Below are positions 1 through 64,000 of a stretch of DNA of 64,000 nt, in pieces. Numbering within the stretch: the first letter of the stretch is position 1; each line of letters opens with the position of its first letter. A program made the position numbers and the translations under genes. Origin of the DNA: Heptranchias perlo (Eukaryota); the NCBI RefSeq assembly GCF_035084215.1, contig NW_027139573.1:62001-126000 (forward strand), written 5' to 3'. The notes under the pieces were generated by a model. It worked only from the letters and a program-made list of their open reading frames with translations. It was not told the origin of the DNA and made no database searches.

Positions 1-2438
1 GGGAAGGAAAGAAAATAGTGGTGTTGGTGGCAGTGTTGATGAAGGGGAATATTGCAGTGCTGGAGAGAGAGGATGTCCCTGTGGGGCCAAGGACAGACTC
101 TATTTGGTTAGATAGAGTTAAGAAACAATAGAGGTGCCAGTGCACTACTGCGTGTATTCGATAGGCCACCAAATAGTAGGATGGGTATAGAGGAGCAAAT
201 TTGCAGGGAAATTACAGAGAGGTTCAAGAACTGTAGAGTCGTGATAATAGGGGACTTCAACTATCCCAATATAGACTGGGATCGTAATAGTGTAAAGGGC
301 AAAGAGGGGGAGGAATTTCTTGCTCAGTATGTTTCCGGCCCAACGAGGAAGGAGGCATTGCTGGATCTGGTTCTGGAGAATGAGGTGGGTCAAGTGGAGC
401 AAGTGTCAGTGGGGGAACATTTAGGGAACAATGATCACAATATCATAAGGTTTAGATTAGTTATGGAAAAGGACAAGGAGCAAACTAGAGTAAAAATACT
501 TAATTGGAGGAGGGCCAATTTCAGTGGGTTGAGAACGGATCTGGTCTGGGTAAATTGGAATCAAAGATTGTCAGGCAAAACTGTAATCGAACAATGGGTG
601 GCCTTTAAAGAGGAGATGGTTCGGGTACAGTCGAGGTACATTCCCACGAGAGGGAAAGTTAGGGCAACTGAAGTCAGAGCTCCTTGGATAACGAAAGAGA
701 TAGAGAGTAAGATGAAGCAGAAAAAGGGTGTCTGACAGATGTCAGGTTGATAATACAAGTGAGAACCAGGCTGAATATAGAAAGTACAGAGGAGAAGTCA
801 AAAGGAAATAAGAGGGGCAAAGAGAGAGTATGAGAATAGACTGATGGCCAATGTAAAAGGGAATCCAAAAATTTCCTATAGGCATATATTGGAAAATGGG
901 TAGAAAAAGGAGTGGTGGGGCCAATTAGGGACACATGGAGGCAGAGGGCATGGCTGAGGTACTAAATGAATATTTGCATCTTTCTTTACCAAGGAAGAAG
1001 ATGCTGCCAAAGTCACAGTAAAAGAGGAAGTAGTTGAGATACTGGATGGGCTATAAATTGATATAGAGGACACATGAGAAAGTATTTAAAGTCGATGAGT
1101 TACCCGGTCCGGATGGGATGCATCCTGGGTTGCTGAGGGAAGTAAGGGTGGAAATTGCGGAGGTACTGGCCAAAATCTTCCAAACATCCGTAGAGACGGG
1201 GGTGGTGCCAGAGGACTGGAGAACTGCAAATGTTACACCCTTGTTCAAAAAAGGGTGTAAGGATAAACCCGACAACTACAGGCCAGTCAGTTTAACCTTG
1301 GTGGTGGGGAAGCTTTTAGAAACGATAATCTGGGACAAAATTAATAGTTACTTGGACAAGTGTGGATTAATAAAGGAAAGCCAGCACGGATTTGTTAAAG
1401 GCAAATCGTGTTTAACTAACTTGATTGAGTTTTTTAATGAGGTAACAGAGAAGGTTGATGTATATATGGACTTTCAAAAGGCGTTTGATAAAGTGCCACA
1501 TAATAGGCTTGTCAGCAAAATTGAAGCCCATGGAATAAAAGGGGCAGTGACAGCATGGATAGGAAATTGTTAAGTGACGGGAAACAGAGAGTAGTGGTGA
1601 CCGGTTATTTTTCGGACTGGATGAAGGTGTGCAGTGGTGTTCCCCAGGGGTCAGTACAAGGACCATTGCTTTTTTTGATATATACTTAGACTTGGGTGTA
1701 CAGGGCACAATTTCAAAATTTGCAGATGACATAAAACTTGGAAGTGTAATAAACAGTGAGGAGGATAGTGATCGACTTCAAGAGAACATTGACAGGCTGG
1801 TGGAATGGGCGGACACATGTCAGATGAAATTTAACACAGAGAAGTGTGAAGTGATACATTTTGGCATTTACAAAACACTGCTTCAGCCACAACTGGAGTA
1901 TTGTGTCCAATTCTGGGAACCGCACTTTAGGAAGGATGTGAGGCCTTAGAGAGGGAACAGAAAAGATTGACTACAATGGTTCCAGGGGAGAGGGACTTCA
2001 GTTACCTGGATAGACTGGAGAAGTTGGGGTTGTTCTCCTGAGAGCAGAGAAGGTTGAGAGGAGATTTGATAGAAGTGTTCAAAATCATGAAGGATTTTGA
2101 TAAAGTAAATAAGAGAAACTGTTCCCATTGGTCGAAGGGCCAAGAACCAGAGGACACAGATTCAGTGATTGGCAAAAGAACTAAAGGTGACATGAGGAAA
2201 AATGTTTTTACACAGCGAATAGTCATGATTTGGAATGCGCTGCCTGATAGGGTGGTGGAAGCAGATTCAATCGTGGGCTTTCGAAAAGGAATTGGATAAA
2301 TACTTGAAGGGGAAAAAAGTTGCAGGGCTATGGGGAAAGAGTGGGGGGAATGGGACTAACTGGATTGTTCTTACAAAGAGCCGGCACGGGCTCGATGGGC
2401 CGAATGGCTTCCTTCTGTGCTGTAACGATTCTATGATT
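1..2438 (+). mobile_element. CR1-type LINE, ORF2 (endonuclease + RT) to 3' end, frameshifted
   Basis: ORFs 181-735 (IIGDFNYPNIDW, LLDLVL endonuclease motifs), 1118-1573 (VPEDWRTANVTPLFKKG, NYRPVSLT, QHGF, DFQKAFDKVPH), 1629-1949 (SKFADD) and the CR1 C-terminus (FTQRIVMIWNALP); 3' tail ends ...gattctatgatt. Confidence 0.93.
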
Positions 2439-2536
2439 AAAATGTACGATCCAAATAATACGGTATATTTATTAAAATGTACAATCCAAAGAGTACGGTA
2501 TATTTATTAAAATGTTTCTGATTCTCTGTCCTGCAG

Positions 2537-2559
2537 GAACTGAAAAGATTGAGAGAAAG
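2537..2559 (+). CDS. TRIM gene 23-nt micro-exon (ELKRLRE-R)
   Basis: ctgtcctgcag acceptor and gtgagt donor. A 23-nt exon after the coiled coil is typical of B30.2 TRIM genes, and it splices in frame to 2652. Confidence 0.8.
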
Positions 2560-2651
2560 GTGAGTACCCAATCCAAACCCAGACTCGGTCTTACACTGTG
2601 ATCACAGATTGTATCCAGCAGTGAGTGAGTGAATCAATCCCATTCAAACAG

Positions 2652-3007
2652 GTGCCTGGACAAAGGGGAGGGAGGAGAAGGTGCAGAGAGAGGGGAAGAT
2701 CAAGAGAGATCGTCAGAGGAAGGTGAAGATCAAGAGAGATCGTCAGAGGAAGGTGAAGATCAAGAGAGATCGTCAGAGGAAGGTGAAGATCAAGAGAGAT
2801 CGTCAGAGGAAGGTGAAGATCAAGAGAGATCGTCAGAGGAAGATGAAGATCAAGAGAGATCGTCAGAGGAAGGTGAAGATCAAGAGAGATCGTCAGAGGA
2901 ATGTGATGATGAAGAGATACTGGTATCTGCAAGTCTGAAATACGCCGTGTTTCGAGGCCCTTTACTCTACGCAGTGTGGAAGGAAATGAAACAGATCATC
3001 TCTCCAG
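2652..3007 (+). CDS. TRIM gene linker exon with acidic tandem repeat
   Basis: acag acceptor and CCAG|gtatga donor. Encodes CLDKGEGG..(GEDQERSSEE)x7..FRGPLLYAVWKEMKQIISP; the end matches the conserved pre-PRY linker of fish TRIMs. Confidence 0.85.
2692..2901 (+). repeat. Coding 30-bp tandem repeat, 7 copies
   Basis: Unit GGTGAAGATCAAGAGAGATCGTCAGAGGAA, near-perfect copies. Confidence 0.95.
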
Positions 3008-3234
3008 GTATGAAACGACTCCACAGGTTTGGGTGAACTTTCTGTAGAGTTTCCTGCTCTCTTCTCCCTCTCCTGAATGTACTGACTGTTGTTGTGTACC
3101 GATCACTGGGGCAGCAGTCTCTGGTACCTCACTCAAGGGGCCGTTCTTTTTGTGTGACCTCAGATTGAGCGATTCAAGTAGAGACAGAATCAGAACATTT
3201 TCTCATTTGAATCCAGACACTCGCACTTTCCAGT

Positions 3235-3775
3235 AGGGTTTACTGGACAGTGGTCAGACTGAGACCCCCCTGACCCAGGGTTCACTGGACAGTGATCAGA
3301 CTGAGACCCCCCCTGACCCAGGGTTCACTGGACAGTGATCAGACTGAGACCCCCCCTGACCCAGGGTTCACTGGACAGTGATCAGACTGATACCCCCCTG
3401 ACCCAGGGTTCACTGGACAGTGAACAGACTGAGACCCCCCTGACCCAGGGTTCACTGGACAGTGATCAGACTGAGACCCCTCTGACCCAGGGTTCACTGG
3501 ACAGTGATCAGACTGAGACCCCCCTGACCCAGGGTTCACTGGACAGTGACCAGACTGAGACCCCCTGACCCAGGTTTCACTGGACAGTGATCAGACTGAG
3601 ACCCCCCTGACCCAGGGTTCACTGGACAGTGACCAGACTGAGACCCCCTGACCCAGGTTTCACTGGACAGTGATCAGACTGAGACCCCTCTGACCCAGGG
3701 TTCACTGGACAGTGATCAGACTGAGACCCCTCTGACCCAGGGTTCACTGGACAGTGATCAGACTGAGACCCCTGG
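3235..3775. repeat. Intronic minisatellite, ~42-44-bp unit, ~13 copies
   Basis: Unit ctggacagtgatcagactgagacccccctgacccagggttca. Confidence 0.93.
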
Positions 3776-3940
3776 CTGACTGTTTTCCTCTGCCTGGTCT
3801 GTAATATCTGTTCACTGAACACACTGGAGTCCAGGAATATATCGAACTGTACACTGTACCCAGTCTGCACTATTTACTGATACAGAAATTATAGACTGGT
3901 GTCTAAAATATTTAACATGATGTCATTTTTATTTCCCCAG

Positions 3941-4485
3941 TCCCAGCCTCACTGACCCTGGACCCAAACACAGCTCATCGTCGGCTCATCCTGTCTGAGG
4001 ACTGGACCAGTGTGAGACTCGGTGACAGAGAATTACAGCTTCCCGATAACCCGGAGAGATTCGATTCAGGTCCTTGTGTCCTGGGATCACAGGGATTCAC
4101 ATCAGGGAAACATTACTGGGAGGTGGAGGTCGGGGACAAGACTCAGTGGGCCGTGGGTGTGGCCAGAGAGTCAGTTAACAGGAAGGGAACGATATCACTG
4201 GGGCCTAAACGTGGATACTGGGCCGTGTTCCTGAGTAATGGGAATGAATATGAAGCTCTTGAAAGCCCATTTGTCCCACTGACCCTGAGTGTGAAACTCA
4301 GGACCATCGGAGTTTACCTGGACTATGAGGGAGGACAGGTGTCATTTTACAATGCTGATGATATGTCCAATCTCTACACTTTCACTCACACATTCACTGA
4401 GAAACTCTTTCCTTATTTCTATCCGGGATTGTACGATGAGGGTAAAAATACTGCTCCCCTCAAACTGCGTCATTTCAAACTGTAG
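3941..4485 (+). CDS. TRIM gene terminal exon, B30.2/PRY-SPRY domain (TRIM27/39/A33-like family)
   Basis: atttccccag acceptor in phase with 3007. Reads [73 protein letters not shown], with no interruption up to TAG. Confidence 0.96.
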
Positions 4486-4709
4486 CTTCCTAAACTGATG
4501 AGTCAGAGTACAGTGAGAATGGGTGCAATATTTAACCCCCACGATGGGCGGGGGAGGGCCGGGGTGGGGGGGGTTAAAAATGTAAGATTGCAAAACGCGA
4601 CCCGAACCCGCTGCATACACGCCGGCCGCCATTTTTACAGCGGCGGGTTGCGTGGTGAGCCTGTGTCCCGCTCTCGAGAGGTGAGACATCTCATTATTAC
4701 CGGTACGAC

Positions 4710-5045
4710 CCCCTCCTCCACTTCAAACCCCGATCCCTCCTCCCTCCCGATCCCTTCCCCCAATCCCTCCCTCCCGATCCCACCCCCTTTCAACCTGCGA
4801 TCTCTCCGTTTCTCCCTCCCGATCCCTTCCCCCCAATCCCTCTCTCCCGCTCCCTTCCCCCCAATTCCTCCCTCCCGATCCCACCCCCTTTCAACCTGCG
4901 ATCTCTCCGTCTCTCCCTCCCGATCCCTTCCCCCCAATCCCTCTCTCCCGCTCCCTTCCCCCCAATCCCTTCCCCCCCAATTCCTCCCTCCTGATCCCAC
5001 CCCCTTTCAACCTGCGATCTCTCCGTCTCTCCCTCCCGATTGCCA
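4710..5045. repeat. C/T-rich low-complexity tract with degenerate internal repeats
   Basis: Repeated cccgatcccacccccttttcaacctgcgatctctccg segments. Confidence 0.7.
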
Positions 5046-5254
5046 GTCCAACTTTCCCTTCCTTCAAGCCCTGATCTTTCCCGATTGCCGGGCTCTGTCC
5101 CCAGTTGTCCTCAGATGTGGTCTTCTACCGCAGGCTTTCCCACGGATAAGAGACTGGAATTCCAGAGAGGCTGTTAGACTCTCATTGTATATTGGGAGTA
5201 ATGTATCTCAATATGTGGAAGCTGTACTGTAATCACACAAAGACTTTCACAACA

Positions 5255-5260
5255 AATAAA
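5255..5260 (+). terminator. Candidate polyadenylation signal of the TRIM gene
   Basis: AATAAA about 770 nt after the stop codon; positional evidence only. Confidence 0.4.
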
Positions 5261-5989
5261 GAGTTTTAAAAGGAACAGAAAAGGTGCAGAGTGAACCCAT
5301 CACAGGAGCAGGGGCTGAACTGGTCGGTCAAGGTCCTGATGTACTGTATTTGGACACAGGCAGCCTGGCATCATTGATGTGTTTCAATTCCCAGTAAATT
5401 CCAGAGCTGAGTTCCCGGTCGATGGGCTGGGACCCATCGTGTGGGGTGAACGAGCGCAGGTCAAATCGGGCAGGGGGCCAATCCCTTTCACACCCGGTCC
5501 CCACCGGATTCTGGCTGAGCGACATCTTTAACCAGGACTTCCATTCGATGCCACTTTGTCCTCCTGAGAAACGGGTGAGAGTCTCGAAAGTCCTGAATAT
5601 TTCTCAAGGGATGGGAATGTGCCACGTTCGGAGATTTCCCAGTGGCTGTTCGACCATGAAAACTGGGCATTGCCATCCTTCGAGGGATTGGTTCCTCAAA
5701 GGAGTTTTGCCCCCTGCAGTGCTTTTGATGCACTGTTATTTTCCCTTTACCTCTTCTGCACTTTTTTCTGTCATCAATATTCAGAAGTGGGGATTAATCG
5801 GGATGATTCCCTTTCGGTCTGTGGTGTTCTGCCCCGAGGGCAGCTCCGAACTCAAGTCTCACACAGGAGGCTCTTGAACTGCTCACCAGGCAAGAGAAGC
5901 TGAGAAGGTTTCCATTTGCCTTCCTCATGGTTCTTATCTGCGGAGAACCTTCTCCCAGGTGGGCAGCAACCAAGGCTACAGACCCCACA

Positions 5990-6376
5990 GGAAACAGACA
6001 CATCTCTCAGGATAGAGTTACAGGGAACTGACTGACACATCTCTCAGGATAGAGTGACAGGGAACAGACACATCTCTCAGGATAGAGTTACAGGGAACTG
6101 ACTGACACATCTCTCAGGATAGGGTTACAGGGAACTGACTGACACATCTCTCAGGATAGGGTGACAGGGAACTGACTGACACATCTCTCAGGATAGGGTT
6201 ACAGGGAACTGACTGACACATCTCTCAGGATAGAGTTACAGGGAACTGACTGACACATCTCTCAGGATAGAGTTACAGGGAACTGACTGACACATCTCTC
6301 AGGATAGGGTTACAGGGAACTGACTGACACATCTCTCAGGATAGAGTTACAGGGAACTGACTGACACATCTCTCAG
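5990..6376. repeat. Minisatellite, 37-bp unit, ~10 copies
   Basis: Unit acacatctctcaggatagagttacagggaactgactg. Confidence 0.93.
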
Positions 6377-7219
6377 TCAATGGTGAAGATAATTGGACAG
6401 GATGTATATCTGCAGCTGATTCACTATTGCTCGATTGTTCACTACTGCCCCCAAGGCCAATTTCACCCCCCTCCCCCACCCCGGACTCAATGACCTGACC
6501 CCCAGTCAGAGACTCTCACTGGGAATTTCCTCAGGGCTGCTCCTGAACGTCTGCCGTAACTTCTGTACAATTTCCACTGATCTTACGCTCAAGTTACGTC
6601 AACCAATCGGGAGAATCCTCCAGGAAATCCGACCTCCGACCTGAAACGACTTCGAACTGGAGCAGAGACATTGGTCACACTGATAACATGACACAGTGTT
6701 ACAGAGTCACCTACAGACTTCACAGGGTTAGTATGGACACATTTAGCAGGGCAGAAGTCCGTAGGAACTGTTTACATTAGAGGTTTCAATGGGAGGACAT
6801 GACAGGTAGAGTGATTTAATAATATACTGGCAGATATCCTGTGGTATTGTACACGGTGAGTCACGGCCAAACGTAATCTTCAGGTGAAGCAGGGTTAGAG
6901 GGTGGAGGATAATGAGATCTGGGTGAGCAGTTGTAATTCAGAGCCTCTTTAAAATCAGAGACTCGGTTGTTATTTTTATAAATGACTTTGATTTGATATT
7001 ATTACTTGGAGTTGAAGAGGAAAACAAGGGGGACTTGGGAAGCAGAGAAGTCGAGTTATTTGGAGTTCGGAGTTTCTTTGTATTGCAGGCTGAGATACTA
7101 TAGCACCCCCACTGGTGGGAGGGTGAAATTACAGCGTGACTGTTTACATAGGCAGGTTCCATATCATGGAAAACATTGACACAAAAGTGTGACAAAAATG
7201 TGACAACAGGAAGTAAGGC

Positions 7220-8200
7220 TTCCTTGACCCACCCTTGAACCTTCTGTCCTTGCAAATTACCGCCCCATCTCCAACCTCCCTTTCCTCTCCAAAGTCCTTG
7301 AACGTGTTGTCGTCTCCCAAATCCAAGCCCACATTTCCCGCAACTCCATGTTTGAATCCCTTCAATCAGGTTTCCGTCCCTGACACAGTACTGAAATGGC
7401 CCTTATCAGAGTCACAAATGACATCCTATGTGACTGTGACCGTGGTAAACTATCCCTCCTCATCCTTCTTAAACTGCTGCATCCTTTGACATGGTTGACC
7501 ACACCATCCTCCTCCAATGCCTCTCCTTCGTCGTCCAGTTGGATGGGATTGCCCTCATCTGGTTCCATTCTTATCTATTCAACCTGCAATGGTTTCCTTT
7601 CCCACTCCCGCATCATTACTTCTGGAGTCCCCCAAGGATCTATCCTGGGACCCCGCCCATCTCTCATCTACATGCTGCACCTCGGCGACATCATCCGAAA
7701 ACACATCATCAGATTCCACATGTACACTGAGGACACTCAGCTCGACCTCCCCATCACCTCTCAACTCCTCCACTGCCTCTGATTTGTCACGCTGCTTGTC
7801 TGACATCCAGTATTGGATGAGCAGAAATTTCCTCAAATTAAATATTGGGAAAAAAGAAGTCATTGTCTTCGGTCTCCGCCACAAACTCCGTTCCCTCGAC
7901 CCCCGACTCCATCCCTCTCCCTGTCCACTGTCTGAGGCTGAACCAGACCGTTCGCAACCTTGGCGTCCTATTTGACCCTGAGATGAGCTTCTCACCACAT
8001 ATCCGCTCCATCACCAAGACCGCCTACTTCCACCTCCGTAACATCGCCCGTCTCCGTCCCTGCCTCAGCCCATCTGCTGCTGAAACCCTCATTCATGCCT
8101 TTGTTACCTCCAGTCTTGACTATTCCAATGCTCTCCTGGAGGACCTCCCACCTTCCACCCTCAATATACTTGAGCTCATCCAGAACTCTGCTGCCCGTTC
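7220..8200 (+). mobile_element. L2-type LINE RT fragment, decayed
   Basis: NYRPISNL, SGVPQGSILGP, YTEDTQL (degenerate YADD), WMSRNFLKLN, AYFHLRNIARLRP, TLIHAFVTSSLDYSNALL. Confidence 0.88.
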
Positions 8201-8209
8201 ACCCGTCAT

Positions 8210-8510
8210 CCCACATAAGGAGATAACAGCACAGGTGACCAAAACCTCAAAGAGGTCGGTTTTAAGGAGCTCCTTGAAGGAGGAGAGAGAGGTAGAGCGG
8301 TGGAGAGGTTTAGGGAGGGAATTCCAGAGCTTAGGGCCTCGGCAGTTGAAGGCACGGGCGCCAATGGTGGAGCGATTAAAATCGGGGATGCGCAAGAGGC
8401 CACAATTGGAGGAGTGTAGAGTTCTCGGTGGGTTGTCGGGCTGGAGGAGGTGATAGGGAGGGGTGAGGCCATGGAGGGATTTGAACACAAGGTTGAAAAT
8501 TTTAAAACCG
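8210..8510 (-). mobile_element. L2 LINE 3' fragment
   Basis: FKSLHGL.P.Y, GARAF...GPKLWNSLP, SSFKELLKT on the minus strand. Confidence 0.85.
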
Positions 8511-9378
8511 AAATTAACCCCTCTTTTTGCTTCTCTCTCCTGATTCTCCTTCTATCTTTCTTCCCTTTCCTTTTGGATGGGAGGTGGTTGGTGGCGTCGT
8601 GCGGTGACTGAAAGAGCCAGCAACATCTGCCCATTGCATTTGAGGTGGGGCCGACAGGGAAAATATGGCCCTCAGCTGTTCCCTTCCCATCTCCACCCCA
8701 ATCACTTGTGTTTCCCTCCCCCCCGCCATCACATCCTTCACCCTTTATCTTCCCACAACCCCCTCCCCTTCCAACCACCCCCACTCCCATAACTAACCCC
8801 ACCTCTTCCCCTTTGAACTATCCACTCAACCTCTGCCTCCTGTGCCCCCTCCCTTCACTGACACTCACCTCACCCTTAACCCTCCACCCACTCCCCTCCA
8901 TACTTATTTGCTCCCCCAAAACCAGTTGGAGAGAGAGCCCAGGCCCCCCCTGCAACTCTTCCCATTTCCCTCCTCCCCTTCCCTCCCTTCCTCGCTGTTT
9001 CCCTCAAACAGACTTTGTTTGCTTTCAAAATTCAATAAATCTAATTAGAATGAAGAAAGACTCACCTGTCTTACTTTCTCTCTCACAGGTGTAAATAAAT
9101 AGCATTTACCTTTTCTAACAACCAGCACAACAAAGGTAAGATAATATATAGGTTTTAAAATTCAATTGGTGCATTATTTTATTATGCGGTCGGGTCCAGG
9201 CTGGTGTTTATGCTCCACACGAGCCTCCTCCCTCCTCACTTCCTCTACCCTATCAGGATATCCCTCGATTACTTTCTCCCTCAAAGCTTCTGAAATCATC
9301 CTATAGATTTCTGTAAATAATTTGAACACTAAAGCTGCTAGAAGCTAAAGGAAAACATCCCATCACCACTGTTTATAG

Positions 9379-10147
9379 TGTCACAGCACAGGAGGAGGCT
9401 GCAAGAAAGACGCTTTCTGGACCAAATCATAGTCACGTATCCCATCCTGCAAAGCTTTAGGCGCTTGTCTGAAAAGCGAGGCTGTGGGCAGACCTTGCCT
9501 CTGTGAGACTACAAAGGGAGCCAACACTCCACAGGAAATGATATGCCTGACATCAGGCAAAGTGATTGGGAATATTGCAAAGTCAAGAAAACTGTGAACT
9601 GACGCATTGAAGACCAAATTGTCAGGAACAGATAACAAAACATTCCAAGGCACAATCAAAGACCCAGGACCTGGGCACAGATTAAATACACAGAAAGATA
9701 AGGGGATGGCCCACCCCCATAGGATAGAATGGACAACAGTTAACACCATGGGATGGATATCTGAAAGATGCCTGGAACAATGGGCACCCTGGGGTGGGGG
9801 GGAAGAGACGTTCGAGACAGATGACATCACGGGATAACGTCGTTAAGCTACCAGAAGCAACTATGCTTCGGAAAGATGTATAAACTGGGACACTGGCCCA
9901 CTACAGTTAGAAGCAGCTTCTGGGGCAACGAAGGCCAACACACCCTACGATACCAGGCCTGATCAGCTTGAAACTTCCAAGGGACAGGTTGTACCGTCCT
10001 TGTTTATTTGATATAACTGTATTAGAACGTTGTTCTTGTGTCGAAGCTTGCATCTTCGGTCACACTCGGGCCCGAATCATGGTGGAAATTATTATTAAGA
10101 AGGATTAACAACCCTTTGGTAGCATTAATAATAACATATTTCCAACA
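9379..10147 (+). mobile_element. LTR of an LTR retroelement/ERV, internal genes absent
   Basis: TGT...ACA termini, internal TATAAA at 9879, and a PBS-like TGGCGTCCCTGG 4 nt downstream; the left boundary is tentative. Confidence 0.62.
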
Positions 10148-10151
10148 TTTC

Positions 10152-10169
10152 TGGCGTCCCTGGTTGGAA
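10152..10169 (+). promoter_or_regulatory. Primer-binding site complementary to tRNA-Asn 3' end
   Basis: TGGCGTCCCTGGTTGGAA versus the expected tRNA-Asn(GTT) complement TGGCGTCCCTGGGTGGGC (tRNA sequence recalled, not searched). Confidence 0.62.
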
Positions 10170-10178
10170 CCGAATCAG

Positions 10179-10420
10179 TGGGTCCCTGTCTCGAACCAGA
10201 TCACTGGGACCCTGTCTAGAACCAGATCACTGGGACCCTGTCTAGAACCAGATCACGGGGTACCTGTCTGGAACTGGATCATTGGGTCCCTGTCTCGAAC
10301 CAGATCACTGGGACCCTGTCTAGAACCGGATCGCTGGGTCCCTGTCTAGAACCGGATCACGGGGTACCTGTCTGGAACTGGATCGTTGGGTCCCTGTCTA
10401 GAACTGGATCATTGGGTCCT
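10179..10420 (+). repeat. 26-bp tandem repeat (~9 copies) resembling the PBS
   Basis: Unit tggg(a/t)ccctgtct(a/c)gaaccagatcac, directly after the PBS. Confidence 0.85.
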
Positions 10421-10544
10421 CTTCACAATGTGGAGGGAGGAAAACCTCGCATTGAAATCAGGACGGAGCCTCATTATAATATTCTAATTAAGTCTAACTA
10501 GGGGAAATCACTTTAATTACAGTATTGAAATTAAATCCAATTAT

Positions 10545-11010
10545 AACAACAACTTGCATTGATATAATGCCTTTAACGTCACAAGGTGCTTCACACGAGC
10601 GATTATCAAACAAAATTGGACACAGAGACACATAAAGAGATATTAGGATAGGTGACCAAAAGCTTGGTCAGAGGTCGGTTTTAACGAGTGTCTTAAAGGA
10701 GGAGAGAAAGGTGGAGAGGCGAAGGGCTTTAGGAAGGGAATTCCAGAGCTTAGGGCCGAGGTAGCTGAAGGCACGGCCAGCAATGGTGGAGCAAAGGAAA
10801 TCAGGGATGGACAAAAGGCCAAAATCAGAGGAGTGCAGAGATTTCAGAGGGTTGTCGGGCTGGAGGAGGTTACAGAGATAGGGAGGGGCGAGGTCATGGA
10901 GGGATTTGAAAACAAGGGTGAGAATTTTAAAATCAAGGCGTTGGTGGACTGGAGCCAATGTAGGTCAGTGAGCACAGGGGGTGATGGGAGAACGGGACTT
11001 GGTGTGAGTC
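10545..11010 (-). mobile_element. L2 LINE 3' end
   Basis: QRLDFKILTLVFKSLHDLAPPYL..GRAFSYLGPKLWNSLP; tail ...atcaatgcaagttgttg on the minus strand. Confidence 0.87.
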
Positions 11011-12965
11011 AGGCGTACCGAAAAATGAGGTGCCAACCTGGTGAAGCGACAACTCAGGACTACATGCGTGTTAAACAGCAGAAGCAACATGCTATAGACA
11101 GAGCTAAGCGATTCCACAACCAACGGATCAGATCAAAATTCTGCAGTCCTGCCACATCCAGTCATGAATGGTGGTGGACAATTAAACAACTAACGGGAGG
11201 AGGAGGCTCTGCAAACATCCCCATCCTCAATGATGGCGGAGTCCAGCACGTGAGTGCAAAAGGCAAGTCTGAAGAGTTTCAGCCAGAAGTGCTGAGTGGA
11301 TGATCCATCTCGGCCTCCTCCTGATATCCCCACCATCACAGAAGCCAGTCTTCAGCCAATTCGATTCACTCCACGTGATATCAAGAAACGGCTGAGTGCA
11401 CTGGATACAGCAAAGGCTGTTGGCCCCGACAACATCCCAGCTGTAGTGCTGAACTCTTGTGCTCCAGAACTAGCCGTGCCTCGAGCCAAACTGTTCCAGT
11501 ACAGCTACAACACTGGCATCTACCCGACAATGTGGAAAATTGCCCAGGTATGTCCTGTCCACAAAAAGCAGAACAAATCCAATCCGGCCAATTACCGCCC
11601 CATCAGTCTACTCTCAATCATCAGCAAAGTGATGGAAGGTGTCATCGACAGTGCTATCAAGCAGCACGTATTCATCAATAACCTGCTCACCGATGCTCAG
11701 TTTGGGTTCCGCCAGGACCACTCAGCTCCAGACCTCATTACAGCCTTCGTCCAAACATGGACAAAAGAGCTGAATTCCAGAGGTGAGGTGAGAGTGACTG
11801 ACCTTGACATCAAGGCAGCATTTGACCGAGTGTGGCACCAAGGAGCCCAAGTAAAATTGAAGTCAATGGGAATCAGGGGGAAAACTCTCCAGTGGCTGGT
11901 ATCATACCTAGCACAAAGGAAGATGGTAGTGGTTGTTGGAGGACAATCATCTCAGCCCCAGGACATTGCTGCAGGAGTCCCTCAGGGCAGTGTCCTAGGC
12001 CCAACCATCTTCAGCTGCTTCATCAATGACCTTCCCTCCATCATAAGGTCAGAAATGGGGATGTTCACTGATGATTGCACAGTGTTCAGTTCCATTCGCA
12101 ACCCGTCAGATAATGAAGCAGTCCGAGCCCGCATGCAGCAAGACCTGGACAACATCCAGCCTTGAGCTCATAAGTGGCAACTAACATTTGTGCCAGACAA
12201 GTGCCAGGCAATGACCATCTCCAACAAGAGAGAATCTAACCACCTCCACTTGACATTCAACGGCATTACCATCGCCGAATCCCCCACCATCAACATCCTG
12301 GGGGTCACCATTGACCAGAAACTTAACTGGATCAGCCATATAAATACTGTGGCTGCAAGACCAGGTCAGAGGCTGGGTATTCTGCGGTGACTGACTCATC
12401 TCCTGACTCCCCAAAGCCTTTCCACCATCTACAAAGCACAAGTCAGGAGTGTGATGGAATACTCTCCACTTGCCTGGATGAGTGCAGCTCCAACAACACT
12501 CAAGAAGCTCAACACCATCCAGGACAAAGCAGCCCGCTTAATTTGCACCCCATCCACCACCCTAAACATTCACTCCCTTCACCACCAGCGCACAGTGGCT
12601 GCAGTGTGTCCCATCCACAGGATGCACTGCAGCAACTCTCCAAGGCTTCTTCGACAGCACCTCCCAAACCCGCAACCTCTACCACCTGGAAGGACAAGGG
12701 CAGCAGGTACATGGGAACAACACCACCTGCACGTTCCCCTCCAAGTCACACACCATCCTGACTTGGAAATATATCGCCGTTCCTTCATCGTCGCTGGGTC
12801 AAAATCCTGGAACTCCCTTCCTAACAGCACTGTGGGAGAACCGTCACCACACGGACTGCAGCGGTTCAAGAAGGCGGCTCATCACCACCTTCTCAAGAGC
12901 AATTAGGGATGGGCAATAAATGCCGGCCTCGCCAGCGACGCCCACATCCCATGAATGAATTTTTT
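11010..12965 (+). mobile_element. 5'-truncated non-LTR retrotransposon (CR1/L2 group, a different family from the other CR1s here), RT to 3' end
   Basis: KAVGPDNIP, NYRPISLLS, QFGFR, LDIKAAFDRVWH, GVPQGSVLGP, FTDD, WNSLP; AATAAA and an (atga) tail; only a few stops/frameshifts. Confidence 0.92.
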
Positions 12966-13446
12966 AAAATAATCCTGCCCGCTTTACGATCCTGTCAATT
13001 TACGATCCTGCCCCAGACCAATTTCGACCCCTGAGTTTCTACAATAAAACAAACATGTCTGTTTGTATAATTAGCTTCATCTTCTCCCTCCCTTTGATAA
13101 TGTGCTAACTCATATTGCAGTTCAGCTGTGGGCAGCCCTCCAGCACTTTGATGCAGGTGGCCAGTTTTTGTATGAGAGAATCAGTCGGCTATTCGACTGT
13201 AGAAGATATCACAGCTGATCCTCCTCCTGTAAACAGCTTCTCTACAGTCCAGGGCACTGAGCCCGATTGTTGCCTTGGGAGTGAAGAGCTGAGTGAGCAG
13301 AAAGCCGAGCCCACCAGGTCAGCATGGCGATGTCTTTATCCATGGCCTTCGGGGGAGGTGTGATTTTCGCTTCAATGCAAAAGGCAGATTATGTGCAGTA
13401 AACGTGTTTACTAATCGTTATGTGTTGTGTTTCTAATTGTACGCAG

Positions 13447-13468
13447 GAGTTAAAGGACTGAAGCGGAG
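13447..13468 (+). pseudogene. TRIM paralogue micro-exon, 22 nt (1 nt short)
   Basis: acgcag|GAGTTAAAGGACTGAAGCGGAG|gtgagg, positional equivalent of 2537-2559; phase-0 reading hits TGA. Confidence 0.68.
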
Positions 13469-13580
13469 GTGAGGGTGAATTTTAAACCTTGTCTTCCACA
13501 TTCTCACACTGTTTATTTATTTTTACAACCCCCCACGGCTTAATATTTCAAACAAACCTGTTAATGAACCATTTCCTCAG

Positions 13581-13700
13581 GTTCCAGGAAAAGAGAGGAA
13601 ATGACAGACTGTGTGGTGAGCAGTGATCTGGACTTGGGAGTGTTCAGGGAACCCCTGCAATACACAGTCTGGCAAGAAATGCGACAAATGCTCTCTCCAG
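13581..13700 (+). pseudogene. TRIM paralogue linker exon
   Basis: atttcctcag acceptor; encodes VVSSDLDLGVFREPLQYTVWQEMRQMLSP, homologous to FRGPLLYAVWKEMKQIISP; donor CCAG|gtaaac. Confidence 0.85.
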
Positions 13701-16700
13701 GTAAACACCAATAGATATACCGCAATACACTCTCCCGGTAAACACCAATAGATATACCGCAATACACTCTCCCGGTAAACACCAATAGATATACCGCAAT
13801 ACACTCTCCCGGTAAACACCGATAGATATACCGCAATACACTCTCCCGGTAAACACCGATAGATATACCGCAATACACTCTCCCGGTAAACACCGATAGA
13901 TATACCGCAATACACTCTCCCGGTAAACACCGATAGATATACCGCAATACACTCTCCCGGTAAACACCAATAGATATACCGCAATACACTCTCCCGGTAA
14001 ACACCGATAGATAAACCGCAATACACTCTCCCGGTAAACACCGATAGATATACCGCAATACACTCTCCCGGTAAACACCGATAGATATACCGCAATGCAC
14101 TCTCCCGGTAAACACCGATAGATATACCGCAATGCACTCTCCCGGTAAACACCAATAGATATACCGCAATACACTCTCCCGGTAAACACCGATAGATATA
14201 CCGCAATACACTCTCCCGGTAAACACAGATAGATATACCCCAATACACTCTCCCGGTAAACACCGATAGATATACCGCAATACAGTCTCCCGGTAAACAC
14301 CGATAGATATACCGCAATACACTCTCCCGGTAAACACAGATAGATATACCGCAATACACTCTCCCGGTAAACACCGATAGATATACCGCAATACACTCTC
14401 CCGGTAAACACAGATAGATATACCGCAATACATTCTCCCGGTAAACACCGATAGATAGACCGCAATACACTCTCCCGGTAAACACCGATAGATATACCGC
14501 AATACACTCTCCCGGTAAACACCGATCGATATACCGCAATACACTCTCCCGGTAAACACCGATAGATATACCGCAATACACTCTCCCAGTAAACACCGAT
14601 AGATATACCGCAATACACCCTCCCGGTAAACACCAATAGATATACCGCAATACACTCTCCCGGTAAACACCAATAGATATACCGCAATACACTCTCCCGG
14701 TAAACACCGATAAATATACCGCAATACACTCTCCCGGTAAACACCGATAGATATACCGCAATACACTCTCCCGGTAAACACCGATAGATATACCGCAATA
14801 CACTCTCCCGGTAAACACCGATAGATATACCGCAATACACTCTCCCGGTAAACACCGATAGATATACCGCAATACACTCTCCTGGTAAACACCAATAGAT
14901 ATACCGCAATACACTCTCCCGGTAAACACCAATAGATATACCGCAATACACTCTCCCGGTAAACACCGATAAATATACCGCAATACACTCTCCCGGTAAA
15001 CACCGATAAATATACCGCAATACACTCTCCCGGTAAACACCGATAGATATACCGCAATACACTCTCCCGGTAAACACCGATAGATATATCGCAATACACT
15101 CTCCCGGTAAACACCAATAGATATATCGCAATACACTCTCCCGGTAAACACCAATAGATATACCGCAATACACTCTCCCGGTAAACACCGATAGATATAC
15201 CGCAATACACTCTCCCGGTAAACACCGATAGATATATCGCAATACACTCTCCCGGTAAACACCAATAGATATATCGCAATACACTCTCCCGGTAAACACC
15301 AATAGATATACCGCAATACACTCTCCCGGTAAACACCAACAGATATACCGCAATACACTCTCCCGGTAAACACCGATAGATATATCGCAATACACTCTCC
15401 CGGTAAGCACCAATAGATATACCGCAATACACTCTCCCGGTAAACACCAATAGATATATCGCAATACACTCTCCCGGTAAACACAGATGGATATACCGCA
15501 ATACACTCTCCCGGTAAACACCGATAGATATACCGCAATACACTCTCCCGGTAAACACCGATAGATATACCGCAATACACTCTCCCGGTAAACACCGATA
15601 GATATACCGCAATGCACTCTCCCGGTAAACACCGATAGATATACCGCAATGCACTCTCCCGGTAAACACCAATAGATATACCGCAATACACTCTCCCGGT
15701 AAACACCGATAGATATACCGCAATACACTCTCCCGGTAAACACAGATAGATATACCCCAATACACTCTCCCGGTAAACACCGATAGATATACCGCAATAC
15801 AGTCTCCCGGTAAACACCGATAGATATACCGCAATACACTCTCCCGGTAAACACAGATAGATATACCGCAATACACTCTCCCGGTAAACACCGATAGATA
15901 TACCGCAATACACTCTCCCGGTAAACACAGATAGATATACCGCAATACATTCTCCCGGTAAACACCGATAGATAGACCGCAATACACTCTCCCGGTAAAC
16001 ACCGATAGATATACCGCAATACACTCTCCCGGTAAACACCGATCGATATACCGCAATACACTCTCCCGGTAAACACCGATAGATATACCGCAATACACTC
16101 TCCCAGTAAACACCGATAGATATACCGCAATACACCCTCCCGGTAAACACCAATAGATATACCGCAATACACTCTCCCGGTAAACACCAATAGATATACC
16201 GCAATACACTCTCCCGGTAAACACCGATAAATATACCGCAATACACTCTCCCGGTAAACACCGATAGATATACCGCAATACACTCTCCCGGTAAACACCG
16301 ATAGATATACCGCAATACACTCTCCCGGTAAACACCGATAGATATACCGCAATACACTCTCCCGGTAAACACCGATAGATATACCGCAATACACTCTCCT
16401 GGTAAACACCAATAGATATACCGCAATACACTCTCCCGGTAAACACCAATAGATATACCGCAATACACTCTCCCGGTAAACACCGATAAATATACCGCAA
16501 TACACTCTCCCGGTAAACACCGATAAATATACCGCAATACACTCTCCCGGTAAACACCGATAGATATACCGCAATACACTCTCCCGGTAAACACCGATAG
16601 ATATATCGCAATACACTCTCCCGGTAAACACCAATAGATATATCGCAATACACTCTCCCGGTAAACACCAATAGATATACCGCAATACACTCTCCCGGTA

Positions 16701-19700
16701 AACACCGATAGATATACCGCAATACACTCTCCCGGTAAACACCGATAGATATATCGCAATACACTCTCCCGGTAAACACCAATAGATATATCGCAATACA
16801 CTCTCCCGGTAAACACCAATAGATATACCGCAATACACTCTCCCGGTAAACACCAACAGATATACCGCAATACACTCTCCCGGTAAACACCGATAGATAT
16901 ATCGCAATACACTCTCCCGGTAAGCACCAATAGATATACCGCAATACACTCTCCCGGTAAACACCAATAGATATATCGCAATACACTCTCCCGGTAAACA
17001 CAGATGGATATACCGCAATACACTCTCCCGGTAAACACCGATAGATATACCGCAATACACTCTCCCGGTAAGCAAAGATAGATATACCGCAATACACTCT
17101 CCCGGTAAACACCAACAGATATACCGCAATACACTCTCCCGGTAAACACCGATAGATATACCGCAATACACTCTCCCGGTAAACACCGATAGATATACCG
17201 CAATACACTCTCCCGGTAAACACCAACAGATATACCGCAATGCACTCTCCCGGTAAACACCAATAGATATACCGCAATACACTCTCCCGGTAAACACCAA
17301 CAGATATACCGCAATACACTCTCCCGGTAAACACCGATAGATATACCGCAATACACTCTCCCGGTAAACACCAACAGATATACCGCAATGCACTCTCCCG
17401 GGAAACACCAATAGATATACCGCAATACACTCTCCCGGTAAACACCAACAGATATACCGCAATGCACTCTCCCGGTAAACACCGATAGATATACCGCAAT
17501 ACACTCTCCCGGTAAACACCGATAGATATATCGCAATACACTCTCCCGGTAAACACCAATAGATATATCGCAATACACTCTCCCGGTAAACACCAATAGA
17601 TATACCGCAATACACTCTCCCGGTAAACACCAACAGATATACCGCAATACACTCTCCCGGTAAACACCGATAGATATATCGCAATACACTCTCCCGGTAA
17701 GCACCAATAGATATACCGCAATACACTCTCCCGGTAAACACCGATAGATATACCGCAATACACTCTCCCGGTAAACACAGATAGATATACCCCAATACAC
17801 TCTCCCGGTAAACACCGATAGATATACCGCAATACAGTCTCCCGGTAAACAACGATAGATATACCGCAATACACTCTCCCGGTAAACACAGATAGATATA
17901 CCGCAATACACTCTCCCGGTAAACACCGATAGATATACCGCAATACACTCTCCCGGTAAACACCGATAGATATACCGCAATACACTCTCCCGGTAAACAC
18001 CGGTCGATATACCGCAATACACTCTCCCGGTAAACACCGATAGATATACCGCAATACACTCTCCCAGTAAACACCGATAGATATACCGCAATACACCCTC
18101 CTGGTAAACACCAATAGATATACCGCAATACACTCTCCCGGTAAACACCAATAGATATACCGCAATACACTCTCCCGGTAAACACCGATAAATATACCGC
18201 AATACACTCTCCCGGTAAACACCGATAGATATACCGCAATACACTCTCCCGGTAAACACCGATAGATATACCGCAATACACTCTCCCGGTAAACACCGAT
18301 AGATATACCGCAATACACTCTCCCGGTAAACACCGATAGATATACCGCAATACACTCTCCCGGTAAACACCGATAAATATACCGCAATACACTCTCCCGG
18401 TAAACACCGATAGATATACCGCAATACACCCTCCTGGTAAACACCAATAGATATACCGCAATACACTCTCCCGGTAAACACCAATAGATATACCGCAATA
18501 CACTCTCCCGGTAAACACCGATAAATATACCGCAATACACTCTCCCGGTAAACACCGATAAATATACCGCAATACACTCTCCCGGTAAACACCGATAGAT
18601 ATACCGCAATACACTCTCCCGGTAAACACCGATAGATATATCGCAATACACTCTCCCGGTAAACACCAATAGATATATCGCAATACACTCTCCCGGTAAA
18701 CACCGATAGATATACCGCAATACACTCTCCCGGTAAACACCGATAGATATATCGCAATACACTCTCCCGGTAAACACCAATAGATATATCGCAATACACT
18801 CTCCCGGTAAACACCAATAGATATACCGCAATACACTCTCCCGGTAAACACCAACAGATATACCGCAATACACTCTCCCGGTAAACACCGATAGATATAT
18901 CGCAATACACTCTCCCGGTAAGCACCAATAGATATACCGCAATACACTCTCCCGGTAAACACCAATAGATATACCGCAATACACTCTCCCGGTAAACACC
19001 GATAGATATACCGCAATACACTCTCCCGGTAAACACTGATAGATATATCGCAATACACTCTCCCGGTAAACACCAACAGATATATCGCAATACACTCTCC
19101 CGGTAAACACCAATAGATATACCGCAATACACTCTCCCGGTAAACACCAACAGATATACCGCAATACACTCTCCCGGTAAACACCGATAGATATACCGCA
19201 ATACACTCTCCCGGTAAACACCAACAGATATACCGCAATGCACTCTCCCGGTAAACACCAACAGATATACCGCAATGCACTCTCCCGGTAAATACCGATA
19301 GATATACCGCAATACACTCTCCCGGTAAACACCAATAGATTTACAGCAATTTGCTCTCCCGGTAAACACCAATAGATATACCGCAATACACTCTCCCGGT
19401 AAACACCAATAGATATACCGCAATACACTCTCCCGGTAAACACCAACAGATATACCGCAATGCACTCTCCCGGGAAACACCAATAGATATACCGCAATAC
19501 ACTCTCCCGGTAAACACCAACAGATATACCGCAATGCACTCTCCCGGTAAACACCGATAGATATACCGCAATACACTCTCCCGGTAAACACCAATAGACA
19601 TACCGCAATACACTCTCCTGGTACGCACCAAGAGATATGCCGCAATACACCCTCCCGGTAAACACCAATAGATATACCGCAATACACTCTCCTAGTTAGC

Positions 19701-19716
19701 ACCGATAGATATACCA
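13692..19716. repeat. 37-bp tandem array A, ~160 copies
   Basis: Unit ggtaaacaccgatagatataccgcaatacactctccc, no spacers. Confidence 0.97.
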
Positions 19717-19895
19717 TAAACCTCTCCCCTGGTCAACACTGGTAGATTTACCATAAACCTCTCCCCTGGTAAACACTGGTAGATTTACTAAAAACATCTC
19801 CCCTGGTAAACACCAGTAGATTTACCATAAACCTCTCCCGTGGTGAACACTGGTAGATTTACCATAAACCTCTCCACTGGTGAACACTGATAGAT
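19717..19895. repeat. Transitional repeat variants between arrays A and B
   Basis: Unit ggtaaacactggtagatttaccataaacctctcccct, ~5 copies. Confidence 0.85.
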
Positions 19896-22800
19896 TTGCC
19901 CTAATCCCCTCTCTCGGTAAACACCGATAGATTTGCCCTTATCCCCTCTCTCGGTAAACACCGATAGATTTACCCTAATCCCTTCTCTCCTGGTAAACAC
20001 CGATAGATTTACCCTAATCCCCTCTCTCGGTAAACACCGATAGATTTACCAGAATCCCCTCTCTCGGTAAACACTGATAGATTTACCCTAATCCCCTCTC
20101 TCGGTAAACACTGATAGTTTTACCCTAATCCCCTCTCTCGGTAAACACTGATAGATTTACCCTAATCCCCTCTCTCGGTAAACTCTGATAGTTTTACCCT
20201 AATCCCCTCTCTCGGTAAACACTGATAGATTTACCCTGATCCCCTCTCTCGGTGAACACCGGTAGATTTACCCCAATCCCCTCTCTCGGTAAACACTGAT
20301 AGATTTACCCCATTCCCCTCTCTCAGTAAACATTGATAGATTTACCCTAATCCCCTCTCTCGGTAAACACCGATAGATTGACCAAAATCCCCTCTCTCCT
20401 GGTAAACACCGATAGATTTACCCCAATCCCCTCTCTCCTGGTAAACACCGATAGATTTACCCTAATCCCCTCTCTCGGTAAACACCGATAGATTTACCCG
20501 ATTCGCCTCTCTCGGTAAACACCGATAGATTTACCCTAATCCCCTCTCTCGGTAAGCACCGGTAGATTTACCCCAATCCCCTCTCTCGGTAAACACCGAT
20601 AGATTTACCCCAATCCCCTCTCTCGGTAAACATTGATAGATTTACCCTAATCCCCTCTCTCGGTAAACACCGATAGATTGACCCTAATCCCCTCTCTCGG
20701 TAAACACCGATAGATTTACCCTAATCCCCTCTCTCCTGTTAAACACCGATAGATTTACCCCAATCCCCTCTCTCGGTAAACATTGATGGATTTACCCTAA
20801 TCCCCTCTCTCGGTAAACACCGATAGATTGACCCTAATCCCCTCTCTCGGTAAACACCGATAGATTTACCCTAATCCCCTCTCTCCTGTTAAACACCGAT
20901 AGATTGACCCTAATCCCCTCTATCGGTAAACACCGATAGATTTACCCTAATCCCCTCTCTCCTGGTGAACACCGATAGATTTACCCTAATCCCCTCTCTC
21001 GGTGAACACCGATAGATTTACCCTAATCCCCTCTCTCGGTAAACACCGATAGATTTACCGTAATCCCCTCTCTCGGTAAACACCGACAGATTTACCCTAA
21101 TCCCCTCTCTCGGTGAACACCGATAGATTTACCCTAATCCCCTCTCTCGGTAAACACCGATAGATTTACCCTAATCCCCTCTCCTGGTAAACACCGATAG
21201 ATTTACCCTAATCCCCTCTCTCGGTAAACATCGATAGATTTACCCTAATCCCCTCTCCTGGTAAACACCGATAGATTTACCCTAATCCCCTCTCTCGGTA
21301 AACACCGATAGATTTACCCTAATCCCCTCTCTCGGTAAACACTGATAGATTTACCCTAATCCCCTCTCTCGGTAAACACCGATAGATTTACCCTAATCCC
21401 CTCTCTCGGTAAACACCGATAGATTTACCCTAATCCCCTCTCTCCTGGTAAACACCGATAGATTTACCCCAATCCTCTCTCTCGGTAAACACCGATAGAT
21501 TTACCCTAATCCCCTTTCTCCTGGTAAACACCGATAGATTTACCCTAATCCCCTCTCTCGGTAAACACCAATAGATTTACCCTAATCCCCTCTCTCGGTA
21601 AACACCAATAGATTTACCCTAATCCCCTCTCTCGGTAAACACCGATAGATTCTAATCCCCTCTCTCGGTAAACACTGATAGATTTACCCCAATCCCCTCT
21701 CTCGGTAAACACCGATAGATTTACCCTAATCCCCTCTCTCCTGGTAAACACCGATAGATTTACCCTAATCCCCTCTCTCCTGGTAAACACTGATAGATTT
21801 ACCCTAATCCCCTCTCTCGGTGAACACCGATAGATTTACCCTAATCCCCTCTCTCGGTGAACACCGATAGATTGACCCTAATCCCCTCTCTCGGTAAACA
21901 CCAATAGATTTACCCTAATCCCCTCTCTCCTGTTAAACACCGATAGATTGACCCTAATCCCCTCTATCGGTAAACACCGATAGATTTACCCCAATCCCCT
22001 CTCTCGGTAAACACTGATAGATTTACCCTAATCCCCTCTCTCCTGGTAAACACCGATAGATTTACCCTAATCCCCTCTCTCCTGGTGAACACCGATAGAT
22101 TTACCCTAATCCCCTCTCTCGGTGAACACCGATAGATTTACCCTAATCCCCTCTCTCGGTAAACACCGATAGATTTACCGTAATCCCCTCTCTCGGTAGA
22201 CACCGACAGATTTACCCGAATCCCCTCTCTCGGTGAACACCGATAGATTTACCCTAATCCCCTCTCTCGGTAAACACCGATAGATTTACCCTAATCCCCT
22301 CTCTCGGTAAACACCGATAGATTTACACTAATCCCCTCTCTCCTGGTGAACACCGATAGATTTACCCTAATCCCCTCTCTCGGTGAACACCGATAGATTT
22401 ACCCTAATCCCCTCTCTCGGTGAACACCGATAGATTTACCCTAATCCCCTCTCTCAGTAAACACCGATTGATTTACCCTAATCCCCTCTCTCCTGGTGAA
22501 CACCGATAGATTTACCCCAATCCCCTCTCTCCTGGTGAACACCGATAGATTTACCCTAATCCCCTCTCCTGGTAAACACCGATAGATTTACCCTAATCCA
22601 CCCTCTCGGTGAACACCATTAGATTTACCCTAATCCCCTCTCTCGGTAAACACCAATAGATTTACCCTAATCCCCTCTCTCGCTGAACACCGATAGATTT
22701 ACCCTAATCCCCTCTCTCAGTAAACACCGATAGATTTACCCTAATCCCCTCTCTCGGTGAACACCGATAGATTGACCCTAATCCCCTCTCTCGGTGAACA

Positions 22801-25800
22801 CCGATAGATTTACCCTAATCCCCTCTCTCGGTGAACACCGATAGATTGACCCTAATCCCCTCTCTCGGTGAACACCGATAGATTTACCCTAATCCCCTCT
22901 CTCGGTGAACACCGATAGAGTTACCCTAATCCCCTCTCTCGGTGAACACCGATAGATTTACCCTAATCCCCTCTCTCGGTAAACACCGATAAATTTAACC
23001 TAATCCCCTCTCTCGGTGAACACCGATAGATTTACCCTAATCCCCTCTCTCAGTGAACACCGATAGATTTACCCCAATCCCCTCTCTCGGTGAACAGCGA
23101 TAGATTTACCCTAATCCCCTCTCTCGGTAAACACTGATAGTTTTACCCTAATCCCCTCTCTCGGTAAACACTGATAGATTTACCCTGATCCCCTCTCTCG
23201 GTAAACACCGATAGATTTACCCCAATCCCCTCTCTCGGTGAACACCGATAGATTTACCCCAATCCCCTCTCTCGGTAAACACCGATAGATTTACCCTAAT
23301 CCCCTCTCTCGGTGAACACCGATAGATTTACCCTAATCCCCTCTCTCAGTAAACACCGATAGATTTACCCTAATCCCCTCTCTCGGTAAACACCGATAGA
23401 TTTACCCTAATCCCCTCTCTCGGTGAACACTGATAGATTTACCCTAATCCCCTCTCTCGGTAAACACCGATAGATTTACCCTAATCCCTTCTCTCCTGGT
23501 AAACACCGATAGATTTACCCTAATCCCCTCTCTCGGTAAACACCGATAGATTTACCAGAATCCCCTCTCTCGGTAAACACCGATAGATTTACCCCAATCC
23601 CCTCTCTCGGTAAACACTGATAGATTTACCCTAATCCCCTCTCTCGGTAAACACTGATAGTTTTACCCTAATCCCCTCTCTCGGTGAACACCGATAGATT
23701 TACCCTAATCCCCTCTCTCGGTGAACACCGATAGAGTTACCCTAATCCCCTCTCTCGGTGAACACCGATAGATTTACCCTAATCCCCTCTCTCGGTAAAC
23801 ACCGATAAATTTAACCTAATCCCCTCTCTCGGTGAACACCGATAGATTTACCCTAATCCCCTCTCTCAGTGAACACCGACAGATTTACCCCAATCCCCTC
23901 TCTCGGTGAACAGCGATAGATTTACCCTAATCCCCTCTCTCGGTAAACACTGATAGTTTTACCCTAATCCCCTCTCTCGGTAAACACTGATAGATTTACC
24001 CTAATCCCCTCTCTCGGTGAACACCGGTAGATTTACCCCAATCCCCTCTCTCGGTAAACACTGATAGATTTACCCCATTCCCCTCTCTCGGTAAACATTG
24101 ATAGATTTACCCTAATCCCCTCTCTCGGTAAACACCGATAGATTGACCCAAATCCCCTCTCTCCTGGTAAACACCGATAGATTTACCCCAATCCCCTCTC
24201 TCGGTAAACACCGATAGATTTACCCCAAACCCCTCTCTCGGTAAACACCGATAGATTTACCCGAATCCCCTCTCTCCTGGTGAACACCGATAGATTTACC
24301 CTCATCCCCTCTCTCGGTGAACACCAATAGATTTACCCTAATCCCCTCTCTCGGTAAACACCGATAGATTTACCCCAAACACCTCTCTCGGTAAACACCG
24401 ATAGATTTACCCTAATCCCCTCTCTCCTGGTGAACACTGATAGATTTACCCTAATCCCCTCTCTCGGTGAACACCGATAGATTTACCCGAATCCCCTCTC
24501 TCGGTAAACACCGATAGATTTACCCTAATCCCCTCTCTCCTGGTAAACAACGATAGATTTACCCCAATCCCCTCTCTCGGTAAACACCGATAGATTTACC
24601 CCAATCCCCTCTCTCGGTAAACACCGATAGATTTACCCTAATCCCCTCTCTCCTGGTGAACTCCGATAGATTTACCCTAATCCCCTCTCTCGGTGAACAC
24701 CGATAGATTTACCGTAATCCCCGCTCTCGGTAAACACCGACAGATTTACCCTAATCCCCTCTCTCGGTGAACACCGATAGATTTACCCTAATCCCCTCTC
24801 TCCTGGTAAACACCGATAGATTTACCCTAATCCCCTCTCTCGGTAAACACCGATAGATTTACCCTAATCCCCTCTCCTGGTAAACACCGATAGATTTACC
24901 CTAATCCCCTCTCTCGGTAAACATCGATAGATTTACCCTAATCCCCTCTCCAGGTAAACACCGATAGATTTACCCTAATCCCCTCTCTCGGTAAACACCG
25001 ATAGATTTACCCTAATCCCCTCTCTCGGTAAACACCGATAGATTTACCCTAATCCCCTCTCTCGGTAAACACCGATAGATTTACCCTGATCCCCTCTCTC
25101 GGTAAACACCGATAGATTTACCCCGATCCCCTCTCTCGGTGAACACCGATAGATTTACCCCAATCCCCTCTCTCGGTAAACACCGATAGATTTACCCTAA
25201 TCCCCTCTCTCGGTGAACACCGATAGATTTACCCTAATCCCCTCTCTCAGTAAACACCGATAGATTTACCCTAATCCCCTCTCTCGGTAAACACCGATAG
25301 ATTTACCCTAATCCCCTCTCTCGGTGAACACTGATAGATTTACCCTAATCCCCTCTCTCGGTAAACACCGATAGATTTACCCTAATCCCTTCTCTCCTGG
25401 TAAACACCGATAGATTTACCCTAATCCCCTCTCTCGGTAAACACCGATAGATTTACCAGAATCCCCTCTCTCGGTAAACACCGATAGATTTACCCCAATC
25501 CCCTCTCTCGGTAAACACTGATAGATTTACCCTAATCCCCTCTCTCGGTAAACACTGATAGTTTTACCCTAATCCCCTCTCTCGGTAAACACTGATAGAT
25601 TCACCCTAATCCCCTCTCTCGGTAAACACTGATAGTTTTACCCTAATCCCCTCTCTCGGTAAACACTGATAGATTTACCCTAATCTCCTCTCTCGGTGAA
25701 CACCGGTAGATTTACCCCAATCCCCTCTCTTGGTAAACACTGATAGATTTACCCCATTCCCCTCTCTCGGTAAACATTGATAGATTTACCCTAATCCCCT

Positions 25801-28800
25801 CTCTCGGTAAACACCGATAGATTGACCAAAATCCCCTCTCTCCTGGTAAACACCGATAGATTTACCCCAATCCCCTATCTCCTGGTAAACACCGATAGAT
25901 TTACCCGAATCCCCTCTCTCGGTAAACACCGATAGATTTACCCGAATCCCCTCTCTCGGTAAACACCGATAGATTTACCCCAATCCCCTCTCTCGGTAAG
26001 CACCGGTAGATTTACCCCAATCCCCTCCCTCGGTAAACACCGATAGATTTACCCCAATCCCCTCTCTCGGTAAACATTGATAGATTTACCCTAATCCCCT
26101 CTCTCGGTAAACACCGATAGATTGACCCTAATCCCCTCTCTCGGTAAACACCGATAGATTTACCCTAATCCCCTCTCTCCTGTTAAACACCGATAGATTT
26201 ACCCCAATCCCCTCTCTCGGTAAACATTGATAGATTTACCCTAATCCCCTCTCTCGGTAAACACCGATAGATTGACCCTAATCCCCTCTCTCGGTAAACA
26301 CCGATAGATTTACCCTAATCCCCTCTCTCCTGTTAAACACCGATAGATTGACCCTAATCCCCTCTATCGGTAAACACCGATAGATTTACCCCAATCCCCT
26401 CTCTCGGTAAACACTGATAGATTTACCCTAATCCCCTCTCTCCTGGTAAACACCGATAGATTTACCCTAATCCCCTCTCTCCTGGTGAACACCGATAGAT
26501 TTACCCTAATCCCCTCTCTCGGTGAACACCGATATATTTACCCTAATCCCCTCTCTCGGTAAACACCGATAGATTTACCGTAATCCCCTCTCTCGGTAAA
26601 CACCGACAGATTTACCCTAATCCCCTCTCTCGGTGAACACCGATAGATTTACCCTAATCCCCTCTCTCGGTAAACACCGATAGATTTACCCTAATCCCCT
26701 CTCCTGGTAAACACCGATAGATTTACCCTAATCCCCTCTCTCGGTAAAGATCGATAGATTTACCCTAATCCCCTCTCCGGGTAAACACCGATAGATTTAC
26801 CCTAATCCCCTCTCTCGGTAAACACCGATAGATTTACCCTAATCCCCTCTCTCGGTAAACACTGATAGATTTACCCTAATCCCCTCTCTCAGTAAACATC
26901 GATAGATTTACCCTTATCCCCTCTCCTGGTAAACACCGATAGATTTACCCTAATCCCCTCTCTCGGTAAACATCGATAGATTTACCCTAATCCCCTCTCC
27001 TGGTAAACACCGATAGATTTACCCTAATCCCCTCTCTCGGTAAACACCGATAGATTTACCCTAATCTCCTCTCTCGGTGAACACCGATAGATTTACCCCA
27101 ATCCCCTCTCTCGGTAAACACCGATAGATTGACCCTAATCCCCTCTCTCGGTGAACACCGATAGATTTACCCTAATCCCCTCTCTCAGTAAATACCGATA
27201 GATTTACCCTAATCCCCTCTCTCGGTAAACACCGATAGATTTACCCTAATCCCCTCTCTCGGTGAACACTGATAGATTTACCCTAATCCCCTCTCTCGGT
27301 AAACACCGATAGATTTACCCTAATCCCCTCTCTCGGTAAACACCGATAGATTTACGCTAATCCCCTCTCTCCTGGTAAACACCGATAGATTTACCCCAAT
27401 CCCCTCTCTCGGTAAACACCGATAGATTTACCCTAATCCCCTCTCTCCTGGTAAACACCGATAGATTTACCCTAATCCCCTCTCTCGGTAAACACCAATA
27501 GATTTACCCTAATCCCCTCTCTCGGTAAACACCGATAGATTTACCCTAATCCCCTCTCTCGGTAAACACCGATAGATTCTAATCCCCTCTCTCGGTAAAC
27601 ACCGATAGATTTACCCCAATCCCCTCTCTCCTGGTAAACACCGATAGATTTACCCTAATCCCCTCTCTCGGTAAACACCGATAGATTTACCCGAATCCCC
27701 TCTCTCGGTAAACACCGATGGATTTACCCCAATCCCCTCTCTCGGTAAGCACCGGTAGATTTACCCCAATCCCCTCCCTCGGTAAACACCGATAGATTTA
27801 CCCCAATCCCCTCTCTCGGTAAACATTGATAGATTTACCCTAATCCCCTCTCTCGGTAAACACCGATAGATTGACCCTAATCCCCTCTCTCGGTAAACAC
27901 CGATAGATTTACCCTAATCCCCTCTCTCCTGTTAAACACCGATAGATTTACCCCAATCCCCTCTCGGTAAACATTGATAGATTTACCCTAATCCCCTCTC
28001 TCGGTAAACACCGATAGATTGACCCTAATCCCCTCTCTCGGTAAACACCGATAGATTTAACCTAATCCCCTCTCTCCTGTTAAACACCGATAGATTGACC
28101 CTAATCCCCTCTATCGGTAAACACCGATAGATTTACCCCAATCCCCTCTCTCGGTAAACACTGATAGATTTACCCTAATCCCCTCTCTCCTGGTAAACAC
28201 CGATAGATTTACCCTAATCCCCTCTCTCCTGGTGAACACCGATAGATTTACCCTAATCCCCTCTCTCGGTGAACACCGATAGATTTACCCTAATCCCCTC
28301 TCTCGGTAAACACCGATAGATTTACCGTAATCCCCTCTCTCGGTAAACACCGACAGATTTACCCTAATCCCCTCTCTCGGTGAACACCGATAGATTTACC
28401 CTAATCCCCTCTCTCGGTAAACACCGATAGATTTACCCTAATCCCCTCTCCTGGTAAACACCGATAGATTTACCCTAATCCCCTCTCTCGGTAAAGATCG
28501 ATAGATTTACCCTAATCCCCTCTCCGGGTAAACACCGATAGATTTACCCTAATCCCCTCTCTCGGTAAACACCGATAGATTTACCCTAATCCCCTCTCTC
28601 GGTAAACACTGATAGATTTACCCTAATCCCCTCTCTCAGTAAACATCGATAGATTTACCCTAATCCCCTCTCCTGGTAAACACCGATAGATTTACCCTAA
28701 TCCCCTCTCTCGGTAAACATCGATAGATTTACCCTAATCCCCTCTCCTGGTAAACACCGATAGATTTACCCTAATCCCCTCTCTCGGTAAACACCGATAG

Positions 28801-31800
28801 ATTTACCCTAATCTCCTCTCTCGGTGAACACCGATAGATTTACCCCAATCCCCTCTCTCGGTAAACACCGATAGATTGACCCTAATCCCCTCTCTCGGTG
28901 AACACCGATAGATTTACCCTAATCCCCTCTCTCAGTAAATACCGATAGATTTACCCTAATCCCCTCTCTCGGTAAACACCGATAGATTTACCCTAATCCC
29001 CTCTCTCGGTGAACACTGATAGATTTACCCTAATCCCCTCTCTCGGTAAACACCGATAGATTTACGCTAATCCCCTCTCTCCTGGTAAACACCGATAGAT
29101 TTACCCCAATCCCCTCTCTCGGTAAACACCGATAGATTTACCCTAATCCCCTCTCTCCTGGTAAACACCGATAGATTTACCCTAATCCCCTCTCTCGGTA
29201 AACACCAATAGATTTACCCTAATCCCCTCTCTCGGTGTACACCGATAGATTTACTCTAATCCCCTCTCTCAGTAAACACCGATAGATTTACCCCAATCCC
29301 CTCTCTCGGTAAACACCGATAGATTTACCCTAATCCCCTCTCTCCTGGTAAACACCGATAGATTTACCCTAATCCCCTCTCTCGGTAAACACCGATAGAT
29401 TTACCCGAATCCCCTCTCTCGGTAAACACCGATAGATTTACACTAATCCCCTCTCTCCTGGTGAACACCGATAGATTTACCCTAATCCCCTCTCTCGGTG
29501 AACACCGATAGATTTACCCTAATCCCCTCTCTCGGTGAACACCGATAGATTTACCCTAATCCCCTCTCTCAGTAAACACCGATTGATTTACCCTAATCCC
29601 CTCTCTCCTGGTGAACACCGATAGATTTACCCCAATCCCCTCTCTCCTGGTGAACACCGATAGATTTACCCTAATCCCCTTTCCTGGTAAACACCGATAG
29701 ATTTACCCTAATCCACTCTCTCGGTGAACACCATTAGATTTACCCTAATCCCCTCTCTCGGTAAACACCAAAGGATTTACCCTAATCCCCTCTCTCGCTG
29801 AACACCGATAGATTTACCCTAATCCCCTCTCTCAGTAAACACCGATAGATTTACCCTAATCCCCTCTCTCGGTGAACACCGATAGATTGACCCTAATCCC
29901 CTCTCTCGGTGAACACCGATAGATTGACCCTAATCCCCTCTCTCGGTGAACACCGATAGATTTACCCTAATCCCCTCTCTCGGTGAACACTGATAGATTT
30001 ACCCTAATCCCCTCTCTCGGTGAACACCGATAGATTTACCCTAATCCCCTCTCTCGGTGAACACCGATAGAGTTACCCTAATCCCCTCTCTCGGTGAACA
30101 CCGATAGATTTACCTTATCCCCTCTCTCGGTAAACACCGATAGATTTAACCTAATCCCCTCTCTCAGTGAACACCGATAGATTTACCCTAATCCCCTCTC
30201 TCAGTGAACACCGATAGATTTACCCCAATCCCCTCTCTCGGTGAACACCGATAGATTTACCCTAATCCCCTCTCTCGGTAAACACTGATAGTTTTACCCT
30301 AATCCCCTCTCTTGGTAAACACTGATAGATTTACCCTAATCCCCTCTCTCGGTGAACACCGGTAGATTTACCCCAATCCCCTCTCTCGGTAAACACTGAT
30401 AGATTTACGCCATTCCCCTCTCTCGGTAAACATTGATAGATTTACCCTAATCCCCTCTCTCGGTAAACACCGATAGATTGACCCAAATCCCCTCTCTCCT
30501 GGTAAACACTGATAGATTTACCCCAATCCCCTCTCTCCTGGTAAACACCGATAGATTTACCCTAATCCCCTCTCTCGGTAAACACCGATAGATTTAACCG
30601 AATCCCCTCTCTCGGTAAACACCGATAGATTTACCCTAATCCCCTCTCTCCTGGTAAACACCGATAGATTTACCCCAATCCCCTCTCTCGGTAAACACCG
30701 ATAGATTTACCCCAATCCCCTCTCTCGGTAAACACCGATAGATTTACCCTAATCCCCTCTCTCCTGGTGAACACCGATAGATTTACCCTAATCCCCTCTC
30801 TCGGTGAACACCGATAGATTTACCGTAATCCCCTCTCTCGGTAAACACCGACAGATTTACCCGAATCCCCTCTCTCGGTGAACACCGATAGATTTACCCT
30901 AATCCCCTCTCTCCTGGTAAACACCGATAGATTTATCCTAATCCCCTCTCTCGGTAAACACCGATAGATTTACCCTAATCCCCTCTCCTGGTAAACACCG
31001 ATAGATTTACCCTAATCCCCTCTCTCGGTAAACACCGATAGATTTACCCTAATCCCCTCTCCTGGTAAACACCGATAGATTTACCCTAATCCCCTCTCTC
31101 GGTAAACACCGATAGATTTACCCTAATCCCCTCTCTCGGTAAACACCGATAGATTTACCCCAATCCCCTCTCTCGGTAAACACCGATAGATTTACCCTAA
31201 TCCCCTCTCTCGGTAAACACCGATAGATTTACCCCAATCCCCTCTCTCGGTGAACACCGATAGATTTACCCCAATCCCCTCTCTCGGTAAACACCGATAG
31301 ATTTACCCTAATCCCCTCTCTCGGTGAACACCGATAGATTTACCCTAATCCCCTCTCTCAGTAAACACCGATAGATTTACCCTAATCCCCTCTCTCGGTA
31401 AACACCGATAGATTTACCCTAACCCCCTCTCTCGGTGAACACTGATAGATTTACCCTAATCCCCTCTCTCAGTAAACACCGATAGATTTACCCTAATCCC
31501 CTCTCTCGGTAAACACCGATAGATTTACCCTCATCCCCTCTCTCCTGGTAAACACCGATAGATTAACCCCAATCCCCTCTCTCGGTAAACACCAATAGAT
31601 TTACCCTAATCCCCTCTCTCCTGGTAAACACCGATAATTTACCCTAATCCCCTCTCTCGGTAAACACCGATAGATTTACCCTAATCCCCTCTCTCGGTAA
31701 ACACCGATAGATTCTAATCCCCTCGCTCGGTAAACACCGATAGATTTACCCTAATCCCCTCTCTCGGTAAACACCGATAGATTCTAATCCCCTCTCTCGG

Positions 31801-33197
31801 TAAACACCGATAGATTTACCCCAATCCCCTCTCTCGGTAAACACCGATAGATTTACCCTAATCCCCTCTCTCCTGGTAAACACCGATAGATTTACCCTAA
31901 TCCCCTCTCTCGGTAAACACCGATAGATTTACCCTAATCCCCTCTCTCGGTAAACACCGATAGATTCTAATCCCCTCTCTCGGTAAACACCGATAGATTT
32001 ACACTAATCCCCTCTCTCCTGGTGAACACCGATAGATTTACCCTCATCCCCTCTCTCGGTAAACACCGATAGATTTACCCTAATCCCCTCTCTCGGTGAA
32101 CACCGATAGATTTACCCTAATCCCCTCTCTCGGTGAACACCGATAGATTTACCCTAATCCCCTCTCTCAGTAAACACCGATTGATTTACCCTAATACCCT
32201 CTCTCCTGGTGAACACCGATAGATTTACCCCAATCCCCTCTCTCCTGGTGAACACCGATAGATTTACCCTAATCCCCTCTCCTGGTAAACACCGATAGAT
32301 TTACCCTAATCCACTCTCTCGGTGAACACCATTAGATTTACCCTAATCCCCTCTCTCGGTAAACGCCAATAGATTTACCCTAATCCCCTCTCTCGCTGAA
32401 CACCGATAGATTTACCCTAATCCCCTCTCTCGGTGAACACCGATAGATTTACCCTAATCCCCTCTCCTGGTAAACACCGATAGATTTACCCTAATCCACT
32501 CTCTCGGTAAACACCAATAGATTTACCCTAATCCCCTCTCTCGCTGAACACCGATAGATTTACCCTAATCCCCTCTCTCCTGTTAAACACCGATAGATTT
32601 ACCCTAATCCCCTCTCTCGCTGAACACCGATAGATTTACCCTAATCCCCTCTCTCGGTGAACACCGATAGATTTACCCTAATCCCCTCTCTCGGTGAACA
32701 CCGATAGATTTACCCTAATCCCCTCTCTCGGTGAACACCGATAGATTTACACTAATCCCCTCTCTCCTGGTAAACACCAATAGATTTACCCTAATCCCCT
32801 CTCTCGGTGAACACCGATAGATTGACCCTAATCCCCTCTCTCGGTGAACACCGATAGATTTACCCTAATCCCCTCTCTCGGTGAACACCGATAGATTTAC
32901 CCTAATCCCCTCTCTCGGTGAACACCGATAGATTTACCCTAATCCCCTCTCTCGGTGAACACCGATAGAGTTACCCTAATCCCCTCTCTCGGTAAACACC
33001 GATAGATTTACCCTAATCCCCTCTCTCGGTAAACACCGATAGATTTACCCTGATCCCCTCTCTCGGTGAACACCGATAGATTTACCCCAATCCCCTCTCT
33101 CGGTGAACACCGAAAGATTTACCCTAATCCCCTCTCTCGGTGAACACCGATAGATTTACCCTAATCCCCTCTCTCGGTGAACACCGATAGATTTACC
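19896..33197. repeat. 37-bp tandem array B (with 39-bp and shorter variants), ~350 copies
   Basis: Unit ggtaaacaccgatagatttaccctaatcccctctctc; shares its first 17 nt with array A. Confidence 0.97.
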
Positions 33198-33474
33198 ATG
33201 TGAGGTTTGATGTTATCTCTGTTGTCTGCAGCTGTTCTGATGACACAGTGAGTTTATGAAATAGGTGGTTGAGCCCCAGAGGAAGATTGCAGGTTCCATC
33301 CTTGGTCTGTTTTAATCAGCTGGTCATCCCCATACCTATTACTGAGGAGTCAGGGCCGTCTGGGGCAGCCCCATTAGCAATGGGAAGGACTGCGAGCAGT
33401 CTCTGGATTTCTCCCTACGCCCTGCAATATGGTATTCACTTCATGAACCTCAGACAGTTGAAAGGCTGAGTGGA

Positions 33475-33545
33475 CGTTGTTGGGATTCAAACCTGGGACC
33501 CTTAACCCCTTCGTCCAGCTCTCAACCAGCTGAGCTACCCAACGC
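33475..33545 (-). mobile_element. tRNA-derived SINE head / degenerate tRNA-like sequence
   Basis: Minus strand has an A box TAGCTCAGCTGG and a B box GGTTTGAATCCC; no clean cloverleaf. Confidence 0.55.
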
Positions 33546-33959
33546 TCTGAAGGAACGTAGACCTGTTGAGCTGAGATTATCGGGGCCCTGGGCCACTGGC
33601 AGAGCCTTGCACACAGTGTGTGGATCATCGGAGGTGTCCACAATTCTTGGTCCATTGCCATTAATGAATGGAAAATCACGGGCAGTGGGCCGACTATTTA
33701 CTGCTAAACTGCCCTCTGGGGGTGAGGTCCCATCGCTGGAGCAGGGAGTCCGAAAATACCACCGCCCCCACCCCCCTTCAATGCCGCAACCAACTGGAGA
33801 GACATGCACAAGGATCAAACTTCGATAAACTCTGCACACGGAGACTCATTTGTATTTTTATTATAAAGCCGGACATGATCTCCTTTAAGGATGAAGTGAA
33901 ATCATTCATTCAATGTGTATCTAATACGTGAGGTCATTACAGTGAACATAAAAACAAGT

Positions 33960-34468
33960 CTCCCACTCTGACCCGACTGAGTCCCACTCCCCACTCTGAC
34001 CCGACTGAGCCCCACTCCCCACTCTGACCCGACTGAGTCCCACTCCCCACTCTGACCCGACTGAGCCCCACTCCCCACTCTGACCCGACAGAGCCCCACT
34101 CCCCACTCTGACCCGACAGAGCCCCACTCCCCACTCTGACCCGACAGAGCCCCACTCCCCACTCTGACCCGACTGAATCCCACTCCCCACTCTGACCCGA
34201 CTGAGTCCCACTCCCCACTCTGACCCGACTGAGTCCCACTCCCCACTCTGACCCGACAGAGCCCCACTCCCCACTCTGACCCGACTGAGCCCCACTCCCC
34301 ACTCTGACCCGACTGAATCCCACTCCCCACTCTAACCCGACTGAGGCCCACTCCCCACTCTGACCCGACTGAGCCCCACTCCCCACTCAGACCCGACTGA
34401 ATCCCACTCCCCACTCAGACCCGACTGAATCCCACTCCCCACTCTGACCCGACTGAGGCCCACTCCCC
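33960..34468. repeat. Minisatellite, 29-bp unit, ~17 copies
   Basis: Unit cccactctgacccgactgagtcccactcc. Confidence 0.94.
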
Positions 34469-35262
34469 AATTAATTCCTATCCCCTATGGACCCACAAAT
34501 AACAAGAATTGCTTGAGACGGCCCTAAACTCTCCTCACATGAAACCTTTATCGACCTTTCATCTGGGTTTTATTTGAACTCAGGTGAAAGACAGATTTTC
34601 TTCTAAACCTCCCCAGTTTAGTAATAGAAGAATCTTTCTGTAACTTTACACACAGAGGAAAATATTCCCCAATTGATGTGATTTTCTTTGTGGATCCTCT
34701 ATCTCCTGTGGCATTTCTCGCCTGGGCCAAGTTAGCTGACCTGAGCACCAATCATTCTCGGCTCTCCCTGGGCTGGGGGTGAGTCAGACTCTGAGCTATG
34801 GTTCCTGGTCCTGATCCCTCGCCCGTGTGGGAATCCGGTGGGGCCCGGGTCAGGCTGAGCTGTGATGCCTTCCACAGTCGAATAATAGCTTGCCAGCAGT
34901 CCCCGTGCAGGCTGATATATGAAGGTCGGCCGTGTGGGAAAGATACTGAAGGTACTCGGGCTCTATTGGAATCAGATCAGAGCAAGGTATCAATACCCCT
35001 GTGTCGAGAGAAGGGGAAATGTTGATAAAGGTGAACGATTCCCCTGCGGGATTGTGGAGGGGGCGAGTCAGAGGATATACTGTTTCGTAAAGAGGGGTGT
35101 TATCGGCAAGATATGAGGGGGGAACGTGTCCCCAGAAGGAATTGTGTACTGTATGCAAAGCCGATAACACCTTCTCGATATATCACCTTGGATTTCAGTA
35201 TTTTCATGTTCCAGTTATAATTGTCGAATGTTTATAACGTTCTCCCTGTCTATTATTAAAAG

Positions 35263-35793
35263 TGCTGGCTCTGATCACTCTCGATCCCAGAACCGGGCAG
35301 TCCAGGCTTGTAGTACCTGAGGACCTGACCATGGTGGACGCCAATGATCTGAGCCAATAACCTAAACAACGTCTGCCAGGGGTATGAGCAGTGCACCTGC
35401 GTTCTGAGCAGCCAGGGATTCACCTCAGGGAATCACTACTGGGAGATGGAGGCGGCCAACAAGACCGACTGGGACTTGGGACTGGCCCAGGAGACGGCCA
35501 ACAGGAAGGGGCAGATCACGCTGACCCTCGATTGGGTAGTGGACCATCTGTCAGAGGTACGAGCACATCTAAGGGGCTCTGACCTCACCCTCCACTGTCC
35601 TCAAACTAACAACCAAGCCCAGGAAGATCAGGGTCTATGAGGGAGGACAGGTGTCCTTTTACAATGCTGATGACATGTTCCATCTCTGCACTTTTTCACT
35701 CACACGTTCAAAGACAAACTGTTCCCTTTCTTTAATCCTTGGTTGAACAAAAGTAGGAGAAACACGGAACCTCTTTTAAACGGCGTCATTTGA
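35263..35793 (+). pseudogene. TRIM paralogue B30.2/PRY-SPRY exon, disabled
   Basis: ITLDPRT.., [70 protein letters not shown]. In-frame TAA at 35358, several frameshifts and loss of YLD; phase-compatible with the donor at 13700. Confidence 0.92.
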
Positions 35794-36344
35794 AACTGTA
35801 ATGAGTTAACGGGGCCGAATTCTCCTGGAGAGGTAACGGGGGGCTCACGACACACGTCGTTATTAATGCACAAATCGGCCAGCAAGGTCAGGGGATTAAG
35901 AGACACACCGTGAGATGCAAATCTCCGGAATTTGCTGGTCGATTTACGCCGTTCCACCATTTGCTTCTCACGACCTCAACCTCCGTTATTTTTAAGAACT
36001 TGCTGGATTTGCACATTAATCGCCCGTTAAACTCGCCTCAAAGTCAGGGCTGGAACTTAACATCGTAAATACCCTCTTAACAATGTGATAATTGTTAATG
36101 CTAATCAATCTCTCCAGCCCAGAAAGGGGACGATTTAAACAAGTGAATCTCACCCGGCAGGTAGTAAATTCTTCTTCGAGATTTTTAAAATTTAAAATTT
36201 TACTTTTTTTACCTTACTTTTCCTTTCTGTCTCTTTTTAATCCAATCTTTTCTTCCCTCTTTATTTCTCTTTCAGTACCTGATTTGACACTAATTCACCC
36301 TCCTTCTCTGTCGTTCCTCTGATTCTTTCTCAATCCAAATTGGA

Positions 36345-36468
36345 CATGAATTTAGATTTGAGGTTAGGATCAGATCAGCCATGATCTTATTGAATGGCGG
36401 AGCAGGCTCGAGGGGCCAATTGGCCTACTCCTGCTCCTATTTCTTATGTTCTTATGTTATGTTCTTAA
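36345..36468 (+). mobile_element. CR1-type 3' tail fragment
   Basis: catgatcttattgaatggcggagcaggctcgagggg..cctactcctgctcc followed by (ttcttatg) repeats; same tail as other CR1 ends in the window. Confidence 0.7.
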
Positions 36469-37383
36469 ATCTCAATGGTTAAGGTGATGGACTTTTGGTC
36501 TCGACGGTCACTGAGGTCCCAGATTCCCCGTTGCCCTCTCCGTGCCCGTTATCAGCTCGCACTTCCAGAAAGTTAACTGTACACGAGGTGATATCCAGTA
36601 TGGGGTTATCGTTAAGTCTTTTCACACTCGGCCTCTGTAACCATCTCCCATCACCATAAGCATCAATTATATGTTGCCCACTTAAACCGTATTAAGTAGG
36701 CCGACCATTTCGGGCAGTTCAAACAGCTGTTCGCACATCTGTAAAGGGCGATCACCTGTCATTATGTCCTTCCAGGCAGCCCCCGCTGCCATCTGTCACC
36801 CCCCCATCCCGCCCCCCTCCATGGCCGCTAGAACTCCTGCGATTACTTCTCACAAATATTGACCTGCTGTGGTGGTGGAGTGGGCCGGAGATGAAACTGG
36901 CCAGGACCGCTGCGTGTTTCAGCCCGAACTCCAGAACCTCTTTAGCAGAACGCTCCCCGTGTCCCCACTCGGAGCAGTAGATACGCAGAGTAAACTCTCA
37001 TCACGAGTAATGAATCTTACATTAATCGGCTACTTTAGAAACTTCACCAGGAAACCCACCCCGGCTGCAATGGCGAGAGTAGAGTAAAGGGTCACACTCA
37101 CAGCATGGCAACGGCCAATCACAAACCAAAAATTGATGCTGTCGCCAGTGTTTAAATCTAAACTTGAGTGAAGTGAGTTTACAAAATATATCTCGAAAAT
37201 ACCAACAGGTTTCAAGAGGCCTGACCCTGATCAGTGTGAGGATACAGCACAAACCCTCGCCATGCTTCCCACCACCTCCAGGGGCTCGGCCATCAGGTCA
37301 CATCGTCCACCGCGAATAGCAGGTGAATCCCCCTCGCACGAACCCGTCTATTATAAGTGGTGGGGACTCGACCACCACCCAAC

Positions 37384-38670
37384 GGTGTCAGCTATGGCTC
37401 AGTGGGCAGCACTCTCCTCTCTCAGTCACAAGGTCATGGGATCAAGTCCCACTTCAGAGACTTGAGCACAAAATCTAGCCTGACACACCGAGTGCAGTAG
37501 TGAGGGAGCTCTGCACTGTCGGAGGGACAGTACTGAGGGAGTGCTGCACAGTCGGAGGGGCAGTACTGAGGGAGTGCTGCACTGTCAGAGGGGCAGTACT
37601 GAGGGAGCGCTGCGCTGTCGGAGGGGCAGTACTGAGGGAGTGATGCGCTGTCGGAGGGGCAGTACTGAGGGAGTGCTGCACTGTCGGAGGGGCAGTACTG
37701 AGGGAGTGCTGCACAGTCGGAGGGCAGTACTGAGGGAGCACTGCGCTGTCAGAGAGGCAGTACTGAGGGAGCGCTGCGCTGTCGGAGGGACAGTACTGAG
37801 GGAGTGCTGCACTGTCGGAGGGGCAGTACTGAGGGAGTGCTGCACAGTCGGAGGGCAGTACTGAGGGAGCACTGCGCTGTCAGAGAGGCAGTACTGAGGG
37901 AGCGCTGCGCTGTCGGAGGGACAGTACTGAGGGAGTGCTGCACAGTCAGAGGGGCAGTACTGAGAGAGTGCTGCACTGTCGGACGGTCAGGACTGAGGGA
38001 GCGCTGCATTGTCGGAGGGGCAGTACTGAGAGAGTGCTGCACAGTCGGAGGGGCAGTACTGAGAGAGTGCTGCACAGTCGGAGGGCAGTACTGAGGGAGT
38101 GCTGCACAGTCGGAGGGCAGTACTGAGAGAGTGCTGCACTGTCGGACGGTCAGTACTGAGAGAGTGCTGCACTGTCGGACGGTCAGTACTGAGGGAGCGC
38201 TGCACTGTCGGAGGGTCAGTACTGAGGGAGCGCTGCACTGTCGGAGGGGCAGTACTGAGGGAGTGCTGCACTGTCAGAGGGTCAGTACTGAGGGAGTGCT
38301 GTACTATCTCAGGGACAGTACTGAGGGAGTGCTGCACTGACGGGGTGCCATCTTTCGGATGAGATGTTAAACCGAGGCCCTGTCTAACCTCTCTGGCAGA
38401 CGTAAAAGATCCCATAGCACTATTTCGAAGAAGAGCAGGGGAGTTCTCCCTGGTGTCCTGGCCAATATTTATCCCTCAACCAACATCACTGAAAAACAGA
38501 TGATCTGCTCATTATCACGTTGCTGTTTGTGGGATCTTGCTGAGTGTAAATCGGCTGCCATGTTTACTACATGACAACAGTGACAACACTTCAAAAGTAC
38601 TTCATTGGCTGTAAAGGTTTGGGACGACCTATGGTCGTGAAAGGCGCTATATAAATGCAAGTACTTTCTT
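37384..38670 (+). mobile_element. tRNA-headed Deu-domain SINE (SacSINE1/AmnSINE-like) with internal 33-bp minisatellite expansion (37495-38340)
   Basis: A box tggctcagtgg, B-box-like gggatcaagtccc, core gtaaaagatcccatagcactatttcgaagaagagcagggg, L2-like tail aggcgctatataaatgcaagt; expanded unit gagggagtgctgcactgtcggaggggcagtact. Confidence 0.8.
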
Positions 38671-38894
38671 TCAATCCAATTGTCCCCTCTCGGTGGGAGC
38701 GAACCTTTGGCTTAACTGTAGAATTCTTGCCCCTGAGTCAGAAAGGGCAGGGTTTGAGCCCCAGTCCCAGCGAGTGGAGACTCACCCTGAATTCTGGGTT
38801 GACATCTAGCAGAATACTTGCCTCTGGTGTGTGGGTGTGGGTTGTGGGAACTTTTGCTGTATAGGACAAACCACAGCTGGTATAAACATGGGTA

Positions 38895-39490
38895 TGGCCA
38901 GGTACACCATGGGCTAGATAGAGTGAATCTCCCTCTACACTGTCCCATCAAACACTCCCAGGGCAGGTACAGCATGGGTTAGATACAGGGTAAAGCTCCC
39001 TCTACACTGTCCCATCAAACACTCCCAGGGCAGGTACAGCACGGGTTAGATACAGAGTAAAGCTCCCTCTACACTGTCCCATCAAACACTCCCAGGGCAG
39101 GTACAGCATGGGTTAGATACAGAGTAAATCTCCCTCTACACTGTCCCATCAAACACTCCCAGGGCAGGTACAGCATAGGTTAGATACAGAGTAAAGCTCC
39201 CTCTACACTGTCCCATCAAACACTCCCAGGGCAGGTACAGCACGGGTTAGATACAGAGTAAAGCTCCCTCTACACTGTCCCATCAAACACTCCCAGGGCA
39301 GATACAGCATGGGTTAGATACAGAGTAAAGCTTCCTCTACACTGTCCCATCAAACACTCCCAGGGCAGGTACAGCACGGGTTAGATGCAGAGTAAATCTC
39401 CCTCTACACTGTCCCATCAAACACTCCCAGGGCAGGTGCAGCATGGATTAGATACAGAGTAAAGCTCCCTCTACACTGTCCCATCAAACA
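38895..39490. repeat. Minisatellite, 67-bp unit, ~9 copies
   Basis: Unit gggcaggtacagcacgggttagatacagagtaaagctccctctacactgtcccatcaaacactccca. Confidence 0.94.
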
Positions 39491-39821
39491 TCTGAAGATG
39501 GAGCACGGGTGATATTCTGGGTGGTCCTGGCACGTACACCATTTAAGAGTTTGCAACTTCAGGAGAATATGGGAGGAGAATGGAAGAAAATATATCGTTC
39601 GTGGAATTAACTACTGAAAATGGATCTTGTTGGTCAGCAGGTGAGGAACCTGCTGTTCTCTGCTCGTCTCTGACATTGTCTGTCTCTGCTGGACTCTGTC
39701 GCTTTCTGCTGGTCTCTGCCAGTCCCTTCTGGTCTCTGATATTCTCTGCTGGTCACTGCAGAACTCTGCTGGTCTTACTGGTCTCTGCCGGTCACTGCAG
39801 GACTCTGCCGGTCTCTGCTCA

Positions 39822-40012
39822 TCACGGCAGGACTCTGCCAGTTTCTACTGGTCTCTGATGGGCTTTGCTGGTCTCTGATGGGCTCTGCTGGTCTCTCCTG
39901 TTTTGCCTCTTGCTCCAGAAGCCAATTCCGACGATGATGCCAAGAAGAGTGAGTGAGACGGCTGCTGCTCCAGTCCCAATCCCGACATTCGTGCCTCCTT
40001 CTGTCGCCCTCT
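39822..40012 (-). CDS. MHC class I-like gene exon 5: connecting peptide, TM and cytoplasmic tail
   Basis: aattcaatag acceptor in phase 1. Reads ERATEGGTNVGIGTGAAAVSLTLLGIIVGIGFWSKRQNRRDQQSPSETSKAHQRPVETGRVLP*: a hydrophobic span followed by a basic stop-transfer segment. Not in the supplied ORF track. Confidence 0.82.
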
Positions 40013-40354
40013 CTATTGAATTTTAAAATGATGTTGATCAATAATTATTTCCTAATGATTTCATTAGGTGCTTCATTAAGCTGCACACTGGTACAGTACA
40101 TGTCTGATAGGGTAATGAACAATTTAAAATGGATTGAAACATGCCTAACTGGCTCCATTACAAATAATAAGCAGAATACAACTAGTTACCATTCATTAAT
40201 CTCAGAAACAGGGCAGTTCCTGACTCGTTACAGAGTTTAAAGTGCAATTCTGTAGTCAGCAGATTAAATCAACACACGAACCATCTGATATCAGGGATAG
40301 AGGCTGCAGAATTACACACTGTAAAATAACAGTGCAATGCCAAGGAGGGGAAAC

Positions 40355-40490
40355 TATTGGCCATTTCTTTACACAGATGATGGTTGCACATTGCAATGTT
40401 TGGCCACAGGGAGTGGTTGAGACAGAGACCATTGTATGTTTTAAGGGAAGGGTGGCTAAACATTCGAAGCTCAGGGAGATACAGGGCAGT
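40355..40490 (+). mobile_element. Old CR1 3' fragment
   Basis: FFTQMMVAHCNVWPQGVVETETIVCFK, a degenerate FFTQRVV.WN.LP..VVEA motif. Confidence 0.6.
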
Positions 40491-42335
40491 GAGGTTAGTT
40501 TGGGATTGATACAGGACTGTGGGGAGAGAGTGGGGCAGTGGGATTAGTTTGGGATTGATACAGGGCTATGGGGAGAGAGTGGGGCAGTGGGATTAGTTTG
40601 GGATTGATACAGGGCTATGGGGAGAGAGTGGGGCAGTGGGATTAGTTTGGGATTGATACAGGGCTATGGGGAGAGAGTGGGACAGTGGGATTAGATTGGG
40701 ATTGATACAGGGCTAAGGGGAGAGAGTGGGACAGTGGCATTAGTTTGGGATTGATACAGGGCTATGGGGAGAGAGCGGGACAGTGGATTAGTTTGGGATT
40801 GATACGGGGCTATGGGGAGAGAGTGGGACAGTGGGATTAGTTTGGGATTGATACAGGGCTATGGGGAGAGAGTGGGACAGTGGGATTAGTTTTGGATTGA
40901 TACAGGGCGATGGGGAGAGAGTGGGGCAGTGGGATTAGTTTGGGAATGATACAGGGCTTTGGTGAGATTGGGGCAGTGGGATTAGTTTGGGATTGATACA
41001 GGGCTATGGGGAGAGAGTGAGGCAGTGGGATTAGTTTGGGATTGATACAGGGCTATGTGGAGAGAGCGGGACAGTGGGATTAGTTTGGGATTGATAAAGG
41101 GCTATGGGGAGAGAGTGGGACAGTGGGATTAGTTTTGGATTGATACAGGGCTATGGGGAGAGTGTGGGGCAGTGGGATTAGTTTGGGAATGATACAGGGC
41201 TATGGGGAGAGAGTGGGACAGTGGGATTAGTTTGGGATTGACACAGGGCTATGGTGAGAGAGTGGGGCAGTGGGATTAGTTTTGCATTGATACAGGGCGA
41301 TGGGGAGAGAGTGAGGCAGTGGGATTAGTTTGGGATTAATGCAGGGCTATGGGGAGAGAGTAGGGCAGTGGGATTAGTTTGGGATTGATACAGGGCTATG
41401 GGGAGAGAGTGAGGCAGTGGGATTAGTTTGGGATTGATACAGGGCTGTGTGGAGAGAGCGGGACAGTGGGATTAGTTTGGGATTGATAAAGGGCGATGGG
41501 GAGAGAGTGGGGCAGTGGGATTAGTTTGGGATTGATACAGGGCTATGGGGAGAGAGTGGGGCAGTGGGATTAGTTTGGGATTGATACAGGGCGATGGGGA
41601 GAGAGTGGGGCAGTGGGATTAGTTTGGGATTGATACAGGGCTATGGGGAGGGCGCGGGGCAGTGGGATTAGTTTGGGATTGTTACACGGCTATGGGGAGA
41701 GAGTGGGGCAGTGGGATTAGTTTGGGATTGATACAGGGCGATGGGGAGAGAGTGGGGCAGTGGGATTAGTTTGGGATTGATACAGGGCTATGGGGAGAGA
41801 GTGAGGCAGTGGGATTAGTTTGGGATTGATACAGGGCTGTGTGGAGAGAGCGGGACAGTGGGATTAGTTTGGGATTGATAAAGGGCGATGGGGAGAGAGT
41901 GGGGCAGTGGGATTAGTTTGGGATTGATACAGGGCTATGGGGAGAGAGTGGGGCAGTGGGATTAGTTTGGGATTGATACAGGGCGATGGGGAGAGAGTGG
42001 GGCAGTGGGATTAGTTTGGGATTGATACAGGGCTATGGGGAGGGCGCGGGGCAGTGGGATTAGTTTGGGATTGTTACACGGCTATGGGGAGAGAGTGGGG
42101 CAGTGGGATTAGTTTGGGATTGATACAGGGCTATGGGGAGAGAGTGGGGCAGTGGGATTAGTTTGGGATTGATACACGGCTATGGGGAGAGAGTGGGGCA
42201 GTGGGATTAGTTTGGGATTGATACAGGGCTATGGGGAGAGAGTGGGGCAGTGGGATTAGTTTGGGATTGATACACGGCTATGGGGAGAGAGTGGGGCAGT
42301 GGGGTTAGTTTGGAATTGAGTCAGGGCTATGGGGA
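40475..42335. repeat. G-rich minisatellite, 49-bp unit, ~38 copies
   Basis: Unit gatacagggctatggggagagagtggggcagtgggattagtttgggatt. Confidence 0.95.
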
Positions 42336-42514
42336 AAGGGCAGTCTCTCCAATTGAAATCCTCCCACTCAGCAGAGGCCAGGGGTTAAATCTGGGACCCT
42401 CTGGTCTGTCCGTCTTTGTTCCACATTGGGCAGGTCATTTACCAATTGTGCTATTGGGTAAATTGAAGGGGATTTTGCTCAGTGTAACACCGTGAAAGGT
42501 GGGCATGTGCTATT

Positions 42515-42970
42515 GAAAGAGAAAAGGAAGAGGTGTATTTATATAACACCTTTCATGAGCTCAGGATGTCTCAAAGCACTTTACAGCCAATTAAACTATT
42601 TTGAAGTGCAGTCACTGTTGTGATGTGGAAAACCCGGCAGCCAATTTGCGCACAGCAAGATCCCACGACCAGCAATGTGATAATGATCAGATCACTTTTT
42701 TTATATTCATGTTTATTGAGGGATAAATATTGGCCAGGACACTGGGGATAACTCTCCTGCTCATCCTCGAAATAATGTCATGGGATGTTTTACCTCCACC
42801 TGAGATGGCAGTTGGGGCCTTGACTTAACATCTCATCCGAAAGATGGCACCTCCCACAGTGCAGCTCTCCCTCAGTACTGACCCTCCGACAGTGCAGCTC
42901 TCCCTCAGTACTGACCCTCCGACAGTACCGCACTCCCTCAGTACTGCCCCTTTGACAGTGCAGCGCTCCC
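42515..42970 (-). mobile_element. Deu-domain SINE, 3' part, with a few 33-bp units
   Basis: Reverse-complement similarity to 38200-38670. Confidence 0.78.
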
Positions 42971-42974
42971 CCGA

Positions 42975-44320
42975 AGGATGCAGAGACATGGGGAAGGACC
43001 CTGCGGCACAGGGAATGACCTTGAGGCACAGGGAATGACCTTGAGGCACAGGGAATGACCTCGAGTCACAGGGAATGACCTAGAGTCACATGGGAGGATC
43101 CAGAGAAGTGGGGAAGGACGCAGAGACACAAGAAAGGACCCTGAGGCACAGCAATGACCCAGAGGCACGGGGAAGGATGCAGAGGCACAGGGAATGACCC
43201 TGAGACACAGGGAAGGACCCAGAGGCACAGGGAAGGATGCAGAGGAACGGGGAATGATCCAGAGGCACGGGGAAGGACCCTGAGACACGGGGAATGATGC
43301 AGAGGCACGGGGAATGACCCAGAGGCACGGGGAAGGACCCAGAGGCACGGGGAAGGATCCAGAGGCACAGGGAAGGATGCAGAGGTACGAGGAATGATCC
43401 AGAGGCACAGGGAAGGACCCAGAGGCACGGGGAAGGACCCAGAGGCACGGGGAATGACCCAGAGGCACAGGGAATGATCCAGAGGCACAGGGAATGACCC
43501 AGAGGCACAGGGAAGGATGCAGAGACATGAGGAAGGATGCAGAGGAACGGGGAATGATCCAGAGGCACGGGGAATGACCCAGAGGCACAGGGAAGGACCC
43601 AGAGGCAAGGGGAATGACCCAGAGGCACGGGGAATGACCCAGAGGCACAGGGAAGGACGCAGAGGCACGGGGAATGACCCAGAGGCACAGGGAAGGATGC
43701 AGAGGCACGAGGAATGATCCAGAGGCACAGGGAAGGACCCAGAGGCACAGGGAAGGATGCAGAGGCACGGGGAATGATCCAGAGGCACGGGGAAGGACCC
43801 AGAGGCACAGGGAAGGATGCAGAGGCACGAGGAATGATCCAGAGGCACAGGGAAGGACCCAGAGGCAGAGGGAAGGATGCAGAGGCACAGGGAATGATCC
43901 AGAGGCACGGGGAAGGACCCAGAGGCACAGGGAATGATCCAGAGGCACAGGGAATGATCCAGAGTCACAGGGAAGGACCCACAGGCACGGGGAAGGACCC
44001 ACAGGCACGGGGAAGGACCCACAGGCACGGGGAATGATCCAGAGGCACAGGGAATGACCCAGAGGCACAGGGAAGGATGCAGAGGAACGGGGAATGATCC
44101 AGAGGCACAGGGAATGACCCAGAGGCATGGGGAAGAATGCAGAGGAATGGGGAAGGACCCAGAGGCACGGGGAAGGACCCAGAGGCACAGGGAATGACCC
44201 AGAGGCACAGGGAATGACCCAGAGGCACGGGGAATGACCCAGAGGCACGGGGAAGGACCCAGAGGCACGGGGAATGACCCAGAGGCACGGGGAATGACCC
44301 AGAGGCATGGGGATGGACCC
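42975..44320. repeat. Minisatellite, 20-bp unit, ~67 copies
   Basis: Unit agaggcac(a/g)gggaa(t/g)ga(c/t)(c/g)c, in register on successive 60-nt lines. Confidence 0.95.
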
Positions 44321-44379
44321 TGTGGGCCCCCAAGACACGGGGAAAAGCCCTGAGGACCCCCCCCCGATTTGCCACTCAC

Positions 44380-44652
44380 CCCAGGGTACGTTGATCCCCC
44401 GCAGGAGGCTGGCGTGCTCGATATGACAGGAGTAGCTCTTCCTGTCGTCTCCACTCAGCTCGATCGTTTTCAGTACCCGATAGGTCATATCCTGGTTGGG
44501 CAGCACGTCACTGGATTCAATGTCAGCGACCTCCTCGCCATTCCCCAACCAAGTCACCTCGATGGCCCAGGGGTAGAACCCCGACACAAGGCAGGAGACC
44601 CTTAGCACTCTGTCCCCGTCACTCCTCTTCCCAATAAACACCTCAGGGGCGA
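44380..44652 (-). CDS. MHC class I-like gene exon 4: alpha3 Ig-C1 domain
   Basis: tctctcag acceptor, TGGG|gtgagt donor, 273 nt. VAPEVF..VSCLVSGFYP.AIEVTW..VLPNQDMTY..YSCHIEHASL..VPW. Confidence 0.95.
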
Positions 44653-44774
44653 CTGAGAGATTTAAACAAAGAGTACAATCGGTGACAAGTTCTCTTCTTT
44701 TGCCTTCATTTCTTCCCCGCCCACCACCATCAATTTTCTCGGCCTGAAGGCAGATGACTGATGCTGAGAGACAG

Positions 44775-44863
44775 CTGGAGTTCACCGGAGTTCAGCTGAG
44801 GGGTCACCTGATACAGGTCGTTAAGATTATGAAAGGGTTTGATAGGATAGACGTAGGGAAGAT
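44775..44863 (+). mobile_element. CR1 3' fragment, left part (continues at 46526)
   Basis: ctgaggggtcacctgatacaggtcgttaagattatgaaagggtttgatagg (LRG.LI.V.KIMKGFDR). Confidence 0.72.
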
Positions 44864-46525
44864 GGGCGCTAAATAGGGCCGTGTAGCGCCCGTTGTTTCG
44901 GCGCTAGACGGCCTCTCCGACATCCAAGATGACGTCTTGGATGCGCACGCACATTTCCAGCGTGACGTGCGCCAGACGCCATCTTGGTATAGGAGTTAGT
45001 GCAGGCGCAGATAACGAACACTGGAATCATGTAAAGTAGGGAGAAAATGGCTTCAATCAGTGTGCAACGCTGATTTAAAGTGACAGACACCATTTCGGGA
45101 CTTAACGCTCAACTCAACGCACAATCTTAACCCCGACCATCTGAACGTGTCTTACAGTTCCTGGAGGACCCCCCACCGGCTCTATTTAAAGGGACCATGC
45201 AGGATTTACAGGTTAGTGGCTGGATTATTGCTTCTGGCTGCCGAAACATTCATAACTGTTTTCGGAGGTCTCCTACATTTGAATACTAGGACGCGGGGAC
45301 ATCGCGAAACATTTAGAGCCAGGATGTGCAGGTGTGAAGTTAGGAAATGCTTCTTCACACAAAGGGTGGGAGACGTTTGGAACACTCTTCTACAGACGGC
45401 AGTTGATGCTAGCTCACTTGTGAATGTTAAATCTGAGATTGATAGATTTCTGTGAACCAAGGGTATTAAGGGATATGGGGCTAAGGTGGGTATATGGAGT
45501 TAGGTCACAGGTCCACCATGATCTCACTGAATGGTGGAACAGGCTCGAGGGGCTAAATGTCACTGCCACTTGCTGCCTCTTGATTTGCGCCACCTTCTCC
45601 TGTGTCTGGGTGATGTGCCTGTCATGGTTGAATAGCTGCCAGTGCGTGTGGCCTGTGAGTTGTGGGTGGGCGGCTTGAAACAGTGGTAATGTGTGAGGGT
45701 GAGAGGAAGCATCTGATGGGAAGAGTTGAGTACTGATGGAAAGAGTTTGTTGGTATGTGGGTGATGGGGGTGTCGTGTGTGGAGCAGTTGGTTGGAGACA
45801 CCACTTGACAGTTGACCTCACTCACCTTGACCACTCATGTCAAAGCATTGAACTTCTTCCTGCACTGCATCCATGTTCATGATGCTGTGAGCCTGGCATT
45901 GACTTCGTCCCCCGCTGCCTCCCACTGCCTTTTGAGGATATGTCTGGAGGGTCTCTGCCCCCCCCCCTCCCTTCCCCCCACTGTGGATATAGGATGTCCC
46001 CCCTTCTGTCCACCTCTTGCACCAAGGCCTCTAGTGCATCAGCAGAGAACCTTGGTGCACGCACTCTCACAGGGCTGGTACCAACTCAGATCGGCAGATT
46101 GGTGAGGTCTGTTGTGCAGATTGGAGGATGTGGGATTTAGTAGTGCGCAACCTTTATTCAATGTTTTAACATAACTCATCAGTGTGTAAACATAGGGATG
46201 GGACCTGCATTGTGTTTTACGTATGTGATGTCTGATCTCCGTTCAGACTCTGTGCAGACTGTTATTTTCAGCAAATAACAGGTACCAGCTACCTTTAAGA
46301 GATTTCCAACAAACATCCTCCCTTTAAGAGATTGGACTCCCTCTGGTGGTGGAAAGTGTGAATTGCATTGATTCCAGGTGCAAGGCCTGGGATGGAACGC
46401 TGATCGCAGGTCGGTCCTCGGGTGGGTCGAAACTTGCATCCTGCCTGCGCCGGGGTCATTGGACACGGGGTAAAGCACATCACGCTGCCCCCGCCCAAAA
46501 ACGGCCACATCCAAATTTTTCCCCC
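44864..46525 (-). mobile_element. PIF/Harbinger-like DNA transposon remnant with Myb/SANT-like pseudo-exon (~45826-46075)
   Basis: Interrupts a CR1 fragment and is flanked by GAT/GAT; imperfect GGG..CCC termini; minus strand RAPRFSADALEALVQEV..ILYP / KRQWEAAGDEVNA..TWMQCRKKFNAL with stops. Confidence 0.72.
45310..45560 (+). mobile_element. CR1 3' fragment nested in the Harbinger-like element
   Basis: RKCFFTQRVGDVWNTL..KSEIDRFL plus the gaatggtggaacaggctcgagggg tail. Confidence 0.8.
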
Positions 46526-46830
46526 GATGTTTCCACTTGTGGCAGAGGCCAGAACGAGGGGCCATAAATATAAGAGAGTCACTAATAAATCCAATGGGGA
46601 ATTCAGGAGAAACTCAGAGAGTGGTTTGAATGTGGAGCTCGCTCTCACAAGGAGTAGTTGAGGCGAATAGCACAGATGCCTTTAAGGGGAAGCTGGATAA
46701 ACACATGAGGGAGAAAGGAATAGAAGGATATGCTGATAGGGGGAGATGAAGTAGGGAGGGTGCAGCAATAACACTGGCATAGACCTGTTGGGCCGAATGG
46801 CCTGTTTCTGTGTTGTAAATTCCATGTAAC
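46526..46830 (+). mobile_element. CR1 3' fragment, right part
   Basis: MFPLVAEARTRGHKYK.., tail ttgggccgaatggcctgtttctgtgttgtaa. Confidence 0.8.
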
Positions 46831-47132
46831 GGGTCATGTTCCGGTAACGCTCACAAGCACCCAGTGTTCACGAGTGAGCCTTCACAGTGAGGACCAGGAC
46901 GCTATTCAACCATGGGGGTATTACAACTTAGTTGAACCCCGTTCTCACCCGATGTCAACACGCACGGGCTTTCCAGCCGGGGAGACTGAGTAGGTCATCG
47001 GATTTAGGTCACCTGCCCGATTATCTCCCCCATCCCGACCCCACCCACCCCAAGGGGTACTGAGGCCAGGTGCAGACTGGGAATATAAACTTTGCCTGTC
47101 CGGCACCTCCAGTTCCCGCTCGCTCGAGGTAC

Positions 47133-47408
47133 CTTTCCTCTGTAGTGCTTCTCGCCCAGCCCGAAGGTATATCAGCAGCCACTTCACACAGTCCTTTTCC
47201 AACAGGGTCTTGAAGTATTTGTTCATGAAGGTGTTCGCATTCCACCGGTCTGCTAAAGTCTGGAACTCTGGATTCACCGCAATCCAACTCAATCTGTCCT
47301 TGTCAAAAACATACGCGTCCTCCCCGTCATATCCGAACTTTATAAACCCCTCCGTGGAGTTGTCGCTGTTCAGTTCGCAGCCACACATTCCCTGGACAAA
47401 GAAAACAC
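47133..47408 (-). CDS. MHC class I-like gene exon 3: alpha2 domain
   Basis: gtttttccag acceptor, AAAG|gtacct donor, 276 nt. VFFVQGMCGCEL..FGYDGED..FDKDRLSWIA..RWN..LEKDCVKWLLIYLRAGREALQRK, with the C101-C164 pair. Confidence 0.95.
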
Positions 47409-47464
47409 CTGGAAAAACAACTCAAGTCAATTGAAAATGTGAAAAGGGTTCGATCGGGTACATA

Positions 47465-47665
47465 CAACAACAACAACTTGCATTTATATAGCGCCTTTCA
47501 CGGAGTAAAACATCACAAGGCACTTGACAAACAAAATTTGACACCGAGCCACATAAGGAGATATTAGGACAGGTGACCAAAAGCTTGGACAAAGAGGTAG
47601 GTTTGAAGGAGCATCTTAAAGGAGGAGAGAGAGGCGGAGAGGTTTAGGGAGGGAATTCCAGAGGG
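47465..47665 (-). mobile_element. L2 LINE 3' end
   Basis: aggcgctatataaatgcaagttgttgttg tail on the minus strand; similar to 10545-10750. Confidence 0.8.
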
Positions 47666-47975
47666 ACTATTTCCTCAGGTGGGGGAATCAAGATCTTAGA
47701 TTTAGAGCCAGGCCATTTAGGAGTGAAATCAGGAAGCACTTTATCACACAAAGGGGAGTGGGAATCAGGAACTCTCTCCCCCAAAAGGCTGTGGGATGCT
47801 GGCGGCCCATTGGAGCTTTCAAGACTGAGATTGTTAAATTTTTGTTAGGTAAGGGTATCGATGGATAGGAAGCAAAGGCTGGAAAATGGAGTTACGGTGC
47901 AGATTAGCCATGATATAAATGAATGGTGGAGCAGGCTCGAGGGGCTGAATGGCCTCTTCCTCTTTCGATGCTCCT
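47666..47975 (+). mobile_element. CR1 3' fragment
   Basis: Similar to 53650-53960 and 61440-61750. Confidence 0.75.
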
Positions 47976-48084
47976 AAGCAGCTGTGTTACGTTGAGGTTC
48001 CATTTATGTCCTGCTGTCTTGAACTTTAACCTTAGCAATAGGTTAGATTGTCACAAAGAGTCATCGATCTCTGGAATTTCAACG

Positions 48085-49368
48085 GGATGAGAACAGATCT
48101 GGTCCCGGGTAAATCGGAATCAAAGATTGTCAGGCAAAACTGTAATTGAACAGCGGGCGGCCTTTAAGGAGGAGATGGTTCGGGTACAGTCTCCACGAGG
48201 GGGAAAGGGAGGGCAACTAAAGCCAGAGCTCCCTGGATGACAAAAGAGATAGAGAGTAAGATGAAACAGGAAAAAGGGGCATATGACAGATATCAGGTTG
48301 ATAATACAAGTGAGGACCAGGCAGAATATAGAAAGTTCAGAGGGGAAGTGAAAAAGGAAATAAGAGGGGCAAAGAGAGAGTCTGAGAACAGACTGGCGGC
48401 CAACATAAAAGGGAATCCAAAAGTCTTCTATAGGCATCTAAACAGTAAATGGGTAGTAAGAGGAGGGGTGGGGCCGATTAGGGACCATAAAGGAGATCTA
48501 CACATGGAGGCAGAGGAGATGGCTGAGGTCCTAAATGAGTAATTTGCATCTGTCTTCACCAAGGAAGAAGATGCTGCCAGAGTCTCGGTAAAGGAAGATA
48601 TAGTTGAGATCCTGGATGGGCTAAAAATTGATATAGAAGAGGTACTAGAGGGCACAATTCTAAAAGGGTACAGGAACAGAGAGATCTGGGGGTATATGTG
48701 CACAAATCATTCAAGGTAGCAGGGCAGGTTGAGAAAGCGGTTAAAAAAGCATCCTGGATCCTGGGCTTTTTAAATAGAGGCATAGAGTACAAGAGTATGG
48801 AAGTCATGATGAACCTTTATAAAACACTGGTTCGGCCACAACTGGAGTATTGTGTCCAGTTCTGGGCACCGCACTTTAGGAAGGATATGAAGGCCTTAGA
48901 GAGGGTGCAGAATAGATTTACCAGAATGATTCCAGGGATGAGGGACTTTAGTTATGTGGATAGACTGGAGAAGCTGGGGTTGTTCTCCTTGGAACAGAGA
49001 TGGTTGCGAGGAGATTTGATAGAGGTGTTTAAAATCATGAAGAAACTATTCCCATTGGTGGAAGGGTTAAAAACCAGAAGTCATAGATTTAAGGTGATTG
49101 GCAAAAGAACCAAAGGTGACTTGAGGAAAAACTTTTTTACACAGCGAGTGGTTAGGATCTGGAATGCACGGCCCGAGGGGGTGGTGGAGGCAGATTCAAT
49201 CGTGGCCTTCAAAAGGGAACTGGATAAGTAATGAAAGGAAAAAATTTGCAGGGCTACGGGGATAGGGCAGGGGAGTGGGACTAGCTGGATTGCACTTGCA
49301 TAGAACCAGCACGGACTCGATGGGCCGAATGGCCTCCTTCCGTGCTGTCACCTTTCTGTGATTCGATG
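48085..49368 (+). mobile_element. CR1 LINE fragment with RT core deleted at ~48650; same family as 1-2438
   Basis: 48085-48650 closely matches 530-1070, then LYKTLVRPQLEYCVQFW..FFTQRVVRIWN and the 3' tail. Confidence 0.9.
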
Positions 49369-49817
49369 AACAAGTTGCCTGCATGCACAGTGTGTGTGGG
49401 TGGACTGCAAGTGTTGGAAAGGGGACTGGCGACCAATAGAAAGTATCTCGAGTTATAGGAGGTGTGTGGGGTTAATGGGGACCAGTGATATCAGACACTG
49501 TGATCTCCTGCACCTTCCTCGATTCCCTGGGGGGGGGGTCGCAGAGGAATCTCCCAGAGTGTTTGCTTTCCTAACTTGGCCTCAGTTTCATCCTCTTTCT
49601 TTGGCCTCTCCCAGGAGATTGTGTGACTGTGGGAGGGAGAGGGTGCTGATGGTGTGTGTGTGTGTGTTGTTTCACCGTGCCAAGACAGGACAGGCTTGAT
49701 GGACCCGCCTGTCCTGATTTCATCTGTTTGTTAGTAACCCTGGCAACGCAGCTTTAGAAGAGGAGAAACAAGTGGCAGCGATGATTTCATTCCAACGTTC
49801 AAGGTGCTCACATCAAA

Positions 49818-50632
49818 TCCCTCAGTGCTGCCCCTCCCTCAGTGCTGCCCCTCCCTCAGTGCTGCTCCTCCCTCAGTGCTGCCCCTCCCACAGTGCTGCC
49901 CCTCCCTCAGTGCTGCCCCTCCCACAGTGCTGCCCCTCCCTCAGTGCTGCCCCTCCCTCAGTGCTGCCCCTCCCTCAGTAATCCCCTCCCACAGTGCTGC
50001 CCCTCCCTCCCCTCAGTGCTGCCCCTCCCTCAGTGCTGCCCCTCCCACAGTGCTGCCCCTCCCTCAGTGCTGCCCCTCCCTCAGTGCTGCCCCTCCCACA
50101 GTGCTGCCCCTCCCTCAGTAATCCCCTCCCACAGTGCTGCCCCTCCCTCCCCTCAGTGCTGCCCCTCCCTCAGTGCTGCCCCTCCCACAGTGCTGCCCCT
50201 CCCTCAGTGCTGCCCCTCCCTCAGTGCTGCCCCTCCCTCAGTGCTGCCCCTCCCTCAGTGCTGCCCCTCCCACAGTGCTGCCCCTCCCACAGTGCTGCCC
50301 CTCCCTCAGTGCTGCCCCTCCCTCAGTGCTGCCCCTCCCTCAGTGCTGCCCCTCCCTCAGTGCTGCCCCTCCCTCAGTGCTGCCCCTCCCTCAGTGCTGC
50401 CCCTCCCACAGTGCTGCCCCTCCCACAGTGCTGCCCCTCCCTCAGTGCTGCACTCCCTCAGTGCTGCCCCTCCCACAGTGCTGCCCCTCCCTCAGTGCTG
50501 CCCCTCCCACAGTGCTGCCCCTCCCTCAGTGCTGCCCCTCCCTCAGTGCTGCACTGGGAGTGCCAGCCGAGATTTTGTGCTCCAGTCTCTGGAGTGGGTC
50601 TTGAACCCACAACCTTCTGAACTGGAGGTGAG
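49818..50632 (-). mobile_element. SINE head with a 17-bp minisatellite expansion (49818-50553)
   Basis: B-box-like gggttcaagaccc on the minus strand near 50600; unit cagtgctgcccctccct. Confidence 0.75.
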
Positions 50633-50634
50633 AG

Positions 50635-52000
50635 TAAGAAGGTCGTGGTTTCAGGCCCCACTCCAGAGATTTCAGCGCATAATCTGGGCTGACACTCCAG
50701 TGCAGGACTGAGGGAGTGCTGCACTGTCGGAGGGGCAGTACTGAGGGAGTGCTGCACTGTCGGAGGGGCAGTACTGAGGGAGCGCTGCACTGTCGGAGGG
50801 GCAGTACTGAGGGAGCGCTGCACTGTCGGAGGGGCAGTACTGAGGGAGCGCTGCACTGTCGGAGGGGCAGTACTGAGGGAGCGCTGCACTGTCGGAGGGG
50901 CAGTACTGAGGGAGTGCTGCACTGTCGGAGGGGCAGTACTGAGGGAGTGCTGCACTGTCGGAGGGGCAGTACTGAGGGAGCGCTGCATTGTCGGAGGGGC
51001 AGTACTGAGGGAGTGATGCATTGTCGGAGGGGCAGTACTGAGGGAGTGATGCATTGTCGGAGAGGCAGTACTGAGGGAGTGATGCACTGTCGGAGGGGCA
51101 GTACTGAGGGAGTGATGCATTGTTGGAGGGGCAGTACTGAGGGAGTGATGCATTGTCGGAGGGGCAGTACTGAGGGAGCGCTGCACTGTCGGAGGGGCAG
51201 TACTGAGGGAGTGCTGCACTGTCGGAGGGGCAGTACTGAGGGAGTGCTGCACTGTCGGAGGAGCAGTACTGAGGGAGTGATGCATTGTCGGAGAGGCAGT
51301 ACTGAAGGAGTGCTGCACTGTCGGAGGGGCAGTAGTGAGGGAGCGCTGCACTGTCAGAGAGGCAGTACTGAGGGAGTGCTGCACTGTCGGAGAGGCAGTA
51401 CTGAGGGAGTGCTGCATTGTCGGAGGGGCAGTACTGAGGGAGTGATGCATTGTCGGAGGGGCAGTACTGAGGGAGTGATGCATTGTCGGAGAGGCAGTAC
51501 TGAGGGAGTGATGCACTGTCGGAGGGGCAGTACTGAGGGAGTGATGCATTGTCGGAGGGGCAGTACTGAGGGAGTGATGCATTGTCGGAGGGGCAGTACT
51601 GAGGGAGTGATGCACTGTCGGAGGGGCAGTACTGAGGGAGTGATGCATTGTTGGAGGGGCAGTACTGAGGGAGTGCTGCACTGTCGGAGGGACAGTACTG
51701 AGGGAGTGCTGCACTGTCGGAGATGCCGTCCTTCAGATGAGACGTTAAATCGAGGCCCCGTCTTCCTGTTCAAATGAACATAAAAAGAACCAATTGCTCC
51801 CATTTCTCCCTCAATCCACACCAATAAAAACAGATGAACAAATCAATCATCTCATTGCCATTTGCTGTGCTGAAAATGGCTGCCATGTTACTCCCAGATA
51901 GTGCCAATGACCAGGTCATCCCAAGTCATTTAATGGGTGTAAAGTGGTTCGGGACATTTCTCCGAGACAGGATAAGGCTCTATATGGATACAAATCCTTT
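50635..52000 (+). mobile_element. Deu-domain SINE with 33-bp minisatellite expansion (~50705-51722, ~31 copies)
   Basis: Same head, unit and core (gccgtccttcagatgagacgttaaatcgaggcccc) as 37384-38670. Confidence 0.8.
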
Positions 52001-52045
52001 CCTCCTGTCAGTCGATAGCTGCACCGGCTCTGTGAGGATACTCAC

Positions 52046-52306
52046 TCGAGGCACCGTGTTGCTGTCGGTAAAATATCTCGGCGTTTCCTCTGACCAGACC
52101 ATGGAACCCCGCCATTGTGATGGCGATGGCGTCCCAGTGATGGTTGTCGAAGGAGTCGGCCATCCACTGCTGTCTGGGCACAGTCCGCTGCAGGGTGCTG
52201 TCGAAATACACTATCTCATAGTCATCGAGCATCGCGACCAAGCTGTACTCGGGCATCTCGGCCCCGCCACGGCTCAGTATGTAGTAAAATGCGAGGATGT
52301 GGAAAT
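52046..52306 (-). CDS. MHC class I-like gene exon 2: alpha1 domain
   Basis: gatcctgcag acceptor, TCGA|gtgagt donor, 261 nt. DFHILAFYY..MPEYSLVAMLDDYEIVYFDS..VPRQQWM..HWD..GNAEIFYRQ; class I alpha1 signature H3, D29-D30, FDS, PR..WM, W60. Confidence 0.93.
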
Positions 52307-52394
52307 CTGCAGGATCACAGACAGAAACCAGTCTCAAAAATGACGTTAATCATAAGTAACTCAAAGTGGAAACGGCTAATGCTGAGCCTGGTTA

Positions 52395-53210
52395 GACCAT
52401 AAGACCATAAGAGATAGCAGCAGGAATAGGCCATTCAGCCCCTCGAGCCTGCTCCGCCATTCAATGAGATCATGGCTGATCTGATTTTTACCTCAACTCC
52501 ACTTTCCCGCCTTTTCCCCATATCGTTTGACTCCCTTGCTGATCAAAAATTTGTCTCACTCAGCCTTGAATGTGTTCAATGACTCCACAGCTTTTTGGGA
52601 TAAAGAATTCCAAAGATTCACAACCCTCTGGGAGAAGAAATTCCTCCTCATTTCCGTCTGAAACGGGCAACCCCTTATTCTGAGACTATGCCCCCTAGTT
52701 TTAGATTCCCCCATGAGGGGTAACGTCCTCTCAGCATCTACCCTATCGAGTCCCCTCAGAATCTTGTATTTTTCTTAAGATCTCCTCTCATTCTTCTAAA
52801 CTCCAATGAGTATAGACCCAACCTGTTCAATCTTTCCTCATAAGACAACCCTTCCATACCCGGAATCAACCTCGTGAACCTTCTCTGAACTGCCTCCAAT
52901 GCAAGTATGTCCTTCCTTAAATAAGGTCACCAGAACTGTACGCAGTGCTCCAGGTGTGGTCTCACCAGCACCCTGTACAGTTGTAGCATGACTTCCCTGC
53001 TTTTATACTCCATCCCCCTGGAAATAAAGGCCAATATTCCGTTTGCCTTCCGGATTACCTGCTGCACCTGTATGTTGACTTTTTGTGTTTCATGTAGGAG
53101 GACACCCGGATCCCTCTGTACCGCAGCATTTTGTATTATTTCTCCATTCAAATAATATTTTGCTTTTTTATTTTTCCTCCCAAAGTGGATGACTTCACAT
53201 TTTCCCATAT
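52395..53210 (-). mobile_element. CR1 LINE 3' fragment
   Basis: KCEVIHFGRKN..LYRVLVRPHLEHCVQFW; (tcttatgg) tail. Confidence 0.9.
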
Positions 53211-53329
53211 TAGGCCACAGTGAGGACGTTGCGTCCGATTTTGGATACCATGTGTTGAAGAGGATGTCAAGCTCACGGAGAAGGTCGGGAAGAGATTTGC
53301 TCGGGCGATCCCAGGGAATCTGGTGGACA

Positions 53330-53975
53330 GCTACAAAAATGGAATGGCGAATGGAACGTTGGCCTTTATCTCGGGGGCTGGAATACAAAGGGGAGGAAGT
53401 TATGTTCCAGCTGTTCAGAGCTCTGGTCAGACCACATCTGGAGATACTGTGTTCAGTTCTGGGAACCGCACCTCAGGAAGGATAGATTGGCCTTGGAGAT
53501 TTAGCAGAATGATACCGGGGCTTAGAGGGTTAAATTATGAGGACAGGTTGCATCGACGAGGCTTGTATTCCCTTGAGTGTGGAAGATTAAGGGGTGATCC
53601 AATTGAGGTGTTTGAGATGATTAAAGGATTTGATAGGGGAGATAGAGAGAAACTATTTCCTCTGGTGGGGGGAGTCCAGAATAAGGGGGCGTAACCTTAA
53701 AATTAGAGCTAGGCCGTTCAGGGGTGATGTCAGGAAACTCTTCCACACACAAAGGGGAGTGGAAATCTGGAACTCTCTCCCCCAAAAAGCTGTTGAGGCT
53801 GGGGGTCAATTGAAAATTTCAAAACTGAGATTGATGGATTTCTGTCAGGTAAGGGTATTAAGGGATACGGAATCAAGGCTGGTAGATGGAGTTAAGATAT
53901 GCATCAAGCCATGATGTAATTGAATGGCAGAACAGGCTCGAGGGGCTGAATGGCCTCCTCCTATACCGAGGTTCC
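53330..53975 (+). mobile_element. CR1 LINE 3' fragment
   Basis: RGLEYK.EEVMFQLFRALVRPHLE, RLRGDPIEVF, WNSLPQ. Confidence 0.88.
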
Positions 53976-54029
53976 GATGAGAGGCTTCAGTTATGAGAAC
54001 AGACTGGGATTCTTTTCACTGGTACAGAG

Positions 54030-54690
54030 ATAAGAACATAAGAAACAGGAACAGGAGTAGGCCATCCGGCCCCTCGAGCCTGCTCCACCATTCAACAAGA
54101 TCATGGCTGATCTCCTACCTCAACGCCATTTTCCTGCACTATCCCCATATCCCTTGATGCCTTTAATATCTGGAAATCTATCGATCTCTGTTTTGAATGT
54201 ACTCAATGACTGAGCCTCCACAGCCCTCTGGGGTAGAGAATTCCAAAGATTCACCACCCTCTGAGTGAAGAAATTTCTCCTCATCTCAGTCCTAAATGAC
54301 CTACCCCTTATTCTGAGACTGTGACCCCTGGTCCTAGACGCCCCAGCCAAGGGAAACATCCTCCCTGCGTCTGCCCTGTCGAGCCCTGTAAGAATTTTGT
54401 ATGTTTCAATGAGATCACCTCTCATTCTTCCAAACTCTAGAGAATACAGGCCCAGTCTACTCAATCCCTCCTCATACGACAATCCCGCCATCCCAGGAAT
54501 CAGTCTGGTGAACCTTTGTTGCACTCCCTCTATGACAAGTATATCCTTTCTTGGAGACCAAAACTGCACACAATACTCCAGGTGTGGTCTCACCAAGGCC
54601 CTATATAATTGCAGTAAGACATCTTTACTCCTGCACTCAAATCCTCTTGTAATAAAGGCCGACATACCATTTGCCTTCCTAATTGCTAAT
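54030..54690 (-). mobile_element. CR1 LINE 3' fragment
   Basis: ORF 54120-54665: LYRALVRPHLEYCVQFWSP..FFTQRVVNLWNSLPQ. Confidence 0.9.
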
Positions 54691-56244
54691 GGTCAAGGGG
54701 ATCTGATGGAGGGGTCCAAACTATCAGGGGTTTGGTAAAATAAAGAGAATAAACACTTTCCGTTGGTCAGTAAGTCGGAAACTAGAGGGCATAAATTTAA
54801 GATCAAGAGCAAAGGGAGAGATTAGGGGGAATTTTGTTAATGGAGAGGGATGTTCGGAGACGGAGGCTGGGATTTCCTGCTTCAGTGCTCCAAGCGGACA
54901 CCACTAGCCCACGTTGGAAAATTCCTCAGCCGTGATTCTCCCACCATTCATTTTACTGGCTAGAAGTTCAGAGCTTTGTGAAGTGGCAGCTTCCGTTTGG
55001 AGCTCCCAGGAGTTCTGGAGCAGGAAAGCATTGGTCAGACTGCCCGACCAGAGGGCAGAACAGGTCCCACAATAGCTGCTCAAAGGAAAGTGGATAAATA
55101 TTTTTTTAAATTTTTCTTTTTAAAAGAGTCTGGGCAAAGGTCAGGAGAAAGTGGGTAGTGCTTTCAGAGAGCCAGCATAGCATGATGGGCCAAATGGCCT
55201 TCTTCTGTGCTGTACAATGTTATGTTCCTACGATTCCTACTGTTAACAAGATGGCTCCTGGGCTGGCTGCTCCCTCGGGAGCTCCTTTGCTGGACAATCC
55301 TATCCTTGGTCATCCGTTGCCATCCTTTGCCCTTTCTCCCCCAATCTCCTCTCTTCCACTGTTTAAGTTCCCTGGCTCTAATAGTGGGTGCATTTTACCC
55401 CTACCCACAAGTTCAAGCTGCAAGTTTAAACTTACCTGGGCCCACTGCCCATTCCCCGACCGGGCCTGCTCTTTGTTTACATCAGTGAAAACTGGATCTT
55501 TGCTCAAATTTGGCTTCTAAATTCCTCGACTTCTCAACACTACGCTACTCCACTGGAAGACTCAGCTGCTTAAGAGTTAAGGTAACTTTGTCCAGCCCAC
55601 AGCCCATCCCCCAGCTATTACCTGCTGAGTTTATGACTGTACTACTGGTTTTTCAGCTTTATTTTTCTACAGTCTGGTTCCTGGCCAGAAATTCACTCCC
55701 CTGGGCCGAAGTCCATTCCTCCGCTGCTTCTGGATCTTACAGTGACCTCCAACTTCACCATTGTTCTTCTGCTCTGCGATCGATTCTCCAAACCTCCTGG
55801 CTCTTCATCCCCACGGAAATCCCCCCCAGCAGTGCGTCCTCCGATAATCTACCCTTCAAATAGCTTCTGGACTCACTCACCCTCCACACCCTGTCACCGA
55901 ACCTGGACATCAGTTGGTTGATGCTCCAAGCTGACTCCACCCTATCTACATCAACTTTATCCCACCACAGGACCTCTGACTTTAACTGTGGACTCCCTCC
56001 TATTGTCTCCTCTCTGTTCCCCGTTTAGTAACAGGTCACATGGTGCGCCCTATTTATACCCTGCCCGATTTTACGCTCCATTGAAGCTGAACCAAATCCA
56101 TCCCATTCCCTCTGGACAGGTTAGGTTAAAATCGAGGCTTTAGCATGAGGAAGATATCATCCTGACGTCTGTCCCAAGTCGCCTTTTACTAGTTTGAACC
56201 TAAGTCGTACTCCCACAATTTAGTGTGAAGTATTGTAAAAAAAA

Positions 56245-59200
56245 AACGGATGAGGTCCTGCAAGCAGAATATCGGGAGATAGGAAATAAATTAAAAAGCA
56301 GGACCTCTAAAGTAGTAATCTCAGGATTACTCCCAGTGCCACATGCCAGCGAGAGCAGAAAATAGGAGAATAGACCAGATGAATGCGTGGCTTGAGAGAT
56401 GGTGTCGGAGGGAGGGGTTTAAATTCCTGAGGCATTGAGACCGATTCTGGGAAAGGCGGGACCTGTACAAGATGAAAGGATTGCACCCAAGCAGAACCAG
56501 GACCAGTATCCTCGTGGGGACATTTGCTCGTTGTGTTGGGGAGGGTTTAAACTAGTATGGTGGGGGATGGGAACCAAAGGGCAGGTACAGATAGGACAAA
56601 TTCAGACCAGGAAACGCAAAGTAGAAAAGCAGTTAGTGACGTAGTTAGCGACTCAGAAATGCAAAAAAGCAAAGGTTAAATAGTGTTCAGCGCAGGAATT
56701 TGACGGGGTTAAAGGGTATATACTTCAATGTAAGGGCACAGATAGACACGTGGCAGCATGATATCATTGCTATAATGGAAACCTGGCTTAAAGAGGGGGA
56801 TAACTGGCAGCTCAATATCCCTGGATATAGAGTGTTCAAGCAGGATAGAGTGGGTGATATAAAAGGAGGGGGGTAGCATTATTGGTTAAATAATCAATTA
56901 GAGTTGTGAGAAGGGATGATGTGCTAAATGGATCATCAATCGAGGCCGTATGGGTTGAGCTAAGGAATAAAAAAGGGGCAGTCACACTACTAGGAGTGTA
57001 CTCTAGACCCCCGAATAGCGAAAGGGAGATAGAAGAACAAATATGTAGGCAAATTTCTGAGTGCAAAAATAAGAGGGCAATAATAGTAGGGGACTTCAAC
57101 CACCCTAACATCAACTGGGATTCAAACAGTGTGAGGGGCACAGAGGGCGCAAAATTCTTGATTGGTGTCCAGGAGAACTTTTTTAGCCAGTACGTGATAA
57201 GCCCAACAAGAGGGGATGCAATTTTAGATTTAGTCCTGGGAAATGAAGATGGGCAAGTGGGTGAAGTGACAGTGGGTGACCATAATGGGGATAGTGACCA
57301 CAATTCAGTTAGTTTTAGCATTATTATGGAAAAGGACAGTGTTAAATCAGGAGTAAATGTTTTAAATTGGGGGAAGGCAAATTTTACAGAACTTAGAGGT
57401 GATTTGGCAGAAGTGGACTGGACACAACTCCTTGAGGAGAAATCAGTGGCAAGCCAGTGGGAGGCACTAAAAAGTGAAATTCTACGGGTACAATGCAGAC
57501 ACGTCCCCTCAAAGAAAAAGGGTGGCACTGCCAAATTTAGAGCCCCCTGGTTGTCTAGAAGTATACGGGGCAAGATAAAGCAGAAAAAGAAAGCTTATGA
57601 CTGTCACAGAAAACTAAATACTGCTGAAAGCCTGGAGGAGTATAGAAAGTACAGGGATGACGTAAAAAAGGAAATAAGGAAAGCAAAGAGCAGGCATGAA
57701 GAAATATTAACGAGTAAGATTAAAGAAAACCCAAAGATGTTTTATCAGTACATTAAGAACAAGAGGATAGCTGAGGAAAAGGTGGGACCTATCAGGGATG
57801 ATAAGGGTAACTTGTGTGTAGAAGCAGAGAATGTGGGTAGGGTTTTAAATGAATATTTTGTCTTCGTATTCATAAGGGAAAGGGATGATCTGGACGTAGT
57901 CGTTAAAGAGGAGAGGTGTGAAATATTGGATAAAATAAACATAACGAGAGAGGAAGTACTAGAGGGACTGGAATCCTTGAAATTTGATAAGTCACCAGAA
58001 CCGGATGGATTGTTTCCCAGGCTATTGAAGGAAGCCAGGGAGGAAATAGCGGATGCTCTGAGGATCATTTTCCAATCCTCACTAGATACAGGGGAGGTAC
58101 CGGAGGACTGGAAGACAGCAAACGTAGTACCGTTGTTTAAAAAGGGTACGAGGGAAAGGCCGAACAATTATAGGCTCGGTGGTGGGCAAACTATTAGAAT
58201 CAATACTGAGAGATAGGATAAACTGTCACTTGGAAAGGCATGGTTTAATCAGGGATAGTCAGCATGGATTTGTTCAGGGAAGGTCATGCCTTACAAATCT
58301 GATTAAACTCTTTGAGGAAGTGACAAGGAGGATTGATGAGAGTGATGTCTACATGGATTTTAGTAAGGCATTTGACAAGGTCCCACATGGCAGACTGGTC
58401 AGAAAGGTAAAAGCCCATGGGATACAGGGAAATGTGGTGAATTGGATCCAAAATTGGCTCAGTAACAGGAAACAAATGGTAAAAGTCGATGGATGTCTTT
58501 GAGAATGGAAATCCGTTTCCAGTGGTGTGCCACAAGGCTCAGTGTTGGGTCCCTTGCTGTTTGTGGTATATATTAATGATTTGGACTTGAATGTCGGGGG
58601 CATGATTGGCAAATTTATAGACGACAAAAATTGGCCATGCAGTTGATAGTGAAGAGGATAGCTGTAGACTCCAAGAAGATATCAATGGGTTGGTGGAGTG
58701 GGCGGAAAAGTGGCAAATGGAGTTCAACCTGGAGAAGTGTGAGGTAATGCACTTAGGGAGGGCAAACAGTAAAAGGGAATACGCAGTAAACGGGAATATA
58801 TTGAGAGAGGGAGAGGAAGTGAGAGACCTTGGAGTGCATGTGCACAGGTCCCTGAAGGTGGCAGTACAGGTAGATAAGGTTGTGAAGAAGGCATACGGAA
58901 TGCCCACCGTTATTAGCAGAGGCATAGAATAATAAATCAGGGATGTAATGATGGAACTGTATAAAATGCTGGTAAGGCCACAGCTGGAGTATTGTGCGCA
59001 GTTCTGGTCACCACATTACAGGAAGGACGTAATTGCTCTGGAGAGAGTGCAGAGAAGATTTACAAGAATGTTGCCAGGGCTTGAAAATTGCAGCTCGGAG
59101 GAGAGATTGGATAGGCTGGGGTTGTTTTCCTTGGAGCAGAGGAGGCTGAGGGGAGACTTGATTGAGGTGTACAAAATTATGAGGGGCCCAGATAGAGTAG

Positions 59201-59537
59201 ACAGGAAATACCTGTTTCCCCTAGCGGAGAGTTCAAGAACTAGAGGACATAGCTTTAAGCTGATTGGCGGAAGGATTAGAGGGGACATGAGGAAAAACAC
59301 TTTTACCCAGAGGGTGGTGGGTGTATGGAATTCGCTGCCCGAATTGGTGGTAGAGGCAGGGACCGGCAACTCTTTTAAAAAGTACCTGGACCTGCATCTA
59401 AAGTGCTGTAAGCTGCAGGGCTACGGACCGGGTGCTGGAAGGTGGGATTAGAATGGGCACCTGGTTGTTCTTCGAGCCGGCACGGACACGATGGGCCGAA
59501 TGGCCCCTTCTGTGCTGTATCTTTTGTATGGTTCCAT
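56245..59537 (+). mobile_element. Near-full-length CR1 LINE: ORF1 C-terminus (SGNH esterase-like) plus disabled ORF2
   Basis: ORF1 EVLQAEYREIGNKLKSRTSKVVISGLLPVP..NAWLERWCRREGFKF..GLH; ORF2 endonuclease (IVGDFNHPNINW, SDHN), RT (QHGF, DFSKAFDKVPH, GVPQGSVLGP) and 3' tail. Confidence 0.94.
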
Positions 59538-59732
59538 GCCGTTAAAACCGGAAGGGGTCGGTTTGAAGGCGGGTTTTAGATTTTTACAATTTTTACCTTC
59601 CCACCTGCACCCAAACCCACCCGTTCATGGGGTTAAAATCGACCCCTTAGAGTTCACCTTGGCCTTGACGTGCTCAGAGACTACAATAAACAGGCAGTGT
59701 TTGCCCAGAAATAAACGTCAGTCATGGACACG

Positions 59733-60684
59733 GATTAAACAGGAGAGAAGCTGCTGTAACAGTAACTTAATCTCTTGCACTTTTCAACACCACTCGAGTC
59801 TGAAGCTACTTATTGGTGCTTGTGTGCAGCAGGTCTGATAACCAGATCCAGTTAGAATGGAGGGACTTGTTCTGGTCACTGGGTCCCAGGGAGTGGAGTC
59901 TGAGCCTGCATCTTACAGCAGGGGTTCACACTGAGGCCCAGCCCAGTATTAACACCGAACCATCGCATCTGGTTACACCCCCTGTATTTCAATGGTCTAT
60001 TCCAGACTCCCACTTTCACCCCTCCCATTCTCTTCCCAATGCACCGACTCTCACTGGCAATGGGACCACAAAGAAAAGAGAGACTCACATTCCTATTGTG
60101 ATTTCACCACCTCAGGACCTCCCAAAGAGTTTTACAGACAGTGAAGTATTAGTGAAGTGTAGTCACTGTTTTAATGTAGGAAACACGGCAGCCAATTTGC
60201 GCACAGCAAGATCCCACCAATAGCAACGAGTTAATGGCCAGATAATCTCACTACTCGCTCTCCCTCCCCGTCCCCTCCTCCTCCTCTCCCGCCCACCATC
60301 CCTCTCTCCCTGTCCCACCCTCTCCCTCTCACTCCCCTCTCACTCTCCCTCCCCCTCCTCATCTCCCTTCTTGTCCTCTTCCACTCCCCATCTCCTTTCC
60401 CTTCCTCTCCCTCTCTTCATCCAATTCCCCCCTCCCTCCTCATATCCCCTCCTTCCCCCTCTCCCTGCACAATTCCACCCAATCCTCCACCTCTCTTTCT
60501 CCTTCTCCATCCCCGTCCCCTCTCCCTCCCCGTCCCCTCTCCCTCCCCATCCCTTTCCCTCCCATCTCCCTAACCCTCACTATCTCCCACTCCCATCTCC
60601 TCCCCCCCCTCTCTCCGAGTCCCTAACCCTCTCCATCTACCTCCCACTATCCCTCTCCCCCTTCCCCTTTCCCCCTCCCCCTCA
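59733..60684. repeat. Direct duplicate of 63045-64000 (region upstream of the MHC leader exon)
   Basis: Near-identical for ~520 nt (ORFs at 59813 and 63125 start identically, offset 3312), then a diverged C/T tract with the same ending. Confidence 0.92.
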
Positions 60685-61299
60685 GTTTGAGCATGACGTC
60701 CACTGACTGGATTTGTTGACATCGTTCAATGTTCTGTTATCCTCATAGATTGCTGTTCTGAGGAGCCTCATGTTAAGCGCGACTCGAAGACGGTGCATTG
60801 AAAATTAACATAAAAATCTGTCTGTGAATTTGTTTCGATGCCAATTTATTCTAATTCACCCAGATCAACATCACTGTGAGTATTTTTTCCTCGAGCACCA
60901 GTTGATTATTGAAGAGTCAGCAGCTCATTCTCCCCACAATCGGACACACAGAGTTCACTTTGGCCTTGACCCGCTCAGAGACTATAATAAACGGGCAGTG
61001 TTTGCTCAGAAATAAAAGTCAGTCGTGGGCCTGAGCAACACATCGGACATCGGACAGTCCAAAGTCCATTGTGTTGCTGTGAGGTGAAGGTGGGAACGGG
61101 GGGACAGGCTTCGAATCTGCTTCGATTTCAGTGTCACCCTGCTGAAGCAGCACAAGAAGGTTCGGAAAGAACAAAAGATCTTTTTATAGATCACCTTTCA
61201 CAACCTCAGGATGTCCCAAAGCGCTTCACAGAAAGTGAAGTAATGTGAAAGTGTCATCACTGTTGTAATGTGGGAAACGCCATTCATTATGAGAAGTAC

Positions 61300-61760
61300 T
61301 TTCATACCGGGGGCTGAAAGGGTTAAATTATGAGGACAGGTTGCACAGACGAGGCTTGTATTCCCTTGAGTGCAGAAGATTAACGGGTGCTGTAATTAAG
61401 ATCATTGAAGGATTTGATAGGGTAGATAGAGAGAAACTATTTCCTCTGGTGGGAGAGTCCAGAACAAGGGGGCGTCACCTTAAAATTAGAGCCAGGCCGT
61501 TCAGGGGTGATGTCAGGAAGCTTTTCTTCACACAAAGGGGAGTGGAAATCTGGAACTCTCTCCCCCAAAATGCTGTTGAGGCTGGGGGTCAATTGAAAAT
61601 TTCACAACTGAGATTGATCGATTTTTGTTCGGCAAGGTTATTATGGGATATGGCACCAATGCGGGTGGGTGGAGATAAGAAACAGGTCGGCCATGATCTA
61701 ATTGAATGGCGGAACAGGCTTGAGGGGCTGAATGGCCTCCTCCTGTTCCCATGTTCCGAT
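61300..61760 (+). mobile_element. CR1 LINE 3' fragment
   Basis: FFTQRGVEIWNSLPQ; closely similar to 53510-53975. Confidence 0.88.
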
Positions 61761-62969
61761 GAGATGCTTTGACTGTGTGCAGCAGCTTACATTACTACAG
61801 CAGCCCTCGTGAACAGGGAGACGCCTCAGAGCACAGAGCAGGAGGGAGGAGCCCAAAGAGAGGATTTAAGAGGAGCCAGAATCACACTCAGAAGTTGATT
61901 CCGGAACAGTGGAGAGGCCGGGAAGGGACAAGGCAGGAATCCTGAGGGAGATTGCTGGAGAGGGCAGGGACAGGAGAGACTGAAGGATCGGCTCCCAGTG
62001 GTGGAACAGAGGCAGTGGAGAAGGAGGGGTTAGGCCGGTGTGGGAGGAGCGGAGGGGGCATGTGGGGGCATGAGATTGTGGGGAGATTGCGGAGGTGGGA
62101 AGGGAGGAGGACAGAGAAGGCTTTAAAGGTGAAGAAATGAACCTTCGAGTCAATTCTGTGGAGTTGGAGGAGCCGATGGGGTTTTGGCACGAACAAGGGA
62201 TGGGGGTGAGAGGGAGGAGGCAGAACACATCGATCAGAACACAATCTCTGAAAGGTTCACACGTGTCTGTGGTCCAGTAATATTGAGGTCGATTTTCACC
62301 TTTACCACCTGGGTGTTCAGCATCAACTGGGCGGGGCAGAGAGAGAGCAAAATCTGGAGAGGAGGATCACACGGCAGGAACAGAACCTGGAGCATTTTCC
62401 ATCTATTGAAATCCCCCCCCGCCCGGCCAGATTTCCGTTCTGAACTCAGCCCAGGTGATGCCTAATGTCTCGGAGCTAAAACCACAATCGAGCCCGTTAT
62501 GTGAAAGGAGATAATGGAATCCTCCTTCAAACACCATCCGAGGGAAAGGGTTTTCCTTCCCTCCCCTTCCATTCCCTTTCCCTTCCTTTCCGATTCCTTC
62601 CCTTCCCTTTCCCTTCCTTTTCTTTCCTGTCCCTTCCCATTCCCTCCATCCCCTTCCCTTCCACTGCTTCCGAGGTACAGCTCTAATACCTCACCCCCCA
62701 AAATGGCTGTTATTTGTCTGTGAGCCTTGACAATAATTGAAGAAAAGTGCCTCGATCAAACACTTTGCAAACAGATCAGTGACACAACCTCTCCCAGTGA
62801 CCCCTCCCCAGAACAGGGATCATCCTTAACCTGAATCGCTCACACACCCAAGGCAATGAGATAGTCCAAACCCAGGGGCCGCTCGAGAGCATCTTGTGAT
62901 GGAAGATGGGTTCAATCTCGGTGTCCCCTCAAATACTGTCCACAGATAGAAGCTGTTTGATTTGCTTAC

Positions 62970-63021
62970 CAGAGGAGACGTTGGGCACACAGTAAACGTT
63001 CAGTAAAGTAACAAGCAGCAT
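62970..63021 (-). CDS. MHC class I-like gene exon 1: signal peptide
   Basis: acaacATG context; MLLVTLLNVYCVPNVSS + G|gtaagc. 52 nt, phase 1, joins alpha1 as GAT (Asp). The five exons total 1053 nt = 350 aa + stop. Confidence 0.8.
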
Positions 63022-63340
63022 GTTGTAAAGTCACCCGAGGCGCTGATTAACCAGGAGAGAAGCTGCTGTAACAGGAACTTAATCTCTTGCGCTTTTCAAC
63101 ACCACTCGAGTCTGAAGCTACTTATTGGTGCTTGTGTGCAGCAGGTCTGATAACCAGATCCAGTTAGAATGGAGGGACTTGTTCTGGTCACTGGGTCCCA
63201 GGGAGTGGAGTCTGAGCCTGCATCTTACAGCAGGGGTTCACACTGAGGCCCAGCCCAGTATTAACACCGAACCATCGCATCTGTTTACATCCCCCTGTAT
63301 TTCAATGGTCTATTCCAGACTCCCACTTTCACCCCTCCCA
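63022..63340 (-). promoter_or_regulatory. Putative 5' UTR/proximal promoter of the MHC class I-like gene
   Basis: Immediately upstream of the leader ATG; CCAAT at 63128-63124; weak IRF-like GTGAAAGTG near 63331-63323. Confidence 0.4.
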
Positions 63341-64000
63341 TTCTCTTCCCAATGCACCGACTCTCACTGGCAATGGGACCACAAAGAAAAGAGAGACTCA
63401 CATTCCTATTGTGATTTCACCACCTCAGGACCTCCCAAAGAGTTTTACAGACAGTGAAGTGTTAGTGAAGTGTAGTCACTGTTTTAATGTAGGAAACACG
63501 GCAGCCAATTTGCACACAGCAAGATCCCACAAATAGCAATGAGATAATAGCCAGATAATCTCCCACCCTCTCCCTGCCCACTCCCTCTCCCTCCACTCTC
63601 CCTCCTCATACCCCTCTCCCTCCCACAATCCCTCTCTGCCTCTCCCACCCTCTCCCTCTCCCTCCCCCTCCCCATCTGCCTTGTCCTCTTCCCTTTCCTC
63701 TCCCTCTCTTTGTCTGACTCCCCCTCTCCTTCCCCATCTCCCCACCTTTACCCTCTCTCTTCACTCACACCCCCTCCTGCACCTCTCCCTCTCGATCCCC
63801 TTCTCTGTCCCTTCCCCATCACCCTCCCTCTCTCCCTCTAGCTCCCCCACCCACTCCCTCCCGTCCACTCTCCCTCCCCTCCACTCTCACTCCCCTCCCC
63901 CTCAGCCTCTGCCTCCCACTCTCCCTCCGACTCCCCCTCCCCTTCTCCCTCTCCATCTCCCTCCCACTATCCCTCTCCCTCCCTTTCCCCCTCCCCCTCA

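Follow-up and report, generated by a model that had tools for sequence, protein, structure and literature searches.

A nonclassical MHC class I gene of a separate elasmobranch lineage, sister to UGA, with a probably lipid-binding groove in Heptranchias perlo

Gene organisation and copy number

The window analysed here, a 64,000-nucleotide stretch of the Heptranchias perlo genome (NCBI RefSeq assembly GCF_035084215.1, contig NW_027139573.1, positions 62,001 to 126,000), carries on its minus strand a class I gene (window positions 63021-39822) whose five open, phase-matched AG/GT exons encode 350 amino acids with no internal stop. Exon 1 (62970..63021, minus strand as are all following exons) runs from an ATG to a GT donor and encodes the signal peptide (17 aa plus 1 nt), with an N-terminus matching the annotated proteins P0002 and P0017 and a leader near-identical to that of the Pristiophorus orthologue. 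The alpha1 domain is encoded by exon 2 (52046..52306, AG/GT, 261 nt, open), for which nurse shark UGA (9CH4) is the best PDB match (E 1e-22), and the alpha2 domain by exon 3 (47133..47408, AG/GT, 276 nt, open), which one spliced contig from run X5 spans whole. Exon 4 (44380..44652, AG/GT, 273 nt, open) encodes the alpha3 Ig domain, a Pfam C1-set, and exon 5 (39822..40012), open from its AG acceptor to a TGA, the connecting peptide, transmembrane helix (residues 302-329 in the structure model) and tail. Leader, alpha1, alpha2, alpha3 and transmembrane segment thus lie on separate phase-1 exons and the product has both MHC_I and C1-set domains, as in the class I superfamily; a search of the ESM Atlas returned generic MHC_I clusters. 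The interval 47133..52306, to which the first-pass annotation had assigned the gene, holds only the alpha1 and alpha2 exons, but its description of five open, phase-matched exons and a 350-aa product is correct, the chain being identical to P0017. The alpha2-alpha3 splice joint is present in three of three probable RNA runs (X5, X6 and X7, from one sample of unknown tissue, judged to be RNA by guess as none is recorded as such) and absent from the DNA run, in line with the transcript expected by that annotation. We reject the pseudogene reading, since the exons are open throughout and splicing is seen in probable RNA.

Twelve distinct open copies of the gene are found in the assembly, on 8 short contigs, two of which each hold three tandem copies spaced by 150-170 kb; the count is one of distinct assembly copies, contig depth being no guide to copy number. 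In catshark and skate the gene seems to be low-copy. A TRIM gene belongs to the same duplicated unit. Its PRY-SPRY exon (3940..4479, plus strand; Pfam PRY and SPRY) occurs in 11 copies, while its RING exon lies upstream of the window and bears a stop codon in the window's copy, as in 5 of the 12 copies overall, while all 12 class I copies are open. The spread over short contigs and a mean exon difference of only 0.39% would suit a set made up mostly of assembly duplicates or haplotypes. We regard this as very unlikely, however, because flanks differ by 1.3-4.6% in every one of the 66 pairs, tandem triplets stand on two contigs, UGA, UFA and UDA are each found once in the same assembly, and the TRIM stop is confined to some units. 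Among the copies alpha1-alpha2 contains 6 silent and 2 replacement sites, and neither replacement falls among the 41 groove positions.

Relation to UGA, UFA and other class I lineages

Orthologues from 13 sharks and rays form one clade (support 100/100), sister to UGA (95/88; 94/85 in a 46-row tree), and both join UFA (98/95 and 99/90) in unrooted trees that contained no CD1 sequence and a single, tentatively labelled UBA row; a 150-row tree holds the same groupings (SH-aLRT 100, 92 and 92). At the level of sequence our trees show a separate elasmobranch class I lineage, sister to UGA, and the comparison with known lineages proposed in the first-pass annotation gave no clustering with classical class I. 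The UFA, UEA, UDA and UAA-like genes of the Heptranchias perlo genome sit in other clades. By eye, none of the reference rows (UFA, UEA/UCA, UDA, UBA, UHA) in the alignment of PMC10751288 Suppl. File 10 matches the lineage, UHA and dogfish UCA being compared in this way only. A skate UGA matching one row of that alignment falls in the UGA clade and outside the lineage clade, and two rows resembling its Callorhinchus 'UGA' fall outside the clade of UFA, UGA and the lineage. No chimaera orthologue was found among the top matches listed, and no nurse shark orthologue among the matches listed. The literature searched gave no name for the lineage.

One gene copy lies 160 kb from UFA on contig C1101 and another 115 kb from UGA on C1080, which bears out a placement within the UDA-UEA-UFA class Ib cluster of the MHC; beta2m is on a different contig. 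An orthologue adjoins UGA in skate and probably also in sawfish. Given this neighbourhood, 46% identity to Heptranchias perlo UGA over 298 aa, and the possibility that both are grouped under UGA in figures or unpublished work, the gene might be taken for a divergent UGA copy, belonging with the UGA that has been studied as 'single- or low-copy'. This would be an issue of naming and not of mechanism, and we consider it unlikely: lineage and UGA form two clades with sharks and rays in each, a topology that groups their shark members together is rejected (p-AU 5e-6), 17 columns are diagnostic, and glycan site and tail differ. Orthology to UGA or UFA is rejected on the same clade and p-AU value and because the genome has both genes separately. 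The two sisters are alike in their neighbouring loci, an ungapped alpha1-alpha2 alignment and the best sequence and fold match, while identity is about 40% per domain and 12 lineage copies stand against one UGA in this genome. UFA (8GM8) shares the wider clade and cluster, the lost anchors, an apolar groove and a reported likeness to CD1, but has about 33% alpha1 identity, a lower fold score (Z 22.3) and its own gene on C1101.

The automatic NCBI name of these proteins is MR1, to which they are 33-34% identical and which is likewise a conserved nonclassical gene. MR1 captures ligands as a Schiff base through Lys43. The window protein has T in the aligned column and its orthologues T, I, C or A, and MR1 orthology is rejected.

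Groove, glycan site, tail and predicted beta2m pairing

Residues carry HLA numbers, assigned with the help of the UGA and HLA-A2 rows in the PMC10751288 Suppl. File 10 alignment; by these rows, all alpha1 and alpha2 residues named in the first-pass annotation fall at the positions it gave them (F7, H59, Q84, G97, A123, L143, R146, W147, L159, W167, Y171 and the apolar set). UGA shares G97, A123, M152, F156, L159 and T66-x-x-G69-F70 with the lineage, whereas H59, C99, N77 and R146 are mostly Y, F, Q and K in UGA. Nine peptide-end anchors are the mark of classical class I (UAA). Two of the nine are present in the window protein and 1-2 across the lineage, against 8-9 in UAA, UAA-like and UDA rows, so that "nonclassical" is upheld both by the loss of most anchors and by tree position. 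A classical (UAA) identity is rejected on the anchors and on a groove that is invariant among copies and conserved across species: the 12 copies have zero replacements at the 41 groove positions, and cross-species groove identity is 0.82, compared with 0.75 in platform columns drawn at random (p 0.028).

Charged residues occupy 2-3 of the 41 groove positions, and 25-27 are apolar, many of them large. Mean groove hydropathy is 0.84-1.25 in 13 of 13 orthologues versus –0.04 ± 0.42 in 121 other class I rows, and with UGA rows at 0.06-0.80 the lineage is the most apolar within the UGA/UFA group. Hydropathy is a blunt guide to ligand type, however, because a UAA-like gene of the same genome scores 0.70, exceeding most UGA rows, and 4 of the 121 other rows reach 0.84.

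An additional cysteine, Cys99 (codon 47383..47385, minus strand; precursor C113), is predicted to face the groove. Position 99 is C in 13 of 13 orthologues and in 4 of the 121 other rows, and F in 13 of 13 UGA rows; the literature searched gave no match for a position-99 cysteine. A disulfide was considered and rejected, as no partner cysteine is common to the whole set of orthologues: carpet sharks carry a candidate at 45 and rays one at 124. The usual N86 glycan site is missing and a sequon lies at HLA 107 instead (47353..47361, minus strand): the 107 sequon is present in 13 of 13 orthologues and the 86 sequon in none, and 13 of 13 UGA rows retain the latter. Cys99, the lost N86 site and the 12 copies had been overlooked in the first-pass annotation. 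CD1b, c and d carry a tyrosine sorting motif in the tail. By motif scan the window protein's tail has neither a tyrosine nor a dileucine sorting motif, and in tails taken from gene models the tyrosine motif occurs in 0 of 15 lineage rows versus 5 of 8 UGA rows.

The structure model (pLDDT 85.5 overall) folds as an ordinary open platform, at pLDDT >90. The best fold match is UGA (9CH4; Z 28.6, rmsd 2.0, 268 residues aligned), with peptide-binding class I of duck and chicken at Z 27.9-27.5, within about 1 Z of it, and MR1 at Z 27.4; the next matches among cluster representatives are chicken CD1-1 (Z 26.4, rmsd 2.4) and ZAG (Z 26.1), and a wide fold search gave HFE at Z 25.3. The fold match discriminates neither lipid binders nor CD1-type deep pockets and an A' roof, since the scores for CD1, ZAG, MR1 and peptide binders are only a few Z apart; we do not count as contrary evidence that no CD1 chain is among the best 50 matches listed. 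Association with beta2m is borne out as a prediction, the complex scoring 0.88 versus 0.02 for the best control, with contacts agreeing to at least 95% between runs and a partner pLDDT of at least 91; the score mark is attained by 51 of 78 solved pairs and 2 of 108 mismatched pairs. Q96, D119-G120, D122 and P235, proposed as beta2m contacts from sequence, all lie within the predicted interface, as does precursor residue 112, while the neighbouring 113 (Cys99) is outside. It should be noted that the score may reflect memory of solved class I complexes.

Candidate ligands and their presentation

A review names UFA and UGA as the two CD1-like class I genes of sharks and reports both as lipid binders, with UGA binding CD1d-like lipids; these data are a personal communication in that review, a point contrary to our reading. 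With an apolar groove, lost anchors and a sister reported to hold lipid, the lineage protein probably binds lipid as well, by analogy. We think it probable that the gene encodes a nonclassical, beta2m-paired class I molecule of its own elasmobranch lineage that displays a lipid or acyl-chain ligand, and not peptide, at the cell surface. It would be CD1-like by analogy only: with chicken CD1-1 and human CD1d it shares an apolar, conserved groove and predicted beta2m pairing, but it reaches 96.6 bits with the MHC_I profile and 29 with MHC_I_3, below the latter's cut-off of 35. Acyl chains would pack on the apolar walls, and a polar head group would sit near Asn77/Arg146; Gly97, Cys99 and Ala123 would open up the groove floor beneath the chains. 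Because the N86 glycan is absent and the end anchors are lost, loading may do without the calreticulin-tapasin peptide-loading route; with a tail lacking a tyrosine motif, the protein would acquire its ligand along the secretory path, or else at the cell surface and in early endosomes, and deeper endosomes would be sampled by UGA. The reader could be an innate-like T cell or NK-type receptor, and the 12 copies would raise the dosage of one fixed groove, not the range of ligands.

Two other uses of the groove have to be weighed. W147, R146, N77, W167 and Y171 are retained in most orthologues, and W147, R146, N77 and Y171 could still hold peptide. Together with a backbone match tied with that of peptide-binding bird class I, this would agree with presentation of a limited repertoire of strongly hydrophobic peptides or lipopeptides, such as signal-peptide fragments (as in HLA-E) or N-acylated peptides; chicken YF1*7.1 (PMC12212280), whose class I fold has an apolar A' pocket, binds N-myristoyl peptides, although it belongs to an unrelated lineage (24-26% identity). 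Pure peptide binding is hard to reconcile with Y7, Y59, Y159, Y/R84 and T143 being substituted in every orthologue covering these sites and N86 being gone, while lipopeptide binding overlaps with the lipid or acyl-chain reading we favour, and we judge this alternative distinctly unlikely. Slightly less credible still is a groove filled by its own side chains, the molecule acting as a cargo-free ligand or receptor like HFE or FcRn. Large residues (F7, Y9, F70, F156, Y155 and W167) could fill it, groove conservation could reflect core packing, and HFE does appear in the wide fold search, but the invariant small floor residues G97, C99, A123, G69 and G76 leave room, and UGA is reported to hold lipid.

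A bolder form of the lipid reading, to which we give little weight, is that this is a third lipid-presenting lineage, held by all sharks and rays since before their split, which would divide labour with UGA in the manner of CD1 isoforms (surface or secretory versus endosomal lipids), capture ligand covalently through Cys99 (e.g. an acyl thioester or a reactive oxidised lipid) and have been amplified twelvefold under selection in the sevengill. If there is such a third conserved lineage, lipid display would already have been split into several isoforms in the oldest jawed vertebrates, parallel to CD1a-e. The differences from UGA and UFA in groove floor, glycan site and tail offer a direct test of an early division of sorting motifs and ligand range, and the invariant cysteine is a concrete site for mutation. 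The group is described as single- or low-copy, and a twelvefold amplification that leaves the groove fixed is unusual for it.

The class I gene and its transcripts

On the minus strand of the window lies a class I gene of five exons, whose leader starts at 63021 and whose stop is at 39822; the span 47133..52306 proposed in the first-pass annotation contains the alpha1 and alpha2 exons, while the rest of the gene falls outside it. That the exons are open and phase-matched was borne out, with AG/GT at every junction and a 350-aa product free of internal stops, identical to the annotated Heptranchias perlo protein P0017. All three runs that we guess to be RNA yield contigs with the alpha2-alpha3 splice joint (44652 to 47133), which was not seen in contigs of the one DNA run compared, all four runs coming from a single sample. 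The spliced contig of probable RNA run X5 carries two letters that match other copies of the gene, and an alpha3 piece from run X7 equals the window sequence, which points to transcription of two or more copy types. The X5 contig also extends 350 bases beyond alpha2 toward alpha1, which would fit alpha1, the leader and a short UTR. A 560-bp stretch immediately upstream of the leader exon (63045-63605) recurs in intron 1 (59733-60293, 95% identity) without the leader and is possibly a promoter duplicate.

Position among shark class I lineages

Of the PDB entries, the protein matches 9CH4 best, whose title names shark nonclassical class I UGA; 8GM8 is UFA. Orthology to UGA or UFA was nevertheless rejected, since the gene falls in a clade of its own and the genome carries separate UGA and UFA. 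Close relatives in sharks and rays show 59-72% identity, and a second set, at 34-46%, contains a skate protein matching the UGA row of PMC10751288. The trees are unrooted, and none of their labelled rows is CD1 or MR1. With 38 rows, the 13 close relatives group together (100/100), as do 13 UGA rows (100/99); these two clades are sisters (95/88), joined next by UFA (98/95). The same four nodes received 100/100, 100/99, 94/85 and 99/90 with 46 rows, and SH-aLRT supports of 100, 100, 92 and 92, with no foreign row within, in a 150-row quick tree; its rows were the first set and those 119 representatives, out of 149, in which all three domains were covered. Sharks and rays are present in both clades and a constraint uniting the shark members of both is rejected (p-AU 5e-6), which places the duplication before the shark-ray split. 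H. perlo has its own UGA (46% identity to the window protein), UFA, UEA and UDA. The window gene is thus real, apparently transcribed and conserved, and adds a third lineage, with a groove signature of its own, to the UFA/UGA group of sharks. Sequences P0138 and P0073 resemble the chimaera 'UGA' of PMC10751288 yet fall apart from elasmobranch UGA in the 46-row tree; that label may not mark orthology.

Contig C1101 of H. perlo has the order UDA, UEA cluster, UFA, TRIM, window-type gene, and C1080 carries a copy separated from UGA by 115 kb; in skate, UGA and the orthologue share a single 127-kb contig and have consecutive accessions. In the sawfish table of PMC10751288, a gene sharing the window protein's automatic name has TRIM39-like genes on one side and three F10-like class I genes on the other, within the block between beta2m and COL11A2/RXRB, labelled just 'MHC-Ib'; it corresponds to our sawfish candidate P0008 by name and contig only, with no accession match. 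That paper calls UFA CD1-like on unpublished data and lists UAA, UAA-2, UBA, UCA, UDA, UFA, UGA and UHA as queries, and the window protein has no match among the query sequences accessible there. UFA and UGA are described, by personal communication, as single- or low-copy and lipid-binding in PMC12562908. No named UGA sister lineage was found in the literature searched, and a name may exist, for example in work on UDA/UEA or 9CH4 or in a 2021 thesis.

Predicted fold, groove and candidate ligand

A model from a 60-row alignment (mean pLDDT 85.5, >90 over most of the ectodomain) matches the UGA structure with Z 28.6 and rmsd 2.0 over 268 residues. The next cluster-representative matches are chicken CD1-1 (26.4), ZAG (26.1), marsupial class I (25.7) and HFE (25.3), and UFA gives 22.3; since the top Foldseek chains include bird peptide-binding class I and MR1 (27.9-26.8), ligand type is not readable from the backbone. 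The beta2m association proposed earlier is also predicted here: with the beta2m exon located on contig C736 the complex scores 0.88 against 0.02 for the best control, above a mark that 51 of 78 solved pairs attain and 2 of 108 mismatched pairs do, although similar complexes have already been solved and the score thus shows likeness. At least 95% of contacts agree between runs and partner pLDDT is at least 91. Residues 110 and 112 are predicted to contact beta2m, with 111 and 113 outside the contact list, the pattern that a groove-facing Gly97 and Cys99 would give.

HLA numbering follows the gaps that the UGA and HLA-A2 rows show in Suppl. File 10 of PMC10751288. Window protein and UGA align without gaps over alpha1-alpha2, and every alpha1/alpha2 residue that the first-pass annotation named falls at the HLA position it assigned. 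Scoring used nine peptide-end anchors and 41 groove positions, which we take to be the relevant ones. The anchors are indeed mostly lost, as had been claimed (2/9 kept, 1-2/9 in orthologues), and so is the groove apolar: mean hydropathy is 0.84-1.25 in the window protein and orthologues, with 2-3 charged residues over the groove list, compared with 0.06-0.80 in UGA, 0.5-0.8 in UFA, about -0.8 in UDA and -0.04 ± 0.42 in 121 other rows, four of which reach 0.84. The measure is blunt, because one UAA-like gene reaches 0.70. Groove columns are better conserved than random platform columns (0.82 versus 0.75, p 0.028).

Other features separate the lineage from UGA. Position 99 is Cys in 13/13 members but Phe in 13/13 UGA, and a glycan site at 107 with none at 86 (13/13) is reversed in 13/13 UGA. 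A tyrosine tail motif, absent from all 15 rows of the lineage, occurs in five of eight UGA rows, H. perlo's own UGA model being among the other three. This YxxPhi motif (P0200, P0201, P0203, P0204 and P0186) is akin to CD1 endosomal signals. Further groove-list cysteines occur at 45 in 3/3 carpet sharks (P0007, P0030, P0010) and at 124 in 4/4 rays (P0008, P0011, P0013, P0014).

The gene, its clade, the groove residues and the copies are direct findings, and the fold and the pairing with beta2m come from prediction. By analogy with UGA/UFA, CD1 and YF1, a chicken class I molecule binding acyl peptides (PMC12212280), we favor as reasonably probable that this chain, paired with beta2m, would carry lipid or acyl ligands in its groove at the cell surface, that its loading would need no peptide-loading complex and take place elsewhere than in late endosomes, and that innate-like lymphocytes would read it. 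That the ligands are instead hydrophobic peptides or lipopeptides seems unlikely, and a filled groove slightly more so.

Local amplification and other sequences in the window

Alpha1, alpha2 and alpha3 each have at least 12 matches of 98-100% identity over eight contigs, two of which carry three tandem copies each, spaced by 150-170 kb. In 12/12 copies the alpha1-3 exons, the part covered, are open with intact AG/GT sites, several annotated models being partial. Exons differ by 0.39% on average, with six silent and two replacement sites in alpha1-alpha2, while non-repeat flanks differ by 1.3-4.6% in all 66 pairs, values that alignment noise may inflate. Tail-to-tail with the class I gene, and duplicated together with it, is a TRIM gene (RING, B-box, coiled coil, PRY-SPRY); its PRY-SPRY lies at 3940-4479 on the plus strand of the window, and G000:C1406:54900-55340 of the H. 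perlo assembly likewise belongs to it. Eleven TRIM SPRY copies are 91-100% identical (up to 9% protein difference), and 5/12 TRIM copies share an identical RING stop. The contrast with these broken copies suggests that the class I copies stay uniform under selection, with gene conversion as the alternative cause of their sameness. Orthologues elsewhere form one cluster per species, two in Pristiophorus, as search matches and not copy counts; the amplification is local.

Contig C1203 has two TRIM-unit copies and no class I match. At least 12 UAA-like alpha2 exons, one with a stop, on C1050, C1057, C1161, C1438 and C1654 show that class I has expanded a second time in H. perlo. In the window, a decayed second PRY-SPRY remnant (35362-35775, plus strand) is 34% identical to the first and has a stop. 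Long tandem repeats (about 13560-19700, 49800-51700 and 40500-44330) give reading frames that stay open for as many as 2000 codons, and LINE reverse-transcriptase remnants are numerous; neither represents genes.
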